This document shows positions 1-64,000 of a stretch of 64,000 bases of DNA, in pieces. Below the pieces are notes generated by a model that saw only the letters and a list, made by a program, of their open reading frames with translations, did not search any database and had not been told where the DNA came from. Positions within the stretch are counted from its first letter, which is position 1, and each line of letters begins with the position of its first letter. The stretch is taken from assembly GCA_947475165.1 (NCBI GenBank), contig CANJLD010000007.1:83131-147130 (forward strand). The letters are read 5' to 3'. The stretch comes from Bacteroidota bacterium. GTDB lineage: Bacteria > Bacteroidota > Bacteroidia > Chitinophagales > LD1. The translations under genes and the position numbers were made by a program.

Positions 1-284
1 TACTTCTGTCCGGCTGTAGAGTAGCGCAATTCGGCTTGTAAGCCCCAACTCTTTTTAAAATTATAGCCTACTACAAATCCTCCATTGCCGCCATAAGTAA
101 ACCTGTAATCCATTTCTGAAACCCGAACGTATTCTTCTTTGAAAGGGGCAAGTGTGCCATAATTATTTTGCGTATAAATAAAGTTGCTGGTAAACGCTGC
201 AGAAATACCAATATGAAAACCCTTTTGCGCAAACAGCGAAACCGAAATAAGCGAAACAAAAAAGAGTAGAATATTCTTCTTCAT
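1..284 (-). CDS. Outer-membrane beta-barrel protein (partial, C-terminus off window)
   Basis: Absent from the ORF track because it runs off the window edge. Reverse translation from the ATG at 284-282 gives MKKNILLFFVSLISVSLFAQKGFHIGISAAFTSNFIYTQNNYG...GYNFKKSWGLQAELRYS. This is a signal peptide followed by alternating beta-strand segments, as in Bacteroidota OMP beta-barrel proteins. Confidence 0.6.
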   Translation of the reverse strand, partial: MKKNILLFFVSLISVSLFAQKGFHIGISAAFTSNFIYTQNNYGTLAPFKEEYVRVSEMDYRFTYGGNGGFVVGYNFKKSWGLQAELRYSTAGQK

Positions 285-330
285 ATTTTTACTTTATGTT
301 GCGAAGTTCCTAAAAGTTACAGAACAATCA

Positions 331-1104
331 ATGAATAAATTTTTTCAGGCAAAAAAATATTTGACTTATCTGCTAAAGGCAAAAACAAAGTATTATTTGC
401 ATTCGCCTTTTGTTTATCAGTTTTACCTGAATGTGCTGGAAGGAGAAAACGATAATAAACTCCAGAAAATTTTACTACTCAGGGAAAAATTGCGTAACAA
501 TAATACAGCATTAAAAGCCGAAGATTTTGGAACGGGAAACTCCTTTTCAAAAAAAGTTTCGGATATAGAAAGAGGAGTTTCAGTTCGCCATAAATACGGA
601 ATGCTTCTTTACAGGCTGGTGAAATGCTTTCAACCGAAAAACATTCTTGAAATCGGAACTTCTATTGGTTTAAGTTCCTCTTATTTGGCATTGGCTAATG
701 CAGATGCAAAAATTGTTTCGTTAGAAGGTTCAAAGGGTATTGCAGCAGTAGCTAAGCAGAATCATATCTCGTTAGAAGTAAAGAATGTAGAAGTTGTTAG
801 CGGTAATTTCAACCAAATACTTTCTTCTTCACTACAACAACTACCATCGGCTGACTTAGTTTTTTTTGATGGCAATCACACCAAAGAAGCAACACTGAAA
901 TATTTTTTTCAGTGTTTAGAAAAGTCGAATGAAAATTCTGTTTTTGTGTTTGACGATATTTATTGGAGTGAAGAAATGAGTGAAGTTTGGGAAGAGATTA
1001 AACTACATCATCAAGTAACATTGACGATTGATGTTTATCAGTTCGGTATTTGCTTTTTCAGAAAGAAAAAATTGGCGAAAGAGGATTTTGTGTTGTGGTA
1101 TTAG
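331..1104 (+). CDS. Class I SAM-dependent (O-)methyltransferase
   Basis: 257-aa ORF. It has a glycine-rich SAM-binding motif I, ILEIGTSIGLSSSYLA, followed by LVFFDGNH and FVFDDIYW acidic loops, as in O-methyltransferase family 3-like proteins. Confidence 0.7.
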   Translation: MNKFFQAKKYLTYLLKAKTKYYLHSPFVYQFYLNVLEGENDNKLQKILLLREKLRNNNTALKAEDFGTGNSFSKKVSDIERGVSVRHKYGMLLYRLVKCFQPKNILEIGTSIGLSSSYLALANADAKIVSLEGSKGIAAVAKQNHISLEVKNVEVVSGNFNQILSSSLQQLPSADLVFFDGNHTKEATLKYFFQCLEKSNENSVFVFDDIYWSEEMSEVWEEIKLHHQVTLTIDVYQFGICFFRKKKLAKEDFVLWY

Positions 1105-1110
1105 TTATGG

Positions 1111-1833
1111 TTACTTTATCAAACCACTCTGCCTTCCGTATTTGTTGTATTGAGCAATAATTGTTTTTGTGATTTCGTAGTCTGAATTGTATTTTAAAAA
1201 TTCTATTGGCAAATTACAGAAGTCAATAAACTCTTCGTAGTTCTTTTCCGGCAAATCAATTAATCCATTTGCGTTGTAGTAGTTCAATAATTCTTTGAAA
1301 ATTTTTCTTCTGTTAGCTTCCTTAATTTGTCCTTTTAGTTTTTCACGCTGCTGTGCCTGACCGCTGAACATTTCATACAAGGCACTGATTGGGCTGGTGA
1401 TAACCATAGCTGGACGATCCAATTCTTTGGGAGTGGTTCCAAGTTTTTTTCTTTCAGCTTCTATTTCTTCCAAAGATTTTTGTCCCTTTATTATAACGCC
1501 CTGACTAAGTCCGGTTGAAAGCGGCTCAATTGAAATATGTAAAACATACGTATTCTTCTTTGCGGAATCTGCTACCGAAAATTTTGCGGTGCGATAACCC
1601 GGCAAAAATAAAAACAGAGTGTCCGTTCTGTGAATAGTTGTTTCAAAAAAACCTTTGCTATCTGTGGCAACCGTATTACTTGATTTTGGATTGATAATAC
1701 TTACACCCGAAAGCGCGCGGTAGGTGTAACCATCAGATATGCTTCCTCTTATTCTTACAGTATCATTTTGTGAGAATGCGTTAGAAGTAAGGAACAAAAG
1801 AAAAAAAACAAAAATGCTGTGCGCAAGCCTCAT
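1111..1833 (-). CDS. Secreted carboxypeptidase-regulatory-like domain protein (function unknown)
   Basis: 240-aa ORF with an N-terminal signal peptide (IFVFFLLFLTSNAFSQ). VRIRGSISDG...LSGVSIIN...TDSKGFFE resembles a CarboxypepD_reg beta-sandwich. The C-terminal half is helical. Confidence 0.45.
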   Translation of the reverse strand: MRLAHSIFVFFLLFLTSNAFSQNDTVRIRGSISDGYTYRALSGVSIINPKSSNTVATDSKGFFETTIHRTDTLFLFLPGYRTAKFSVADSAKKNTYVLHISIEPLSTGLSQGVIIKGQKSLEEIEAERKKLGTTPKELDRPAMVITSPISALYEMFSGQAQQREKLKGQIKEANRRKIFKELLNYYNANGLIDLPEKNYEEFIDFCNLPIEFLKYNSDYEITKTIIAQYNKYGRQSGLIK

Positions 1834-1903
1834 AGGGCGAATATAATTAAGTGAACTACTGCGAAGAGTAACGCTGGTTCTAATCGAATAGTATGGGCTG
1901 TTT

Positions 1904-3196
1904 TTATGTTTCTTTAAGAAAATCGCAAATAGCGGTATACACTTTCTTTAAATCAGCATCGGAAATGCAGTAAGGGGGAAGAATATAAATCACATTACCC
2001 AATGGACGAAGAATTATTTTTTGTTGAATAAAGAACTGATAGGCTTTATCGCGAATATTGTTGAGGTAGCCGCTTGATTCATCCGTTTTTAACTCAATAG
2101 CTACAATAGTTCCGCGCATTCTAATTTCTTTTACACGCGCATTACCTTTTAAGTTCTCTGCAAATTTTGAATGATGAAATTCTATTCTTGAAATATTCTC
2201 AAATGTATTTTCAGTTTCAAATAAATCTATGCTGGCAACAGCAGCAACACAGCCAAGCGGGTTTGCCGTGTAACTATGTCCGTGAAAAAACAATTTATAT
2301 TTTTCATCGGATAGAAATACATCGTAAATTTTTTGTGTGCAAGTGGTTGCTGCAAAAGGAAGAAACCCACCGGTAATTCCCTTTGAAAGGCAAACGATAT
2401 CGGGCTTATTCTCACAGTAATCCGTAGCCAGAAATTTACCGGTTCTGCCAAAGCCTGTCATTACTTCATCGGCAATGGTGAGGATGTTGTTTTGCTTGCA
2501 AATAGAAATCAGTTTATCTAAAGCACTTTCTGAATACATCAACATTCCTGCTGAACCAAGTATAAGCGGTTCAAAAATGAAAGCGGCAATTTCCGAATTT
2601 CTGAATTTCCGAATTTCCGAATTCAACTGTTCGACAACTTCAATTTCATTCTCATTATTCGGTGTGTCAATAAACACCACATCAAAAAGCAGGTTTTGAA
2701 ACGGCTGAGTAAAAACTCCTCGTGCGCTTACGCTCATGCTTCCGAAGGTATCGCCATGATATGCATCGCGAAAGCAAATTATTTTTTTGCGCACTTCGCC
2801 TTGATTGCTCCAATACTGAAGTGCCATTTTAATAGCTACTTCAACGGCTGTTGAGCCATTATCGGAGTAGAATATTTTATTATGATAAGGGATTCGCTTC
2901 AATAGTTGTTCGGCAAGTTGTTCGGCAGGTTCGTGTGTAAAGCCTGCAAATATTACATGCTCGAGCTTCTTTGCTTGTTCCGCAATTGCATTAGCAATAA
3001 CTGGATGGGCATGTCCGTGAAGGTTAGTCCACCAACTGGCAACGGCATCTATGTATTGTTCTCCGTTTTCATCATACAGATAAGTTCCTTCGCCACGCAC
3101 AATGGGAATTATTTCCGCGTTTTTCATTTGCGTGTACGGATGCCACACGGGAGAATTTTTACTTTTTAATTTTGAATTTTGAATTAGCGCGCTCAT
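1904..3196 (-). CDS. bioA: Adenosylmethionine-8-amino-7-oxononanoate aminotransferase
   Basis: 430-aa class III aminotransferase with WHPYTQM at the N-terminus, a DEVMTGFGRTG motif and a CLSKGITGG PLP-lysine region. It is the last gene of a bio operon, with a 4-nt overlap with bioD. Confidence 0.93.
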   Translation of the reverse strand: MSALIQNSKLKSKNSPVWHPYTQMKNAEIIPIVRGEGTYLYDENGEQYIDAVASWWTNLHGHAHPVIANAIAEQAKKLEHVIFAGFTHEPAEQLAEQLLKRIPYHNKIFYSDNGSTAVEVAIKMALQYWSNQGEVRKKIICFRDAYHGDTFGSMSVSARGVFTQPFQNLLFDVVFIDTPNNENEIEVVEQLNSEIRKFRNSEIAAFIFEPLILGSAGMLMYSESALDKLISICKQNNILTIADEVMTGFGRTGKFLATDYCENKPDIVCLSKGITGGFLPFAATTCTQKIYDVFLSDEKYKLFFHGHSYTANPLGCVAAVASIDLFETENTFENISRIEFHHSKFAENLKGNARVKEIRMRGTIVAIELKTDESSGYLNNIRDKAYQFFIQQKIILRPLGNVIYILPPYCISDADLKKVYTAICDFLKET

Positions 3197-3837
3197 AATT
3201 CAAAGTGTTGTGAGAGCGATAGTTTTAGCTTTTGTGCTTGGGTTTTTACAAACTCTTTATTCAGACTTTCTGTTTCATCAATTTCGCCAAGTAACGTTGT
3301 ATGCGTGAAATGCTGAATTATTTCTTCGTTATCAAAATAGTTTTGTCCGTTGAATACAACGCCCAATACATCTATTCCTCTTTGTTTCAAAGCTTCTATG
3401 CTTAGTAAAGTGTGGTTGATGCCTCCCAGATAATTTTTAGAAACGAGAATTACTGATGCTTTTAAATGTTTTATCAAATCAATAACCAGATAATCCCTAG
3501 TGAGCGGAACTAGTAAACCTCCCGCGCCTTCAATCAGTAAGCGGATTTCGGAAGATGGAACGTGCAACCGGTCGGGACTTATCTCAACATTTTCTAGTTC
3601 CGCAGCATAATGCGGGGAAGAAGCAGTCTTTAAAAGATAAGACTCTTCATAAAATTTTGAAACATGATTAGAAACCAACGACTGAACAACATGCGTATCG
3701 GTTTCCTCCAAATTTCCGCATTGCACCGGTTTCCAGTAATCGGCATGTAATGCCTCAGCAAGTATGGCAGACACAACCGTTTTGCCAACTCCGGTGCTGG
3801 TTCCTGCAACAAAAATTCTTTTTGGTAACTGACGCAT
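3193..3837 (-). CDS. bioD: Dethiobiotin synthase
   Basis: 214 aa with the P-loop FVAGTSTGVGKT and an EGAGG motif. It lies between bioF and bioA with no intergenic gaps. Confidence 0.9.
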   Translation of the reverse strand: MRQLPKRIFVAGTSTGVGKTVVSAILAEALHADYWKPVQCGNLEETDTHVVQSLVSNHVSKFYEESYLLKTASSPHYAAELENVEISPDRLHVPSSEIRLLIEGAGGLLVPLTRDYLVIDLIKHLKASVILVSKNYLGGINHTLLSIEALKQRGIDVLGVVFNGQNYFDNEEIIQHFTHTTLLGEIDETESLNKEFVKTQAQKLKLSLSQHFEL

Positions 3838-4959
3838 TTAAAGCGAGTTTATGGTTCCAGCAAGTTTAGTCACTTCTGTTTCGGTATTAAAACTATGCAA
3901 ACAAATTCTAACACGCTCTTTTCCTTTTTGCACTGTGGGGTAAAGTATTGGGCGAACATCCAGCCCTTGTTCCTGAATTTTAGCCGCAAACTCTTTTACG
4001 CTTTTGTTACCTGAAATTACCACCGATTGTATGGGTGAATTACTGGTAATAAGCAGCGCGTTTTCTTTTGATTGAATTTGTTGCTTGAAAAGCTCAATCA
4101 GGGAAAAGAGCTTTCCTCTTTTCTCCTTTGCTTCGTTCATCAATGCATAACCGCATTTAATAGCAGCTAAAGAATGAAACGGTAAAGCGGTAGAGTAAAT
4201 GAAAGGACGACAATAATTGACAAGAAATTCTTTCAATTCATCAGAACAAAGCACTACTGCGCCATGCGTACCTAATGCTTTGCTGAAGGTATGGATGTGT
4301 GCAAGGATTTTTGCATCAGGAATTTCTTCTGCCACTCTACCTGTGCCAAACACACCGGTAGCGTGCGCTTCATCTATAATTAGACCCGCTTGGTATTTAT
4401 CGCATAAAGAGGCAATCTGTTTTAGCGGAGCAAAATCACCATCCATAGAGTAGATAGATTCAATAACCACATATTTTAAACCGGTAACTGAGTTGAGTTT
4501 CTTTTCAAGGTCTGCAATATTATTGTGTAGAAATGAAACGGAATTCGCTTTGCTGTTTCTTATACCATCGTGAAAGGAGGCGTGAATCAGTTCATCGTAA
4601 ATAATGGTATCACCACGATATGGAAGCGTTGAAAGTAAACCGTAGTTGGCATCAAAACCAGAATTGAAAATAAGTGCAGTTTCAGCCTGATGGAACTCTG
4701 CAAGAAATTTTTCTAATGCTTCGACATACCCGCTATTGCCCGAAAGCAAACGCGAACCGGTGCTGCCAAGCGCAGAACCTTTGCGTGAATTTATTTCAGC
4801 CTGTATTTTATCGTGTAGGTTTTCATCTCTCGCAAACCCCAGATAATCGTTAGAATAGAAATCAACTAAGCCATTTGTAATTCTTAGCGAACGAAAGTTA
4901 TCTGCGTCTTTGCGTTGTTGAAGTTTAGAGAGAATGTAGTTATGAATGGAATTGCTCAT
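3838..4959 (-). CDS. bioF: 8-amino-7-oxononanoate synthase
   Basis: 373-aa alpha-oxoamine synthase fold. Motifs include DYLGF, IIDEAHATG and the TFSKALG PLP-lysine motif. The operon context supports the call. Confidence 0.9.
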   Translation of the reverse strand: MSNSIHNYILSKLQQRKDADNFRSLRITNGLVDFYSNDYLGFARDENLHDKIQAEINSRKGSALGSTGSRLLSGNSGYVEALEKFLAEFHQAETALIFNSGFDANYGLLSTLPYRGDTIIYDELIHASFHDGIRNSKANSVSFLHNNIADLEKKLNSVTGLKYVVIESIYSMDGDFAPLKQIASLCDKYQAGLIIDEAHATGVFGTGRVAEEIPDAKILAHIHTFSKALGTHGAVVLCSDELKEFLVNYCRPFIYSTALPFHSLAAIKCGYALMNEAKEKRGKLFSLIELFKQQIQSKENALLITSNSPIQSVVISGNKSVKEFAAKIQEQGLDVRPILYPTVQKGKERVRICLHSFNTETEVTKLAGTINSL

Positions 4960-5010
4960 GATAATTTACACTAAGGCATAAACCTGCCTGCGGCAAGCAG
5001 GGACAAAAGT

Positions 5011-6012
5011 TTAAACTGTAGCAACTTCCTTTTCTTTCTGTGCTTTAAAAGATTCGCGCGGTTTTAATCCCAACAATGCAAACATTTCTTTATCGGCATT
5101 AAAGCCAGGGTTAGGAGTAGTCAATAATTTCTCACCCGTAAAAATTGAATTAGCACCGGCAAGAAAGCACAATGCTTGTTGCTCGTAATTCATTTCATTT
5201 CTTCCGGCACTTAAACGCACCATTGCTTTTGGCATCAACACTCTTGCCGTAGCAATCATACGCACCATATCCCACACCTGCACTTTTTCTCTGCCTTCAA
5301 GCGGAGTTCCTTTTACGCTTACCAATGCATTTACCGGTACGCTTTCCGGATGTTGGTCACGGGTAGCTAAGGCGTGCAATAGTTTAATTCTATCCTCATC
5401 GGTTTCGCCTAAGCCAATAATGCCTCCGCAACAAACACTTAAACCTGCTTTCTCTACATTATCCAATGTTTCTAAACGGTCTTTGTATGTGCGGGTAGAA
5501 ATAATTTCACCATAATGTTCGTCACTTGTATCCAGGTTATGGTTGTAGGCATATAAACCGGCTTCTTTCAAACGTTGCGCTTGTTGTTCTGTCAACATGC
5601 CCAGCGTGCAACAAACCTCTAAGCCAATGGCGTTAACGCCTTTCACCATGTCAATTACATTGTCAAAGTCTGAATTGTCGCGAACGTTGCGCCAAGCGGC
5701 ACCCATACAAAAGCGAGTAGAGCCGCCATTCTTTGCATCGAGTGCTTTGTTGACTACGCTTTCATAAGTCATTAATTTGTGCGCATCTACACCAGTGTTG
5801 TAACGGGCAGCTTGTGGACAATAAGAACAATCTTCAGAGCATCCACCGGTCTTCACTGAAAGTAAGGTGCAAACCTGTAATTCTCCTGTAGTATTATACT
5901 TGGCATGCACATTCGATGCACGGTTCATTAATTCAAGAACAGGCGAAAAATATATTTCACGGATTTCGTCAAGCGTCCAGTTGTTTCTAATTTCTTGGTT
6001 CATAATCTTCAT
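5011..6012 (-). CDS. bioB: Biotin synthase (radical SAM)
   Basis: 333 aa with the radical-SAM cluster CSEDCSYCPQ and YNHNLDTS and GLGET motifs. It is the first gene of the bio operon. Confidence 0.95.
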   Translation of the reverse strand: MKIMNQEIRNNWTLDEIREIYFSPVLELMNRASNVHAKYNTTGELQVCTLLSVKTGGCSEDCSYCPQAARYNTGVDAHKLMTYESVVNKALDAKNGGSTRFCMGAAWRNVRDNSDFDNVIDMVKGVNAIGLEVCCTLGMLTEQQAQRLKEAGLYAYNHNLDTSDEHYGEIISTRTYKDRLETLDNVEKAGLSVCCGGIIGLGETDEDRIKLLHALATRDQHPESVPVNALVSVKGTPLEGREKVQVWDMVRMIATARVLMPKAMVRLSAGRNEMNYEQQALCFLAGANSIFTGEKLLTTPNPGFNADKEMFALLGLKPRESFKAQKEKEVATV

Positions 6013-6045
6013 TTGGTAAGGGCGAATATAATTGTGCAGATTAAA

Positions 6046-6975
6046 TTATTGCGATAAAAAATCGGCAATGGCGCCATGACCTTTTTCAGAGAAATGAATT
6101 TCATCGGCAAAAAGATAAAGCGGATGAATGTCGGCTTGTTTAGAAAGATATTCCGAGGCATCTGAAAATTCTATTGAATCTTTTCCGCAATACTCTTTTA
6201 CCAATTGTTGCGGAACAAAATTCTTGCTTTTTAACTGAGATTGATAAGGCAACATCACTACATTGAAATAAATGTTCTTTGCCTTGCATAGCGAATCGCA
6301 AATGCGCAAATCATTCATCGACTGAGTAAAATGCTCATCATCATTTTTATAGTACTGCAAATCGTAAGTAAAGTACCGGTTACTGTTTTGGTAAAAGAAG
6401 AGTTTAATCAATTTGTAAGTGTTACAAGTATTTTGAAGCAAGCCGTTCAGTTGGCCGATGATGTTTTGCTTTGCCATTACTGGTAACTCTTTGGTGCGGG
6501 TATTGCCATATACATCGTTCAAACAATAAAAGAGCGTAACTAATTCTGTATTGGAGTCGTTCTGCAAAACAGAAGTAAGCACATTTACATAATCGGCAGA
6601 TGAATAACCTATTAGTGAATAGTTGCAGATATTATACTCTTTAAATACATCGGCATGTAAGCTTGAAAAGGTAGAAGTATCATCTACGCCAACTCCTTCT
6701 GTCACCGAGTCGCCAATAAAGAGCCATTTCTTTTTCTTGGTATCAAAAGCAGTTTTGTTTTTTCTTCTTCCCGCATCATCTGTATTAAACACCTTGCCCC
6801 AAACTATAGCATTGGCATTTTCTTTTAATCCGCAGGTGGAGAAATATTTATTGGGAGAAAAGACGGAATAATCGAATCCCCTGTTGTAGATTTTAGCGAG
6901 AACGAAATGACTGCCGATTTCTATAACAAGAAGAACAATAACAACCGTGAGAATATTTATGAGAATCTTCTTCAT
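6046..6975 (-). CDS. Membrane-anchored SGNH/GDSL hydrolase
   Basis: 309 aa with an N-terminal TM helix. Block I is FIGDSVTEG and block V is DEIHFSEKGH (DxxH). There is a 4-nt overlap with the upstream ORF. Confidence 0.7.
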   Translation of the reverse strand: MKKILINILTVVIVLLVIEIGSHFVLAKIYNRGFDYSVFSPNKYFSTCGLKENANAIVWGKVFNTDDAGRRKNKTAFDTKKKKWLFIGDSVTEGVGVDDTSTFSSLHADVFKEYNICNYSLIGYSSADYVNVLTSVLQNDSNTELVTLFYCLNDVYGNTRTKELPVMAKQNIIGQLNGLLQNTCNTYKLIKLFFYQNSNRYFTYDLQYYKNDDEHFTQSMNDLRICDSLCKAKNIYFNVVMLPYQSQLKSKNFVPQQLVKEYCGKDSIEFSDASEYLSKQADIHPLYLFADEIHFSEKGHGAIADFLSQ

Positions 6976-7835
6976 CCTAAATATTTAGCAGCGATGTAAA
7001 CAAATACAAATTGAAGGATCATCATACCATCCAGCACAAAATAATACCATAGTTCGGAAGTTTCTTCTCTCAGCGGTTGAATACAAAATATGGAAATCAG
7101 CAGGGAAAGATTTACCGCCAGCATATTCATGAGCGAAATATCGAAGAAGAAATATTGTACGAGGTTGATGAGGATGAGCGCAAACAAGGTGAGTTGCGCA
7201 ATAAGTTTTGTGTTTGATACACCAAAAATGAGAGGTAGGGTTTTTAATCCGTATTCTTCATCGTTCTTCATATCTTTTATTTCAAACACCATGGTAAGTG
7301 CAAGAACAAAAAGAAATCTGCGGAGCAACAGAAACACCAACATGCTTGGCTCTACAAAACTATTCCTCAGAGGAACAATAACCGTAGTAACCGACCACAC
7401 AACAGCTACAAAGAATATTTTTAGCAGGCCGAAATCGCGGAGCTTTCTTTTGGGGCTTGTAAAAGGAATATCCACAAAACCATAGAGCGCGGTGAACGCT
7501 GCAAGAACGGCCAGGATAATTTCCGTTTTCATTTTCAGCTGAAAGAAAAAACAGACTGTAACCAGAAGCGACAGCAGCAAAACATTTTTTGCCAGCTGAA
7601 TATACTTTACCGCCCAGTACCGGTGACCGGTAGAAGGGATTGTATTTTCTGAATTGTGAAATTTGAGATAAGAATAAGTGAAGATGGTAGCAAACAAAAC
7701 AAACCAGCAACTCACATCAAACTGAATATCGCCTTCAACGGTTAACTGATTGGTAAACGTAAGCGCAACTGCACATACACCAATGAAAATATTGGAGTAG
7801 AGAATAAAGTCCAAAGCTGCGCGGAGTTGTTTCAT
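6972..7835 (-). CDS. Polytopic membrane protein, UbiA-prenyltransferase-like (degenerate)
   Basis: 287 aa with about 8 hydrophobic segments. KDMKNDEEYGLKTLPL resembles the second Asp-rich motif of the UbiA family. I did not see a clear first NxxxDxxxD motif. Both neighbours overlap it by 4 nt. Confidence 0.45.
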   Translation of the reverse strand: MKQLRAALDFILYSNIFIGVCAVALTFTNQLTVEGDIQFDVSCWFVLFATIFTYSYLKFHNSENTIPSTGHRYWAVKYIQLAKNVLLLSLLVTVCFFFQLKMKTEIILAVLAAFTALYGFVDIPFTSPKRKLRDFGLLKIFFVAVVWSVTTVIVPLRNSFVEPSMLVFLLLRRFLFVLALTMVFEIKDMKNDEEYGLKTLPLIFGVSNTKLIAQLTLFALILINLVQYFFFDISLMNMLAVNLSLLISIFCIQPLREETSELWYYFVLDGMMILQFVFVYIAAKYLG

Positions 7836-9451
7836 TTAATTCTTACTCTCTTCAAATTCAGAAGATTTAAACCGTTAGCAGTTAAACCTTCAATGTTCTT
7901 TTGCGAAAAGCGAAGCACTTCATCGTAGTATAGAGGAACCACCGGTGCTTCTTCAATTAGTATCTTTTCCATTTCGTGAAAGAGTACGAAACGCTTGGCA
8001 TCATCATTCTCAATCAATGCTTTTTCATACAGCGCATCAAACTGCTTATTACTGAAACGCGTGTAATTTGGAGGTGCACCATTCTTGCTATAAAACACCG
8101 CAAAATAGTTTTCCGCATCCGGGTAATCTGCTAACCAGCTTCCTCTAAAAAACTGAACTTTGCCTTGGCTCATCCATTCGCGAAGAATAGATGGCTGAGA
8201 AATTTCAACGCGCATGCTCAAACCTATTTGCTCTAATTGCTTGGTGATGAAGAGTGCGTATTCTTTATAAGTTTCGTTGGTGTAAAGAACCAACTTGTTG
8301 GTTTTATCAAAGCCTGATTCCTTTAAAAGCGTTTTTGCTTTTTCTACATCGTAAGTGTAACCTTTAACTTTATCTGCGTCAAAACTTGGAAGCCCGAATG
8401 GGGTGAAACCGCTCTCTGCCGGTTTGCCGACTCCGTTGCGCAGGTACTTCAGCATTTCTCTCCGGTCGAATCCATAGTTGATGGCCTGACGGAGTTTTTT
8501 ATTGAGATACGGGTTGTCATCACCACCGGATACAAGAAATCCAAGATACTCCGTATTGAGATAAGGAGTCTTCAGTAGATTGAATTTGTCTTTCAGTTCG
8601 GCTTTCATGCTGCCGTCCTCATCCAGCACTTCGTCAATATAGCTTGCGTCAATGCTATTGATGAAGTCGAGTTCTTTTTGTTTGAACGACAAGTATTCAG
8701 TCTTCTTGTTATCGATAAAACTGATTTTAATTCCATCAAGGTAAGGCAGGGCATTTCCCTGTTCATCGCGTTCAAAGTAGTTTTCGTTCTTCACCAATAT
8801 CAAAGCCGTTCCTTCTTTCCAGTTCTTAAACATAAACGGACCGGTGCCTACGGGATGCGCGCGAAAATCTGCCCCGTATTTTTTTATTGCTTCTTCAGGA
8901 ATTACCGAGCAGTATTGCATAGTGATAATGCCGAGCATTGGACGAAAAGGCCTGAGCAGTTTTAGCTGAAAGGTAGAATCGTCTAAAGCTTTAAAAGGCT
9001 CTACGGAATCAACATTGTTATTGAAAATCCAGGCACCGGGGCTGGCGAGTTTCTTATCCATAATTCTTTTAAAGCTGCATACCACATCGTTAGCATTCAC
9101 CGGTCTTCCCTTTCCGCCTTCAAAGCACTCGTTGTCGTGAAACTTTACATCGCTGCGCAAGCGAAAGGTGTAGGTTTTTCCGTCTTCCGAAATTTCCCAA
9201 CTCTTGGCAATAGATGGTTGTGTGTTTAGGTTATCATCTAATTGCACGAGCGAATTATACAACTGATTACAGCTCCAGATAGTGCTTTGGTCTTTGCTAA
9301 AAGCAGGGTCAAGCGAGGCAATGCCGCTGCTTTGGTTGTAGCGGAAGAATTTTTTGTTGCCGGTGTTTGAAGAGTTGTTGCACGAATTGCAGGAATTGGA
9401 CAGTAGGCAGTAGGCAATAAAAAGTAGGCAATAAGGAACGCGATTTTTCAT
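7832..9451 (-). CDS. ABC-type substrate-binding protein, family 5 (peptide/nickel type), lipoprotein
   Basis: 539 aa with a lipoprotein-like leader (LLSNSC). The length and motifs fit SBP_bac_5 (SLDPA..., WKEG..., NPYLN...). No permease or ATPase gene is adjacent. Confidence 0.8.
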   Translation of the reverse strand: MKNRVPYCLLFIAYCLLSNSCNSCNNSSNTGNKKFFRYNQSSGIASLDPAFSKDQSTIWSCNQLYNSLVQLDDNLNTQPSIAKSWEISEDGKTYTFRLRSDVKFHDNECFEGGKGRPVNANDVVCSFKRIMDKKLASPGAWIFNNNVDSVEPFKALDDSTFQLKLLRPFRPMLGIITMQYCSVIPEEAIKKYGADFRAHPVGTGPFMFKNWKEGTALILVKNENYFERDEQGNALPYLDGIKISFIDNKKTEYLSFKQKELDFINSIDASYIDEVLDEDGSMKAELKDKFNLLKTPYLNTEYLGFLVSGGDDNPYLNKKLRQAINYGFDRREMLKYLRNGVGKPAESGFTPFGLPSFDADKVKGYTYDVEKAKTLLKESGFDKTNKLVLYTNETYKEYALFITKQLEQIGLSMRVEISQPSILREWMSQGKVQFFRGSWLADYPDAENYFAVFYSKNGAPPNYTRFSNKQFDALYEKALIENDDAKRFVLFHEMEKILIEEAPVVPLYYDEVLRFSQKNIEGLTANGLNLLNLKRVRIK

Positions 9452-9476
9452 TCTTCAAAATAAAGAATATTGATGA

Positions 9477-9508
9477 ACCCCAAAAGGGTTTAAAACCCTT
9501 TCGGGGTT
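9477..9508. terminator. Hairpin terminator between convergently ending transcription units
   Basis: AACCCCAAAAGGGTTT-AAAACCCTTTCGGGGTT is a near-perfect 14-bp stem. It lies directly 3' of the minus-strand ORF ending at 9515. Confidence 0.5.
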
Positions 9509-9514
9509 TGAGAG

Positions 9515-10141
9515 CTACTTCTTCTTAAAATCACCGCGCTTCCAAGCGCGGATGAACTCTGCCCAAGCGAGTGGATTGAAAATATTCTGTGGAGGAGTTT
9601 GTCCGTAGTAATAGGTTTTAACCGAAGAATTGCGGAGCGCTAGGTTTGTGGCTTCTCCTCCATCCTGCTCTAAGCGTTCGCCCAGTTCGGCTAAACGCTC
9701 TCTGTCCATGTTGCGCTTGGCGCGTTGCAAATCGTCATCGGGCAAATGCGTGTCGAGAAAAGCCTGACGGAAATTATCGCGGCTTCCCCACGGGTAAATG
9801 AGGGTGGTTGGTCCCCAGATAATATCCTTTGTCATTACCTGAATAACTGAAAATTTCTCGCTCTCTAATTTGGCGGGAATAACATACATAACCGGAGAAA
9901 AACCAATGCAGGTAAAATAAAGTGTATCGCCTTCGCGTGCGGCAAACGAAAAGAAACCATCTGGACCGGCAGTTGCAATTCTTCCACGATTTACGATAGT
10001 GATGTGGGCAAACGGAACCCCCATTAAACTATCGGCAGTAAGTGCGTAGCCGGAGAACTGAATCAGCCGGTCTACCTTTTGAGAAAAGGACTGCGAATAA
10101 GCGGCAACGAGCAAGATAACAATGAAGGATAATTTTTTCAC
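9515..10141 (-). CDS. Secreted carboxypeptidase-regulatory-like domain protein (function unknown)
   Basis: 208 aa with a signal peptide. GYALTADSLMGVPFAHITIVN...GPDGFFSF resembles a CarboxypepD_reg fold. The architecture matches ORF 1111-1833. Confidence 0.45.
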   Translation of the reverse strand: MKKLSFIVILLVAAYSQSFSQKVDRLIQFSGYALTADSLMGVPFAHITIVNRGRIATAGPDGFFSFAAREGDTLYFTCIGFSPVMYVIPAKLESEKFSVIQVMTKDIIWGPTTLIYPWGSRDNFRQAFLDTHLPDDDLQRAKRNMDRERLAELGERLEQDGGEATNLALRNSSVKTYYYGQTPPQNIFNPLAWAEFIRAWKRGDFKKK

Positions 10142-10458
10142 GGCACGAATTTATGAATCACTAACTCATTTATGGCTAAATATTGTGCCACTGTATTTTA
10201 GTTGAGAAGATTTAACAGGAAGCAGTGGTTGGTGGATTTGTGATTTGTGATTAGTGAATGCAACTTCTTAAATCTTAACATTCCCTTGTATTTAACTTCC
10301 CGATAGTTTTAAAAGAGGGAACAGAATTCACTAATCACCAATCCACCGCTCACTAAACAACTTTCCCGTTTGTGAATTGAACGTTGACAACCTGTTTGTG
10401 CCGAACAAATAGTTCTGTGCTTTGTTATTTTCGCGCCACTATTCTAAAAGCTAATTAC

Positions 10459-13353
10459 ATGATAAATCTGCGCTCAACCGACCACTTTGTAAACCGCCAC
10501 ATTGGACCCGATGAAAACCAAACTGCCGAAATGCTGAAAGCAATAGGAGTAAACAGTCTGGAGGAATTAATTTCTGAAACTGTTCCTGCTAACATTCGCA
10601 GAAAAGACAAACTGAACTTACCGGAAGCGCAGAGTGAATACAACTATTTACGCGAGTTGAAAAAGAAAGCGGCTAAGAACAAAGTGTTTCGTTCTTACAT
10701 TGGCTTGGGTTATTACAACAACATTACACCGGCTGCTATCCGCAGAAATATTTTAGAGAACCCGGGATGGTATACGCAATACACGCCTTATCAAGCGGAG
10801 ATTGCACAAGGCAGATTAGAAGCTCTCCTGAATTTTCAAACTATGGTGAGCGACCTCACCGGTATGCCAATTGCCAATGCTTCTTTATTAGATGAAGGAA
10901 CTGCTGCGGCTGAAGCCATGCACATGTTCTGGGGTTTGAAGAATAAGAAAGATGCCCTGCACAATAAGTTTTTTGTTTCAAGCCTTTGCTTACCGCAAAC
11001 TATTGATGTAATTAAAACCCGTGCCGGTGTATTGGGAATGGAAGTAATTATTGGCGATTATAACACGGTTGAGTTAGACAAAGATTTCTTCGGTGCATTG
11101 CTACAATATCCGGCAATGGATGGAAGTGTGTTAGACTATAAAGCATTTACCAATAAATGCCATGCACTGGAATGTTATGTATGTGTGGCGACCGATTTGC
11201 TCGCGCTTACTTTACTTACTCCACCGGGAGAATTCGGTGCTGATTGCGTAGTTGGAAACTCACAACGCTTTGGTGTGCCGATGGGTTTTGGCGGTCCTCA
11301 TGCCGCTTTCTTTGCTACTAAAGACGATTACAAGAGAATTTTACCGGGCAGAATTATTGGAGTAAGCGTTGACAGCCAAGGCAAACCTGCTTTGCGTATG
11401 GCTTTGCAAACAAGAGAGCAACACATCCGCAGAGAGAAAGCAACTTCAAACATTTGCACGGCACAAGCTCTTCTCGCCATCATGTCGGGAATGTATGGTG
11501 TGTATCACGGTGCTACCGGTGTAAAGAATATTGCCTTGCGCGTTTATACCTTAGCTTCTATTCTTAAAAAAGAATTGCATCACTTAGGTTTCAAAACAAC
11601 TAACCAGTCTCATTTCGATACTTTGAAAATTGACACCACCGGTCAAGACCAGAAGCATGATTTTATTCATCAACTGGCGGTGAACAAGGAAATGAATTTC
11701 TATTACGATACGAATGGTATTTCTATTTCGTTAGATGAAACAACGCAACCGGAAGATGTAGTTGAAATTGTAAACGTGTTTGCCTGCGCAGTAGGTAAGG
11801 ATGATTACACCTTCGATATTTATCGTTACGCTCCACAAACCTTAGACCTTCCTGTTGCTTTAAAAAGAAATTCAACTTACTTAACGCATCCGGTGTTTAA
11901 TACACACCGCAGCGAAAGCCAGTTGATGCGTTATATCAAGAGCTTAGAGAATAAAGATTTGTCGTTGACTAAATCTATGATTGCATTGGGTTCTTGCACC
12001 ATGAAATTAAATGCAGCGGCTGAGTTAGAGCCAATTAGCTGGCCGGAGTTTGCAAACATTCACCCGTTTGCGCCTAAATCGCAGGCTACCGGTTACTTAG
12101 AAATTATTACTGCGCTTGAAAATTATTTGAGTGAGATTACTGCCTTCTCGGCAACCTCGCTTCAACCCAATTCAGGAGCACAAGGAGAATACGCAGGCTT
12201 GTTAGTTATTCGCGCTTATCAAAAAGATATTGGGCAAGGTCATAGAGATGTTGCCTTGATTCCGGCTTCGGCACACGGCACAAATCCGGCAACGGCTGTA
12301 ATGGCCGGTTTGAAAGTTGTTGTGGTTGCAACTGATAGCCACGGCAACATTGACTTCAACGACTTGCTGAAGAAGGCAGAAGAGCATAAAGACAATCTAT
12401 GTTGCTTTATGGTTACTTATCCATCTACACACGGGGTATTTGAAAGTGCTATCAAAGATATTTGCGAGGTGATACACGCCAATGGCGGACAGGTATATAT
12501 GGATGGCGCGAACTTAAATGCGCAGGTTGGTTTAACTGCACCGGGAATTATAGGTGCCGATGTAAACCACATTAACCTGCATAAAACATTTGCTATTCCG
12601 CACGGTGGTGGTGGACCTGGTATGGGACCAATTTGTGTAGCTAAACATTTGGCTCCTTATCTTCCGGGTAATGCTGTGGCAAAGACCGGTGGAGAGAAAG
12701 CCATTCACGGAGTTTCTTCTGCGCCTTATGGCAGCGCGAGTATTCTTTTAATTAGTTACGGTTACATCCGTATGTTAGGATGTACCGGTGTAACGGATGC
12801 TACTAAATATGCCATTCTGAATGCGAATTATATGAAGGCACGCTTGGAAGAATACTATCAGGTATTGTATGTAGGTAAAGAACACGGACGCGTAGCGCAC
12901 GAATTGATTTTGGATTTCCGTTCGTTCAAACATACTGTAGGAATTGAAGTGGAAGATGTAGCGAAGCGTTTGATGGATTATGGTTTCCATGCACCAACAG
13001 TTTCGTTCCCGGTGGCAGGAACTTTAATGATTGAGCCTACGGAAAGCGAAGACAAAGCAGAGATTGACCGATTCTGCGATGCGCTGATTGCTATTAAAGG
13101 TGAGATTGATGCTATTGAGAAAAAACAAATGGATGCTACAGATAATCCGTTGAAGAATGCACCGCATACTATTGGCGTAATTACTGCCAACGAATGGACT
13201 CACCCTTACACACGCGGAGAAGCAGCGTTCCCGCTTCCGTTTGTTTCTGAAAATAAATTCTGGCCTTCGGTGGGTCGTGTAAACAATAGTCAGGGCGATA
13301 GAAATTTGGTTTGCACCTGTCCGCCTATTGAGAGTTATATGGAACAAGGCTAA
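10459..13353 (+). CDS. gcvP: Glycine dehydrogenase (decarboxylating), single-chain P protein
   Basis: About 964 aa. The N-terminus FVNRHIGP, then [21 protein letters not shown], and the PLP-lysine region [16 protein letters not shown] all fit GcvP. I prefer the ATG at 10459 ([10 protein letters not shown]...) over the track start at 10384, which adds a Cys-rich non-homologous leader. Confidence 0.95.
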
Positions 13354-13387
13354 CCCCTCTAAATCTCCCCTAAAGGGGAGACTTTAA
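13352..13387 (+). repeat. REP-like palindromic element, copy A (variant)
   Basis: AACCCCTCTAAATCTCCCCTAAAGGGGAGACTTTAA overlaps the gcvP stop codon. The hairpin core is TCTCCCC-TAAA-GGGGAGA. Confidence 0.75.
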
Positions 13388-13413
13388 TACATTCAATTAC
13401 TAAAACGTAAAAC

Positions 13414-13953
13414 ATGATTATTACTAAGAAAATAGAAAAGGCACTCAATGAGCATTTAGCTTTAGAGATGAATGCGCAATACAATTACTTATCGGTAGCA
13501 TCGTGGTGCGAGCTGGAAGGCTACGAAGGCACGGCTAAGTTTTTCTATAAGCAAAGTGCCGAAGAGAATACACACTTCATGAAGTTCTTTACCTACATCA
13601 ACGAAATGGGCGGACATGCTTTAGTGCCTTCCTTAAAAGCACCTAAATACCAATTCAAGTCTATACAGGAAGCGGTGGAGATGGGTTTAGCGCATGAGCA
13701 AAAAGTAACCAAGGCTATTTACGAAATTGCCACGCTGGCTAAAAAAGATGGCGACCATGCTACGGAAGTGTTCCTCACTTTTTTTATTGATGAGCAGAAA
13801 GAAGAAGAAGTTCAATTCAAACGCATACTCGACAAAATAAAACTGATTGGCGGTGGACCGCAGTCGCTTTATTATGTAGATAAGGAGTTTGAAAAACTTT
13901 CGGCTGCTACTACCGGTGGTAAGAAGAGGAAAGATAAAGGCGAGGGGGAGTAG
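13414..13953 (+). CDS. Ferritin (non-heme) with a Lys-rich C-terminal tail
   Basis: 179 aa with ferroxidase-centre residues in LALEMNAQYNY...AEEENTHFMKF...AHEQKVT. The extra C-terminal tail is TGGKKRKDKGEGE. Confidence 0.85.
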   Translation: MIITKKIEKALNEHLALEMNAQYNYLSVASWCELEGYEGTAKFFYKQSAEENTHFMKFFTYINEMGGHALVPSLKAPKYQFKSIQEAVEMGLAHEQKVTKAIYEIATLAKKDGDHATEVFLTFFIDEQKEEEVQFKRILDKIKLIGGGPQSLYYVDKEFEKLSAATTGGKKRKDKGEGE

Positions 13954-13983
13954 GTAAATAGCAATAGGTAGAAAATAAAAAAC

Positions 13984-14015
13984 AAAAGGCACTCGAATGA
14001 GTGCCTTTTGTTTTT
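13984..14015. terminator. Bidirectional rho-independent terminator
   Basis: AAAAGGCACTC-GAAT-GAGTGCCTTTT is flanked by an A-run upstream and a T-run downstream. It lies between the convergent ferritin and PPTase genes. Confidence 0.8.
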
Positions 14016-14063
14016 CTTGGGTTGCAAAAGTTCTGTGAATCCTTCATCGTAATGCGATACTTT

Positions 14064-14678
14064 TCAATTGGCCACCACATACGTTAAAACATGGTCTTCA
14101 AAGAAACTGTAGTTTACTATTAAGTTTTTCATCGGCTGTTCAATGCCTGTAATTTCTGCCTTTAATTCTCCGCTAAGTTTTAATTCAAATGGCTCAATCA
14201 ATAACTGGCTTATAAATTCTATTCCGGCTTTGCCATATAGTTTGTAGAGAGCTTCTTTCGCGCTCCAATACAAAATTAGTTTCTCAATCTTCTCATCAGC
14301 TTGTATCGCGTTGATTTCATCTTCCCGCAAAAACTTATGCGCAATGCGCTCCACCTTCGGGTTCACCATTTCTAAATCAATGCCCACCGGTGCATAGTTG
14401 CTCAGCATAGCCGCAGCAAACACCGGTGTATGCGAAATAGAAAGATGTTGTGTTGAATTTTTAAGCAGGGGCTTGCCGGCTTCGTCTTTTTCAATTTCCG
14501 AAAACTCTCCGCGCATTTCGTTCACTAAATGCCGCGTGGCAAACCATTGCAATTTTTTGTTTTCGTTTTTTATTGCGGGATGCGAATTAAACCTTGATTC
14601 AAAAAAAGAAAGCTCCTCTTCAATCCGCCATAAAGCGATTTCCGAATTACCGGTGGCTATCTTTTTATAAAGAGGCAT
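14064..14678 (-). CDS. 4'-phosphopantetheinyl transferase (Sfp-type)
   Basis: 204 aa with the GIDLE metal-binding motif and the WSAKEALYK motif. Confidence 0.85.
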   Translation of the reverse strand: MPLYKKIATGNSEIALWRIEEELSFFESRFNSHPAIKNENKKLQWFATRHLVNEMRGEFSEIEKDEAGKPLLKNSTQHLSISHTPVFAAAMLSNYAPVGIDLEMVNPKVERIAHKFLREDEINAIQADEKIEKLILYWSAKEALYKLYGKAGIEFISQLLIEPFELKLSGELKAEITGIEQPMKNLIVNYSFFEDHVLTYVVAN

Positions 14679-14731
14679 TATGCGAATATAAGGGACGAGA
14701 GCAAGGGACGAAGGACGAGGGAAACAGACAT

Positions 14732-15412
14732 CTATCCTTCTAAGTTCAATGTAAGCGTAAACGTGCGCGAATACATTCGTTCGATGGTGCGCGAATAAAT
14801 TAAGCCAGGTGAAGAAGAATGGATATTCAAAAAGCCGTGACTCACTTTTATTTCGGGCGAGAGGATGAAATACGGGAAGTAAATCATAAACCCGAGGCCG
14901 TATTCGGCAGCGGCATCATTTTTATTGAGCTTGATAATATCATCTGCCTTGCGTGCTTTTACATTACTTGCCAAATCAAAATCGTAACGCAAACCTGCAA
15001 TTACATAAATGCGGAAATCCTTAATCGGGTCGCTCTTAAAGCGCAACTGCAAAGGGAAATCGAGATAAATAGAAGAGATAGTTTTTTTTACCATCGTGTG
15101 GTTCAAATCTTCATACACAATTCCTTTATCGCTGAACGAAAGCGTAGGAATAAAACGCAAATCGAAATATTTATGAAACTGGTAATTGCAGATAATGCCC
15201 AGATTAAATCCCGGACCAAATGAAGGTTTGAAATAGCGTATAGAATCGTTAATGGCTACTTTCTTGGAATGAATAACTTTAAAATCGCCTACGTTCACTC
15301 CAAGCGCAATACCGAAATAAATATCCTTCCGCCCCAACTCATGCACGTTAAACTGCGCTTTCAAATTGAAAGAAAGCAAGAGAACAATAAGAGCTATTAC
15401 TATTTTTTTCAT
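14732..15412 (-). CDS. Outer-membrane beta-barrel protein, PorT/SprT-like
   Basis: I use the ATG at 15412 (MKKIVIALIVLLLSFNLKAQ signal peptide). The track start at 15496 reads through a repeat element. The protein shows an alternating beta-strand pattern. Its position directly downstream of ubiE matches my memory of porT/sprT loci in other Bacteroidota, which I have not verified. Confidence 0.6.
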   Translation of the reverse strand: MKKIVIALIVLLLSFNLKAQFNVHELGRKDIYFGIALGVNVGDFKVIHSKKVAINDSIRYFKPSFGPGFNLGIICNYQFHKYFDLRFIPTLSFSDKGIVYEDLNHTMVKKTISSIYLDFPLQLRFKSDPIKDFRIYVIAGLRYDFDLASNVKARKADDIIKLNKNDAAAEYGLGFMIYFPYFILSPEIKVSHGFLNIHSSSPGLIYSRTIERMYSRTFTLTLNLEG

Positions 15413-15420
15413 AGTTGCAT

Positions 15421-15449
15421 TTAAGTCCCCTTTAGGGAATTTAGGGGTT
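15421..15449 (-). repeat. REP-like palindromic element, copy B
   Basis: TTAAGTCCCCTTTAGGGAATTTAGGGGTT is the reverse complement of the consensus ACCCCTAAATCCCCTAAAGGGGACTTAA. It forms the last codons and the stop codon of ubiE. Confidence 0.8.
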
Positions 15450-16170
15450 TCTCCATTGTATAAAATGCGCAAGCACCAAAAGTCAATGGTTGCCACTTCA
15501 CGTTTCTAAAGCCAATATTCTCCAATATTCTTACAAACTCCAAACCTGCAGGAAAAGCGTTCACACTTTCGGGCAAATAATCATAAGCCCGCGCATCTTT
15601 CGAAAACATTTTTCCTATCACCGGAACTATTTTTCCGAAGTATAAACTGAAAACCGAGCGGATTATTGCGTTCTGGGGCATAGAGGCTTCCAGAATCGCC
15701 ACCTTGCCCCCGCTGCGTAGAACACGGTGCATCTCTTTTAAACCAATTTCCAGGTTCTCAAAATTGCGTACACCAAAGCCAACGGTAATAGCATCAAACG
15801 AATTATCGGCAAAAGGCATTTTCTCCGAATCGCCTTTTACAAACTCCACCACATTTGAAACTCCGAGTTTGGTCGCTTTCTCCCTTCCGTATTTCATCAT
15901 GCCTTCGCTCAAATCAAAGCCAGTTACTTTCTCGGGGTGAAGCGAAAGTGCTTCAAAAGCAAAATCACCGGTGCCGCTTGCAACATCCAGAATCTTCTTA
16001 GGCTGAATACTGCCGATATACTTCACTGCTTTTTTGCGCCATATAATATCAATACCGAGCGAAAGAAGATGATTCAGAAAGTCATACCGGTGCGCAATGT
16101 TATCGAACATTTCTTCTACCTGCTCTTTCTTGCTGCGCGTGTCGTTATATGGTGTAACTATGTTGCTCAT
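15421..16170 (-). CDS. ubiE: Demethylmenaquinone/ubiquinone C-methyltransferase
   Basis: MFDNIAHRYDFLNHLLSLGID..WRK, ILDVASGTGDF and FGVRNFE motifs fit UbiE/MenG. I prefer the start at 16170 (MSNIVTPYND). Confidence 0.9.
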   Translation of the reverse strand: MSNIVTPYNDTRSKKEQVEEMFDNIAHRYDFLNHLLSLGIDIIWRKKAVKYIGSIQPKKILDVASGTGDFAFEALSLHPEKVTGFDLSEGMMKYGREKATKLGVSNVVEFVKGDSEKMPFADNSFDAITVGFGVRNFENLEIGLKEMHRVLRSGGKVAILEASMPQNAIIRSVFSLYFGKIVPVIGKMFSKDARAYDYLPESVNAFPAGLEFVRILENIGFRNVKWQPLTFGACAFYTMEKPLNSLKGT

Positions 16171-16241
16171 AAAAAACGCGCAAATGTAATCGCTTAAACC
16201 GAACGTCTGAATTACCAATTGCGATTCACTATCATTGCGCC

Positions 16242-16874
16242 ATGAAGATTAAAACGGCTGAATACACAGCAAGTTATGTAGATGTAGAAAAATGCCCTAA
16301 ACCTGAGGTGCCGGAGTTTGCTTTTATCGGTCGCTCGAACGTGGGTAAGAGTTCGCTCATTAATTATCTTACGGGAAGGACTAAACTTTCGAAGGTTTCA
16401 AAAACACCCGGTAAAACACAAACCATCAATTACTTCGATATAAACTGCAATATCAATTTTGTCGATTTGCCGGGTTACAGTTTTGCCAAGGTTTCTATTG
16501 AAATGCGGAATAAATGGAACAATATGATTCGCAACTATATTCTGCATCGCGAGCAGTTATTGTATGTGTTCCAATTGATTGACTCGCGCGTGCCGCCACA
16601 AAAAATTGACTTGGAATTTATAGGCTGGATGGGCAAGAACCATGTGCCTTTGGTGGTGGTTTTTACTAAGGCGGACAAGCCGGGTAACCGAGAAGCCACT
16701 TCCAATATTCAGGCATTTAAAAATGCCCTGCTGAAAGAGTGGGAAGAATTGCCGGTGATATTTGTTACTTCATCAGAAAAAAAGGTGGGCGGAGAAGGAG
16801 TCTTGAGCTTTATAGAACAGGCGGCAAGAAGCTATTATACACAGAAAAACAAGAATGAAAACACGGAATCTTGA
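16242..16874 (+). CDS. engB: Ribosome-biogenesis GTPase YsxC/EngB
   Basis: 210 aa with G1 GRSNVGKSSLIN, G3 DLPGY and G4 TKADK. Confidence 0.9.
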   Translation: MKIKTAEYTASYVDVEKCPKPEVPEFAFIGRSNVGKSSLINYLTGRTKLSKVSKTPGKTQTINYFDINCNINFVDLPGYSFAKVSIEMRNKWNNMIRNYILHREQLLYVFQLIDSRVPPQKIDLEFIGWMGKNHVPLVVVFTKADKPGNREATSNIQAFKNALLKEWEELPVIFVTSSEKKVGGEGVLSFIEQAARSYYTQKNKNENTES

Positions 16875-16880
16875 GTTGTA

Positions 16881-16909
16881 TTAAAGTCCCCTTTAGGGGA
16901 TTTAGGGGT
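16881..16909 (-). repeat. REP-like palindromic element, copy C
   Basis: TTAAAGTCCCCTTTAGGGGATTTAGGGGT lies 7 nt after the engB stop codon. Confidence 0.8.
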
Positions 16910-16964
16910 GTATTTTGATTTTCCGAATCAAAACCTATATTTGCCGTCCGAAAAAAATAAAACT

Positions 16965-17237
16965 ATGAAGAAAGATATTCATCCATCAAATTACAGAACA
17001 GTTGTGTTCAAAGATATTTCGATTGATAAAACATGGCTTGGAAAAAGCACTGCTAACACTAAAGAAACCCTTAAATGGGAAGATGGTAACGAATACCCGC
17101 TTATTAAGCTGGAAATTTCGAACGAAAGCCACCCTTTCTTTACCGGTAAAATGAAACTGGTAGATACAGCAGGTAGAATTGACAAATTCAAGAAACGCTA
17201 TACCAAGAAAACAACGGAAGAAAAACCCGCTGAATAA
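16965..17237 (+). CDS. rpmE2: 50S ribosomal protein L31, type B (non-zinc)
   Basis: [17 protein letters not shown]...HPFFTGK... with no CxxC motif. The track start at 16908 would read through the repeat, so I use the ATG at 16965. Confidence 0.9.
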
Positions 17238-17242
17238 GCTTC

Positions 17243-17277
17243 AAACGTCCCGCAGAAATGCGGGACGTTTTTGTTTT
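17243..17277 (+). terminator. Rho-independent terminator of rpmE2
   Basis: AAACGTCCCGC-AGAAA-TGCGGGACGTTT followed by TTTGTTTT. Confidence 0.85.
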
Positions 17278-17324
17278 AACTGCTTACTGCTAATTGCCTA
17301 CTGCAAACTTTTTAGATTAGCCGC

Positions 17325-18524
17325 ATGAATCTGATTCTTTTCGATTGTCATAAAACCCGCGCCAATCTCCTGCCTTTTACTTTCACGCGTCCCGTAGCAG
17401 ATATCCGCATTGGCATTTTAACTATTCGGGAAAAATGGGAAAAGCATCTCGGTAAAAAATCTTTTTCACTTACCGAGGAGTATCTGCTTGGTAAATTTCC
17501 TGCCGCTGCCGATTCTTCTTCTGCGCTTTATGTAAATGGTTCTGTGCTGCCTGATGAGAAGCTGATTGCAGCAATTAACAAACTTGGAGCACTTCAATCT
17601 TTAACGCATAACGGAGATGTGGTTGCCTTTAAGAGCGAAAAGCATCATCTGAATTACGAAAACTTCGAGGCTATTGCTAAAGGCTTTGCAGCAGTTGAAT
17701 ACAAGGAAAAACTTACGGCTGTTCAAAACCTCTGGAATATCTTCGGAATGAATGGAGAGGCGTTGAAAGCAGATTTCGATTTAGTGACGAAAGGAAGAAA
17801 ATCTCAAAAGTTGAGTGATACCAATAAATTGATTGGTTCTGCTGAGAATCTTTTTATTGAAGAAGGTGCAGTCGTAGAAGCAAGCGTGTTGAACACATCA
17901 ACCGGTGTAATATATATTGGAAAAAATGCTGAAATAATGGAGAACTGTGCAGTGCGCGGTCCATTTGCTTTAGGCGAACATGCTGCTTTGAAGATGAGCG
18001 CGAAGGTTTACGGAGCTACTACACTTGGTCCGCATTGTAAAGCAGGAGGGGAGTTGAACAATGTGATTTTCTTCGGCTACAGCAATAAAGCACATGATGG
18101 CTTCCTCGGAAATTCAGTAATTGGCGAATGGTGCAATCTGGGTGCAGACACCAATAACAGCAATCTGAAAAATAATTACAGCAGTGTAGAAGTATTTAAT
18201 TACCGCGAAGGCAAAGCGGTGGACACCGGTCTTACATTTTGCGGATTAATGATGGGCGACCATTCCAAGAGCGGTATCAATACCATGTTCAATACAGGAA
18301 CAGTGGTAGGTGTAAGTGCTAATGTTTTCGGAGCTGACTTCCCGCCTAAGTTTATTCCTTCCTACAGTTGGGGCGGCAACCGTTGGCTGCTGACTTTCAG
18401 TTTCGAAAAAAGTATGGAAGTAGCAGAGCGCGTAATGCAGCGCAGAAGTATAAAACTGGAAGAAGCAGACAGGCATATTTTAAAAACAGTTTTTGAGAGA
18501 GAAGAAAAATACAGAAAGAGATAA
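17325..18524 (+). CDS. GlmU-like sugar-phosphate nucleotidyltransferase with left-handed beta-helix domain
   Basis: 399 aa. The N-terminal nucleotidyltransferase-like region includes LLPFTFTRPVADIRIG. The C-terminal region has hexapeptide repeats (GKNAEIMENCAVRG..., GNSVIGEWCNLGADT). It overlaps the tpiA start by TAATG. Confidence 0.65.
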   Translation: MNLILFDCHKTRANLLPFTFTRPVADIRIGILTIREKWEKHLGKKSFSLTEEYLLGKFPAAADSSSALYVNGSVLPDEKLIAAINKLGALQSLTHNGDVVAFKSEKHHLNYENFEAIAKGFAAVEYKEKLTAVQNLWNIFGMNGEALKADFDLVTKGRKSQKLSDTNKLIGSAENLFIEEGAVVEASVLNTSTGVIYIGKNAEIMENCAVRGPFALGEHAALKMSAKVYGATTLGPHCKAGGELNNVIFFGYSNKAHDGFLGNSVIGEWCNLGADTNNSNLKNNYSSVEVFNYREGKAVDTGLTFCGLMMGDHSKSGINTMFNTGTVVGVSANVFGADFPPKFIPSYSWGGNRWLLTFSFEKSMEVAERVMQRRSIKLEEADRHILKTVFEREEKYRKR

Positions 18525-19276
18525 TGAGCAGAAGAAAAATAGTTGCCGGTAACTGGAAAATGAATCTGGAATTAGAAGAAGCAGCACAGTGGCTTTCAGA
18601 TGTTGATGCCGGTTTGAATAGTGACCAATGTGATGTGCTGGTGTTTCCATCATTTATTCTGTTGCCCGACTTGATGGATGTGTATGAAGGAGAACAAATT
18701 TTATTTGGCGCACAGAATTGCTCTCACAAAGAAAGTGGTGCATATACAGGGGAAGTCTCTGCCGCGCAGTTAGCGAGTGTGGGAGTAGAGTACGTAATTA
18801 TCGGTCACTCAGAACGAAGAGAACATTTTGGTGAAACGAACCAAATGCTGAAAGAGAAAATTCAACAAGCATTAAAAAATGGAATGACACCGGTGTTTTG
18901 TTGCGGAGAACCTTTACAAGTTCGCGAGGAAGGTAAGCAACAGGAATACGTAAAAAAACAATTGACTGAAAGTGTATTGGGCTTTTCCGTAGCCGCGATG
19001 GCTGAAATTATTATTGCCTACGAACCGGTATGGGCAATAGGTACCGGCTTAAACGCCACAACGGAGCAAGCGCAGGAGATGCACGCTTTTATCCGTTCCG
19101 AAATTGCTGCTAAATATTCGAATGAATTGGCGCAGCAAATCCCTATTCTTTATGGCGGCAGTTGCAAGCCCGATAACGCAAAAGAGCTTTTCACTTGTAA
19201 CGATGTAGACGGAGGATTGATTGGCGGAGCTTCTTTAAACGCGAAAGATTTTCTGGCAATTGTTCAATCAGCATAA
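18524..19276 (+). CDS. tpiA: Triose-phosphate isomerase
   Basis: 250 aa with GNWKMN, IIGHSERR, AYEPVWAIGTG and YGGS motifs. Confidence 0.95.
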   Translation: MSRRKIVAGNWKMNLELEEAAQWLSDVDAGLNSDQCDVLVFPSFILLPDLMDVYEGEQILFGAQNCSHKESGAYTGEVSAAQLASVGVEYVIIGHSERREHFGETNQMLKEKIQQALKNGMTPVFCCGEPLQVREEGKQQEYVKKQLTESVLGFSVAAMAEIIIAYEPVWAIGTGLNATTEQAQEMHAFIRSEIAAKYSNELAQQIPILYGGSCKPDNAKELFTCNDVDGGLIGGASLNAKDFLAIVQSA

Positions 19277-20100
19277 TGACTTACTCTGTTTACGAATTCT
19301 TCACCCGCGATGAAATTGAACGCGACTGGCTCATTTCCATTCTAATCGATTTTCATTTCGAGGGCTTTGAAGAAACCTCTGAATCCCTTAAAGCTTATGT
19401 TCCTTCTGAAAAAGCAAGTGACATAACTGTTAAAGAAATTTTGTACGATAACGAATTGCATCACTTGCAGTTCTCATCGCATCCGTTGGAGGATAAAAAC
19501 TGGAACGAAGAATGGGAAAAAAATTTTGAACCGGTGGTGATTGCTGATAAAGTTGCTATTCGCGCACCTTTTCACAAACCTTTTAAAACGGAATTTGAAA
19601 TTATTATTGAGCCGAAGATGAGTTTTGGTACCGGTCATCATGCCACAACTGCTTCTATGGTTGAGGGAATGTTGAAGGAGAATTTTGAGAATAAAACTGT
19701 TCTTGATTTTGGAAGCGGGACAGGTGTGCTTGCAATTCTTGCTGAGAAACTAAAAGCCAGACATATCGTAGCTATTGATAACGAGGAATGGGCATACAAC
19801 AATTGCATAGAAAATGTGGAAAGGAATAATTGCGGTTGTATAAAAACAATTAAGGGAGATGATACTTTCGTGTTCAGCGAAAAATTTGATATTATTTTGG
19901 CGAACATCAACCGCAATGTGATTCTTAGAAATATTTCGTACTGGGAAAATCTACTGAACCCTAAAAGCATCTTAATGGTGAGCGGAATTTTACAGAGCGA
20001 TGAAAAAGACATTATCAGCGAAGCGCAGAAATGCGAGTTGCAGATAAAGCATATTATAAGAAACAACGGTTGGGTGGCGATTACATTTGAACTTAATTAA
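19276..20100 (+). CDS. prmA: Ribosomal protein L11 methyltransferase
   Basis: 274 aa with SFGTGHHATT and VLDFGSGTGVLAI motifs. Its start overlaps the tpiA stop codon. Confidence 0.9.
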   Translation: MTYSVYEFFTRDEIERDWLISILIDFHFEGFEETSESLKAYVPSEKASDITVKEILYDNELHHLQFSSHPLEDKNWNEEWEKNFEPVVIADKVAIRAPFHKPFKTEFEIIIEPKMSFGTGHHATTASMVEGMLKENFENKTVLDFGSGTGVLAILAEKLKARHIVAIDNEEWAYNNCIENVERNNCGCIKTIKGDDTFVFSEKFDIILANINRNVILRNISYWENLLNPKSILMVSGILQSDEKDIISEAQKCELQIKHIIRNNGWVAITFELN

Positions 20101-20112
20101 GAAACATACCGC

Positions 20113-23100
20113 ATGAAGAAATTCCTGTTACCGGTTATCCTGCTTTCATTCACATTCAGTTTGCAGGCGCAGCAATTGCTCATTACATTTTCTAAGGAGA
20201 AAGCACAGTTTGTAAAAGACTTTAACGCTTTTATGACGAGCAACAAGATGGAGCAGAACATCAATGCCATGAATGCTTTTGAAAAAGCAGTGAAGGATGG
20301 AAAGGTTCCCGATGCATGGTTCGAAAAAATGGCGATGAATTGCAATAGCATGAGCGAGCGCAACATGACTCCATTCTCGCATTTCATTCCCTACTTAAAT
20401 GCAGTGATGAATGCCGCGCAAACCAAACAAACCGATGCGCACTTTATTGCATGGGCAGATTTTATTACCGATGTAATTGACGGACAGAAGAAAGGGGATA
20501 ACAATGGTTTCTTAAAAGCAATTGATTTCTCCATCGGTTTTTTTCAGGATGGTTCTTTGTTGAGCACACCGGCTAAGTCGTGGAAGGTGTTAGCTACTGA
20601 TTACAAATTTGAGAGTGGCGGCTTGCGTCCTTATGTAAGTTTTCCAACTACAACAATTCTCGGTTGTGTAAAAGGCGATACACTTTCTATAAAACAAACT
20701 GCCGGTGATTACTATCCGCTCGAAACAAAATGGGAAGGGAAAAGCGGCAGAGTAGATTGGGCAAGAGCCGGTTTAGATGCGAACAAAGTTTTCTGCACAT
20801 TTAAAAACTACACCATCAACACTTCTAATTTCAATTATAGTGTTGATACGGTTACGTTTACGCACTCCGAATATTTTAAGACTACGCTATCCGGTAAACT
20901 CATTGATAAAATGGTTTCAAGTTCGGACTCTGCTACTATGAGTTATCCACGCTTTCAGTCGTACGATATGGGTATGACGATTAAAGAAATTGCGCCTAAT
21001 GTTTCTTACACCGGTGGCTTTAGCTTGAATGGAGTGAAGGTGTTGGGTTACGGTACACCGGAAGAAAAAGCATTGCTTAGTTTTTATGCACGCGATGGAA
21101 AAACAAAAGTATTGTCTGCAAAAGCGGCAACTGTTTCCATTAAGAAAGGGGAGGAATTAGGTGCGGATAAAGCTGAGGTGTCTATCTACTTCGGAACTGA
21201 TTCTATTTACCATCCGCAATTGAGTGTGGTGTATAAAATTCAGAAACGCGAGATACGTTTGCTGCGCGGAGAAACCGGTATGGGTAAAGCAAAGTTTACC
21301 GATTCATATCACAATCACGAATTTCAAACCGATGCTATTTTTTGGAACATGGATTCCTCTATCCTTAATCTGAAAATTTTATCCGGTGCCGGTCAGAAGC
21401 CGGGCATCTACGAATCGGTAAATTATTTTCAAAAAGAATTGATTCGCAAAACACAAGGCTATGCCTCGTATGAACCGCTTTCGATTCTTAAACGTTTGTA
21501 TGAGAAAACGGGTTCTCGCGATATAAATACAATTGATTTAGCTCGCGCGTTGGATCCGAATTTAAAAGAAGGCGAGATAAAATCTTTGCTCTACACATTG
21601 GTGGAGGGCGGGTTCATTCTTTACAACGAAGAGTTGGGAGTAGTAACAGTGAAAGATAAAACACTCAACTACGTTTTGGCAAACGCCAAGAAGATTGATT
21701 ATGACCTCATTCACATCAAGTCGGCTCCGCAGTCGGGTAATGACTATATCGATTTAAAGAGCAGCAATATAGATTTGAAAGGGGTGAAGGAAGTTCCTAT
21801 CAGCGATACAGCGTTTGTGTATTTTATTCCGAGGAACAATGCAATCAGTTTGCAGAAAGACCGCAACATGGAATTTGACGGATTGATTTATGCCGGTCGC
21901 ATGGATTTGTTTGGAGAGAAATATAAATTTCAATACGCGCCATTCACCGTTGATTTAACTAAGGTAGATACTATGCGCATTAACGTGCCTGATAGTCTTG
22001 GAAGGTTAGATGAAAATGGAAATCCTATTCTGATGCCTATTCGTTCGCGGATAGAAAACATGAAAGGGCTTCTAGAAATTGATGCACCAATTAATAAATC
22101 GGGTAGAACAAAGTTGCCGCAATTTCCGCGCTTATACAGCCGCGAGAAATCTTATATCTACTACGATGACCCGACTGTTGCAAAGGGAGCTTACAGTCGC
22201 AAAGATTTTTATTTCGAATTAGAGCCGTTCCGGTTAGATAGCTTAAACAGTTTCAGTGTAGACATTATCAACTGGAAAGGGAAATTTCAATCCGGTGGAA
22301 TTTTTCCGGATATAAAAGATAGTGTGCATTTGCAAGGCGATGGTTCGCTCGGTTTTAAATCTGAAACGCCACCGGGTGGTTACGATTTGTATAAGGGCAA
22401 AGGAAAATACTGGGGCAAATTTGAATTGAATTATGATGGAATGAAAGCTGATGGAAGAATTACTCATAGCACGGCAGATTTCACTTCGCATGATATTCGT
22501 TTGTATCCTGATTCAATGATGGGCACAACCGATACGATTAGAATTGCAAAAACTTTTGAAGGCGTAAAGACTCCTTCAGTTTTTGGAACATCAGAGAAAA
22601 TTTTCTGGAGACCCAAAGCGGACAGCATGCACATTAACATGATGAACAAAGAGCAGCCGTTTACCATGTATGATGATAGCACTACCTCGTTTAAAGGTAA
22701 TTTGTTATTGACAGCAAAAGATTTGCGAGGTAATGGTTTGTTGGACTGGAGCGAAGCAACACTTGAGTCAAAAGATTTTGCTTTTCATACGATGGATTTA
22801 GCGGCAGATACAGCCGCGCTGAATATTAAGAGTACCGGTGATAAGGTTACGTTCAAAACCCCGAATGTAAATGCGAAGGTTGATTTTAAAACGCGTATTG
22901 GAGATTTCGTTTCAAATCAAAAAAATATTCCTACTGAGTTTTCTTACAATCAATACACTACTGCCATCAACCAGTTTAAATGGTTTATGGATGAAAAAAT
23001 TCTTGACTTTAAAGCACCACCAGGCGGGCCGGGTGAATATTTTACTTCTACACGACCGGACCAAAAAGGTTTGAAGTTTTTAGGCAAGCGTGCTACTTAC

Positions 23101-25227
23101 AGTTTGATAACATCGGTGTTGCGCGTGGAGCAGGTTCCTGAAATTCGTGTGGCAGATGCAAGTGTGGTACCGGATAGCGGTGTGGTGGTAATTGAAGAAG
23201 GAGCGAAGATGCACCAGTTGATTAACGCAACCATTATTGCCGATACGCTTACTAAATATCATAAGATTGAACGCGCTACGGTTGATATTTACAGCAAGGA
23301 AGAACTGAAAGGTTTTGGGGAATATCAATACAACACCAAATCGCTGAAAGAGATTATTGCCTTTAACGATGTATTGTGCAAGAAAGAGAAAGAAGGCGAG
23401 CGCAAAAAAGCGCACGACATCTGGCAATTGAATGCAAAGGCTTCGATTGATAAAGAGAAGAATTTTGTGATTTATCCGGGAGTGAACTTTACCGGTGATG
23501 TGAGTTTGCTTTCGATAAATAAATTTTTGAACTTTAAAGGCTTTGCTGCCATAGGATTAAAATATCCCGGAGTTAATACTTCCGATTTTCTGATTGACCA
23601 GGATGTAGACCCTAACAAATTAGAATTAAAATTTGGCACCGAACTGAAGAATGCAAACGGAAATTATGTGAGTGCAGGTATTCACCTGAATGCCATGGAA
23701 GAAGCACCGGAGATGTATGCTACTTTCCTCGGCTCTAAAAAAGATGGGAACGATATTACGCTGTTCAAAACAACAGGTATTGTAGCGCAGAATGCAACTG
23801 GTGAGTATTTGTATGGCGATGAAAAGAAAATTAAAGACAATGCCTCGCGCGGAAATCTTTTGCGCTACGATGATAAAAAGGGAATTGCAAAGGCAGAAGG
23901 TGATATTGATTTAGGTGTAAAACTCGGATTGATAAAAACCAAAGCAGTTGGTTACGGAGAAGTTCTCTTAGACAGTTCGAAATACAAATTCAATTTGACT
24001 TTTGGTGTTGATGCCAACATTGATTCTAAAATTCAGGAGCGTTTGGAGTTTTATATGGCAGGCGACAATGTTGACTTAGCCGATATTAACTACGAAACCG
24101 AAAAGCAACGCAAGATGATGTGGATGCTGACGGATGAAAAAGACGACAAAAAACTTCTCGAAGAATTTGAGAAGGCACCGGTGTTTACTAAGCGCCCGAA
24201 AGATTTTAATTACAACCTTGTTTTCAGCGATGTGAATTTTGTTTACGACTCCATTGATATTTCTCTCCGCTCGGTAGGCAAAATTGGTTTGGCTATGATT
24301 GGCAAGAAAGTCATCAACAAAAAACTGGAGGGCTATATCGAGTTTCAATACAAAGGAGGAGCAGATATTATGACCATTTATTTAAAGACCGGTACCAACG
24401 ACTGGTTATTTTTAGAATACCGCCCTGGTACGCTCGGTGTGCTTTCGAGTTACGATGATGTAAACACTGCCCTTGGTACCATTGCACCGGAGAAGAGAAA
24501 GATTACCGGTGAGAATAAACGCTTCTACATGTATACCCTCGGCTCATCGCTTAATAAAGCCGACTTTGTGGAATACATGGCTGATAAGGCAAAGGGAATT
24601 TTCCGCGAGCGTTTTGTAGAAAAGGATATTGTGCTGCCGGAAGATACCAGTATGCTGTATGGCGATTCGGCTTCGCTGGAGAACGGAATGCCTGAGCAAA
24701 AAATAACAACACCGGAGCAGCAAGAAAGAAATCAAATGCAGGAGGAACTCAACAACATTGAGAAGATGAAGATGAATAATCAAAGCATTCTTTCTGGAGC
24801 ACCACCGGATAGAAACAAACCGAAGACAGATACTCTGCAACAGGAAACTCCGAAAGAGCAATTGATAGAGGAACCGAAACAGGAAACAGTTAAACCGGTA
24901 GAGCAGAAAGCAGATACGATTGTGGAAGAAACTGTACCGGTAGAACAGCCAAAGAAAAAAAGCAAGAAGAAGGCGAAAGAAGAGCAGATAATAGAAACAC
25001 CTAAAACGGGAACACCGGTTCAAGAAACACCTAAAGAGGAACCGAAGGTTGAAACACCGGTACAGGAAGTTCCGAAAGAACAGCCTAAACCTGAAAAACC
25101 GGTAGAGCAACCAAAAGCCGAAACGCCAAAGCAAGAGGAGCCAAAAGCTGAAACGCCTAAAGTGGAAGAACCAAAAATTGAAGCCCCAAAGCCGGAAACA
25201 CCAATGGTGGATAGTCTTCCCAAATGA
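20113..25227 (+). CDS. Very large secreted protein of unknown function with a Pro/Glu/Lys-rich C-terminal tail
   Basis: 1704-aa uninterrupted ORF with the signal peptide MKKFLLPVILLSFTFSLQAQ. I recognised no catalytic motif. The last 140 aa or so are low-complexity ETPK/EEPK/EQPK repeats. It starts 12 nt after prmA. Confidence 0.7.
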   Translation: MKKFLLPVILLSFTFSLQAQQLLITFSKEKAQFVKDFNAFMTSNKMEQNINAMNAFEKAVKDGKVPDAWFEKMAMNCNSMSERNMTPFSHFIPYLNAVMNAAQTKQTDAHFIAWADFITDVIDGQKKGDNNGFLKAIDFSIGFFQDGSLLSTPAKSWKVLATDYKFESGGLRPYVSFPTTTILGCVKGDTLSIKQTAGDYYPLETKWEGKSGRVDWARAGLDANKVFCTFKNYTINTSNFNYSVDTVTFTHSEYFKTTLSGKLIDKMVSSSDSATMSYPRFQSYDMGMTIKEIAPNVSYTGGFSLNGVKVLGYGTPEEKALLSFYARDGKTKVLSAKAATVSIKKGEELGADKAEVSIYFGTDSIYHPQLSVVYKIQKREIRLLRGETGMGKAKFTDSYHNHEFQTDAIFWNMDSSILNLKILSGAGQKPGIYESVNYFQKELIRKTQGYASYEPLSILKRLYEKTGSRDINTIDLARALDPNLKEGEIKSLLYTLVEGGFILYNEELGVVTVKDKTLNYVLANAKKIDYDLIHIKSAPQSGNDYIDLKSSNIDLKGVKEVPISDTAFVYFIPRNNAISLQKDRNMEFDGLIYAGRMDLFGEKYKFQYAPFTVDLTKVDTMRINVPDSLGRLDENGNPILMPIRSRIENMKGLLEIDAPINKSGRTKLPQFPRLYSREKSYIYYDDPTVAKGAYSRKDFYFELEPFRLDSLNSFSVDIINWKGKFQSGGIFPDIKDSVHLQGDGSLGFKSETPPGGYDLYKGKGKYWGKFELNYDGMKADGRITHSTADFTSHDIRLYPDSMMGTTDTIRIAKTFEGVKTPSVFGTSEKIFWRPKADSMHINMMNKEQPFTMYDDSTTSFKGNLLLTAKDLRGNGLLDWSEATLESKDFAFHTMDLAADTAALNIKSTGDKVTFKTPNVNAKVDFKTRIGDFVSNQKNIPTEFSYNQYTTAINQFKWFMDEKILDFKAPPGGPGEYFTSTRPDQKGLKFLGKRATYSLITSVLRVEQVPEIRVADASVVPDSGVVVIEEGAKMHQLINATIIADTLTKYHKIERATVDIYSKEELKGFGEYQYNTKSLKEIIAFNDVLCKKEKEGERKKAHDIWQLNAKASIDKEKNFVIYPGVNFTGDVSLLSINKFLNFKGFAAIGLKYPGVNTSDFLIDQDVDPNKLELKFGTELKNANGNYVSAGIHLNAMEEAPEMYATFLGSKKDGNDITLFKTTGIVAQNATGEYLYGDEKKIKDNASRGNLLRYDDKKGIAKAEGDIDLGVKLGLIKTKAVGYGEVLLDSSKYKFNLTFGVDANIDSKIQERLEFYMAGDNVDLADINYETEKQRKMMWMLTDEKDDKKLLEEFEKAPVFTKRPKDFNYNLVFSDVNFVYDSIDISLRSVGKIGLAMIGKKVINKKLEGYIEFQYKGGADIMTIYLKTGTNDWLFLEYRPGTLGVLSSYDDVNTALGTIAPEKRKITGENKRFYMYTLGSSLNKADFVEYMADKAKGIFRERFVEKDIVLPEDTSMLYGDSASLENGMPEQKITTPEQQERNQMQEELNNIEKMKMNNQSILSGAPPDRNKPKTDTLQQETPKEQLIEEPKQETVKPVEQKADTIVEETVPVEQPKKKSKKKAKEEQIIETPKTGTPVQETPKEEPKVETPVQEVPKEQPKPEKPVEQPKAETPKQEEPKAETPKVEEPKIEAPKPETPMVDSLPK

Positions 25228-25315
25228 TTTGCTAACTAAAAATAAGAGGCATCTGTTGAGGCTAAAGGAAGGTAACGGATTAATAAGTTACACGCCTTTT
25301 TTGTATGGCTGAAAC

Positions 25316-25669
25316 TTATTTCAACTTTCTCGCAATGCTTCCAGTCAACCCACCAAACCCACCCACCAAACCTCCCACCGAACCGGTGATGAGATAAAGT
25401 ATTGCAGGACTTCCTTTGGTGAGTGCTTTCATCAAGTCTGCTACTTTGACAACAAGAATATTTTCGTTGGCAGAAGAAAGTATAAACGCATAAACCGTCC
25501 ATAGCAAAAAGATGGCAATAAAGCCGGAGAGAAACGCCATGAAAGAATTTTGCTTAATGAACAAAGCCACTGCAAATGCAGTAACAGCTATTATCCACCA
25601 CGGTAAATAGAGTTGCAATAGGAGAGAAGTAATAGCAATAAGCAGTATGGAGACGATAAAATTTTTCAT
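25316..25669 (-). CDS. Small integral membrane protein (3-4 TM helices)
   Basis: I prefer the start at 25669 (MKNFIVSILLIAITSLLLQLYLPWW), which abuts the acylase stop codon. The protein is hydrophobic throughout, with a Gly-rich C-terminus GGLVGGFGGLTGS. Confidence 0.5.
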   Translation of the reverse strand: MKNFIVSILLIAITSLLLQLYLPWWIIAVTAFAVALFIKQNSFMAFLSGFIAIFLLWTVYAFILSSANENILVVKVADLMKALTKGSPAILYLITGSVGGLVGGFGGLTGSIARKLK

Positions 25670-25671
25670 GA

Positions 25672-28161
25672 TTATTTTTTCGGTTTGTATGTTCCAGTAA
25701 ATAATTTCTTCCATCGTAACTCATCGCCCGGATGCGTGAAATTTGTTTCAAAGTATTCGCCTCTAGCCCAGGTAGAAACCATGTTGTCGTAAAATTTGCT
25801 GCCCGGGTTGCCCGATTGTCCACCTGGATAAACTACAAAAGCTTTCATGCTGCCCTCATCTACAATCATTCGCCATGATGGACCGTGTGTTGCGTTGGTC
25901 GCATTAATAATTCCGATGTTGCCTCCGTTGTAAACGTTCAAACTGCTGAACGCTTCCTGTTTGCCCAGGTGTGCAATTCTTGTTGCCTTATGTGTTCCCC
26001 AATCGGTAACAGAATCAGGGTGATGGTATTTAGCCATAATGTTTTGCATGGCTAACTGAAACGAGTAGGTAACAGTTTCGTTCCGGTTCTCTTTTTGTCG
26101 CGTTGCTTTAATGTCGTAAAACTCACTGGTGCTATCCGTCTGCAACAATTGAATAGTAACAACCTGGTTCGGGCGTTTCATGGGGTTGTTGGGGTCTAGC
26201 ATTTCATCCCATAACCAATCGCGCAAAGTGCTCCACCATTCTTCAAAATAAACTGCCGCTTTCGAATCGGGGTTGTCGTAGTAATCCCATGTTCTCATTT
26301 TTTCAATAGCTGGTTTAAAAGCAGAATTGATTTGGCTCATGTCAAGGCAACTCAACATAACAGGCAATACTTCCTGCGCAAACAAATTGTAATTGTCGTT
26401 CTGCATCTTCTTCATAAACTCCACATCAATTTCTTTTCCATCGGCAAGAATTTTATTGATGCTCCTGTTGCGGAACTGCTCGTAAACACCAACACCGGGA
26501 TAGTAATATGGATAAGTAGAATCGGTAGGGTGTTGATTGGCACTACTCACAAAACCACGTTCCGGATTTACACTCAAAGGATTTACATCAGCAGGAATAA
26601 AATCTGTCCACTCATCTTTAGACGTTGTTCCGTCACTCAAAAATTTTCCCTGTTCGGTTGCTTTGTTGCGGATAGGAAACAAGCCCTGCTCCTTAATAGC
26701 CACATCGCCACTTCGCGATGCAAAAACAAAATTCTGTGCAGGACAGGTGTAAGTTTTCAAAGCGTTGGTATAATCGGTGTAATTCTTTCCTTGGTTCAAT
26801 AAGTAAAATGTTTTGAATTCGTTAGAAGGAAGGTGAGCCGTCCAGCGCATAGCGAGAAATTTTTTGTTTTCAGCAACTCCAAAATTTTCATCAAACACCA
26901 CCGGTCCAAAGCGCGTGTAAAGAACCGTTTCTATGTATTCTTTTCCACCGCGAACCTTGTAATGCTCTTCGCGCTTTTCTGTTTTCAGCCAAGCACCATT
27001 GTATTCATATTCATTCTTCGAATCATCTTTAAACTTCAGTTTATACCAATCGCGCACATCGCGTCCCGCGTTGGTAACACCCCAGGAAATAGAATCGTTA
27101 AACCCAATAATCACAGCCGGTGAACCGGGAAGCGTTGCTCCATAAACATTCATTGTAGGAGAAACCAAATGCATCTCATACCAAATAGAAGGAAGTGAAA
27201 GCTGCAAGTGCGGGTCGTTACAAAGAATAGGTTTCCCGCTTTTTGTTTTCGAACCACTAACCGCCCAATTGTTCGAGCCGTTTATCTCATCAGGCTTTTG
27301 CAATGCATTTGCATAAGTTTCTGGTTTCTGGTTTCTGGTTTCGAGTTTGGCTGTTGTTTCGTGTTTCGTATTTGGTGTTTCGTATTTCGTTCCAATAGGA
27401 ACAATCGGGTCATCGCCCGCCCAGTAATCGGGGTAGAGTTTTCTGAAATTCTCTTCGCCAAACTTTGCAATGAAGTTCGTGTTCTCAATATCATATTCAT
27501 AAACCGAAAGCATGTTTGCCATGTTCTTTAACAGCAAAGCCACTTTAATCGGTTGCCACTCTTCGGGCGAATAGTCGAGCAGTTTATATTCGAGCGGATA
27601 ATCTTTCGGATTCAAATTTTTGATGTAAGCGTTTACACCTTTGCAATACGCGTCAATTAGTTTCTTGCTTTCGGGGTCTTTGGCAATGTATTCCTGCGCG
27701 GCTTCGGCACCGTATTGCATTCCTATTCTTCGTTGTAGCCGGTCGCTCTCTAATGCTTTTTCTCCCGCAACTTCGCTTACTCTTCCTGCCGCATTATGCG
27801 TTTGCACTTCCATTTGCCACAAGCGGAATTTGGCGGTGATATAGCCCTGCATGTAATAAAGGTCTTCATCGTTCTTCGCAAATATGTGAGGTACCAACCG
27901 GTCATCGAAATAAACTTTTACTTCTTCTTTCAATCCATCAAGGTTGGCTTCTTCATCTTTCCAGGTTTTTACATTCTCTGCATTCTGCCAAAAACCGGTA
28001 AACGGATTTAGAAATTTTCCGAACGGAGGAATCTGCCCGATTTTAGAATTGAGCGCGACAATTAATGCAAGTGTTATGCTGAGCGAGAGAAAGAGTTTGA
28101 AATATTTCACAGCGTAAAATTTTGTGTGAAGGTATTTATTTGAAGAATTTGCCGAAGCCAA
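25672..28161 (-). CDS. Penicillin/AHL acylase family Ntn-hydrolase
   Basis: 829 aa with an N-terminal anchor. A spacer is followed by GSNNWAVSG, the nucleophile Ser at the beta-subunit N-terminus. The length and motifs fit peptidase family S45. Confidence 0.85.
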   Translation of the reverse strand: MASANSSNKYLHTKFYAVKYFKLFLSLSITLALIVALNSKIGQIPPFGKFLNPFTGFWQNAENVKTWKDEEANLDGLKEEVKVYFDDRLVPHIFAKNDEDLYYMQGYITAKFRLWQMEVQTHNAAGRVSEVAGEKALESDRLQRRIGMQYGAEAAQEYIAKDPESKKLIDAYCKGVNAYIKNLNPKDYPLEYKLLDYSPEEWQPIKVALLLKNMANMLSVYEYDIENTNFIAKFGEENFRKLYPDYWAGDDPIVPIGTKYETPNTKHETTAKLETRNQKPETYANALQKPDEINGSNNWAVSGSKTKSGKPILCNDPHLQLSLPSIWYEMHLVSPTMNVYGATLPGSPAVIIGFNDSISWGVTNAGRDVRDWYKLKFKDDSKNEYEYNGAWLKTEKREEHYKVRGGKEYIETVLYTRFGPVVFDENFGVAENKKFLAMRWTAHLPSNEFKTFYLLNQGKNYTDYTNALKTYTCPAQNFVFASRSGDVAIKEQGLFPIRNKATEQGKFLSDGTTSKDEWTDFIPADVNPLSVNPERGFVSSANQHPTDSTYPYYYPGVGVYEQFRNRSINKILADGKEIDVEFMKKMQNDNYNLFAQEVLPVMLSCLDMSQINSAFKPAIEKMRTWDYYDNPDSKAAVYFEEWWSTLRDWLWDEMLDPNNPMKRPNQVVTIQLLQTDSTSEFYDIKATRQKENRNETVTYSFQLAMQNIMAKYHHPDSVTDWGTHKATRIAHLGKQEAFSSLNVYNGGNIGIINATNATHGPSWRMIVDEGSMKAFVVYPGGQSGNPGSKFYDNMVSTWARGEYFETNFTHPGDELRWKKLFTGTYKPKK

Positions 28162-28209
28162 TTTGTGTCTGGCATTTTGCTTGTTAGTATAAATATGTTT
28201 CTTCGAATA

Positions 28210-28857
28210 ATGGCAGAAGAGAAAAACAGTTTCTGGAAAATAGTTATGATTTCATTTGTGCTGGTAGCGGTGCTGTGGATTGTTTTTTTGTTGCAGGAGT
28301 TTGGCATAATAAATACTGACAGGTACGGCAACTGGCCTCATCATATAGAAGGACTGAAAGGAATTATTTTCTCTCCTTTTTTGCATGTAAGTTTCGAACA
28401 TCTCATTTCCAATACACTCCCCATTCTTGTTTTATTGACCGTTCTTTTGAGTGCATATCCGCGCATGGCTCTTCCGGTTTTGTTTTTCATTCATATAGTA
28501 AGCGGCATATTAGTTTGGATGCTTGCACCGGATACGGGAGTTCATATAGGAATCAGCGGAATTATTTATGGCATTGCAGCGTTTTTAGTGGCATCCGGAA
28601 TTTTTAGGAAGGATAGAGGCTCAGTTGCCATTGCCATTTTTGTTGGCTTAATGTATGGCGGAATGGTAATTGGATTTATTCCTACACAGGGCGTTTCGTG
28701 GCAGAGTCATTTATACGGTGCGCTTTGCGGAGTTGTAATGGCAATTATATTCCGTAAAACAGATTTACCGGAACCAACTGGAATTGAATTGGAGAAGACA
28801 GAAGAGGAAAGGCATTTTTTTGAAAGCGGAGAACCGAACCAACCAACAGAGAATTAA
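28210..28857 (+). CDS. Rhomboid family intramembrane serine protease
   Basis: It has six or more TM segments. The catalytic GISGIIYG (GxSG) motif and a downstream His in WQSHLYGALCG are present. The start is uncertain (28165 or 28210). Confidence 0.8.
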   Translation: MAEEKNSFWKIVMISFVLVAVLWIVFLLQEFGIINTDRYGNWPHHIEGLKGIIFSPFLHVSFEHLISNTLPILVLLTVLLSAYPRMALPVLFFIHIVSGILVWMLAPDTGVHIGISGIIYGIAAFLVASGIFRKDRGSVAIAIFVGLMYGGMVIGFIPTQGVSWQSHLYGALCGVVMAIIFRKTDLPEPTGIELEKTEEERHFFESGEPNQPTEN

Positions 28858-29213
28858 ATTTCCGCAAATTGCATCTGGCTTTCGCTGGCTATTAACTGAA
28901 ACGAGCGAATGTGTTTGTCAGTTTCTTCGATAGTAATAACACAGTTGCTGTCATCTGTCCAGTTAAACTTTACATTCTCGTTATTCAAATCACCGGCAAT
29001 TACTTCTAAAAGTAATTTGCCTTCTTTAAAGTCGTAAGCTTTTACTGTAATCTCTGTTTTAAAAGGGTCGAGTGCGCTGCTTCGTGTGGCAGAAATTTTC
29101 ACTTTCACTTTTCCGTTGGCAGAAATGTTTTCAACTAAAGCGGAGGTCTTGCCATTACACGAAGAAAGAGAAATGATAGTAGTGAGGAAAAGAATGGAGA
29201 TAATGTTTTTCAT
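28854..29213 (-). CDS. Small lipoprotein, function unknown
   Basis: 119 aa with a signal peptide and lipobox LSSCNG. The rest is predicted to be all-beta. Confidence 0.5.
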   Translation of the reverse strand: MKNIISILFLTTIISLSSCNGKTSALVENISANGKVKVKISATRSSALDPFKTEITVKAYDFKEGKLLLEVIAGDLNNENVKFNWTDDSNCVITIEETDKHIRSFQLIASESQMQFAEI

Positions 29214-29259
29214 CTTTTTTTGTTTCTATTTCTAACGAAGATGGGCATTTGAAATTTTG

Positions 29260-30183
29260 TTACGGTTTAATAAATTCAATATTTCTTTTCAAACCGCTAT
29301 ACTTTGTTCGCTTTACCGGTGAGCCTTTAAAAAGCTTTTTGAAAGTTTCTTCTGTCAGTTCTTCCCAATCTTTTCTGTTCATGTTCAGTAAATCAAGACT
29401 TGGCAAAAACTGCGACTCATTATGTTGTTTAGCCTGTGAATTGATTGGACAAACCTGCTGACATATATCGCAGCCAAACATCCAGTTTTCAAATTTGCCT
29501 TTCATTTCAGTTGGAAGAATTTCACCTTTCAGTTCAATGGTGAAATATGAAATGCACTTGCTGCCATCTACTTTGTACGGTTCGTAAATAGCATCGGTCG
29601 GGCAGGCATCAATACATTTTGTGCAACTGCCGCAATAATCTTTTACCGGTGAGTCGTATTCCAATTCAACATCCAGAATTATTTCTGCCAGAAAAAAATA
29701 AGAACCGTTGCGCTTGGAAAGAATATTGGTGTTCTTTCCTTGCCAGCCTATGCCGCTCCGTTGCGCCCATGCCCGCTCAAGCACAGGCGCAGAATCAACA
29801 AAACATCTTCCGTTTACTTCGCCAACTTGTTCTTTAATGAATGCGAAAAGCAATTCCAACTTCGCTTTCACTACATCATGATAATCTTTCCCGAGGGCAT
29901 ACATGGCAAGTTTAGGGGCATCATTCTTCTGTTTCGCTTCTGTATAATAGTTGTAAGAAAAAGTGATTACGCTCTTCGCTCCATCAACCAATAAGCGTGG
30001 GTCAATTCGTTTCTCAAAATTGTTTGCCATGTAAATCATCTTTCCATGAAGATTCTGGTTGAGCCATGCTTCCAGTATTCGCGCTTCATCGCTTAACAAC
30101 TCTGCCTTCGAAATACCACAGGCATCGAAACCTAAGCGCAAGGCTTCACGTTTAATAAGAGTAGTAAGCAAATGCTTGTTCAT
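29260..30183 (-). CDS. queG: tRNA epoxyqueuosine(34) reductase
   Basis: 307 aa with two 4Fe-4S motifs, [13 protein letters not shown] and CDICQQVCP. The N-terminal cobalamin-binding-like region is typical of QueG. Confidence 0.9.
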
Positions 30184-30288
30184 GCGGAATGTTCGCTGTG
30201 AAATAAGAAAATAATCTTAGCGTTTGTTTAATAATTGCTGAACGATTCGGTTACTTTCGTTTAGCATTTTTGAAAACAAAAAAGCAAT

Positions 30289-31191
30289 ATGAAATTTCTT
30301 CGCAACATATTTTTTCTCGCTTCAGCAATTTTGTTGTTGTTTCATGATGTTGCCAATGCAGCTCCACCGGTTGTAATTTCTGAAGAGGAGGAATGCAGTG
30401 AGGAAAGAAACATGAAAATTCTTTCGTGGAATATTTACATGCTACCGAAGATTGTTCCGAGTAAAGGGAAGTTGGAACGCGCACAGGCTATTGTTGATGA
30501 AATCAGAAAATCTGATTTCGATGTTATTGTTTTTCAAGAAGCGTTTTTGAAAGGTGCGAGAAAAGTTATTGCTGAAGGGTTGAAAGACATTTATCCGTAC
30601 GCCTACGGTCCTGCAAATGGTGAAAAAATTGATATACGAATAAGCAGTGGTGTTTGGGTGCTGAGTAAAACAAAATTGAAATTGCTGAATACCGTTCAGT
30701 TTAAAAACTGTACCGGTAACGATTGTTTCGCCCGTAAAGGAGCTATGTTGTTAGAAGGCGAGTGGAACGGCAAACCATTTCAAATTTTGGGAACGCATTT
30801 GCAAGCAGATGGATTCGACAAGATTCGCGAAAAGCAAATGGATCAGATTTATACGGAACTGCTTGCAGAGAATAAAAGGGAAGGAGTGCCGCAAATTATT
30901 TGCGGAGATATGAATACTGAATCGGAAATGAAGAGCCATTATTGCTCTATGCTTGACTGTCTGGACGCAGAAGATGGTGCTATAAGCAGTATAGAAAAAT
31001 GCAGTTACGATGGGGAGAATAACCCGATTTCCCAATCGTTTGGCGTAAGGAAGAAGACTAACTACGATTATATTTTAGTTCGCAACAATGGCATTAAAAT
31101 GAAAAGCATGAAACGCTTTGTAAGCGTAATGCGAAAGGGAAAGAAATTTCTCTCAGACCATTATGGTGTAGTTTGCGAGTTGAAGTTTTAA
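30289..31191 (+). CDS. Secreted endonuclease/exonuclease/phosphatase (sphingomyelinase-like) family protein
   Basis: 300 aa with a signal peptide. Motifs are ILSWNIYM, VIVFQEAF, GTHLQA, CGDMN and SDHYGV, the conserved EEP catalytic blocks. Confidence 0.75.
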   Translation: MKFLRNIFFLASAILLLFHDVANAAPPVVISEEEECSEERNMKILSWNIYMLPKIVPSKGKLERAQAIVDEIRKSDFDVIVFQEAFLKGARKVIAEGLKDIYPYAYGPANGEKIDIRISSGVWVLSKTKLKLLNTVQFKNCTGNDCFARKGAMLLEGEWNGKPFQILGTHLQADGFDKIREKQMDQIYTELLAENKREGVPQIICGDMNTESEMKSHYCSMLDCLDAEDGAISSIEKCSYDGENNPISQSFGVRKKTNYDYILVRNNGIKMKSMKRFVSVMRKGKKFLSDHYGVVCELKF

Positions 31192-31194
31192 CTA

Positions 31195-31220
31195 GATCCC
31201 CTAAAGGGGACTTAAATACA
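31195..31220 (+). repeat. REP-like palindromic element, copy D (truncated, forward orientation)
   Basis: AGATCCCCTAAAGGGGACTTAAATAC lies 4 nt after the EEP stop codon and lacks the ACCCCTAA arm. Confidence 0.7.
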
Positions 31221-31260
31221 AAAGCAAAAGCCGTTTCGATTTCGAAACGGCATTTGCTTT
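31221..31260. terminator. Bidirectional terminator hairpin between convergent genes
   Basis: AAAGCAAAAGCCGTTTCGA-TT-TCGAAACGGCATTTGCTTT is a 19-bp inverted repeat with one mismatch. Confidence 0.75.
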
Positions 31261-31275
31261 TTAGTTGTATTTGTA

Positions 31276-31304
31276 TTAAGTCCCCTTTAGGGGATTTAGG
31301 GGTT
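31276..31304 (-). repeat. REP-like palindromic element, copy E
   Basis: TTAAGTCCCCTTTAGGGGATTTAGGGGTT directly abuts the stop codon (31305-31307) of the minus-strand gene. Confidence 0.8.
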
Positions 31305-32210
31305 TTAATCTTCAAATCCTTCAGCAAAATCTGCTGGTGGTGCTGCTGTATTTGCTGCTGCCGGATTAGTTTCTTCTTCCGGTTTACGATTGTTCTTAGC
31401 TTCTAAACTTAACGTAGCGTGAGGCACAATGCGTAACCTTTCTTTCGGAATCAGCTTGCCGGTAACGCGGCAGATACCGTAAGTTTTGTTTTCAATTCTC
31501 ATCAACGCTAATTCCAGGTTGCGTATGTATTGGTGCTGGCGAGAAATTTGATTCATTAGGTATTCCATTTCAGAAGAATCGCTTCCCTCTTCCATGTTCC
31601 ATGCTTTGCTGCCTGCTTGGCTTTCGGTATGGTTATCTAATGATTCTTTCAAGTTCTTCAACTCATCGCGAGCAGAAACCAATTTACTATCAATAAGGTT
31701 TTTAAATTCTTTTAATTCTTTATCGCTGAAGCGCATATTCAAATTATCCATGTTTTTCTTCGTCTTGCTTGGTTTTTCCGAAGCCTGTTGTTGAGGCTTT
31801 GGTTGTGGTTTATAAAGTTGTTTAGCAAATGGTGTTACGTTATCTTTTACAATTCGTTGCACTACCACTTTTTGTGGCTTAACCGGTTTAACTGCTTTAG
31901 GTGCTTTTGCAACTTTTGCAGGTTTTACCGGCTTGGCAATTTTTTGAACTACCGGTTTAGCTTTAGCAGTTACTTTCTTGGCAACTGGTTTAGCTTTTAC
32001 TACTACTTTTTTCTTAGCTACCGGTTTAGCCTTTACTGTTTTCTTAGCTACTGGTTTAGCTTTCTTTACTGGTTTAGCAACTTTCTTGGCAACAGGCTTT
32101 GCCTTTTTTACCGGCTTAGAAACTTTCTTAGCCACCGGTTTACTTTTTGTTTTTGCAGGTTTTGCTTTAACAACTGCCTTCTTCTTATCCTTTCCTTTTG
32201 ACTTTGCCAT
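31305..32210 (-). CDS. DksA/TraR-like protein with an N-terminal histone-H1-like Lys/Ala/Pro repeat domain
   Basis: I prefer the start at 32210 (MAKSKGKDKKK). Roughly the first 165 aa are KPVAKK/KPVKKA repeats. The C-terminal 125 aa or so have DksA-like architecture, with a coiled coil (ELKEFKNLIDSKL...LKNLKESL) and then YGICRVTGKLIPKERLRIVPHATLSLEAK. Confidence 0.75.
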   Translation of the reverse strand: MAKSKGKDKKKAVVKAKPAKTKSKPVAKKVSKPVKKAKPVAKKVAKPVKKAKPVAKKTVKAKPVAKKKVVVKAKPVAKKVTAKAKPVVQKIAKPVKPAKVAKAPKAVKPVKPQKVVVQRIVKDNVTPFAKQLYKPQPKPQQQASEKPSKTKKNMDNLNMRFSDKELKEFKNLIDSKLVSARDELKNLKESLDNHTESQAGSKAWNMEEGSDSSEMEYLMNQISRQHQYIRNLELALMRIENKTYGICRVTGKLIPKERLRIVPHATLSLEAKNNRKPEEETNPAAANTAAPPADFAEGFED

Positions 32211-32358
32211 GTTTAAAAATTTAGCCGCGAATTTAACCAAATTGTTTATTGTCGCCATGAGTTAAAAAATTTAAGAGCGGGCAAAAGTAATAAAGCAAAT
32301 CACAGTTCATAACCTTAATAAATTGGCGGTTGAACAACGAAAATAAGCGAGCATTAGG

Positions 32359-33570
32359 ATGAAGAAAAAGGAGTTCCATACTTTCTTAAAGCAGTTCAGG
32401 TTCAACGATAAAAGTATTGCTACTAAACAGGAAGAACTTGTGATTAGCGGCAAGAAGTTTCCAGTCTTTATTAATGAATTTTGGACGGCAAAGCAGCGCC
32501 AGGCAAACTCTATTCATGAGGTTTCTTATCGCGCCTGTTTTAAGCCACAACTGCCACGTTTTTTTGTTGAGCTATTTACTAGCGAAGGCGATATTGTTTA
32601 CGACCCTTTTAATGGCAGAGGAACAACAACTGTTGAGGCTGCGTTACTTAACAGAAATATAATTGCCAACGATGTAAATCCCCTCAGTTTAATTTTTACC
32701 CGGCCGCGTATTTCAGTGCCTTCTATAATTGAAATTGAGGCGCGGTTAAATGAAGTTTCCCTCAGGAAAAATTTGAAAGCAGAGATTGAACTTTCGATGT
32801 TTTATGAAAAGAATACACTGGCGGAAATTGTATCGCTTCGCAATTATTTAAAGCAACGCTTACTTGAAAAGAAGGAAGATGATATTGACCGTTGGATAAG
32901 AATGGTGGCTACCAACCGCCTTACCGGACATTCAAATGGTTTCTTTTCGGTTTATACCCTTCCGCCTAATCAAGCAGTAACTGCTGAACGGCAGATAAAG
33001 ATTAACGTTGCCAACAAGCAAGAGCCGGAGTACCGCGATGTGAAAAAACTTATTCTGCGCAAATCAAAAGCTTTGATGCGCGATGTGAAAATTGAAAAGA
33101 CTGAAACTATTTCTGCCCTCTATTTAAACTGCGATGCTGCCGAAACAAAAAAAATAAAATCAGGCTCGGTTTCGCTTACGGTTACCTCTCCGCCATTTTT
33201 AGATGTGGTGCAGTACGCTGCCGATAACTGGTTGCGCTGTTGGTTTAATGATATTGATATGAGGCAAGTGGAACAGAAAATTACAATGAGCAAAACGGTG
33301 GAGGAATGGAGCAGCAAAATGCAGAAAGTGTTCAATGAACTTTATAGAATTACTGCGCCTAATGGAGTGGTGGCATTTGAAGTAGGAGAGGTGCGCAACG
33401 GAAAAATAAAATTAGAAGAGGCAGTGCTTCCTCTTGGCTTAAATACTGGTTTCGATTGCGAAGCTATTGTGATTAACGCACAAGAGTTCACTAAAACAGC
33501 TAATATTTGGGGCGTAAGCAATAACAGTTCGGGAACCAACTCGAACCGGATTGTGGTGTTTCGGAAGTAG
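32359..33570 (+). CDS. DNA amino-methyltransferase (N6-A or N4-C), orphan
   Basis: 403 aa. Motif I is VYDPFNGRGTTTVEA, near aa 80. Catalytic motif IV is LTVTSPPFLDVV, near aa 277. No nuclease gene is adjacent. Confidence 0.8.
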   Translation: MKKKEFHTFLKQFRFNDKSIATKQEELVISGKKFPVFINEFWTAKQRQANSIHEVSYRACFKPQLPRFFVELFTSEGDIVYDPFNGRGTTTVEAALLNRNIIANDVNPLSLIFTRPRISVPSIIEIEARLNEVSLRKNLKAEIELSMFYEKNTLAEIVSLRNYLKQRLLEKKEDDIDRWIRMVATNRLTGHSNGFFSVYTLPPNQAVTAERQIKINVANKQEPEYRDVKKLILRKSKALMRDVKIEKTETISALYLNCDAAETKKIKSGSVSLTVTSPPFLDVVQYAADNWLRCWFNDIDMRQVEQKITMSKTVEEWSSKMQKVFNELYRITAPNGVVAFEVGEVRNGKIKLEEAVLPLGLNTGFDCEAIVINAQEFTKTANIWGVSNNSSGTNSNRIVVFRK

Positions 33571-33661
33571 ATAATATTGCCCCCTAACTTACCGGTAATA
33601 AAAAATTTGCTTTAAGAAAATAAATAATTTACTTTCGGTAAACTAACTAAAACCAAAAGCT

Positions 33662-33808
33662 ATGGCCAAGAAAGCTAAAACCGTTACCCACAAGCAAAGT
33701 GTTTATCTAAACAAAGCAACCGGTCGTTTTACTTCCGCAAAGTATGCGAAGCAATATCCGGGAAAGGTAACTCGCAAAACAATTACTGTTACCAAGAAAC
33801 TTGGTTAA
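33662..33808 (+). CDS. Small highly basic protein (48 aa), unannotated
   Basis: Below the ORF-track cutoff. ATG at 33662 and TAA at 33806-33808 give MAKKAKTVTHKQSVYLNKATGRFTSAKYAKQYPGKVTRKTITVTKKLG. A strong terminator follows 15 nt downstream. Confidence 0.45.
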   Translation: MAKKAKTVTHKQSVYLNKATGRFTSAKYAKQYPGKVTRKTITVTKKLG

Positions 33809-33822
33809 TAGCATTGTGCCAA

Positions 33823-33860
33823 CAAAAAAAAGAGCGAACAATTTGTTCGCTCTTTTTTTT
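33823..33860. terminator. Bidirectional rho-independent terminator
   Basis: AAAAAAAAGAGCGAACA-ATT-TGTTCGCTCTTTTTTTT has an A-run and a T-run on either side. It lies between the small ORF (+) and the CotH gene (-). Confidence 0.85.
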
Positions 33861-33875
33861 GCTCCTGCTTTTTGA

Positions 33876-36800
33876 TTAGCGTATCAGTGTAATAGTTGCT
33901 GCTTTAAAAAAATCTTTTTCCTGCGTCTTAACACGCACTATGCAACTGTATACTCCCATATCACAATCCTTTCCATTAAATGTTCCATCCCAAGGATGCC
34001 CAACATTGTTAGTTTCAAAAACCTTCTGTCCCCAGCGATTGTAGATTTGCATATTGAAACTTATATACGGAAAGCCAATTACAATATTGTAATCACTATT
34101 CTCGGAATGGTTATAGTTATAATTTGATGAACAGAAGAATACGTTAGGAATACCTATTGTGCCTAATGTATCTGTGATTGGTTCCTTTTCTTTAAACCAT
34201 GCAATCACCGTATCGGGTTGCTGAACCTGAATGAACACAATAGGAGTGGTGCTGTTAGGAATTGGTGAGTGATAAATAAAATCGTAATGGTCAAATACAT
34301 AGTTGTAAGTATGGTTGGTAGTAGTTACTACATTTCCGCTTGCATCAAAATCAAGATTGGTTCCTTCTTCAAATCTGCCTTTCCATGGATAGCCGGATGG
34401 AGTGATTCCACCAACAATTATTTTTCCTGCAAAATGATTTGGCGCAACATCCACTACAATATCAAACGAATCAAGCGGAATTAAACTGAACTCTGCCGTA
34501 AGTGTATCGTCCTGCGTAATAGTAAAGTTGGCAGTAGCCGAAGAGTTGTTTGGCGTAAGTGTATGATAAAGCAATGTCCAGTTAGTGAAAGAGTAACCGG
34601 TGTTTGCTGCAGACGAAATATTGATAAGCGTTCCATCATTAAACTGCAGCGTAACCGGATACGATGGAGGTGTTGTTCCATTTACCGTAGCGTTTCCGCT
34701 ACCGGTTGGGTTTATCATTACCGTCAAATTGCGGATTATAGGATTTACGGTAAAGTTGGCAACTAAGGTATCATCTACGGTTATATTAAAGTTGGCATTA
34801 GCCGAAGAGTTATTTGGCATAAGCGTATGATTCAGTAAAGTCCAGTTGGCAAATGTGTAACCACCATTTTGCGTAGCAATAATGTTTAGCGGTGTGCCAT
34901 CTACAAATTGCATTACTGCAGGATACGCCCCCGGTGTAGTGCCATTCACACTTACGTTTCCGCCACCAGCAGGGTTAACTAATACAGTTAGGTTAAAAGT
35001 ATCGGGACTTGGAATTAGAGTGAAGTTGGCAATCAGTGTATCGTTTGCAGTAATGTTGAAGTTAGCGTTAGCAGAAGTATTATTCGGAGTAAGCGTATGA
35101 TGAAGAATTGTCCAGTTAGCAAAGGTGTAACCACCGTTTTGTGTGGCAATAATGTTTAGCGGAGTGCCATCTACAAATTGTAATACTGCCGGATATGCGC
35201 CCGGTGTAGTGCCATTCACACTTACGTTTCCGCTACCAGCAGGGTTAACTAATACGGTTAGGTTAAAAGTATCAGGACTTGGAATTAGAGTGAAGTTGGC
35301 AATCAGTGTATCGTTAGCTGTAATGTTGAAGTTAGCGTTAGCTGAAGTATTATTCGGAGTAAGCGCGTGGTGTAAAATTGTCCAGTTAGCAAAGGTGTAA
35401 CCACCGTTTTGTGTGGCAATAATGTTTAGCGGAGTGCCATCTACAAATTGTAATACTGCCGGATATGCTCCCGGTGTAGTTCCGTTTACGCTTACATTTC
35501 CTCCACCGGCAGGGTTAACTAATACGGTTAAGTTAAATGTATCTGGTATTACGGTAAAGTTGGCAATGAGGGTATCGTTGGCGGTAATAGTAAAATTGGC
35601 ATTAGCCGAAGTATTGTTTGGTGTAAGCGCATGATGCAGAATTGTCCAGTTAGCAAAAGCGTAACCGGTGTTAGCAGTGGCTATTACATTTACAGGAGTT
35701 CCGTCAACAAATTGAATTACTGCCGGATATGCACCTGGTGTGGTTCCGTTTACGCTTACGTTTCCGCCACCGGCAGGGTTTACCAGTACCGTTAAGTTAA
35801 ACGTATCGGGATTTACTGTGTAATTAGCTACAAGAGTATCGTCTTGTGTAATGGTGAAACTTACGTTTGCCGAAGTGTTATTCGGATTTAAAGCATGATG
35901 CAACAGAAACCAGTTAGCAAAAGTGTAACCGGTGTTCGCAGTTTCGGAAATAGTTAATGCGGTGTTGATTGGAAAGCGCATTACTGTTGGGTACAATGCC
36001 GGGGTAACTCCGTTCACTGTAATGTTTCCGGCACCTACCGGGTTTACATACACGGTTAAATCAACTGAATCTGAAGGAACAAAAACTGCTACTACAGAAT
36101 CGGGTGTGGTTCCCATATCAAAATACATACTGTCAACGGTGGTAGATGGCAGTGCCGTGTGGCTTATAGTTTGCCAGTGCGAAAACACATAACCTGTATC
36201 TGCATTTGCTTTAAACGTAACGTTTATTCCTCCAAAATAATTAGAAGTGTAAACGTAATTGGTTGGTGTAATAGTGTTGCCGATAGTAACCGTGCCGGCA
36301 CCGACAGGATAAACATCTACTGCTAAATGATAAGGACCTGATACCTGATAACAGGTATCAAATGCAGTAGTAAAAAATGCACAGCGGCCGGAAATCTGAT
36401 TACGCAGATACTGCACATTGTTTTGCCATGTGGTATAGCTTCCGCTCCATCTGGTGCATTGTCTTTGCATTTCGGGCTGAATACGCGCCACCATACTATC
36501 TAAGTGATTCAGCATATTGGTGCAGTTGAATGCACCGTTCAAATGTTCCGCCATCCGGTTAACGTACAGGGCTTCAAATGCTGGGTTGGTCATCAGTTTA
36601 TTGAAGATGACAATATGCCCTTGTTGGGAGCCAATGTTCGGGTTACTGTATTGCCCTCCGGCAGCATTGTTAATATCGCAAGGGCTCGCGTTGTTTGTCG
36701 TATTACCCCAGCCGGTATAATCCTGACCGAGATTGAATGTGTTGTCTGTATCCCATAGATAGTATTTCCATTTTATATTGTTTGGCTGTTTACGTCCGCG

Positions 36801-38303
36801 CCACCAGGCTGTGTTATAGTTCAGCCAGTCGCTGTTAACGGTGTAAAGCCCTTCCGCAATCATATCAATCAAACTCATGGCATCTAACCGGTCAACCACA
36901 TGCTGATAATTGGCGGGAACCGTAAGATTATTTGCCACCACAAAATTGTAAAGATTGTTCCACGCAGTATCGCTGCCGTTAATAATCTGCAAGCTACCCC
37001 AGTAGCGTAAATGGTCAACGTCTTCTTCTTGCTGGTCGTAGTAATAGTCAAAATAATCATCATCTACTTTTTCGCGGTATTCATACACGCCCCAATACTG
37101 ACCGTTCACAAAAACAATGCAATGGTCACCTCTGCGGGTATCTAAGTTCAGTCCGAATTTTTCGGCCAGCGATTGATTGTAAATATCGCGGATGTGCGCA
37201 CAGCGCGAAGGAGGATTAGAGCCGCCATCGGGAAAGTTATCAGACGCACCGGCTTTAAATATCAGCCACTTAAACTTCTTGCGTGGCGATGTGTAAAACA
37301 TTTTCTTGTTAATCAAATCACCGGTGCCGTATTGGTCTTCTACATCAAAATCGAAACCTTTTTGTGAGTATGCCCAGGAGTCGTTTCCGTGCGGGCTGAA
37401 CTCTCCGCCAATTTCAAACACCTGCTGATTGCCCGAAGAGAAAAACTCCAGATTGCCGAAACGCAGATTCAAATTGCCATTGGCTAATTCTGTATTAAGC
37501 GAACCGGAGGTAACAGAAACTACCGGAAGGGTATGTGTTTCGTTAATGAAATAAGTATTGGTTTCGGTAAAGCTTGGAATGGTGGCGTTGGTATTGTCGA
37601 AAGCTCTTGCCCTTATTACCGTTGTGGCACTTACTGCAATAGCTGCCGAATAAAGAGTAGATGCAGTAGTGGGAGTAGCACCGTTAGTAGTATACCGGAT
37701 AGTAGTATTTGCCTGCGAACACGAAAGCGTTACAGACTGCGCGCCCGAATAAAAACCGGCAGGCAAATTGAACTGCACTTTAGGAACGTAAGAAGGATAA
37801 GGTGTTTGTGTATTGTTAGAAGCATTAGGCGTTGCCTTGGTAAAAATGCTCCACGTTGCTGCACCATTGGTGGTTCTTCCTCGGCTGTCGTTACTATCGC
37901 AAGGGAAAATGGTGAGCGAATCAATAATAGTAAGCGCAGGGTTAGTTAAAATAATATGCTCCGAAGTATCGCTTTGGGTTAATTTAAAGTTGGTGTGCTG
38001 CTGTCCGCTTATTACTCCGTTTTTTGCCGAGCAGAAAAATATACGGTAACTGTTGTTGGCCATATTAATGCCGGTTGGTATCTGCCACTTGTTCAGCGAA
38101 TCAGGAGTATCACTTAAAAACCAGCCGCCTATGTTTACCGCAGCACCGGAACCGTTGTAGAGTTCTATCCAGTCATAATACTTACCGTTAGCAGCAGCGT
38201 AACTGGATTTGTTAGCAGCCGAAAACTCGTTGATAACAATTTGTGCCTGACTATATTGGCAGAGTGCGAAAAGGAGGAGAACCGTAGTGTAAATTCTTTG
38301 CAT
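33876..38303 (-). CDS. Lamin-tail-domain / CotH-like protein with about 8 tandem beta-sandwich repeats and a T9SS type-B C-terminal sorting domain
   Basis: 1475 aa with a signal peptide. The LTD signature is VINEFSAANK...YDWIELYN. The central region is CotH-like. Eight repeats of about 88-90 aa have the form NPAGGGNVSVNGTTPGAYP...GYTFANWT. The C-terminus IYNRWGQKVFE...WDGTFNGKDCDMGVYSC fits the gliding-motility C-terminal domain. Confidence 0.8.
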   Translation of the reverse strand: MQRIYTTVLLLFALCQYSQAQIVINEFSAANKSSYAAANGKYYDWIELYNGSGAAVNIGGWFLSDTPDSLNKWQIPTGINMANNSYRIFFCSAKNGVISGQQHTNFKLTQSDTSEHIILTNPALTIIDSLTIFPCDSNDSRGRTTNGAATWSIFTKATPNASNNTQTPYPSYVPKVQFNLPAGFYSGAQSVTLSCSQANTTIRYTTNGATPTTASTLYSAAIAVSATTVIRARAFDNTNATIPSFTETNTYFINETHTLPVVSVTSGSLNTELANGNLNLRFGNLEFFSSGNQQVFEIGGEFSPHGNDSWAYSQKGFDFDVEDQYGTGDLINKKMFYTSPRKKFKWLIFKAGASDNFPDGGSNPPSRCAHIRDIYNQSLAEKFGLNLDTRRGDHCIVFVNGQYWGVYEYREKVDDDYFDYYYDQQEEDVDHLRYWGSLQIINGSDTAWNNLYNFVVANNLTVPANYQHVVDRLDAMSLIDMIAEGLYTVNSDWLNYNTAWWRGRKQPNNIKWKYYLWDTDNTFNLGQDYTGWGNTTNNASPCDINNAAGGQYSNPNIGSQQGHIVIFNKLMTNPAFEALYVNRMAEHLNGAFNCTNMLNHLDSMVARIQPEMQRQCTRWSGSYTTWQNNVQYLRNQISGRCAFFTTAFDTCYQVSGPYHLAVDVYPVGAGTVTIGNTITPTNYVYTSNYFGGINVTFKANADTGYVFSHWQTISHTALPSTTVDSMYFDMGTTPDSVVAVFVPSDSVDLTVYVNPVGAGNITVNGVTPALYPTVMRFPINTALTISETANTGYTFANWFLLHHALNPNNTSANVSFTITQDDTLVANYTVNPDTFNLTVLVNPAGGGNVSVNGTTPGAYPAVIQFVDGTPVNVIATANTGYAFANWTILHHALTPNNTSANANFTITANDTLIANFTVIPDTFNLTVLVNPAGGGNVSVNGTTPGAYPAVLQFVDGTPLNIIATQNGGYTFANWTILHHALTPNNTSANANFNITANDTLIANFTLIPSPDTFNLTVLVNPAGSGNVSVNGTTPGAYPAVLQFVDGTPLNIIATQNGGYTFANWTILHHTLTPNNTSANANFNITANDTLIANFTLIPSPDTFNLTVLVNPAGGGNVSVNGTTPGAYPAVMQFVDGTPLNIIATQNGGYTFANWTLLNHTLMPNNSSANANFNITVDDTLVANFTVNPIIRNLTVMINPTGSGNATVNGTTPPSYPVTLQFNDGTLINISSAANTGYSFTNWTLLYHTLTPNNSSATANFTITQDDTLTAEFSLIPLDSFDIVVDVAPNHFAGKIIVGGITPSGYPWKGRFEEGTNLDFDASGNVVTTTNHTYNYVFDHYDFIYHSPIPNSTTPIVFIQVQQPDTVIAWFKEKEPITDTLGTIGIPNVFFCSSNYNYNHSENSDYNIVIGFPYISFNMQIYNRWGQKVFETNNVGHPWDGTFNGKDCDMGVYSCIVRVKTQEKDFFKAATITLIR
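34190..36335 (-). repeat. In-frame tandem repeats of 264-270 bp inside the CotH-like gene
   Basis: There are eight domain copies. The central four (about 34740-35801) are near-identical at the DNA level, with the same 20-40-nt strings recurring at a 270-bp spacing (for example at 34880, 35150 and 35420). Confidence 0.85.
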
Positions 38304-38462
38304 AAATTGTTTTTCTGAAAAAGCTAACGAATTTAAGAGGATTACTTAAAGTAGATAGGCTTTTACCAACAAGGGTTGGATGGAGTGAATGTGATGATGA
38401 TAGGATTTGATAATTTGATGATGCAGCAGCTCATTAAAATTTTAGAAACGCACTTCTTTTTT

Positions 38463-39179
38463 TCAGGCAATCACCATCACCTTTACCGCACTCCACGGGC
38501 CGGCAAGCAAAGGATGTTTGGTGTTATACCATCGCGCAAATACCACTAACCGTTTACACACATTATCGGCATCGCAATTTTTAATGAACTGAGCTTTAGT
38601 AAATATTTCGCGTTGCATACCGGTGCTTTCTGCATGAAGAGCAGCAACATTGCTGACAGCATCAACAATCATAAATGACAGTTGAACACTATCGGCACCG
38701 GTGGCTTTGCTGGCGCGGTTATTATCGTGACCGGTGCGGCAACTGAACTTAAACTCGCCACCGCCAAGGGGTTTGGCATCAAACACTACCGCATCGGCAA
38801 TAGCAGTGTTGTGGCGGGTAGGCTTTTTTCTTCCGGTTTTGAAATTATAGATGGCTTCATCGGCAGTATTTGCGTTTTTATTGCTTGCTATAATGTTGAG
38901 CAACGGCATAGCAAAGGTTCTGAAATCAGTAATAAAATTCTGCACCTGTGCCTTTACTGCGCTGGTGCTTTGCAGCGGGTCGGAATATTTAGGGTAAAGA
39001 GTGTCTTTCCAAAACAACCGTTTGCTCTGCCACTCGTTTGCCTCGGTAACCGAAAGCCCCAGCCGCTGCCAGTTAGGGTTACCCGATACGGGGTCGTTTT
39101 GTTGCAGATGGATATCGGTAGTATTAATGTAATTGTTGAAGAGAGGAATTTGCTTTGAAATTCGGCTTTTATCTGACAT
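38463..39179 (-). CDS. Hypothetical cytoplasmic protein (no recognisable motif)
   Basis: 238-aa ORF with no signal peptide or TM segment. I could not assign a family. It stands alone, flanked by a 160-bp spacer and a 340-bp spacer. Confidence 0.5.
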   Translation of the reverse strand: MSDKSRISKQIPLFNNYINTTDIHLQQNDPVSGNPNWQRLGLSVTEANEWQSKRLFWKDTLYPKYSDPLQSTSAVKAQVQNFITDFRTFAMPLLNIIASNKNANTADEAIYNFKTGRKKPTRHNTAIADAVVFDAKPLGGGEFKFSCRTGHDNNRASKATGADSVQLSFMIVDAVSNVAALHAESTGMQREIFTKAQFIKNCDADNVCKRLVVFARWYNTKHPLLAGPWSAVKVMVIA

Positions 39180-39264
39180 TAAGATTAGGTTTATTGTATA
39201 AAATAATGATTTTTTAATAAAAAATGCAAGTTTTTAAGGTTTTTTAAAGCCTAAGGAACTTAGA

Positions 39265-39432
39265 AGTGCGAACTCTTAAGTTAGAAGTATTAACTTTCAA
39301 TTTTAAAGTTCGAACTTTAAAAATAAGAGTATGAACTTTTGTTTTAAAAGTAAGAACTTCTAAGTTAAGAGTAAGAACTTCTAAGTTAAGAGTAAGAACT
39401 TTTAACTTAAAAGTAAGGACTTTTAACTTAAA
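39265..39432. repeat. Eight head-to-tail 21-bp repeats (consensus AGTAAGAACTTCTAAGTTAAG)
   Basis: Units start at 39265, 39286, 39307, 39328, 39349, 39370, 39391 and 39412. Units 5 and 6 are identical. Weaker degenerate units flank the array, from about 39223 to about 39445. Confidence 0.9.
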
Positions 39433-39522
39433 AATCCTTACTTCTAAGTCTCTGCCTAATGGCAGAAAGCCAAAAACTCTTGCTGTAAAATTTATAAAAA
39501 TGGATGATTTCAGGAAATATTT

Positions 39523-40548
39523 TTACAGAAATTTTTCGAGGCTTTTCCGCTCCTCATCAAACACAAGCGCGAACTCTTTTTCCAGTTTCGCTAACTTCTC
39601 TAAATTCTTCCGCACAAATTTTTTGTGTGCTTCGGAGGTTGGATTGCGCGGCTTGTGGCGCGCGGCAAGCAGCAGCTCATCCATATCGCGCATCAGCAAA
39701 ATGGTTTTGGGCTCAAGCATGGCATCGCAAAGTTTCTGCCACACATAATCGGTTGCCTGATAATTGGGATGCAGCATATCTTCTGCAAAAAAGCGATAGT
39801 CACGCAGGTCGTCCATCACTAATTCATAGGCAGGGAAATAAAAATAAGCAATGTCCCGTTCCTTCAATTCATGAATAGCCGAAAACAAATGCGCCTTGCT
39901 CACCGTGTTTTCGTGGTGGCCGAAAGCGAAGTAACGGACCGGGCTAACTGTGAGAACGATTTTTAGTTGAGGGTAGACAGTTGACAGTTTATTAAGAGTA
40001 CCGCCTAGAGTAAGAAAAATCTCCTCCGGTGACAGCAATAGCTTTACAAAGTGATTGCCGGAGAGTTTATGGCAGTTGGATACTAACCGCGTTCCTTTCA
40101 CATTTCCCCACTCCTTCACGCCTTCCGGGAGAGATTCATTTTTTAACTCAAACACATGGCTTGTTCCGAAAGTCAAAAATAAAACCGTAGCATTCTTCAA
40201 ATCTTCACTTGCCTGCAACAGGTTTTCGTTAATTACTTGTAAAGTTTCGGTAACTGTGCTGCGCGAAAAACTGCCGTGGTGGTCGAACGAATGATAAAGC
40301 TCATCGTGATACACCAAATCTTTTTCGGTGTAAAGCACCGGTTCCAACAAACGCTCAATAGCTGCGGCAATAGAATGCGGATTATATTGCTGCCCGAAAG
40401 GGTTCACGTTGATGTTGAACTTATACTCGCCAAATTTCTTACCAATGTTTTCTGAAAAACACGAACCTATACTCACCAGCTTATCGCGGTGCGAAATCAG
40501 GAACGGAGATTTTTCGGGAGTAACAACAGTGCGGAACGGCTTCATCAA
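39523..40548 (-). CDS. GSCFA-domain protein
   Basis: 341 aa carrying the family's name-giving motif, IGSCFSENIG, near the N-terminus. Confidence 0.8.
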   Translation of the reverse strand: MMKPFRTVVTPEKSPFLISHRDKLVSIGSCFSENIGKKFGEYKFNINVNPFGQQYNPHSIAAAIERLLEPVLYTEKDLVYHDELYHSFDHHGSFSRSTVTETLQVINENLLQASEDLKNATVLFLTFGTSHVFELKNESLPEGVKEWGNVKGTRLVSNCHKLSGNHFVKLLLSPEEIFLTLGGTLNKLSTVYPQLKIVLTVSPVRYFAFGHHENTVSKAHLFSAIHELKERDIAYFYFPAYELVMDDLRDYRFFAEDMLHPNYQATDYVWQKLCDAMLEPKTILLMRDMDELLLAARHKPRNPTSEAHKKFVRKNLEKLAKLEKEFALVFDEERKSLEKFL

Positions 40549-40747
40549 AATGTTTTGCGCGAAGATAATTTTAAAGCGTAAGCGTATTGCCCGAAAGAGG
40601 CTATGCTGTCTGTAGTTGTAGCGTACGTCAGGGTAATTTAAATAGCTGTTTGGAGAATCAATTTCCCCGATTACTTTTGCGCCCTCGAAAATTCAGAGTG
40701 GGTCTGAAAATTTGAATTCCGTAAAATTCAAAATCCTATATCAAATG

Positions 40748-41794
40748 AAACTGTCCAGTTTTGGTTTTAACCTCCCCAAAGAATCTATTGCCATGTATCC
40801 TGCAAAAAATCGCGATGAGAGTAAACTCATGGTGATTGACCGCAAGACAAAAAAAATTGAGCACAAAAAATTTCACGATTCGCTTAAGTATTTCAGCGAT
40901 GGTGATGTATTGTTGTTAAACAACACTAAAGTTTTCCCTGCACGTTTGTACGGAACCAAAGAAAAAACCGGTGCTAAAATTGAAGTGTTCCTACTTCGTG
41001 AATTGAACGAAAAACAATTTCTGTGGGATGTCTTGGTTGACCCCGCCCGCAAAATTCGTGTAGGTAACAAATTGTATTTTGGAGAGAACGATGATTTGAT
41101 TGCAGAAGTAGTGGATAACACCACTTCGCGCGGAAGAACCATTCGCTTTTTATACGATGGCGATTATGACAAATTCAAAAAAGTATTGTACGGCTTAGGT
41201 GAAACTCCGCTTCCTAAGTATATCAAGCGTGCGGTTGAACCATTGGATGCTGAACGTTACCAAACGGTTTATGCAAGAGTAGAAGGAGCCGTAGCCGCAC
41301 CAACTGCCGGTATGCACTTTAGCCGCGAGTTGCTTAAGCGTTTTGAAATTAAAGGAATCGAATTAGCCGAAGTTACACTACATACAGGTCTTGGAACTTT
41401 CCGCACTATTGATGTGGAAGATCTTTCGAAACATAAGATGGATGCTGAGGAAATTATTATTCCTGATAAAGCGGTGAAACTGGTGAATGCTGCAAAAGAT
41501 AACGGTAAGAGAATTTGTGCCGTTGGAACAACTACCGTTCGCGCTGTTGAATCTGCAGTTTCTGCCGAGCATTATCTGAAACCATACAAAGGCTGGACAA
41601 ATTTATTTATCCATCCACCTTACGATTTCAGTATTGCAAATGCTATGATTACCAACTTTCACATGCCTAAATCAAGCCTTTTGATTATGGCCGCTGCTTT
41701 TGGCGGTTACGATTTAATTATGAAATCGTATGAAATAGCAGTTAAAGAAAAATATAAATTCTCTACTTACGGAGATGCGATGCTTATTCTGTAA
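40748..41794 (+). CDS. queA: S-adenosylmethionine:tRNA ribosyltransferase-isomerase
   Basis: [20 protein letters not shown]...[21 protein letters not shown] and [10 protein letters not shown] motifs fit QueA. I prefer the start at 40748 over 40712. Confidence 0.93.
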
Positions 41795-41827
41795 GCGAAT
41801 AAAAAATAGCTAGTAGTAATACAAAAA

Positions 41828-41862
41828 GAAAAGTCCCGCATAATTGCGGGACTTTTCTTTTT
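41828..41862. terminator. Bidirectional rho-independent terminator
   Basis: GAAAAGTCCCGCA-TAAT-TGCGGGACTTTTC followed by TTTTTG. It lies between convergent queA and the DUF2795 gene. Confidence 0.85.
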
Positions 41863-41896
41863 GTATTTATTGTCAATTGCTTACTGCCAACTGATT

Positions 41897-42118
41897 TCAA
41901 TGTTCATCTTCGTTAAAGAAGAAATCATCTTTGGTTGGATAGTCAGGCCAGATGTCATCAATACTTTCGTACATTTCTCCATCGTCATCTAACTCCTGCA
42001 AATTTTCTATTACTTCAACCGGTGCACCGGAACGAATTCCGTAATCAATCAACTCATCTTTGGTAGATGGCCAAGGTGCGTCTTCAAGGTATGATGCTAA
42101 TTCAAGTGTCCAAAACAT
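41897..42118 (-). CDS. DUF2795-domain small acidic protein
   Basis: 73 aa. WPSTKDELIDYGIRSGAPVEVIENLQEL matches my memory of the DUF2795 signature. Confidence 0.7.
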   Translation of the reverse strand: MFWTLELASYLEDAPWPSTKDELIDYGIRSGAPVEVIENLQELDDDGEMYESIDDIWPDYPTKDDFFFNEDEH

Positions 42119-42361
42119 AATTAAGATGCTTTTTTATACAGCGCGCAAAAGTATCTTTTTCCACCAAACAACAAACTGCACTATTTCTTTTGTTGGCAAG
42201 TGGCTGCTGCTTTTGCATAAATCGCGCATTTCATAGTTGCCTTCAGAAATAAAGCCGCAATTGAAACTTACTTTTTATAGACAATCAACATATAAAATTG
42301 GCTAACTAAGTTGTGTAGTAACAGAGATTGAGATAAGTTTGACCGCATTAAAAAATTTGCC

Positions 42362-43213
42362 TTGCCAAACAGTAAAGGAACGTCTTACTTCTACGCCATT
42401 TTCGGAATTACGCTCGTGCTTTTTGTGCTGGGTGTTTCGGCAGTTCTTGTTTTTGAAGCCAAAAGAATTTCAACCGGTGTTAAAGAAAATTTGATTGTTG
42501 AAGTGGTATTGAAAGATGATGTTACGCTTTCAAAAATTTCATCGCTGCAAACACGCATACAGGGCAAGCCTTATACCAAAGGCACAAAATTTATTTCGAA
42601 AGAAGAAGCTGCCAAAATTTTACAAAAAGACTTAGGAGAAAACTTCCTTGATATTCTCGGTTACAATCCTTTGTATGCTTCGTTCAGTTTAAATCTGTAC
42701 GAGAAGTATGCGAACAAAGACAGTTTTGATTTTGTAAAAACAGACCTTGCCTCTTTTGCAGAAGTTAAACAGGTAAATGTTCAGGCGAATGTGTTGGAAT
42801 CGCTTGATAAAGATGTGCGAAGCGGCACTTTTGTTATTCTGATAATTGCCGGTTCCCTATTGGTGTTTGCAATATCACTCATCTTTAATACCATCCGGTT
42901 AGTCATGTTCAGCAACCGGTTTACCATTAAAACGCAACAGCTTTTTGGAGCCACTCGTTGGTTTATTATTAAGCCATTTTTGGGCAGAAGCATTTGGAAC
43001 GGATTTGTAAGCGGTGTTACTGCCTGCCTGTTGATGGCAGCAGTTATTGCTTACATAGACCACACCCTTCCTGACCTTGGTTTGCAGGGTGATTTAGTTA
43101 CATTTGGTGCGCTTTTCGGAGTGGTAATTTTATTCGGAATTTTGATTTCTTTTTTAAGCACTCTTACAGCGGTTCTTCGCTACTTACGATTAAAAGTAGA
43201 AGACCTTTACTAA
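42362..43213 (+). CDS. ftsX: Cell-division ABC-transporter permease-like protein FtsX
   Basis: 283 aa with TM1, a periplasmic loop, and three C-terminal TM helices (FtsX fold). The TTG start at 42362 is the only plausible start after the in-frame TGA at 42329. Confidence 0.75.
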   Translation: MPNSKGTSYFYAIFGITLVLFVLGVSAVLVFEAKRISTGVKENLIVEVVLKDDVTLSKISSLQTRIQGKPYTKGTKFISKEEAAKILQKDLGENFLDILGYNPLYASFSLNLYEKYANKDSFDFVKTDLASFAEVKQVNVQANVLESLDKDVRSGTFVILIIAGSLLVFAISLIFNTIRLVMFSNRFTIKTQQLFGATRWFIIKPFLGRSIWNGFVSGVTACLLMAAVIAYIDHTLPDLGLQGDLVTFGALFGVVILFGILISFLSTLTAVLRYLRLKVEDLY

Positions 43214-43222
43214 ACAAAAATT

Positions 43223-43516
43223 ATGGCAAAGCAACAGGCACAGCAAAAAGAAAAACAACCGGCACCGGTGCAACAAAAGCAAAGTGCGGCACTAACTCCT
43301 TTTATTTTCGACCGCACTAATTATATAATTATGATTGCCGGGGTAGTGGTAATATTAATTGGCTTTATGCTGATGAGCGGTGGCGCAACTACCGACCCTA
43401 ATGTTTTCCCGAAAGAAGAATTATACAGTTTCAGAAGAATTACACTGGCACCAATTGTGGTAATGCTGGGTTTTGGAATTGAAATTTACGCGATACTCAA
43501 AAGACCAAGAGACTAA
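43223..43516 (+). CDS. DUF3098-type small membrane protein
   Basis: 97 aa with two TM helices. It sits between ftsX and uppP, as in many Bacteroidota by my recollection. Confidence 0.65.
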
Positions 43517-44379
43517 TGACTACCAATGAGTCAATTATCCTCGCTATTGTTGAGGGGTTGACAGAATTTATTCCGGTATCTTCTACCGGTCACATGATTT
43601 TGACTGAAGCGGCTTTGAAAATGCAAAGAAGTGCTTTGACCAATGTTTACATTGTAAATATTCAGTTTGGAGCCATTCTTGCAGTTTTCTTTTTATACTG
43701 GAAAAGGTTCTTTCAAACCTTCGATTTTTATTTTAAACTTCTTATCGCTTTTATTCCTGCGGCTATTCTTGGTTTCTTACTTAATGACCAGATAGACAAA
43801 TTACTTTCCAGCGTAACTACTGTAGCTATCTCGTTAATTGTTGGCGGAGTAGTATTGATTTTTACTGACTGGTTTTTCAAAAAACAGATTGAGGACGCAT
43901 ATACCGATGAGGACAAGGAAACGGTAAGAGAAATTGACGAGTTTGGAGTAGAGCATAAAAAAGAAGTGCTTAAAAAATTTCATATAGGCTGGATGCAGGC
44001 TTTTCTTATTGGGTGTTTTCAATGCATTGCTATGATTCCTGGTGTTTCGCGTTCGGCAGCAACTATTGTAGGCGGGCTTACACAAAAATTAAACATCAAA
44101 CGCGCGGCTGAGTTTTCTTTTTTTCTTGCTGTGCCAACTGTGTTTGCCGCATCGGCATACAAACTGCTCAAGAGTTATGACGATATTAAGGGAACTGATA
44201 TTGATTTCTTCCTTATCGGAAATGTAATTTCGTTTATCGTAGGAATGATAGCTATTAAGTTTTTCATCAACCTTATTACCCGTTACGGTATGAAGTTCTT
44301 CGGCTACTACCGTATTATTCTGGGTGTAGTTATTTTAACAATGATGGCGCTGGGGCATAAACTCGAAATTCCCGAGTAA
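43516..44379 (+). CDS. uppP: Undecaprenyl-diphosphate phosphatase
   Basis: 287 aa with [15 protein letters not shown] and [10 protein letters not shown] motifs. Confidence 0.92.
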
Positions 44380-45059
44380 TGAACTTTGCTGAAGGTGAAG
44401 TTCTGCTCATCAACAAACCTCTTAACTGGACATCGTTTGATGTAGTCAACAAACTCCGCTATGCCATTACCAAAAAACTCGGCAACAGAATTAAAGTTGG
44501 CCATGCCGGTACGCTTGACCCTTTGGCAACCGGTCTGCTGATTATCTGCACCGGTAAAATGACTAAACGCATTGATGAGTTTAGCGGAATGGATAAGGAA
44601 TATACCGGCACATTTTTTATTGGTGCCACTACCCCAACTTACGATTCGGAAATGGAACCGGATGCTGTTTTTTCTATTGACCACATTGATGGGAAGCTGA
44701 TAAAAGAAACGCAGCAAAAATTTATGGGCGTTATGGAACAGATGCCCCCCATTTATTCCGCCATTAAAATTGACGGCAAAACCGCCTATCAGCAGGCGCG
44801 AAAAGGAAAAGAGATGGAAATGAAAACGCGCACCATAGAAATAAAAGAATTTGAGCTGACGAGAATTGCGATGCCTGAAATTGATTTCAGAGCAGTGTGC
44901 AGTAAGGGAACTTATATCCGCTCGCTGGCTTTTGATTTTGGTAAGGCGCTGAACAGCGGTGGTTATCTGAAAAGTTTATGCCGCACAAAAATCGGTACGT
45001 TTGATTTAAAAAATTCAATGACTGTTGATGAATGTGTAAGTATGATTTCAACTTCGTAA
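44379..45059 (+). CDS. truB: tRNA pseudouridine(55) synthase
   Basis: 226 aa with the catalytic motif GHAGTLDPLATGLL and the region PPIYSAIKIDG. Confidence 0.93.
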   Translation: MNFAEGEVLLINKPLNWTSFDVVNKLRYAITKKLGNRIKVGHAGTLDPLATGLLIICTGKMTKRIDEFSGMDKEYTGTFFIGATTPTYDSEMEPDAVFSIDHIDGKLIKETQQKFMGVMEQMPPIYSAIKIDGKTAYQQARKGKEMEMKTRTIEIKEFELTRIAMPEIDFRAVCSKGTYIRSLAFDFGKALNSGGYLKSLCRTKIGTFDLKNSMTVDECVSMISTS

Positions 45060-45080
45060 CATTGCAGTTACAAATTTACC

Positions 45081-46058
45081 ATGAGAGTTTTTCGAGACTT
45101 AACCAATCTTCCTGCGTTTAAAAATTCTGTCATTACCATCGGCACTTTCGATGGCGTGCATAAAGGGCATCAGAAACTTATTGAGCGAATTAATTTTTTA
45201 GCGAAGCAAAACGAAGGCGAAAGCATTATCGTTACTTTTCATCCGCACCCGCGTATTGTTATTAACCCGCAGGATAAATCGCTGCGCTTGCTAAATACCA
45301 TTGAAGAAAAAATAACATTGCTCGAAAAATGCGGTGTAGATAATCTGGTGATTGTTCCTTTCAGTCGCGATTTTTCGGAGCAGACTGCCGAAGATTATGT
45401 AGAGCATTTTCTGGTGAAGAATTTTCATCCTAAAAATATAGTAATAGGCTACGACCATAAGTTTGGCAAGGACCGCGGGGGCGATTATCATCTGCTTGAA
45501 AACAGGAAAGACCAGTTCGGTTATTTGATGGAAGAAATTACCAAGGAAACATTAGATGATATAGGCATCAGTTCCACTAAAATCCGTAACGCGCTGCAAG
45601 GCGGTGAGGTTGCCTTGGCCAACGAATTGCTAGGGCACAATTACACGCTGACCGGAACGGTAGTGCGCGGTTTGCAGAATGGCCGCAAGTTGGGTTTCCC
45701 TACGGCTAATGTGCAGGTGAACGATGAATACAAACTGATTCCTAAAACCGGAATTTATGTAGTGCGCGTAACCGATGCTGCTGAACCGGCAGCCGTGCAC
45801 AACGGCATGTTAAGCATTGGCTATAACCCCACCTTTGAAGGCAAGGAGCAAACCATTGAGGCAAACATTCTTGATTTTGATAAAGACATTTACGGCAACA
45901 CCCTAACGCTCGAGTTTATCCATTACATACGCGATGAAAAGAAATTTGATTCTGTAGATGCTTTGATTGCCGAAATAAAAAACGATGAGCGGGTTACGAG
46001 AAAGATTTTTAGTTCAAAATTTTCACCACCAACTCCTTCATCAACTCACCTTCTTTAA
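45081..46058 (+). CDS. ribF: Bifunctional riboflavin kinase / FAD synthetase
   Basis: 325 aa with GTFDGVHKGH, the kinase-domain motif GFPTAN and the region FIHYIRDEKKF. Its 3' end overlaps convergent holA by about 50 nt. Confidence 0.9.
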   Translation: MRVFRDLTNLPAFKNSVITIGTFDGVHKGHQKLIERINFLAKQNEGESIIVTFHPHPRIVINPQDKSLRLLNTIEEKITLLEKCGVDNLVIVPFSRDFSEQTAEDYVEHFLVKNFHPKNIVIGYDHKFGKDRGGDYHLLENRKDQFGYLMEEITKETLDDIGISSTKIRNALQGGEVALANELLGHNYTLTGTVVRGLQNGRKLGFPTANVQVNDEYKLIPKTGIYVVRVTDAAEPAAVHNGMLSIGYNPTFEGKEQTIEANILDFDKDIYGNTLTLEFIHYIRDEKKFDSVDALIAEIKNDERVTRKIFSSKFSPPTPSSTHLL

Positions 46059-47031
46059 CCCCTTGGTTGTTTACCCCTTTAGCACGCAGGTCATATTCCT
46101 CCAGCAAATAAAAAATCTGTTCCAGTTTCTGCTCGTTGAAATTTCTTGCCGCTGCCTTATAATCTTTCACAAAAAAAGGGCTCACCTTAATAGCAGCAGC
46201 CAGGTCTTTATCCATCATGTTGCGATACTGGTGCGCCAGATAAAGCTTGTTGAAATAGGTTTGCATAGTAGCCACCACCATTACCAGCGGTCCGCTTTTA
46301 GGGTTCGCCACAAAGTAGTTGGCTATCTGGTAAGCCTTGGTTTTGTTTTTAGCCCCCAGTGAATTGTTCAGCTCAAAGGGCGTAAACTCTTTGCTCACAC
46401 CCACACCGGTAGCCACATCATCCAAAGTAATAGTAGCACCCGCCTGTTTGCTGATGACGAGTTTCTCTAACTCATTCGCCACTTTGCTCAGCTCGGTACC
46501 GGTGTAATCCACCAACAAATCTGCCGCCTCTTCTTCAATTTTAAACTTGCGTTCGCTCAGCCATTTCTTTATCCAGCTCGCCACATTGTTTTCATACAAA
46601 GCCTTCGATTCAAAATACACAGCCGACTTAGCCATCTCTTTGCCAAAGGCTTTGCGCCCGTCAGGCTTGCCGTGCTTCCACGCAAAAACAAGAATGGTGC
46701 TCTTCACGGGGTTTTTCAGGTAACGCACAAACTGCTCTTCTTCCTCCGCAGCTTTTAAGTTAAGTGCCTGCGCTTCCTTAATAATCACTAATTGTTTTTC
46801 TGCCATCATGGGCAGGCGTCCGCAGGTTTCCATAATCTGCCGGGCGGTTAAATCTTTACCGTAAACAATAGTTTGGTTGAACGCCTTTTCCATATCGTTC
46901 AACACATGGGCTTCAATTAAATCGGTGAGGGCATCAATAAAATACGCTTCCTCTCCACACAGAAAATATACCGGTGAAAATTTCTTCTTCTTAATATCTG
47001 CAGAAATACTGTCGAACGTTTCGGCTGCCAT
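46009..47031 (-). CDS. holA: DNA polymerase III delta subunit
   Basis: 340 aa. The N-terminus FSPVYFLCGEEAYFID, together with length and helical domain organisation, is typical of HolA. Confidence 0.8.
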   Translation of the reverse strand: MAAETFDSISADIKKKKFSPVYFLCGEEAYFIDALTDLIEAHVLNDMEKAFNQTIVYGKDLTARQIMETCGRLPMMAEKQLVIIKEAQALNLKAAEEEEQFVRYLKNPVKSTILVFAWKHGKPDGRKAFGKEMAKSAVYFESKALYENNVASWIKKWLSERKFKIEEEAADLLVDYTGTELSKVANELEKLVISKQAGATITLDDVATGVGVSKEFTPFELNNSLGAKNKTKAYQIANYFVANPKSGPLVMVVATMQTYFNKLYLAHQYRNMMDKDLAAAIKVSPFFVKDYKAAARNFNEQKLEQIFYLLEEYDLRAKGVNNQGVKEGELMKELVVKILN

Positions 47032-47034
47032 AAT

Positions 47035-47805
47035 TTAAAAGCGAAGATGTTTAACGGTTAGCCCTTCATTGATTAACTGCTTCAATGAATCAATACCTAT
47101 TTTAAGATGTTGTGTTACATATTCTTTCGTCACGTTTTTATCGCTCGCTTCTGTCTTTACGCCCTGTGGTACCATCGGCTGGTCTGATACTAACAGCAAA
47201 GCACCCACCGGTATCTCATTCTTAAACGCGGTAATAAAAATGGTAGCGGTTTCCATATCAATCGCCATCACACGAATTTCGCGCAGATACTCTTTAAACT
47301 TATCGTCCCATTCCCACACTCTGCGGTTGGTGGTATAAACGGTACCGGTCCAGTAATCCTGCTGGTAATCGCGAATGGTAGTGGAGATTGCTTTCTGCAA
47401 AGCAAACGAAGGAAGCGCGGGAACTTCTTTCGGAAAATAATCGTCAGATGTTCCTTCACCGCGCACTGCGGCAATAGGAAGAATAAAATCGCCAATCTCA
47501 TTTTTCTTTTTCAAGCCACCGCACTTACCTAAAAACAAAACCGCCTTAGGTTGAATAGCCGAAAGCAAATCCATCATGGTTGCTGCGTTCGGACTTCCCA
47601 TGCCAAAACTGATAATGGTAATTCCATCAGCCGAAGCATTCATCATCGGGCGGTCAGCGCCAACTATCGGCACGTTGTTCCACTCGGCAAACATCTGTAC
47701 GTAGTTATCAAAGTTGGTAAGCAAAATATATTGGGCAAAATCTTTCAACTCTCTGCCTGTGTAGCGCGGCAGCCAATTGTTCACAATTTCTTCTTTCGTC
47801 TTCAT
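47035..47805 (-). CDS. AMP nucleosidase / nucleoside phosphorylase-family protein (short form)
   Basis: 256 aa with PNP_UDP_1-like blocks FGMGSPNAA, GKCGGL and IDMETATIF. Confidence 0.7.
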   Translation of the reverse strand: MKTKEEIVNNWLPRYTGRELKDFAQYILLTNFDNYVQMFAEWNNVPIVGADRPMMNASADGITIISFGMGSPNAATMMDLLSAIQPKAVLFLGKCGGLKKKNEIGDFILPIAAVRGEGTSDDYFPKEVPALPSFALQKAISTTIRDYQQDYWTGTVYTTNRRVWEWDDKFKEYLREIRVMAIDMETATIFITAFKNEIPVGALLLVSDQPMVPQGVKTEASDKNVTKEYVTQHLKIGIDSLKQLINEGLTVKHLRF

Positions 47806-48278
47806 TGTATAAATTGCTTTCGAACAAAAATAAGAAAGTGACCGAAGTAGTTTTTAGTGAATACAATTTCAGAACAGAAGAGCGCGAGGGAAAGAAATTC
47901 ATTTTTGATGAGGTGCGGAAGAAATTTGTTTCACTAACACCTGAAGAATGGGTGCGTCAGCATATTCTTCATTATTTAATTCACGATAAAAGCTTTCCGA
48001 AAAGCCTGATAGCCGTTGAGCGCGGAATAGAACTGAACGGTTTGCAAAAGCGATTTGATGTAGTAGTGTTTGCTAACGATGGCAAACCAAAAATGATTGT
48101 TGAATGCAAAGCACCGGAAGAGAAATTAGATGAAAAAGTATTCGAACAAATTGCCCGCTACAACTTATCACTTCGTGTAGATTTTCTTTGGGTAACCAAC
48201 GGAGAAAAAAATTTCTGTTGTAAATTAAAAGAGGGAATAGAGTTGTTAAACTCTATTCCCTCTTTTAGTGAACTCTGA
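47805..48278 (+). CDS. Stand-alone HsdR-N-terminal-like (PD-(D/E)XK-type) domain protein
   Basis: About 150 aa. LTPEEWVRQHILHYLI...PKSLIAVE...FDVVVF...IVECKAP matches my memory of the HSDR_N_2 pattern. The start is uncertain (TTG 47805 or GTG 47838). Confidence 0.7.
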   Translation: MYKLLSNKNKKVTEVVFSEYNFRTEEREGKKFIFDEVRKKFVSLTPEEWVRQHILHYLIHDKSFPKSLIAVERGIELNGLQKRFDVVVFANDGKPKMIVECKAPEEKLDEKVFEQIARYNLSLRVDFLWVTNGEKNFCCKLKEGIELLNSIPSFSEL

Positions 48279-48283
48279 ATTAA

Positions 48284-51200
48284 TTACTTCAAAAGTGTAA
48301 TCGTTCCTTTATAGCGATTGTCGCTGTGGTTATCTAACCAAACAAACTTGGCTACATAACTGTAAACCGCAGGAACCGTGGTTCCTTTAAAACTTCCATC
48401 CCACGCAAAGTTAATATCGGTGCTTTCAAAAACTTTTTCACCCCACCGGTTAAACACTTTTACTTCAATCTGCTTAATACCGGGCAGGTTGCCGAATATT
48501 TGCCAGGTATCATTTGTGCCATCTCCGTTAGGTGTAAACACGTTAGGGATAAAAACGTTGTAGTTAGGTATCACCGTAATATTCACCGTTGAAATACCTG
48601 TGCAACCGCCAGCGGTGGTCATAGTAACCGTATATACATACGAATAGTTGCCGCTGAAACTCGGTGCTGCACAATCATAACACGACAATCCGAACGTAGG
48701 CTGCCAGTTGTAAGTAACAGCTCCGGTTTGCGTAGTAGAAGTTTGCAATTGTATGGTTTCTCCTATGTTAACAGTAACCGGGTCCGGAGTTACTGTAAGG
48801 CTCACAGAGTCCGGCTCATTAATTACTGCCACATCCGTAATAGTGCAATTGCTGGCATCGGTAATGGTAACTGAATAATTGCCTACACTTAAAGGAGAAA
48901 ATATGCCTGTGCTGTTCTGGTCACCGTTAGATAGCGAATAAGTATAACCGGGCACTCCACCGGCACCGGTAACTGTAATTTGCCCATCGGTGTAATGATA
49001 ACAGCTAACATCCGTAGGTGCCGTTACCGCACTTAACTGTACAGGCTCGTTAACAGTAACCTGTGTTGAAGCGGTGCACGAATTATTATCAGTAACCACT
49101 ACAGTATAGGTATTAGCCGCCACATTAGTAAACTGACCGGTGGCAGAAGTTAAAGCGCCCATCGAAAAATTGTAGGGATTTATTCCTCCGGTAGCTGTCG
49201 CTGTTACCGTGCCGGTAGCAGTGCCAAAACAAAGCGCATCTGTTGAAACAGCGCTTACATTAATAGCAGCAGGCTCGGTAAGAAGAACATTCTGCGCTAC
49301 GGTGCAGGCATTGGCATCTGAAACAACAATATCATAACTACCTACGGTAAGACCTGTTGCCGTATTCGTTGAACTAACATTTGGTGTCCACGAATAAGTA
49401 TAAGTTGCACCGGTGCCACCGCTTACGGTCAGCGTAATACTTCCGTCAGGTGCTCCAAAGCAAAGCAGATTAGTTTGCGCTACCTGAACAACTATGGCAG
49501 AAGGTTGATTGATAATGAAGGATGCGGTTTGATTGCAACTTGCAGCATCACTCGCAGAAACCGTATAATTTCCTGCAGGTGGAGTAGTAGTTTGGTTATT
49601 TCCACCGCCACCGCTCCAGGTGTAAGTAAATGTTCCGCCCCCGGAAGGGTTTGCAGTGGCATTTCCGTTTCCGCCAAAGCATAATGCATCGGTAGCTGTT
49701 ACATTCATTACAGGTGCAGCAGGTTCGGTAATTGTTTCGCTAAGCGCCACGGAACATCCGTTTGCATCTGTCAGGTTACCCGCATAAGTTCCTGCAGGTA
49801 AACCCGGAAGAGTATTTGTGCCAGCTGGCACAGGATTGCCGAGAAAACTATAAGGTACTGTGCCGCCACCAACAGTAATGGTAATAGTTCCATCAGTAGC
49901 ACCATTGCAACTGGCATCGGTATGCGATGTGGTAGCTGTAAGAACTGTCGGCTCTGTAATAGTAGCACTAACCGAAGCCGTGCATGAATTATTATCGGTA
50001 ACAATCACCGAGTAATTTCCTCCGCCAAGTCCCGTTCTGTTTTGTGTGGTAGGTCCATCATTCCACGCATAAGTATTTGGTGATGTTCCTCCTGAAGGAG
50101 TAATGGTAATAGTGCCATTGTTTGCTCCGTTGCAGAGGATGTTGGTGTGCACTTCAGTTACAGTTAAAGCCAAAGGCTCTGTAATAGTAGCACTAACCGA
50201 AGCGGTACATGAACTATTGTCGGTAACAATTACAGAGTAATTTCCTGCACCAAGGTTGGTTCTGTTTTGTGTAGTAGGGCCATCATTCCACGCGTAAGTA
50301 TATGTCACTGTTCCACCAGCAGGCGTAATAGTAATAGTGCCGTTATTTGCTCCCTTGCAAAGAATATCTGTATGCGCTTCGGTTACAGTTAAAGCAGCAG
50401 GTTCTGTAATAGTCGCACTTACTGAAGCTGTGCATGAACTATTATCTGTAACAATTACTGAGTAGTTTCCAGCAGCTATTCCTGTCCGGTCTTGAGTAGT
50501 TGGTCCATCATTCCATAAATAGGTATAAGCAATTGTTCCGCCTGCAGGTGTAATATCTATAGAACCTGTAGCAGCTCCGTTACACAAAACATTCACATGT
50601 GTTTCGGTAACTGTTAACGCTGCGGGTTCTGTAATGGTTTCAGAAAGAGCAACCGTGCATCCGTTAGCATCCGTAAGGTTTCCGGCATAAGTACCGGCAG
50701 ATAAACCTGGAACAGTATTAGTACCTGCAGGAACAGTATTTCCAAGGAAGCTGTATGGTGGAGTTCCACCGCCAACCGTAATAGTAATAGTTCCGTTGTT
50801 TGCACCGTTACAAGTAATATTGGTATGCGAAGTGGTAGCCGTTAAAGCAGCAGTCGGTTGACGAAGTGTATCGGTACCAATTGCTGTACAGCCATAAATA
50901 TCAGTTGCAGTGAAATTGTAAATACCTGCGGATAACCCGGTAGGATTGTTTCCTGATACTGTACCGGGGTTCCAGGTGTAAGCATAGCCGGGTGTACCTC
51001 CGCTTACAGTAATATTGAAACTTCCGTTGTTTCCACCAAAGCAGGAAATATGTTGTGTAGTAAATGAACGCGTGAGTGGGGTAGCCGGTCCTGTAACCGT
51101 TGCATTCGCAGAAATGCTACAACCGTTAAAATCGGTAACGGTAATAGTATATGTTCCTGCAATAATATTCATGTTGGCAGTATCTGTATCAAAGTTATTC

Positions 51201-53155
51201 CATGCGTAAGTATATGGTGCAGTCCCACCTGAAATATGCGCAATGGCACTTCCTTTGCCGGAGTGATAACAACTATCCATCACTGTTGTAAACGTTGCTG
51301 TAAGCGAAGGAACACCAGAAACGTTTCCGTTAGCAGTTGCTGTACACCCCGAGGCATCGGTTATTACCACGCTGATAGCACCCGGTGGTAAATTACTTGC
51401 TACGGGATTATTGGGTTGTGCCGGACTCCAGTTATAACTATATGGCGAAGTTCCACCTGATATTACAGAAGCCACCGCCTGACCGGTATTCGTTCCCGGG
51501 CAAGAAATTGGAGTAGTAGTCATTTGCGCTACCATCGCTGCTCCGGGTTGTGTAATGACTACGCTCCCTGAAAAAGCATGTGCAGGGTCGCCATCGCTAT
51601 AGTTATAAATGTAAGTGCCTGCAGATAAGCCTGTAACAGGAACTCCGTTTGTTCCGCTTATGTTTCCGGGATTCCAGGTAATAATAGGTGCACCCGTGGC
51701 GCCAGTGACATTAAGCGTGGCAGTTCCGTTTGTTCCACCCCAACAGCTTACATTTGTTTTTGCAACGGTAGATGTAATACCACAAGGCAACGAAGTAATT
51801 GTTTCTGTATATTGTAATAAAGCAGAACATCCATTTGCATCATGAAAATCGGCTATCCATGTACCCGCTGGCATTGAAAGCGGCACTCCAGAAGTGGCAG
51901 GGAAACCTGCCCAATTAACGTTGTATGGAGGAACTCCTCCACTTCCGGTAATAGTTGCGGTTCCATTACTTCCACATGGAGCATCAGTGTGTGCCGTTGT
52001 AGCGGTTAAAGCTGTTGGCTGATTGAGTGTATATTGAGCAGTTGTATTACAAATGCCGTCTGTTACAGTTACAGCGTAAGTGCCGGCAGTTGCACCAATT
52101 AGGGTTGATTGCGTTGTTCCGTTACTCCAATTATAAACATAGCCGCCAAAACCTCCCGTTGGAGTTAAAGCAATACTTCCAGTACTTGCGCCATTACAAA
52201 GTGGCGGACTAGGCACTGATGCTATTGAAATAGGGTTTCTAACGTCAACCACATGGTTTGCAGTTGCAGAACATCCATTAGCATCAACCACAGTTAGCGT
52301 TGCAGTATAATTTCCTGCTGCCGTATACGTATGAGTGACGTTGACATTTGCTAAAGTAGGATTATTAATAACCGTTGATTGACCATCACCAAAATTCCAT
52401 GTTAAACTTTGATATTGCCCTAATGTAGTTACACAAGGGTCAATAAAATTGAAAAATGCGGAGCCCCCTAAACAAGCCTGTGGAGAATACAAGAAATCTA
52501 TAAATAAGCTGTATTGAAAATTACTGTATATGCAATCGCTTTGCGAATAATTGTAAAACCCGAATCTGCCGGGCTTGTAGCAATCCTGCCAGTCAAATTT
52601 TAATGCCCCGTCAACATAAATTATTGCACGTGTATAGGTGAGGTATAAGTCAAATGAGTGATTGTTTCCTTGAACCCAACCCGGGCCACCAAATGTGTTT
52701 TGAATTACTGTAAATTCGGGCGAGTTCTGATGATTCCAAAATTGTGTCGTATAGTTTGCAGGCGGAATAACGCCATTTAAACGGCATAAGGACATGCCGC
52801 TTGATGCACCATTTTGCTGTTGTTGCTTCCAGTCATACAGCCAACAATCAAAACTATCAATGGGTGTAAGAGGATTTAAATAACTAAATACAAAACCCAT
52901 CCAGTCATCATCGTTATCTGTAGAGCGAAATGAGCCGGAAACGTGTACATTCATCAAATCGAATGGAGAGACGAAAAATGCAGGATTGCCATTTACAGAT
53001 TGATAAACCTGTGTACCCCCTCCCTGCACATTCCAATTTCCATTACCTGGCTGTCCACCTGCCTGCCATGAGCTAAAATTTACGTTGGTGAGACATTGCG
53101 CACTTGCTGAAACTGTTATAAAACACGCGATTACAAAGAGTAAAAGTTTTTGCAT
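48284..53155 (-). CDS. SprB-repeat / PKD-domain cell-surface protein with a T9SS type-B C-terminal sorting domain
   Basis: 1623 aa with a signal peptide and a PKD-like segment (GNYTATLTVVDANGCSAT). About 15 SprB-type repeats follow (CxG..(N/T)G.I.(L/I)T..GG..PY.Y.W ... G.Y...V.D..GC). The C-terminus is PNVFTPNGDGTNDTW...VFNRWGEKVFE...WDG. Confidence 0.85.
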   Translation of the reverse strand: MQKLLLFVIACFITVSASAQCLTNVNFSSWQAGGQPGNGNWNVQGGGTQVYQSVNGNPAFFVSPFDLMNVHVSGSFRSTDNDDDWMGFVFSYLNPLTPIDSFDCWLYDWKQQQQNGASSGMSLCRLNGVIPPANYTTQFWNHQNSPEFTVIQNTFGGPGWVQGNNHSFDLYLTYTRAIIYVDGALKFDWQDCYKPGRFGFYNYSQSDCIYSNFQYSLFIDFLYSPQACLGGSAFFNFIDPCVTTLGQYQSLTWNFGDGQSTVINNPTLANVNVTHTYTAAGNYTATLTVVDANGCSATANHVVDVRNPISIASVPSPPLCNGASTGSIALTPTGGFGGYVYNWSNGTTQSTLIGATAGTYAVTVTDGICNTTAQYTLNQPTALTATTAHTDAPCGSNGTATITGSGGVPPYNVNWAGFPATSGVPLSMPAGTWIADFHDANGCSALLQYTETITSLPCGITSTVAKTNVSCWGGTNGTATLNVTGATGAPIITWNPGNISGTNGVPVTGLSAGTYIYNYSDGDPAHAFSGSVVITQPGAAMVAQMTTTPISCPGTNTGQAVASVISGGTSPYSYNWSPAQPNNPVASNLPPGAISVVITDASGCTATANGNVSGVPSLTATFTTVMDSCYHSGKGSAIAHISGGTAPYTYAWNNFDTDTANMNIIAGTYTITVTDFNGCSISANATVTGPATPLTRSFTTQHISCFGGNNGSFNITVSGGTPGYAYTWNPGTVSGNNPTGLSAGIYNFTATDIYGCTAIGTDTLRQPTAALTATTSHTNITCNGANNGTITITVGGGTPPYSFLGNTVPAGTNTVPGLSAGTYAGNLTDANGCTVALSETITEPAALTVTETHVNVLCNGAATGSIDITPAGGTIAYTYLWNDGPTTQDRTGIAAGNYSVIVTDNSSCTASVSATITEPAALTVTEAHTDILCKGANNGTITITPAGGTVTYTYAWNDGPTTQNRTNLGAGNYSVIVTDNSSCTASVSATITEPLALTVTEVHTNILCNGANNGTITITPSGGTSPNTYAWNDGPTTQNRTGLGGGNYSVIVTDNNSCTASVSATITEPTVLTATTSHTDASCNGATDGTITITVGGGTVPYSFLGNPVPAGTNTLPGLPAGTYAGNLTDANGCSVALSETITEPAAPVMNVTATDALCFGGNGNATANPSGGGTFTYTWSGGGGNNQTTTPPAGNYTVSASDAASCNQTASFIINQPSAIVVQVAQTNLLCFGAPDGSITLTVSGGTGATYTYSWTPNVSSTNTATGLTVGSYDIVVSDANACTVAQNVLLTEPAAINVSAVSTDALCFGTATGTVTATATGGINPYNFSMGALTSATGQFTNVAANTYTVVVTDNNSCTASTQVTVNEPVQLSAVTAPTDVSCYHYTDGQITVTGAGGVPGYTYSLSNGDQNSTGIFSPLSVGNYSVTITDASNCTITDVAVINEPDSVSLTVTPDPVTVNIGETIQLQTSTTQTGAVTYNWQPTFGLSCYDCAAPSFSGNYSYVYTVTMTTAGGCTGISTVNITVIPNYNVFIPNVFTPNGDGTNDTWQIFGNLPGIKQIEVKVFNRWGEKVFESTDINFAWDGSFKGTTVPAVYSYVAKFVWLDNHSDNRYKGTITLLK
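49720..50860 (-). repeat. Nested recent duplication within the SprB-repeat gene
   Basis: Three near-identical 225-bp units start at about 49950, 50175 and 50400. They are flanked by a related pair of about 230-bp units (49720-49950 and 50625-50860). Confidence 0.8.
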
Positions 53156-53335
53156 AGTGTTACTTAAGGTTAAATCTGATTTGTATCCTGTTACTGGCTA
53201 AAATAATTAAATCTTTTGCCCACAGCGAAATTTCTACTAAACAAGAATACAGAATAGGGAAATGGGTTGCGTAGGTAGAGGCAAAATCTTTCAACAAACT
53301 TTTTAATCGTTTGTGAGTACGCTGGCAAGTGAGGC

Positions 53336-54499
53336 TTATTCGTAAGTGAATTCTCCGTATTCGCTTTTCACCAGCACTTCATTTTTTTCAGATGCATCTA
53401 CATAACCAATTACCTGTGCGGCAATATCGAAAGACTTAGCCACATCAATAATAAGCGAGGAATACTTCTCATCTACATAAATTTCCAGGCGGGTTCCGCA
53501 GTTCAAAACCTTGAACATTTCTTTCCAATCGGTTTTTGATTCCTGCTGAATCAATTTGAAAAGCGGTGGAACAGGCAGCAGATTATTTTTTACTATTCGA
53601 AGGTTTTCGATGTAGTGAAGTACTTTTGTATGTGCTCCACCAGTGCAGTTCACAATTCCATTTACCTGCCCAGGAATTTCTTCCAACACTTTTTTAATAA
53701 CGGGAGTGTAGGTGCGGGTTGGTGAAAGAAGAACTTTGCCAATATTGAGCGAAGTTCCTTTTAAGTCATCTGTAAGTTTTTTGCTTCCTGAATAAACAAG
53801 CGATTTGTCAATTATAGCATCAAAAGTTTCAGGATATTTTTCGCCATAAATTTTTAAAAGTAAATCATGGCGGGCAGAAGTCAGACCATTGCTACTGATA
53901 CCACTGTTGTATTCGTTCTCATAGGTAGCTTTGCCATAACTTGCCAAACCAATAATTACATTTCCGGGTTTTATGTTTTGGGTGAGAATGAGGTTTTCTT
54001 TTTTCATCCGCACTGTCATTGTAGCGTCAACGGTTGTTGTGCGAACACAATCGCCAAGGTCTGCAGTCTCTCCGCCCATTTGATGAATACGCACTCCATA
54101 ATCATTCATGCGCTCAATAAATTCTTTGCTGCCTTTGATAATTTCAGCAATTACTTCACCGGTAATTAAATTTTTATTGCGATTGATGATGGATGTATAG
54201 AGAAAATTATCCGTTGCCCCAACGCAAAGTAAATCATCCAAATTCATCACCATCGCGTCTTGCGCAATTCCTTTCCAAACTGATACATCTCCGGTTTCTT
54301 TCCAATACAAATACGCAAGGATAGATTTAGTGCCGCTGCCATCGCTGCTCATTACATTACAGTAGGCATCATCACCACCGAGATAATCGGGATAAATTTT
54401 GCAGAATGCTTTTGGATAAAGTCCGTGATACAAATCTTTCACGGCTGCATGAACTTCTTCCTTACCTGCACTAACGCCTCTTTGTTCGTATTTCTCCAT
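53336..54499 (-). CDS. AIR-synthase-related (PurM superfamily) protein
   Basis: 387 aa. The N-terminus YEQRGVSAGKEEVH and the region SSDGSGTK resemble the PurM DGVGTK block. It has the two-domain PurM-like length. Confidence 0.65.
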   Translation of the reverse strand: MEKYEQRGVSAGKEEVHAAVKDLYHGLYPKAFCKIYPDYLGGDDAYCNVMSSDGSGTKSILAYLYWKETGDVSVWKGIAQDAMVMNLDDLLCVGATDNFLYTSIINRNKNLITGEVIAEIIKGSKEFIERMNDYGVRIHQMGGETADLGDCVRTTTVDATMTVRMKKENLILTQNIKPGNVIIGLASYGKATYENEYNSGISSNGLTSARHDLLLKIYGEKYPETFDAIIDKSLVYSGSKKLTDDLKGTSLNIGKVLLSPTRTYTPVIKKVLEEIPGQVNGIVNCTGGAHTKVLHYIENLRIVKNNLLPVPPLFKLIQQESKTDWKEMFKVLNCGTRLEIYVDEKYSSLIIDVAKSFDIAAQVIGYVDASEKNEVLVKSEYGEFTYE

Positions 54500-54502
54500 T
54501 GC

Positions 54503-55498
54503 TTAAACTACTTTATAACCAACCGCACTCGCCACGGTTTTTAAACTCGCATACAGTTTTCTAAACTCATCAAAATTCAATTGCTGGTCGGCATCGCTCT
54601 TCGCCACTTTCGGATTTGGGTGTGCTTCAATCAGCAAACCATCAATGCCCATTGCTACACATGCGCGCGATAAATCAGCAACGCCATAAGCATAACCTAT
54701 TGCATGGCTTGGGTCGAGAATGATTGGAAGGTTAGTGTTTTCCTTTAGCCATGCCACTCCACATAAATCGAGTGTGAATCTTGTTTTGGTTTCAAAAGTT
54801 CTTATTCCTCTTTCGCACAGCATCACATTCGGATTCCCTCCGCTTAAAATAAATTCTGCGCTTTGAACAAACTCTTGCAGTGTAGTTCCGAAACCGCGCT
54901 TGAGCAAAATTGGTTTTCTTGATTTACCACACTTGCGCAAAATACCGTGGTCATACATACTCTTCGCACCAATCTGAATAATATCGGCATATTCAATTAC
55001 TTCATCGGCATGTGTGCTGTCGCGCACTTCTGTAATAATTTGTAAGCCATATTTGCTGCGCATTTTATCGAGCAGCTTCAAACCTTCTAAACCAAGACCC
55101 TGAAAAGTATAAGGTGATGTGCGCGGCTTATATGCACCGGCACGAAGAATTTTCACACCCAACTCCACACAAAGTTGTGCAGCACTTTCAATTTGCTCTT
55201 CGCTTTCAACTGAACATGGCCCGGTGATTACAACGGTGTTGTTTGTATTCCCGCCAATAATAGCATCGCCTAATTTTATTTCACGTTTTGTAGCGATGTA
55301 GTTTTTGCTTGCCAATTGAATATCTGTATCGGCTACAAAAATTTCATCCGATGCCATTTTTAATTCATCATCGGCAACTTTAAGTTTAGATGGGGTAACC
55401 AAAACCAATTTGCCATTCTCAAATAGAATGCTTTGATACTTTTCAGCAAGCTGTTGCGCCTGCTCTTTCGAAATATTTTTATTTAAGTGAACTATCAT
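54503..55498 (-). CDS. 3-deoxy-7-phosphoheptulonate (DAHP) synthase, type I-beta with an N-terminal ferredoxin-like regulatory domain
   Basis: 331 aa with ITGPCSVES, LRAGAYKPRTSPYTFQGLG, LLKRG, CERGIRTFE and ILDPSH blocks. The N-terminal domain of about 75 aa starts MIVHLNK, as in the Thermotoga-type enzyme. Confidence 0.85.
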   Translation of the reverse strand: MIVHLNKNISKEQAQQLAEKYQSILFENGKLVLVTPSKLKVADDELKMASDEIFVADTDIQLASKNYIATKREIKLGDAIIGGNTNNTVVITGPCSVESEEQIESAAQLCVELGVKILRAGAYKPRTSPYTFQGLGLEGLKLLDKMRSKYGLQIITEVRDSTHADEVIEYADIIQIGAKSMYDHGILRKCGKSRKPILLKRGFGTTLQEFVQSAEFILSGGNPNVMLCERGIRTFETKTRFTLDLCGVAWLKENTNLPIILDPSHAIGYAYGVADLSRACVAMGIDGLLIEAHPNPKVAKSDADQQLNFDEFRKLYASLKTVASAVGYKVV

Positions 55499-56503
55499 TT
55501 AAACACGGGTTAAATTATTGAGCAATACGGCTCCTTTCAAAATATTTTGTTCGTCAACTACGGGCAAAAATAGAACAATAAAGTTTAGCTCATTTACCAG
55601 GCTAACTATATCTGACACCGTTGAATTTTCTGAAATGCTAATCGGCTTTTTATTGATAACCGTTTCTGCTTTTGTTGAATTTAAATCATTTAAATTTTTC
55701 AACAAACCTCTTCGCACATCGGCATTGCTTACAACACCGGTCAGTTTTCCTGCATCGTCTACTGCTAAGGCAAAACCCAAAGCAAACTTATCAATGGTTT
55801 GAAGAATAGTTTTGAAATCAATTTCTGATTGCCTTAAGACCGGAAGAAACTTAACCGGTGTGGCAAATTCAACAACGCGAAAGTTTTTGTGTTCGTTTGG
55901 AGTTTTATGAAAGCTCAGCATTCCCGCACTCAATGATTCATGATTCATCAGATAACTTCCTGACACAATTACGTTCACGCCAAGCAAACGAAGTATGTAA
56001 GCAATTTCATCGTTCACTCCTCCATCTACGTGTACGCGTGTTTTCGGAAAACGGGTTTTGAATTCAATAATTTTCTGAAAACTATCGCGGTTAAATTCTC
56101 CTCCGCTTTGTCCAGGCACGGTGCTCATCATCATTACAAAATCGAAACTGTCTTTAGCTTTCTCAAAAACATTAATAGATGTGGACGAAATAATTGATAA
56201 GCCGAACTTGGTGGAAGAATTTTTAGGAAGAACAGGAAGCTGTTTCAAATTCTCATACTGAAAACTTACATACTCAATCTTTAATTTTTCAATACGCTCA
56301 AAGTATTTCTCAGGCTCGGAAGAGATGATGTGAAGGTCAATGGGGGTGGAAGAAATTTTCCGAATGTTCGCGATGTCTTCAAATACTTTTTCATTATCGG
56401 CACAATCTACATGCAGCATATCTATTTCATGCGCATCTAAGTCCTGAACCAATTGAACGGGAGATTTTTCTTTGCCGGAATAAATTGAAGCGGAAATTTT
56501 CAT
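55499..56503 (-). CDS. Ribulose-phosphate-3-epimerase-like TIM barrel fused to a C-terminal CBS pair
   Basis: 334 aa with Rpe-like blocks MKISASIYS, MLHVDCAD, DLHIISSEP, MMMSTVPGQSGGEF, RVHVDGGVN and VIVSGSYL. About 120 aa of CBS-like sequence follow (LAVDDAGKLTGVVSNADVRRGL ... LPVVDEQNILKGAVLLNNL). Confidence 0.65.
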   Translation of the reverse strand: MKISASIYSGKEKSPVQLVQDLDAHEIDMLHVDCADNEKVFEDIANIRKISSTPIDLHIISSEPEKYFERIEKLKIEYVSFQYENLKQLPVLPKNSSTKFGLSIISSTSINVFEKAKDSFDFVMMMSTVPGQSGGEFNRDSFQKIIEFKTRFPKTRVHVDGGVNDEIAYILRLLGVNVIVSGSYLMNHESLSAGMLSFHKTPNEHKNFRVVEFATPVKFLPVLRQSEIDFKTILQTIDKFALGFALAVDDAGKLTGVVSNADVRRGLLKNLNDLNSTKAETVINKKPISISENSTVSDIVSLVNELNFIVLFLPVVDEQNILKGAVLLNNLTRV

Positions 56504-58387
56504 TTACTCTAAATCATATTGAAGTTTAAGCAAATTACTGTAAAGCCCATCACTCATTCGCGAAAGCTCGGTATGCGTTCCCTGCTCAACAATCTTTCCT
56601 TTATTAATTACCAGAATTACATCGGCTTCACGAATGGTAGATAAACGGTGAGCAATAATAAATGTTGTCCGGTTCTTCATCAGATCGTTCAATGCTTCTT
56701 TTACTAACTTCTCACTTTCAGAATCAAGTGCGGAAGTTGCTTCGTCCAGAATTAAAATCTTAGGGTCGCGGAGGATGGCGCGGGCAATGGCAATGCGTTG
56801 CTTTTGTCCGCCTGATATTTTTACTCCCCGCTCCCCAACAATCGTATCCATCTTTTCAGGGAACGATTCAATAAAACTAAGAGCGTTTGCTTTTCGCGCT
56901 GCGGTTATAATTTCTTCTTCGGTGGCATTTGTTTTTCCGTAAGCAATGTTTTCTCGAATGGTTCCTCCAAATAAAATTGTGTCCTGAGGAACGGTGCCAA
57001 AGTTTTTGCGGAGTGCGGTAATATTATAATCACGAATTCCTTTTCCGTCAATCAGAATATCGCCTTGGCTGAAAGGATAAAGACCGCTCAATAATTTAAT
57101 GATGGTTGATTTACCCGAACCGCTTGGTCCTACAAGCGCAATCTTCTGTCCGGCTTTTACTTTAAATGAAAGGTCGTTAAACAGAAGCGTGTCTTTGCGC
57201 GAAGGATAGGCGAAGTGAATATTCTTATACTCCACTTCACCGCGCACCGGTGATGAAAGACCTTCATCTTCTGTTTTTGTTTCACCGGTTTCTCCCAGTA
57301 TTTCATTAACCCGTTCCGATGCGCCTATTGTTTTTTGCAACACAGTATAGCTTTCACTTAAACCAGCTAACGAACTACCTATAAAGAGAGTAAGCAAGAA
57401 AAACTGAATCAAATCGCCCATTGATATTTTCCCTTGCGCTACTTCATTCAGGCCTGCATAAACTATAAATACAATTGCACCAAACATGGCGAAGATGATG
57501 AACGAAACAAACCCTGCGCGGTACTTTGCCGCATACATTCCAATAGTGGCTACGCTCTGACTAATCTTCGAATATCTCCTTGTTTCATATGCTTCATTAG
57601 TAAATGCTTTTACCACATCAATAGCAGTAAAGGTTTCTTCTACAATGGTATTGCTCTCTGCTAGCTCGTCCTGCGCTTTGCGCGAAATTTTTCGAATGAA
57701 CCTTCCGAAAATTACTGCTGCAATTACCAGCACCGGCAGCAGTGCAAGAATTATCATCGTCAACTTTACAGATACTGCAAGTATGAAAGGAATGCATACA
57801 ATTGGCAGCACTAACTGTCGCACAAAAAAAGCGAGTTGATTCGTCAACGCATCTTGCAATTGCGAAACATCAGATGAAATTCTTGAAGTCAGATTCCCTA
57901 CTCTGTTTTCTTCAAAGAATTGAATAGGCAGGGTTATTATTTTCTCATACAATGCTTTTCGAATGGCACTCATCGCATTCTGACTTACATATTCAAATAA
58001 GTAAATACGGAAGAAAGAAAGAACTGCCTGAATCAATAACACAATTCCCAGTATCTCTCCAATCTCTTTTAGTTTTTCAGGAGAAATTTCGGAAGAGTAG
58101 CTGCTTACAGCAGTGGTTATCTGCGCAATTTTTTCTTCTGCGCTGGCTGTTGATTTTACAACATCCGATACTTTGCTGATAACTTCTTTAGTAGGTGAAG
58201 CAGCGTCTACTAACTTACCAAATCCACCGGGAATAAAACTGACCACACCGGTAGAAACAACCAGGCAAATCATGCCGATAATAAAATGCCATTTGTAGGG
58301 AAGAATGAAGCGGTAAATACGCAACGCCTCAACAATTTCTTTGCGGCTTATTCTTTTTTTCTTTTCCGGTTCGGCAGTTTCAGACAT
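56504..58387 (-). CDS. ABC transporter, fused permease/ATPase (MsbA/exporter type)
   Basis: 627 aa with six TM helices. Walker A is GPSGSGKST, the signature is ISGGQKQR and Walker B is ILILDEATSALD. A first extracytoplasmic loop of about 50 aa is rich in Ser/Ala/Glu. Confidence 0.9.
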   Translation of the reverse strand: MSETAEPEKKKRISRKEIVEALRIYRFILPYKWHFIIGMICLVVSTGVVSFIPGGFGKLVDAASPTKEVISKVSDVVKSTASAEEKIAQITTAVSSYSSEISPEKLKEIGEILGIVLLIQAVLSFFRIYLFEYVSQNAMSAIRKALYEKIITLPIQFFEENRVGNLTSRISSDVSQLQDALTNQLAFFVRQLVLPIVCIPFILAVSVKLTMIILALLPVLVIAAVIFGRFIRKISRKAQDELAESNTIVEETFTAIDVVKAFTNEAYETRRYSKISQSVATIGMYAAKYRAGFVSFIIFAMFGAIVFIVYAGLNEVAQGKISMGDLIQFFLLTLFIGSSLAGLSESYTVLQKTIGASERVNEILGETGETKTEDEGLSSPVRGEVEYKNIHFAYPSRKDTLLFNDLSFKVKAGQKIALVGPSGSGKSTIIKLLSGLYPFSQGDILIDGKGIRDYNITALRKNFGTVPQDTILFGGTIRENIAYGKTNATEEEIITAARKANALSFIESFPEKMDTIVGERGVKISGGQKQRIAIARAILRDPKILILDEATSALDSESEKLVKEALNDLMKNRTTFIIAHRLSTIREADVILVINKGKIVEQGTHTELSRMSDGLYSNLLKLQYDLE

Positions 58388-58493
58388 GGAGGTGCAAATG
58401 TATCAGAGTAAGTGAAATGCTACAGATGAAACATCGGTAACTTTCAGTAAGTCGAAATAATGAAGGGGATATTTTACCAGTTAGGGTTCGGCT

Positions 58494-58533
58494 AAAAAAA
58501 CAAAGTGGTCGCTCTTGCGAACGACCAACTTTG
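58494..58533 (-). terminator. Rho-independent terminator of rplT
   Basis: On the minus strand the sequence reads AAAGTTGGTCGTTCGCAAGAGCGACCACTTTGTTTTTTT, an imperfect hairpin followed by a T-run. Confidence 0.7.
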
Positions 58534-58561
58534 AACCTATGAAAACACTAAAAGTTGGAAT

Positions 58562-58906
58562 CTATTTTACTTTGCTTACAACCGCTTTAAACGCTTCGGG
58601 GTTGTTAAGGGCTAAATCGGCAAGAACTTTACGGTTCAATTCGATGTTTGCTGAGGCAAGTTTATTGATAAATCTTGAATAAGTCAAGCCCTCTTCGCGC
58701 ACTGCCGCGTTAATACGTGTAATCCAAAGAGCGCGGTAATCTCTCTTTTTAAGTTTACGGCCTACATACGAGTAAACACCTGCTTTTTCAACAGCATTTT
58801 TTGCTACCGTATAAACTTTACTGCGGCTAAGGAAATACCCTTTGGCTTTGTCAAGTATCTTTTTTCTTCTCTTTCTGCTGGCTACTGCGTTGGTTGAACG
58901 TGGCAT
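58562..58906 (-). CDS. rplT: 50S ribosomal protein L20
   Basis: 114 aa: [22 protein letters not shown]...[12 protein letters not shown]. Confidence 0.97.
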
Positions 58907-58943
58907 TTTCTATTATTTTTTTCGGTTATTGTTTCTTAAAATA

Positions 58944-59141
58944 TTAAGCCAATCCAAGCATCAGTTTTACTCTGTGCTCATCGCTTTTGTGAACTACGGT
59001 TGACTTAGCAAGTTCTTCTTTTCTTTTCTTGCTTTTGCTGCCCAGCAAGTGACGCTTATACGCCTTGCCGCGCTTTATTTTACCCGAGCCGGTTACTTTG
59101 AAACGCTTCTTAGCTCCGGAATTTGTTTTCATTTTAGGCAT
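58944..59141 (-). CDS. rpmI: 50S ribosomal protein L35
   Basis: 65 aa: [24 protein letters not shown]...HLL. Confidence 0.95.
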
Positions 59142-59163
59142 AAATCTTTCTTTTTTGGGAGCG

Positions 59164-59194
59164 CAAATATATCCATACTTTCTACAAAACCAAA
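59164..59194 (-). promoter_or_regulatory. Candidate Bacteroidota sigma-A promoter for rpmI-rplT
   Basis: On the minus strand, TTTG (59194-59191) is followed by 19 nt and then TATATTTG (59171-59164). This matches the -33 TTTG / -7 TAnnTTTG consensus. The -7 box ends 22 nt before the rpmI ATG. Confidence 0.4.
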
Positions 59195-59580
59195 TCGTTT
59201 TTAGATAGTAGTAAACTACAGGTTATGGATAGCGAAGCAGGTCGCTTGGGGATAAATGATTGGTACGCAAAAGACATAAATAAGGTTCGGAACAGGCAAT
59301 GCTTTATTACTGTATAAAGCGAAAAGCGTATTCCGATAAACTGTTTGCCCGATAGCAGGCAGAAACAGCAGATTTCGAAGAACTATCCGCTGTTTCTGAA
59401 AATACAAATTTAGCTATCGCAGGTATAAAATCTGCATCGGGTGCAACAACTGTAACCCAAAGTGCTAAGAATGTAACTTTCGAAGACACGTCTTTAACCT
59501 CTTCTGCTAATTTTGATATAAGGGTTAGTGTAAAGCCTCTGAGGTCTGTCATTTAGGAATAGCCGGAAGCGGGAAATGTG

Positions 59581-59840
59581 CTCTGGGATATAACCGGTGC
59601 TGTTACGGTCATAACCGCCCATTTTACAGCCATAACTTCCTATGTTACGCCCGTAACTGCCACTGTTACGGTTATAACTTCCCAAGTTACGCTCGTAACA
59701 GCCTAGGTTACGCTCGTAACTGCCCTGGTTACAAATGGCTTTTCCCAAAGAACAAATGCTTCTTCCCACACAGTTTTCTTTGTTTCCTAATGTGCTTTTA
59801 TGGCTTCCGTGAGAACTTTCTTGTCTTCCACCTGGGCTTT
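59581..59840. repeat. 21-nt-phased repeat array with palindromic core GTTACG-NN-CGTAAC
   Basis: GTTAC (or TTTAC) recurs at 59602, 59623, 59644, 59665, 59686, 59707 and 59728. A TTCC/TGCC element stays in the same 21-nt phase out to 59826 (59637, 59679, 59742, 59763, 59784, 59805, 59826). Confidence 0.85.
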
Positions 59841-59919
59841 GGTGGCAGAGTGGGAATATGTTTTAGATTTGGGAAGAATACCCAACTGTTTTAGTTTGAC
59901 CGATGAAACACTATCTTAA

Positions 59920-60336
59920 ATGATTTCAAACACCTTAAAGTATGCGACTAAAGTATGGTTGACGAGTGTTTTACTTTCACCGTTTGTCTTCCTGTTGTTT
60001 ATGGGGACTGTTGACGCACAAAAATTGCAGACAGAAGCTATTGGTACGGGCGGCTTTGTCTTCTTTTCCCTTCTTTTTGGTTTTGTTTTATCAATTCCAA
60101 ATTGGATAGTCTTTGTTTTTGTTACAAGGTTCATAAACAGAAAATTTTCTGCTCACCCGCAAAAGAAACTGCCCCTTGCAATAGCAGGGATGATGCTTAC
60201 TTACATTTTGTTTGCTCTTGTATTTTTTAGCGATGGGGTTAGAGGACAACAAATTTTTCATTTGCTACTGTTAACGGCTTATTGCTCTACTATAGGAGCG
60301 GGAGCAGTTCTCTATAAATTAAAGCCTGATGAATGA
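59920..60336 (+). CDS. Small integral membrane protein (4 predicted TM helices)
   Basis: 138-aa hydrophobic ORF with no recognisable motif. Confidence 0.4.
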   Translation: MISNTLKYATKVWLTSVLLSPFVFLLFMGTVDAQKLQTEAIGTGGFVFFSLLFGFVLSIPNWIVFVFVTRFINRKFSAHPQKKLPLAIAGMMLTYILFALVFFSDGVRGQQIFHLLLLTAYCSTIGAGAVLYKLKPDE

Positions 60337-60344
60337 GATGTTTC

Positions 60345-61610
60345 TTACTCCCTCACCAACATCTGAATAGTAGTTCTTGAAATCTGCCGCACCAGAATGT
60401 CTTTGTCCTTGGTAAGCTTATCAATAATGCCCTGGTTGTAGTGGCGTATGGTGAGCAGCGAAAGATTATCGTTGCGCGTAATGCTGAAATCGTTTTTCAG
60501 TGCGTCAATTACGTTCTCAATTTTCTCTTTCTTAAAATCAACGGCAATCGAAAAGCTGATAGCCGCGTTCTGCATCATATTAATACGCAGGCGGTTTTCG
60601 GCAAAGGTGGCAAACACCTTGCTCAGGTGGTCTTCGGCAATAAATGAAAAATCGTTGGCCGAAAAGGAGAGGAGCACCTGCTGGCGTTTCCAGATAATAA
60701 CCGGTGGCAGAAAATTGGTGTTGGCGTTGGCGCTTATCACCGAGCCGCGCTTGCCGCTGTTTACAAACGAGCGCACCTCAAGGGGAATATTTTTATTCTG
60801 AATGGGCTTAATCGTTTTCGGGTGAATAACACTCGCTCCGTAGTAAGTCATTTCAATAGCCTCATGAAAAGTCAACTCGCTTATAAACTGCGCATCGGCA
60901 AACTCCTTCGGGTCGGCATTCATAATTCCTTCCACATCTTTCCAAACCGTCATGCGCTCGGCACCGAGCGAGTAAGCAAAAATAGAAGCGGTGTAATCGG
61001 AACCCTCGCGACCGAGCGTAGCGGCAAAGCCTTCGGGCGTGCTGCCCACAAAACCCTGCGTAATAACGAAACCGGTCTTTACCAGTTCAGTAACTTTATC
61101 GCTGATGGCTTTTTCGGTCTTTGCAAAATCAACCTTGCCTTCGGTATAAGCGTTGTCGGTAAACAGCACTTCTTTTACATCGAGCAACGTATTTTTTAAG
61201 CCTATGGAATTGGCGTAGTCGCTTACAATGGTGGTGGAGATATACTCACCGATAGAAACAATCTGGTCGTAGATGTAATTGTAATTGCGCGAACTGTTTT
61301 CTTTCAGAAATTTACGACCGGCTTCAATCAGCTTCTTTACATCTTCAACCGCTTTTGTTTTATCGCTGCTGCCGTAAAGCTCGTTGATGATAGCTACGTG
61401 TTTATCAAACAAGCCATCCAATGCTTTTTCCCAATCTGCTTTACCGGCATAGTAAAGATTGATAACGTTCTCCAACTCGTTAGTGCTTTTACCCATAGCT
61501 GAGATAACCACTACCTTTTCGTTGAAGTTGTTTTCTTTTAAAATAGAAGTAACATTTTTTACTGCTGCTGCATCTTTAACAGATGCTCCACCAAATTTGT
61601 AAACCTGCAT
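60345..61610 (-). CDS. lysC: Aspartate kinase
   Basis: 421 aa with the N-terminus MQVYKFGGASV and motifs VVVISAMGKSTN and GREGSDYTA. The C-terminal region is ACT-like. Confidence 0.9.
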   Translation of the reverse strand: MQVYKFGGASVKDAAAVKNVTSILKENNFNEKVVVISAMGKSTNELENVINLYYAGKADWEKALDGLFDKHVAIINELYGSSDKTKAVEDVKKLIEAGRKFLKENSSRNYNYIYDQIVSIGEYISTTIVSDYANSIGLKNTLLDVKEVLFTDNAYTEGKVDFAKTEKAISDKVTELVKTGFVITQGFVGSTPEGFAATLGREGSDYTASIFAYSLGAERMTVWKDVEGIMNADPKEFADAQFISELTFHEAIEMTYYGASVIHPKTIKPIQNKNIPLEVRSFVNSGKRGSVISANANTNFLPPVIIWKRQQVLLSFSANDFSFIAEDHLSKVFATFAENRLRINMMQNAAISFSIAVDFKKEKIENVIDALKNDFSITRNDNLSLLTIRHYNQGIIDKLTKDKDILVRQISRTTIQMLVRE

Positions 61611-61631
61611 TGCTGATTTTAGATTTTAGAA

Positions 61632-62123
61632 TTATGATTTTTGATTTTCAAGATATGCGCTTATCTGGTCTTTATTCATCTTCACGGTAATCCAGTCCGG
61701 CTCAAAAGTTACGTTAAGCGATTTATAAAACTCTATAGCCGGTGTATTCCAGTTCAGCACCTGCCATCGAATTTCGTTTACGTGTTCTTCTTTCGCCACT
61801 TTCAAAAACTCGTTGATTAACTTTCTTCCTATACCAAACTGCCGGTGGCTTTCGGTAACCACTAAATCATCTAAGAAAAGCATCTTGCCTTTCCACGTAG
61901 AATAAGCAATATAGTAAAGCGCCATGCCTATTACTTCGTTAGTGTCTGCTGCCTCAGCAATAAACACTCTGTAAAGCGAATGTTTGCCAAAGCCGTCAGC
62001 CAGCAGCATTTTCTCGGTGTTTATTACTGCTTCGGGCGCGCGCTCAAACAAAGCAAGCTCGCGCACTAATTTCATAATGCCCGGAATATCTTTTTCATCG
62101 CCATGTCTGATAATAAAACTCAT
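61632..62123 (-). CDS. GNAT family N-acetyltransferase
   Basis: About 163 aa with the acetyl-CoA-binding motif RQFGIGRKL. I prefer the start at 62123 (MSFIIRHGDE); 62147 is possible. It lies 21 nt upstream of lysC. Confidence 0.8.
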   Translation of the reverse strand: MSFIIRHGDEKDIPGIMKLVRELALFERAPEAVINTEKMLLADGFGKHSLYRVFIAEAADTNEVIGMALYYIAYSTWKGKMLFLDDLVVTESHRQFGIGRKLINEFLKVAKEEHVNEIRWQVLNWNTPAIEFYKSLNVTFEPDWITVKMNKDQISAYLENQKS

Positions 62124-62224
62124 GTGGTGCTTTTTGAGAGTGCGCAAAGATATTCAGGCAAACAAATTTTAAAAGAGGCAAGAAACCCGTTTTAATATAT
62201 TCGCACGCAAACATCATTTTACCT

Positions 62225-63193
62225 ATGGCAAAAGGAGCTCTCCTCACCGATTTTCTGGAAAAGAACTGCAATCTTGAATTGAACAAAACCCTTCTTTCAT
62301 TGGCAGAAGGCTCTAAAATTATCGGCCGCCTCATCAACAACGCGGGCATTACCGACATACTCGGAGTAACCGGAGAAACCAATGTGCAGGGCGAAACCGT
62401 TCAGAAACTCGATGACCTTTCTAACCGCATATTGATGGATTATCTCCGCGCCAGCGAAACCTGTGCGGGTTACCTAAGCGAAGAAAACGAAGGAGTAGTT
62501 ACGCTGAACGAAAACGGCAAATACATTATTTCCGTTGACCCTCTCGATGGTTCGGGAAACATTGACATCTGCGCACCGGTAGGCACTATCTTCAATATTG
62601 TAGAAAGAATTTCTCCAACCGGTCCGGTAAACGATGCCGACTTTTTTCAAACAGGTAACAAAACAATTGCTGCGGGCTATTTTATTTATGGCAGCTCAAC
62701 TATTCTTATTCTCTCCACCGGTAATGGAGTAAATGGTTTTACACTGAATACAGAGAACCATCATTACTTTCTTTCGCATCCCGATATTAAGATTGCCGAG
62801 AGCGGTAAAATATATTCACTTAATCAGGGTAACATCGGCAAGTTCGATGATGGAGTAAAAAACTTTGTTTCTTATTGTTCCGAAAGCGATAAAGCAACAT
62901 CGCGTCCATACTCACTGCGTTACATCGGCTCGATGGTAGGCGATATTCAGCGCACCTTAATTAAGGGAGGCATCTTTATTTATCCGGCTAATAAAGGCGA
63001 AAAGAAGGGAAAGCTTCGTTTGTTATATGAATGTATTCCTATGTCGTACATTGCAGAACAGGCAGGAGGGAAAGGAACAGACGGAAGCCAACGCATACTC
63101 GACATTCAACCAACCGAACTTCACGAACGAACTGCTATATTTATTGGGTCGAAGAACTTGGTAGATAAAGCGCATGAGTTTTTGAACGGATAA
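62225..63193 (+). CDS. fbp: Fructose-1,6-bisphosphatase, class 1
   Basis: 322 aa with VDPLDGSGNID, LRYIGSMVGD and GGIFIYP motifs. Confidence 0.92.
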   Translation: MAKGALLTDFLEKNCNLELNKTLLSLAEGSKIIGRLINNAGITDILGVTGETNVQGETVQKLDDLSNRILMDYLRASETCAGYLSEENEGVVTLNENGKYIISVDPLDGSGNIDICAPVGTIFNIVERISPTGPVNDADFFQTGNKTIAAGYFIYGSSTILILSTGNGVNGFTLNTENHHYFLSHPDIKIAESGKIYSLNQGNIGKFDDGVKNFVSYCSESDKATSRPYSLRYIGSMVGDIQRTLIKGGIFIYPANKGEKKGKLRLLYECIPMSYIAEQAGGKGTDGSQRILDIQPTELHERTAIFIGSKNLVDKAHEFLNG

Positions 63194-63199
63194 CTACGG

Positions 63200-64000
63200 A
63201 TGAAAAGAATATTCTCTTTCTTTGTTTTTGCTTTCTCGCTGCAAATACTTTTTGCACAAAATCCTCCTGTAGCTGCCACCGATACTTATACTACCAACAA
63301 AAACAATTCGCTTTTTCTTTTTGTGCTGGCTAATGATTACGATTTAGATGGCGACCCGCTTACAGTTACACTTCTTGTCCCTTCGTTGCACGGAACTTCC
63401 GTTTCAACCGGAACAGGTTTTAATTACTCTCCGGCATTTAACTATGTGGGAATTGATTCTTTTAAATACCTTGTATGTGATACAACTAGTCGTTGCGATA
63501 CAGCAACGGTTATCATCAGCATTTCGGGAATTAATAATGCACCGGTGGCAAGTAACGATACGTTTGCGGTGTCTGAAAACTCGGTAACGTTTCTTCCGGT
63601 TACCGCTAATGATTATGACCCCGATGGCGACCCGCTCGCCATTACTATTCTTATCGGTGCGCAGCACGGCACTACTACTGTAACTAACGGCACTCAGGTT
63701 ATTTACACTCCCACACCTTTTTATTTCGGCACCGATTCATTCAGTTATATTCTTTGCGATACTTTCGGTTTGTGCGATACGGCTTGGGTATATGTGAACA
63801 TTAACGGAACGAATGCACATCCGGTAGCAGTAGATGACAATTTTAGTTTTGAAGATACACTGAACACTTCTTCGCTTGATGTGCTGGCAAACGATTACGA
63901 TGTAGAGAATGATTCGTTCTTTGTTGTTTCGGTAATTGATATTGACAGTAATAATAATCTCGGAACCCTCACCATCACGCCCACCGGTGAAGTTGTTTTT
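63200..64000 (+). CDS. Cadherin-like / Ig-like tandem-repeat surface protein (partial, continues beyond window)
   Basis: Absent from the ORF track because there is no stop in the window. ATG at 63200 gives MKRIFSFFVFAFSLQILFAQ (signal peptide). Repeats of about 95 aa follow, of the form NxPVAxxDT...LANDYDxDGDPL...GxDSFxYxxCDT. Confidence 0.75.
   Translation, partial: MKRIFSFFVFAFSLQILFAQNPPVAATDTYTTNKNNSLFLFVLANDYDLDGDPLTVTLLVPSLHGTSVSTGTGFNYSPAFNYVGIDSFKYLVCDTTSRCDTATVIISISGINNAPVASNDTFAVSENSVTFLPVTANDYDPDGDPLAITILIGAQHGTTTVTNGTQVIYTPTPFYFGTDSFSYILCDTFGLCDTAWVYVNINGTNAHPVAVDDNFSFEDTLNTSSLDVLANDYDVENDSFFVVSVIDIDSNNNLGTLTITPTGEVVF

Follow-up and report, generated by a model that had tools for sequence, protein, structure and literature searches.

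A tandem array of 21-bp units, each carrying a palindrome, was examined in a stretch of 64,000 nucleotides from a Bacteroidota contig (hereafter the window). It is most likely a control element to which a protein docks, and neither junk DNA nor a plasmid origin. The array is located directly upstream of a gene for a protein of 238 amino acids, which belongs to a previously unnamed family of proteins of about 235 aa, designated here FAM238. In its best reading, the FAM238 promoter would be under the control of a dimeric DNA-binding protein, which the array may serve as a phased operator or upstream-activating array; this interpretation stands at an even chance. Among the functions listed in the original prediction, a cooperative repressor or activator array thus remains the leading one, with the balance for and against it evenly poised. 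Five rival explanations were considered, which rank in descending order of probability as a boundary or insulator, FAM238 itself as the binder, a REP-like expansion, an RNA leader, and an iteron or centromere. Literature searches for Bacteroidetes, covering 21-bp repeats as well as LytTR, gave no description of the arrangement, and the array class, a protein-docking control element defined by its geometry, is most likely previously undescribed.

A total of eight well-preserved units, starting at 39265, 39286, 39307, 39328, 39349, 39370, 39391, and 39412, were confirmed exactly as they had been quoted, and the plus-strand consensus of this core is AGTAAGAACTTYTAAGTTAAR. By TRF the array was detected at 39270-39431 with a period of 21, 7.7 copies, 77% matches, and no indels, and the repeat search gave a unit spacing of strictly 21 bp. 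Degenerate units flank the core on both sides, as claimed, and are in phase at 39223, 39244, and 39433, the whole array extending from about 39223 to about 39453 within a spacer of 343 bp (39180-39522) between the stop codon of the GSCFA gene and the start of FAM238. The GSCFA gene is followed by the array in the same direction, and the neighbors of FAM238 and the array in the window are GSCFA, queA, and a CotH/T9SS protein gene. By setting the cutoff of lag-21 self-identity at 0.6 or above, only two sites were identified in the window, the array (39246-39491) and a second array near 59.6 kb (printed as 39572-39790). Lone copies of the unit near promoters, which could be looping partners, were sought, and none was found. 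The positions of all features are summarized in Table 1.

Table 1. Positions of the array, its partner gene, and associated features in the window
Feature	Position	Strand	Basis or remark
Array core, eight well-preserved units	39265..39432	.	TRF, repeat search, consensus scan
Distal array end, inverted repeat with 22-nt arms	39405..39449	.	Includes GTAAGGA/TCCTTAC stem
Two degenerate in-phase proximal units	39223..39264	-	Run into putative FAM238 promoter
FAM238 gene, 238 aa, conserved partner of the array	38463..39179	-	Family search, structure model
Putative -33-like element, CTTGCAT	39224-39230	-	Within proximal degenerate units
Putative -7-like box, TATTTTAT, imperfect TAnnTTTG	39198..39205	-	About 19 nt upstream of ATG
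Solitary in-phase unit, TTTCTGCCATTAGGCAGAG, CTGCC-N4-GGCAG	39450..39468	-	Different unit class
Second array, GTTAC-N4-GTAAC, period 21, about 6-7 units	59601..59747	.	TRF; same geometry

The internal symmetry of the unit was only partly as first described. The dyad AACTT-CT-AAGTT is present, but the better-kept dyad is AAAAGT-N4-ACTTTT on the gene strand, since the best-conserved columns of the unit are AGT (1-3) and AACTT (7-11), and the four central bases vary most. A palindromic unit repeated in tandem necessarily has two dyad axes per period. The 7-bp stem reported at the end of the array is real and sits within a longer inverted repeat, of which the arms (39405-39426 and 39428-39449) are 91% complementary; this inverted repeat results from the reversed orientation of the outermost distal unit (minus-strand match at 39422-39442).

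The downstream reading frame, which had been taken for an orphan, belongs to a large conserved family. Its product has 79 word-indexed relatives, and by profile search, at least 850 clusters (50% identity) were obtained at E<=1e-3 and 522 at E<=1e-10, the lengths being mostly 225-260 aa among the best 150 of the 850 clusters. Where the source is named, FAM238 is confined to MAGs of Bacteroidota (Chitinophagaceae, Paludibacter, Microbacter, and Bacteroidales). FAM238 gave no match in Pfam, NCBIfam, PHROG, or PADLOC, and a phage origin of the family was rejected because no relatives were found in IMG/VR contigs. The AlphaFold model is confident (pLDDT 88) and includes a helical N-domain (about residues 11-111) and a seven-stranded FN3-like beta-sandwich (about 131-236). 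Foldseek with the whole protein or the C-domain gave generic FN3 matches only, and with the N-domain modeled alone, nothing was found against PDB at E<4; judged from the model, the helical N-domain is novel. A C-terminal motif, RWYNTKHPLLAGPWS in the window protein and RWYNTKHPELAGPWS as the family consensus, is nearly invariant.

The association of the array with this family was examined in 32 genome loci, 80 metagenome loci, and several contigs obtained by exact protein look-up. By TRF and lag-autocorrelation, period-21 arrays were detected upstream of the homologue in most loci with enough upstream DNA. By setting the threshold at four or more copies, a total of 50 arrays, 45 with a period of exactly 21, were identified within the 2.2-kb upstream zones (163 kb) of 95 non-identical loci, and the remaining 295 kb of these loci contained one period-21 array. 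The enrichment of period 21 upstream of the FAM238 family is thus about 80-fold and extends across distant orders. The copy number of the arrays ranges from 2.9 to 19.7 with a median of 8.2. The proposed tie between the array and the downstream reading frame is therefore supported, the same arrangement being found in dozens of distant homologous loci. Within 110 loci, the only conserved neighbors besides FAM238 are regulators, and FAM238 is the sole constant partner of the arrays. The possibility that the array is simply the 3' UTR of the GSCFA gene, which had been raised at the outset, is argued against by the observation that the array travels with FAM238, and not with GSCFA, in other genomes. 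In one MAG with three FAM238 paralogues, two are associated with different strong arrays and the third with a weak lag-21 signal only.

The gene organization around the array is of several types. In type 1, the array is followed by FAM238 without a regulator between them (the window, L001, L009-L017, L022, L038, L041-L047, and L125-L127), and in such no-regulator loci the array ends 69-246 bp before the FAM238 ATG. In most loci of the Bacteroidales type, the array and FAM238 are separated by a regulator gene. The LytTR type, consisting of 41 loci, has the array followed by a LytTR gene (PF04397) on the same strand and then by FAM238; the array end is mostly located about 30-160 bp before the start of the regulator, and these regulators carry a predicted membrane N-terminal region. 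In the LuxR type (27 loci), a gene for a PAS-like LuxR protein on the opposite strand is located between the array and FAM238, and the array lies just past the LuxR stop codon, 1.0-1.5 kb from FAM238. AraC/GyrI-like and Crp-like regulators fill the same slot in a few loci. Within one clade, the arrays of the LytTR and LuxR types are homologous including the left flank, and have the same orientation to FAM238, indicating that the regulator cassette was swapped and the array stayed. No array was present upstream of distant LytTR homologues of this type that lack FAM238; a 37%-identical LytTR homologue that does have FAM238 beside it carries a short array.

As far as these organizations are concerned, the array is always located at the far edge of the module, that is, upstream of the LytTR, AraC, or Crp gene, or directly past the 3' end of the LuxR gene on the minus strand. 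This position is in favor of a boundary or insulator delimiting the [regulator]-FAM238 module on its distal side, which would block transcription into the module or out toward the neighbor, either through a protein roadblock or through dense palindromes together with the 22-bp terminal hairpin. Consistent with such a boundary, the window array follows the co-directional GSCFA gene and carries a near-perfect 22-bp hairpin at its distal end, its RNA is predicted to fold with z = -8.2, and a block of divergent alleles (see below) begins exactly at the distal array edge. Termination by RNA hairpins, however, leaves the strict 21-bp period unexplained, and an intrinsic-terminator-like site was not found. 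Moreover, the mirrored positions of the units show no excess of G:U over A:C (110 vs 106), and no array was seen at the opposite edge of the module. A boundary is improbable on balance.

The sequences of the units are unrelated between loci once the identity of FAM238 falls below about 70-75%, as exemplified by the arms CTGAC-AAGC-GTCAG, AAGCC-GCGT-GGCTT, CTGCC-ATAT-GGCAG, and CTGCT-TAAG-AGCAG, and further by the units AAGCTAGCTT, AAAGTACTTT, and ACTGTT-N5-AACAGT. The palindromy of the consensus units nevertheless exceeds that of shuffled sequences, the mean best arm being 4.64 bp against 3.60 bp (P<5e-5), and many units are perfect 10-bp palindromes. Among 24 unrelated unit classes, including the second array of the window, the complementarity is 0.83 at 2.5 and 3.5 bp on either side of the dyad axis and about 0.5 in the central 4 bp, against 0.25 by chance. 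This profile indicates a common plan, in which an arm of 4-6 bp is followed by a free N4, the opposing arm, and about 7 bp of linker, to a total of 21 bp. The geometry is common to the loci irrespective of the regulator family.

The free central 4 nt and the covarying arms of this plan are also hairpin-like, and in one clade the spacer GUAGAAAUAGA is kept while the arms change. The array could accordingly be an RNA element, transcribed as the FAM238 leader or as an sRNA, of which the tandem mini-hairpins (stem of 5-6 bp and loop of 4 nt) would be bound by a protein or would regulate translation or stability. The very stable predicted fold noted above agrees with an RNA element, and any palindromic array must fold in this way. 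An RNA element, however, does not explain the strict 21-nt period, and perfect 10-bp palindromes cannot make useful hairpins alone. The wobble strand asymmetry is absent, since the above count at mirrored positions corresponds to G:T against A:C, and open-frame or strand consistency was not seen. In Rfam, no match reached the gathering score, the hits below it being generic hairpins with TD-2 as the best bacterial one (28.9 vs 48.7 bits). The RNA element is quite unlikely. A coding repeat of 7 aa was rejected as well: the frame, which is in phase with GSCFA, stays open but lacks a start codon; array-spanning open reading frames elsewhere occur on both strands (eight plus and six minus); and the variation hits whole triplets, not third positions.

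Variation between strains indicates how the array changes. The copy-number variation suggested for checking was indeed observed, strains with an identical FAM238 protein differing by exactly one unit: L003 and L005 differ in this way from the window and L004, and the difference was also found in a contig of run X1. Of the two identical units (39349 and 39370), one is missing in other strains and samples. Substitutions are concerted across the units of the array. The window and L001 come from the same species and are 99-100% identical in the flanks, but only 67-77% in the array; the identity is 81% in the promoter region and 70-89% in the 5' half of FAM238, and returns to 99% by the gene end. 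The divergent block thus starts exactly at the distal edge of the array and covers the array and the N-terminal half of FAM238. Along FAM238, dS decreases from 0.94 (codons 1-72) to 0.31 and then to 0.12, with dN/dS of 0.15-0.26. The array is better conserved than the synonymous sites of the adjoining codons (pS 0.53), with retention of the AGT-N4-ACT arms. As judged from these sequences, the divergent block is a case of old purified alleles or import, rather than decay. Being centred on the array and the N-domain of FAM238, the block suggests that divergent alleles of old age are being maintained or exchanged.

Two further observations bear on the turnover of units. A solitary in-phase unit of a different class, located next to the distal end of the array (Table 1), matches the unit of the whole array of a relative, L127, at 16-17 of 21 positions, and its CTGCC-N4-GGCAG is unique in the 64 kb (0.04 expected); this points to a putative relic of array turnover. 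Among related arrays, a symmetric double substitution from AAAGTACTTT to AATGTACATT is fixed in every unit, indicating that the dyad symmetry is maintained. Quasipalindrome correction could yield such symmetric changes without selection, a point in favor of a selfish or neutral repeat, either of REP/BIME type or slippage-prone, that was perhaps seeded by Y1 (RAYT-like) transposases. The gain and loss of units and their concerted evolution agree with such a repeat, as does the presence of RAYT-like genes at the array position in nine loci; in L029 and L037, arrays with a different palindromic motif are located around a RAYT-like gene, and in L029 also inside the gene. The likeness to REP/BIME extends to the clustering of short palindromic units. 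REP/BIME elements, however, are dispersed, present in many copies, and not strictly phased, whereas the unit of the window occurs only here and is linked to FAM238. With up to three mismatches allowed, the consensus 21-mer gave five matches in the 64-kb window (0.01 expected), all of them within the array, and no dispersed copies. A satellite scattered at random, which had been named as a refuting scenario, is not supported, the arrays being concentrated upstream of FAM238. The enrichment upstream of one family, with a constant period and dyad in spite of unrelated sequences, and the conservation of the array above nearby synonymous sites also speak against a selfish repeat, and its chance is slim. 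No Y1 transposase was detected in the window by tblastn.

In the operator reading, about ten dyad sites placed two helical turns apart would align the bound dimers on one face of the helix, and the array would form a cis-acting docking platform of double-stranded DNA immediately upstream of the FAM238 promoter. Cooperative occupancy of this platform would switch or strongly tune FAM238 transcription, and in related loci the array would act on the regulator-FAM238 operon, leading to feedback. Protein binding, its cooperativity, and its effect on transcription are inferred. The exact period of 21 matters for helical phasing on duplex DNA and is meaningless for hairpins of RNA or single-stranded DNA. 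Based on the Bacteroidota promoter consensus TTTG / TAnnTTTG, CTTGCAT and TATTTTAT are the putative FAM238 promoter, and the array is placed just upstream of the presumed promoter site, as had been proposed. In one clade, a Bacteroidota-like -7 box is located about 50 nt past the array end, with one perfect match and close relatives one base short. Among RNA runs, none contained the locus.

As to the protein that would bind the window array, an unlinked one-component regulator is the most plausible candidate. The leading guess is a regulator of LytTR type, because repeats 12 bp apart, which correspond to a phasing of about 21 bp for LytTR repeats of roughly 9 bp each, are the hallmark of these proteins. 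No LytTR gene was detected in the 64-kb window by tblastn. The window unit contains TAAGTTAAG, a perfect match (by eye) to the LytTR box [TA][AC][CA]GTTN[AG][TG], a Firmicute consensus. This match may be coincidental, since the box is not enriched in 23 array classes with up to one mismatch (26% vs 34% in shuffles). The similarity of arrays correlates about equally with the identity of LytTR, LuxR, and FAM238, which simply reflects common descent.

Several observations count against the operator reading. The window and the other type-1 loci have no DNA-binding gene between the array and FAM238. The three paralogues with different arrays in one MAG imply that several trans factors would be needed. 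The position of the LuxR-type array is odd for a promoter element. In addition, the LuxR recognition helix is identical between the AAAGTACTTT and AATGTACATT classes, and the FAM238 proteins of L059 and L062, which represent this contrast, differ at one N-terminal and two C-domain sites, none of which is class-specific; neither linked protein therefore tracks the change of the unit. In an unlikely but broader view, the arrays would not be ordinary operators of the adjacent regulators but the DNA half of a self-contained, Bacteroidota-wide system acting to about 1.5 kb, with another protein or FAM238 itself as the reader. Such a reader would assemble on a phased dyad array of fast-changing specificity that survives regulator swaps. 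The array would resemble an enhancer, or would act in nucleation or as an epigenetic sensor, and species would retain it in divergent alleles of old age.

The narrower proposal that the array is bound by FAM238 itself, which would thereby regulate its own gene or build a nucleoprotein platform, the regulators being accessory, draws on the constancy of FAM238 as array partner, including type-1 loci with nothing else linked, and on the single geometry whatever the regulator family. Furthermore, the three paralogues of one MAG do not share an array, and the divergent block within the species consists of the array and the N-terminal half of FAM238. On the other hand, no DNA-binding fold was recognized in FAM238 (generic FN3, and an N-domain without PDB neighbor), and the pI of the family spans 5.4 to 10. 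The near-identical proteins of L059 and L062 stand beside arrays with different palindromes, and conversely the core TGCCGCATGGC recurs with FAM238 N-domains only about 45% identical, both with and without a LytTR gene. Direct binding by FAM238 is accordingly doubtful, and ranks behind the boundary.

With the operator reading, the nearest documented relatives of the arrays are the autoregulated LytTR promoters such as AgrA P2/P3 and HdrR/BrsR. LytTR operons autoactivate via direct repeats 12 bp apart, which immediately precede the -35 element and show little sequence conservation among orthologous systems (PMC6193735). The direct repeats upstream of LytTR-regulated promoters exert positive feedback on the own operon (PMC6193735; PMC4227749). 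The arrays share with these promoters the centre-to-centre spacing of about 21 bp just upstream of the promoter and the variability of sequence between orthologous systems, and a LytTR gene is located directly behind the array in the 41 related loci. For the array itself, the period is exactly 21, and its end lies 66-84 bp before the ATG. The LytTR promoters, however, contain two repeats, whereas the arrays consist of 5-20 units with an internal dyad. Unlike LytTR systems, the window locus is without a LytTR gene, arrays persist where LuxR replaces LytTR, the classical box is not enriched, and the LytTR proteins here have the predicted membrane N-terminal region.

With 8-10 direct repeats, each of about 21 bp and with an internal dyad, the array also resembles the replication iterons or the partition centromere that an integrated or plasmid-like element would carry; iterons are tandem direct repeats of 17-22 bp in several copies. 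Known repeat arrays of this kind are the 22-bp iterons of R6K, sopC of F (12 x 43 bp with inverted repeats), and parC of R1 and pSK41. They are likewise tandem, helically phased, sometimes with a dyad, and cooperatively bound. In contrast to these elements, the array is chromosomal and syntenic between queA/GSCFA and the CotH gene, the flanks being 99-100% identical between strains, and is not accompanied by a Rep or Par partner or by an obvious unwinding element. Neither a Rep, ParA, or ParB-like gene nor a linked ParA/ParM/TubZ NTPase or centromere-binding protein was found beside the array. A DnaA box is not nearby, the single match in the window being at 16835. The partner protein FAM238 has an unrelated fold, and its family is absent from IMG/VR contigs. 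Taking this context together, the iteron and plasmid-centromere readings of the original prediction fail, and an origin or centromere is highly improbable.

Promoter-proximal tandem repeats are also known as contingency loci, as in the case of the ToxR-bound heptad repeats upstream of ctxAB. Like those repeats, the array has a strain-variable repeat number upstream of a promoter, which could tune expression. The 21-bp units differ from contingency loci in that they keep the helical phase upon gain or loss, without an on/off switch of frame or spacing.

If the operator reading is true, a large unnamed family, of the size given above, gains a defining genomic signature. A class of cis-elements would be recognizable by geometry alone (21-bp period, arm-N4-arm, and 5-20 copies) with the sequence being free. 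This would give a rule by which regulatory targets could be located in the genomes of Bacteroidota, whose promoters and operators have been mapped only poorly. The arrays would then form a natural series of orthogonal operator arrays, and one-component regulators of the predicted-membrane LytTR and PAS-LuxR types would be linked to a single dedicated output gene. In view of the allele block within the species, the module may be a candidate for functions that are strain-specific or related to conflict.

The second array of the window, reported together with the first, is real and carries a palindrome in each unit. An 81-aa open reading frame adjoining it lacks homologues and is unlikely to be a gene, and no FAM238 homologue is located beside this array. 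As a separate observation on annotation, some gene callers translated arrays as N-terminal extensions with 7-aa repeats (P0062 and P0197).

A second array of period 21 was identified in the window, consisting of approximately six to seven units of GTTAC-N4-GTAAC and sharing the arm-N4-arm geometry of the main array upstream of the FAM238 gene. It is located in a 780-bp ORF-poor gap. The adjoining ORF of 81 aa gave no homologue except itself, and no homologue of FAM238, LytTR or LuxR was found near this array within the window. The main array itself gave an Rfam match to TD-2 RNA that was below threshold, scoring 28.9 bits (E 0.026) where the gathering score is 48.7, and was accompanied by matches to generic hairpins and miRNA precursors; the TD-2 match is probably due to the palindromic repeats.

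Among the homologous FAM238 loci, two (L029 and L037) carry arrays of another palindromic motif, ACTCATCAGATGACT-gaa-AGTCATCAGATGAGT, distinct from the 21-bp units and surrounding a Y1 (RAYT-like) transposase gene. These repeats and the Y1 gene together look like a REP/RAYT system. In L029 the repeats take the slot occupied in other loci by the 21-bp array, and are also present in frame within the transposase gene and within an upstream ORF of unknown function; such repeats appear to tolerate coding regions because their period is a multiple of 3. At the contig end of L037, a 21-bp array is in frame with a FAM238 homologue, joined at codon ~78. Judged by comparison with locus L086, this fusion looks like either a deletion of ~1.6 kb covering the LytTR gene and the FAM238 N-domain, or an assembly break in the repeat.

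Directly downstream of LytTR genes, short 20-bp direct repeats (2.4 to 3.8 copies) were detected in four loci, three of the four sets having a common ATCAC core. The repeats are upstream of the next gene in L093, L035 and L123, and are followed by no called gene in L121. They are candidates for classical LytTR binding sites, separate from the long arrays. Some loci carry, between the LytTR gene and FAM238, extra short arrays with a period of 14, 21 or 28 bp, all built on 7 bp (for example CAGTAAA) and located 190-400 bp upstream of FAM238.

Features identified in the window and in homologous FAM238 loci
Feature	Locus	Position	Context
TD-2 match	window	39356-39446	main array
Second period-21 array	window	59601-59747	flanked by rpmI (58944-59141, minus) and the gene of a 138-aa membrane protein (59920-60336, plus)
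81-aa ORF	window	59307-59552	
ACTCATCAGATGACT-gaa-AGTCATCAGATGAGT arrays	L029	520-1975	
	L037	740-950	
Array-FAM238 fusion	L037	1-170	
20-bp repeats	L093	2341-2397	
	L035	2560-2611	
	L121	3647-3722	
	L123	3384-3431	
7-bp-based arrays	L079	2064-2241	
	L092	2057-2307	
	L102	2259-2306	
FAM238 allele block	window	38463-39179	
	L001	4001-4717	
GSCFA length difference	window	39523-39570	
	L001	about 3530-3629	
CotH protein gene	window	33876-38303	
Coding repeat	window	34741-35930	within CotH protein gene

Comparison of the window with L001, a locus of the same species, revealed an allele block at FAM238 between flanks of 99-100% identity, with dS 0.94 and dN/dS 0.15 in the 5' third of the gene. This divergence in sequence points either to alternative alleles of long standing or to import from a lineage that has diverged. 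Near its 3' end, the GSCFA gene differs in length by 42 bp (14 codons) between these otherwise near-identical strains, the ORF being 341 aa in the window and 355 aa in L001 (340 and 354 by gene callers). The window also encodes a 1475-aa CotH/lamin-tail/InlB-B-repeat protein with a CHU_C type IX secretion signal; within its gene, a coding repeat of 270 bp occurs ~4.5 times in tandem.

Follow-up and report, generated by a model that had tools for sequence, protein, structure and literature searches.

Within the 64,000-nt stretch of DNA analyzed here (the window), a tandem array of short palindromes lies in a divergent intergenic region, with rpmI and rplT on the minus strand to its left and an orphan open reading frame (ORF) on the plus strand to its right, beyond which follows aspartokinase on the minus strand (Table 1). 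The array is approximately 440-700 nt from the rpmI start, and the canonical rpmI promoter stands in between. An earlier note on this DNA had placed the array in a gene-free gap upstream of rpmI-rplT; one gene caller, however, predicts an 81-aa ORF there on the minus strand. This ORF has no homologue outside the species, and under a 3-periodic Markov model trained on the genes of the window, which gives real genes 7.0±3.1 and wrong frames -17±6.6, its coding score of -0.9 falls between the two. Protein-database matches to the plus-strand orphan ORF were likewise limited to its own species.

The array is located in lineage-specific DNA at a synteny breakpoint. The segment that holds it has no counterpart in related Chitinophagales and is absent from the sister species, and a protein-level search (tblastx) against all fetched loci gave no match. 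DNA homology around aspartokinase stops at 60338-60344, which is the aspartokinase stop codon, and homology around rpmI stops at 59195-59203, where the rpmI promoter has its -33 box; this promoter is not among the parts of the segment and marks the left limit of homology. None of rpmI, rplT and the orphan ORF was found around aspartokinase in 76 related loci, and the neighbors of both flanking blocks (aspartokinase and rpmI) vary among relatives at the junction. The organism is an uncultured member of the Chitinophagales, and its aspartokinase shares 94% identity with the one encoded by a lake MAG. In relatives, the usual gene upstream of rpmI encodes a 568-575-aa LTD/Por_Secre_tail (T9SS) protein and is only 80 bp away. 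The earlier note had named as a refuting scenario that relatives carry a normal gene here of which the array is a decayed remnant. Such a gene does exist in relatives, but it shares neither DNA nor protein similarity with the array region, and a remnant of the LTD/Por_Secre_tail gene was rejected because tblastn with four orthologues and tblastx of the segment were negative.

Full matches to the Bacteroidetes-type promoter in the region are limited to two. One is the rpmI promoter, which precedes the rpmI ATG by 23-57 nt and is kept by itself in relatives that have other upstream neighbors; because of this position and conservation, and because Rfam returned nothing, an L20-type ribosomal leader or a long rpmI 5' UTR was rejected. 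The other, predicted from its motif, abuts the last decayed unit of the array and points at the orphan ORF.

Table 1. Features in and around the segment that carries the array (positions are those of the window)
Feature	Position	Strand	Remarks
rpmI-rplT promoter	59164..59198	-	TTTG-N19-TATATTTG; canonical Bacteroidetes type, conserved in relatives
Lineage-specific segment, 1.15 kb	59196..60344	.	At synteny breakpoint; holds the array, both orphan ORFs and the plus-strand promoter
Orphan 81-aa ORF	59307..59552	-	Between array and rpmI; called by one pipeline only
Left-most partial unit	59581..59601	.	ATAAC alone kept; sharp left edge
Array core	59602..59727	.	Six 21-nt units: 14-nt dyad GTTACG-NN-CGTAAC plus 7-nt spacer
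Decayed right units	59728..59853	.	Five units and a remnant; dyad gone, TTCC at unit offset 14-17
Predicted Bacteroidetes-type promoter	59838..59871	+	TTTG-N22-TAGATTTG; motif match only
Orphan 4-TM ORF	59920..60336	+	138 aa as read; likely start ATG 60001 (111 aa)

Anatomy of the 21-nt array

The array spans 59581-59853 and comprises approximately 12 units of 21 nt. Over this span, identity at a lag of 21 was 0.58, compared with 0.26 in shuffles (z=12.3), and Tandem Repeats Finder (TRF) reported a 21-nt period at 59601-59732 (6.3 copies, 71% matches) together with a 63-nt super-period on the same array (80% matches). Three of the six core dyads are perfect and three contain 1-3 mismatches; the core spacers have the consensus T-K-C-C-N-N-N, and the 63-nt super-period runs through these units. 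Allowing up to two mismatches, GTTACGNNCGTAAC matched seven times in the window, whereas 1.6 matches were expected and seven or more were reached in 0/100 shuffles. Five of these seven matches are in phase (59602, 59644, 59665, 59686 and 59707), and three are perfect 6+2+6 palindromes.

The right-hand units have lost the dyad, and the sole block that is invariant among them is TTCC, at 59742, 59763, 59784, 59805 and 59826. These five decayed units are periodic by themselves (lag-21 identity 0.50, z=5.6). A CC is common to all eleven full units of the array and reads TTCC in the promoter-proximal ones. The lag-21 test found no periodicity left of 59581 or right of 59853; for 59500-59601 the identity was 0.26, without signal, so that the left edge of the array is sharp. 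The phased GTTACG-NN-CGTAAC palindromes and the TTCC element in the same phase had both been described in the earlier note, and the TRF, lag-21 and shuffling results agree with that description, down to the TTCC positions. The decay toward both ends that it had claimed was not recovered: decay runs rightward only, and the left end consists of one partial unit followed by DNA at background identity. The head-to-tail units, with TRF periods of 21 and 63, fall within the 10-100 bp range of minisatellites. A CRISPR array does not fit, as the spacers are 7 nt long and themselves repeated rather than unique.

Preserved positions and haplotype divergence

Conservation within the array is specific to position. 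Among the six core units, the mean pairwise difference was 0.13 in the dyad arms and 0.48 in the center and spacer (permutation p=0.0035, a significance inflated by the dyad positions having been defined after inspection of the data). Variation in the dyad is confined to the inner arm positions, and GTTA/TAAC is invariant save for the first base of unit 2, which is restored in a second haplotype. The five decayed units are 46% identical, and no column other than the four of TTCC is invariant among them; a 4-column invariant run arose with P~0.003 in a matched simulation of neutral star decay. Arm conservation and TTCC survival together argue for the preservation, through the history of the array, of particular DNA positions spaced two helical turns apart.

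The second haplotype, found at L105 (=L184), L183 and L185, is 97.6% identical to the window over 4.7 kb. Divergence between the haplotypes is uneven: 41 differences fall within a 500-bp tract of an ABC transporter gene, which was probably imported by recombination, and the remainder differs by ~1.3%. As a neutral proxy, we used third codon positions outside this recombinant tract (0.034). At this synonymous-site rate, 9.3 changes are expected in the array and 8 were observed, compared with 5 observed against 13.1 expected in the left flank (P=0.01) and 3 against 16.7 in the right flank (P=5e-5). The array takes half of all substitutions in the segment (P=0.02); a TTCC is broken in one haplotype, and a dyad is altered in another. 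The number of units is the same in the two haplotypes, 2.4% apart, and in >8 contigs. As a whole, the array is without detectable present-day constraint, and the flanks are constrained. The lineage-specific location and the near-neutral rate, both missed by the earlier note, make the array less remarkable.

Two further impressions from this comparison were rejected. A 5-fold higher conservation of the whole gap relative to synonymous sites was inflated by the recombinant tract in the ABC transporter gene, and the apparent evolution of the 138-aa orphan ORF without codon bias was an artifact of a 13-bp indel. This indel, at 59936-59948 in the other haplotype, indicates that the real start of the ORF is the ATG at 60001; over 60001-60336, the two haplotype substitutions are both at third codon positions.

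Similar arrays and known repeat systems

A second palindrome-containing 21-nt array near 39.3 kb, mentioned in the earlier note, does exist. It follows the same plan, a 6-2-6 dyad plus 7 nt, with a different half-site (GAACTT-NN-AAGTTC). Downstream of it, at a distance of 77-270 nt, is a 238-aa ORF that matches no family and is itself followed by a CotH/LTD adhesin gene. This sister array is a true VNTR: a single 21-nt unit is missing from it in two contigs from otherwise identical strains, and three short-read contigs break off within it. In a relative (L010), an unrelated, non-palindromic 21-nt array of 10 copies lies between aspartokinase, which it directly follows, and a downstream T9SS adhesin gene. 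Across 0.9 Mb of the lineage, periods of 7, 14, 21, 42 and 63 are over-represented among repeats, and no further 21-nt arrays were found in the ~18 kb beyond the window ends.

Outside the array, the palindrome did not occur above the chance level in the rest of the window, in the ~18 kb of flanks or in 708 kb of related genomes, which means that the sampled DNA contains no visible regulon and that the palindrome is not dispersed in the manner of REP elements. The earlier note had proposed a database search for the core at 21-nt spacing; a metagenome-wide scan for two such dyads at this spacing returned 90 loci. The second haplotype accounts for one of them, and more than 50 (e.g., L083) are copies of an intergenic element of ~330 nt that is dispersed in rumen metagenomes; the others are assorted arrays, some of them coding. 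The rumen element resembles the array in its half-site (GTTAYG-NN-CRTAAC), 21-nt phase, 3-5 units and non-coding setting, whereas it has AT-only TATATAT spacers, is a conserved multicopy sequence and adjoins unrelated housekeeping genes. It comes from a different organism, shares no similarity with the array beyond the dyads and has no Rfam match.

Tandem GTTAC-N4-GTAAC dyads are also seen repeatedly in metagenome and phage sequences unrelated to the array, where most occupy long gaps without coding sequence. In viral contigs, where such gaps are often their setting, they are spaced at 17, 18, 19, 21, 23 and 30 nt. A universal 21-nt spacing was rejected, as viral spacings peak at 17-18 nt and 21 nt accounts for 6/73. 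A common neighboring regulator was also rejected, as the flanking ORFs, scanned against Pfam in sets of 30, 72 and 10, revealed no shared family. In the sequences scanned, the dyad type is thus commonly reused, with 21 nt not its universal spacing.

Among known systems, bacterial intergenic minisatellites or VNTRs, used for MLVA typing (e.g., MIRU-type loci), are close in form: they too are head-to-tail intergenic repeats of 10-100 bp, with a higher-order period, a uniform interior and a decayed edge, and the sister array shifts by whole units between strains as they do. In contrast to such loci, the array has a constant copy number in the strains compared, and its 14-bp dyad and invariant TTCC resist decay, which is unexpected for plain VNTRs. 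The iterons of theta plasmids and of the lambda origin are repeats of ~17-22 bp in 4-7 copies and in helical phase, and those of lambda are dyads. Unit length, copy number and helical phasing of the array are similar, as is the dyad symmetry to the lambda type, but the array has no initiator gene, AT-rich unwinding element or DnaA-box cluster nearby.

Plasmid centromeres offer a further comparison, both with parC/parH-type arrays (PMC5016525, PMC3130281) and with F sopC, in which each of 12 direct 43-bp repeats contains a 16-bp inverted repeat bound by SopB (PMC3177203). Tandem direct repeats with a dyad, a period of whole helical turns and an adjoining promoter (here a predicted one) are shared features. 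Unlike these centromeres, the array is chromosomal, lacks parA/parB/parR and has no plasmid or phage context; its 21-bp unit and its half-site also differ from those of sopC. REP/BIME elements (PMC2817692, PMC3333891) are likewise short, imperfect extragenic palindromes in regular clusters. REPs, however, occur in >100 dispersed copies per genome with alternating orientation, whereas the array is a single locus in the sampled DNA, with units strictly head to tail in 21-nt phase, and no RAYT gene was seen. In geometry, 14-bp dyads every 21 bp adjoining the predicted promoter correspond to an operator array, but no regulator gene is adjacent and the motif occurs at no other promoter in the sampled DNA. 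A literature search for the motif found no paper, and searches of Rfam, Pfam and NCBIfam were also negative, in agreement with the earlier note, which knew of no described element with this structure. The array belongs to no named family tested; an intergenic bacterial tandem repeat with operator-like units is nevertheless a known kind of sequence.

A candidate protein-binding platform and its rivals

We regard the array as a genuine 21-bp minisatellite, non-coding and with a dyad core, and tentatively favor a reading in which its phased dyad sites serve as a protein-binding platform upstream of the predicted promoter. Replication slippage or unequal recombination would have multiplied a 21-bp unit, in 63-bp triplets, into a head-to-tail series, leaving younger, uniform units on the left and older, decayed ones on the right. 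The parts that resist decay would be DNA motifs, namely the 14-bp dyad (GTTA..-N..-..TAAC) on the left and CC/TTCC throughout, and their recurrence every 21 bp, or two helical turns, would place them all on one face of the duplex. Dyads phased on one face make a cooperative binding platform for a dimeric DNA-binding protein the most likely activity; such a platform, immediately before the promoter predicted for the orphan membrane-protein gene, would act in an operator- or centromere-like manner. Both the TTCC motifs and the phased dyads would then be, or recently have been, sites for a dimeric protein, with slippage making and resizing the array. The analysis shows the anatomy, the absence of coding, the lineage-specific setting and the conservation of particular positions, whereas the binding, the protein and any effect on the promoter are inferred from these.

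Both the periodicity and the dyads are far beyond chance, and the sister array has an identical 6-2-6 + 7 geometry and also lies upstream of a gene without a family match. The earlier note had suggested a site for a dimeric protein; dyad and phasing geometry and arm conservation agree with this suggestion, but neither a cognate regulator nor a regulon came to light in the sampled DNA. No gene for a DNA-binding protein is next to the array, and the nearest HTH gene seen is ~13 kb away. Against a binding platform, the array evolves at the synonymous-site rate between haplotypes, one of which has a broken TTCC and another an altered dyad, and the sister array behaves as a plain VNTR. Present-day constraint is weak and the array may be in decay, and, because the segment is absent from the sister species, any function is young or dispensable.

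The main rival is a functionless VNTR, in which a unit with a chance palindrome was amplified by slippage in junction filler DNA and then decayed neutrally; we regard this as possible, if rather doubtful. It would account for a haplotype divergence equal to the synonymous-site rate and for a lineage-specific segment at a breakpoint with variable aspartokinase and rpmI neighbors. It is also consistent with a sister array that differs by one unit between strains and breaks short-read assemblies, with the unrelated 10-copy array on the same side of aspartokinase in L010, and with the over-representation in the lineage of periods that are multiples of 7. Neutral decay does not, however, predict arms more alike than spacers (the permutation result above), nor the survival of TTCC alone among units so far diverged (the simulation above), and the copy number of the array is equal in the two haplotypes and >8 contigs. 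Two arrays of 14+7 design in 64 kb would, moreover, be improbable if geometry were irrelevant. If the array is merely a minisatellite, it is of use as a strain marker.

If instead the dyads and TTCC bind a protein, as in the binding-platform reading, the locus would be a regulatory or architectural array in uncultured freshwater Chitinophagales, a lineage group for which transcription-factor sites are almost entirely uncharted, and two arrays of the same geometry in 64 kb would point to a reusable design controlling newly acquired genes. Taken further, this would suggest a lineage family of promoter-upstream arrays with a 6-2-6 dyad, a 7-bp spacer and a locus-specific half-site (GTTACG here, GAACTT at 39.3 kb), each a cooperative landing pad for a different member of one dimeric DNA-binding family, with slippage adding or removing units and so tuning how strongly lineage-specific genes are expressed; we consider this extension unlikely.

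After the functionless VNTR, three readings are to be weighed, the first of which, already offered in the earlier note as a hairpin array, is a structured minus-strand RNA (in the sense of rpmI) made of hairpins with a 5-bp stem and a tetraloop, joined by single-stranded linkers containing GGA/GGC and perhaps acting as a decoy for an RNA-binding protein. The minus strand folds at -72.3 kcal/mol (z=-6.7), more strongly than the plus strand (-55.5, z=-4.0), and a GGA-type motif is present in each linker. The CATAAC/TATAAC variants give a weak hint in the same direction, as G·U pairs preserve the 5-bp stem on the minus strand, whereas the plus strand has C·A mismatches. Good folding is expected of every palindromic array, however, which makes the z-scores uninformative, and the G·U asymmetry may go back to a single ancestral G>A change that the 63-nt duplication then copied. 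As for compensatory base-pair changes, the array has one homologue to compare, the second haplotype with its 8 changes, and relatives have no orthologue. Rfam 15 covariance models gave no relevant match in 58400-60400 even at E<=10, and neither a Bacteroidetes-type promoter upstream of the array nor a terminator after it was found on the minus strand. The rpmI promoter, moreover, lies downstream of the array and is conserved by itself in relatives, and the neutral rate of the array also speaks against an RNA. CsrA is not known from Bacteroidota, a further point against this reading. These results lend an RNA role no support, and we judge it improbable.

The second is that the array is the relic of a mobile element, an iteron or parC/sopC-like site of a once-integrated plasmid or phage whose rep or par genes were lost. 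The architecture is iteron- or centromere-like (6-12 tandem repeats of ~21 bp with dyads), the surrounding DNA is of a kind foreign to this lineage, phage contigs contain comparable dyad arrays, and decay and neutral evolution would fit a relic. The segment itself argues otherwise: gene calls and domain scans revealed no rep, par, integrase or other recognizable gene in it, and no parA/parB/parM/parR was present in the segment or among the flanking genes listed. It showed no similarity to 50,697 phage and 72,556 plasmid records, and no convincing terminal inverted or direct repeats or tRNA at its edges. Near the array there is no DnaA-box cluster, a single DnaA box with one mismatch being present at 59247, and GC is 0.40-0.45 across the region, the same as in the surroundings. 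Such an origin is, in our estimate, also improbable.

The third and least probable reading is that the minus strand carries a heptad-repeat ORF, either live, with GTG 59769 as its start, or left over from a longer gene. As the unit is seven codons long and palindromic, several frames stay open, and the heptad frames that the earlier note had quoted for both strands were correct, with the 'M' at 59769 being a GTG. The minus frame (GSYERNL..., or (G-S-Y-x-R-N-L)n) is open from 59877 to 59494. Its score under the codon model (+3.9 for all units, +5.7 for the core) is the best among the six frames and within the range of real genes, and variation in the unit leans toward third codon positions (0.40 vs 0.22). 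This lean is not significant (p=0.115), however, and column-permuted arrays attain the same score in 3-14% of trials. The frame has no ATG, and its first start, the GTG, lies mid-array and would lose half of the repeats. In none of the contigs with listed gene calls does a called gene cover the array, and Pfam and NCBIfam did not match the array frames. A search of 5.8 billion proteins identified zero with 5-residue words shared with the minus-frame peptide, and an exhaustive phmmer search of 1.8 billion representatives matched solely translated tandem heptad repeats (e.g., VGNYSRN and LGLYARN), which form no recognizable family.

The substitution pattern argues in the same direction. Haplotype changes in the minus frame comprise ~2 synonymous and 7 non-synonymous ones, including Gly>Val at a 'conserved' glycine, and show no concentration at synonymous sites. 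GGA-A does not vary among the decayed units, not even at what would be the wobble base of a Gly codon, and the residue that follows varies; an invariant wobble base next to a variable residue points to a DNA motif rather than a Gly codon. Coding by the array is thus unlikely, the heptad-repeat ORF suggested earlier was not upheld, and we treat the array as non-coding. Were the array merely a minisatellite, it would still carry a warning: on either strand, 21-nt repeats leave long 'heptad' frames open, and these may be taken for genes. Recoding of stop codons in plus frame 0, which contains three in-frame stops, all TAG, was rejected as well, since TAG ends 6/47 ordinary genes of the window, including rplT.

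Heptamer-based repeats and a second 21-nt array

The intergenic DNA of this lineage often carries short tandem repeats built on heptamers. Across 0.9 Mb of Chitinophagales loci, Tandem Repeats Finder reported 26, 27, 18, 8 and 6 arrays with periods of 7, 14, 21, 42 and 63 nt, respectively, compared with one array each for periods of 20 and 22 nt. A relative whose aspartokinase is 91% identical (L010) carries a C/T-rich, non-palindromic 21-nt array with a 63-nt super-period (CCATCCGTCACTYCTCCGCTN). This array directly follows the aspartokinase gene and precedes a 620-aa T9SS adhesin-like gene, with which it is, by chance or by design, in frame.

The second 21-nt array of the window, at 39.3 kb, occupies the stretch 77-270 nt upstream of a 238-aa ORF that matched no family and is followed by a CotH/LTD adhesin gene. 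When the window was compared with the corresponding loci L237, L238, L239 and L240-L242, strains that are otherwise identical differed in this array by exactly one unit, and three short-read contigs were found to end within it.

Similar dyads in metagenomes and phage contigs

In rumen-type metagenomes (L083-L172), we found a conserved, dispersed intergenic element of ~330 nt, which contains 3-5 GTTAYG-NN-CRTAAC dyads in 21-nt phase with TATATAT spacers. Its flanking sequences are ...AAAAACCGTGTTTTTCAT and, resembling a terminator, AAAGCCC-N-GGCTTTTTT. Up to three copies are present on a single contig (Ga0247610_10000146; L092, L127, L132), the adjoining genes are unrelated housekeeping genes, and the element had no match in Rfam. 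Tandem TGTTAYAWWTRTAACA dyads, spaced by 17, 19 or 30 nt, were identified in phage contigs from IMG/VR. These arrays sit in long non-coding gaps and look like operator or origin arrays; apart from terminase and an HNH endonuclease, the ORFs adjoining them had no Pfam match.

Locations of repeats, dyads and other features in the window and in the compared loci
Feature	Location	Strand	Description
Short heptamer-based tandem repeats	window 61614-61657, 27316-27390, 3153-3185
Short heptamer-based tandem repeats	L082:9751-9931; L078:9543-9610; L191:5840-5872
21-nt array of a relative	L010:7400-7620		10 copies
Second 21-nt array	window 39256-39449		GAACTT-NN-AAGTTC dyad + 7-nt spacer
~330-nt element, example sites	L087:660-830; L093:8260-8440
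Phage contigs with tandem TGTTAYAWWTRTAACA dyads	L195, L200, L207, L208, L215-L218		IMG/VR
Orphan ORF	window 59920-60336	+	138 aa, 4 TM
Hairpin in the segment	window 59360-59398		14-nt arms, 93% complementary, 11-nt loop
Terminator-like hairpin after rplT	window 58506-58527	minus	strong
FopS-like match	window 58495-58548		20.6 bits
ABC transporter gene	window 56504-58387	minus
Divergent tract	window 56750-57250

Surroundings of the lineage-specific segment

Upstream of rpmI-rplT, infC was absent both in the window (58944-59203) and in relatives (L173-L182), and the rpmI promoter, TTTG-N19-TATATTTG, is kept in these relatives. Among related species, the upstream neighbour of rpmI is an LTD/T9SS gene, other genes or the lineage-specific segment (59196-60344), and the 3′ side of aspartokinase carries different genes in nearly every relative; both sides are therefore rearrangement hot spots. 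FopS, an sRNA family of Bacteroidetes, gave a weak match that overlaps the terminator-like hairpin after rplT, with a score below threshold (20.6 bits vs a gathering score of 56).

Within the segment, the true start of the 4-TM orphan ORF is probably the ATG at 60001 (111 aa), because another haplotype has a 13-bp indel at 59936-59948 inside the longer frame. No homologue of this ORF was found outside the species. The hairpin in the segment is part of its conserved left flank. It overlaps an 81-aa orphan ORF and lacks a U-tail on both strands, and the region covering it (59357-59573) showed zero changes between the haplotypes. The two haplotypes are ~1.3% apart elsewhere, vs 41 differences over the 500 bp of the divergent tract within the ABC transporter gene. 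Almost all of these differences fall at third codon positions, and the tract was probably acquired by recombination from a more distantly related lineage.
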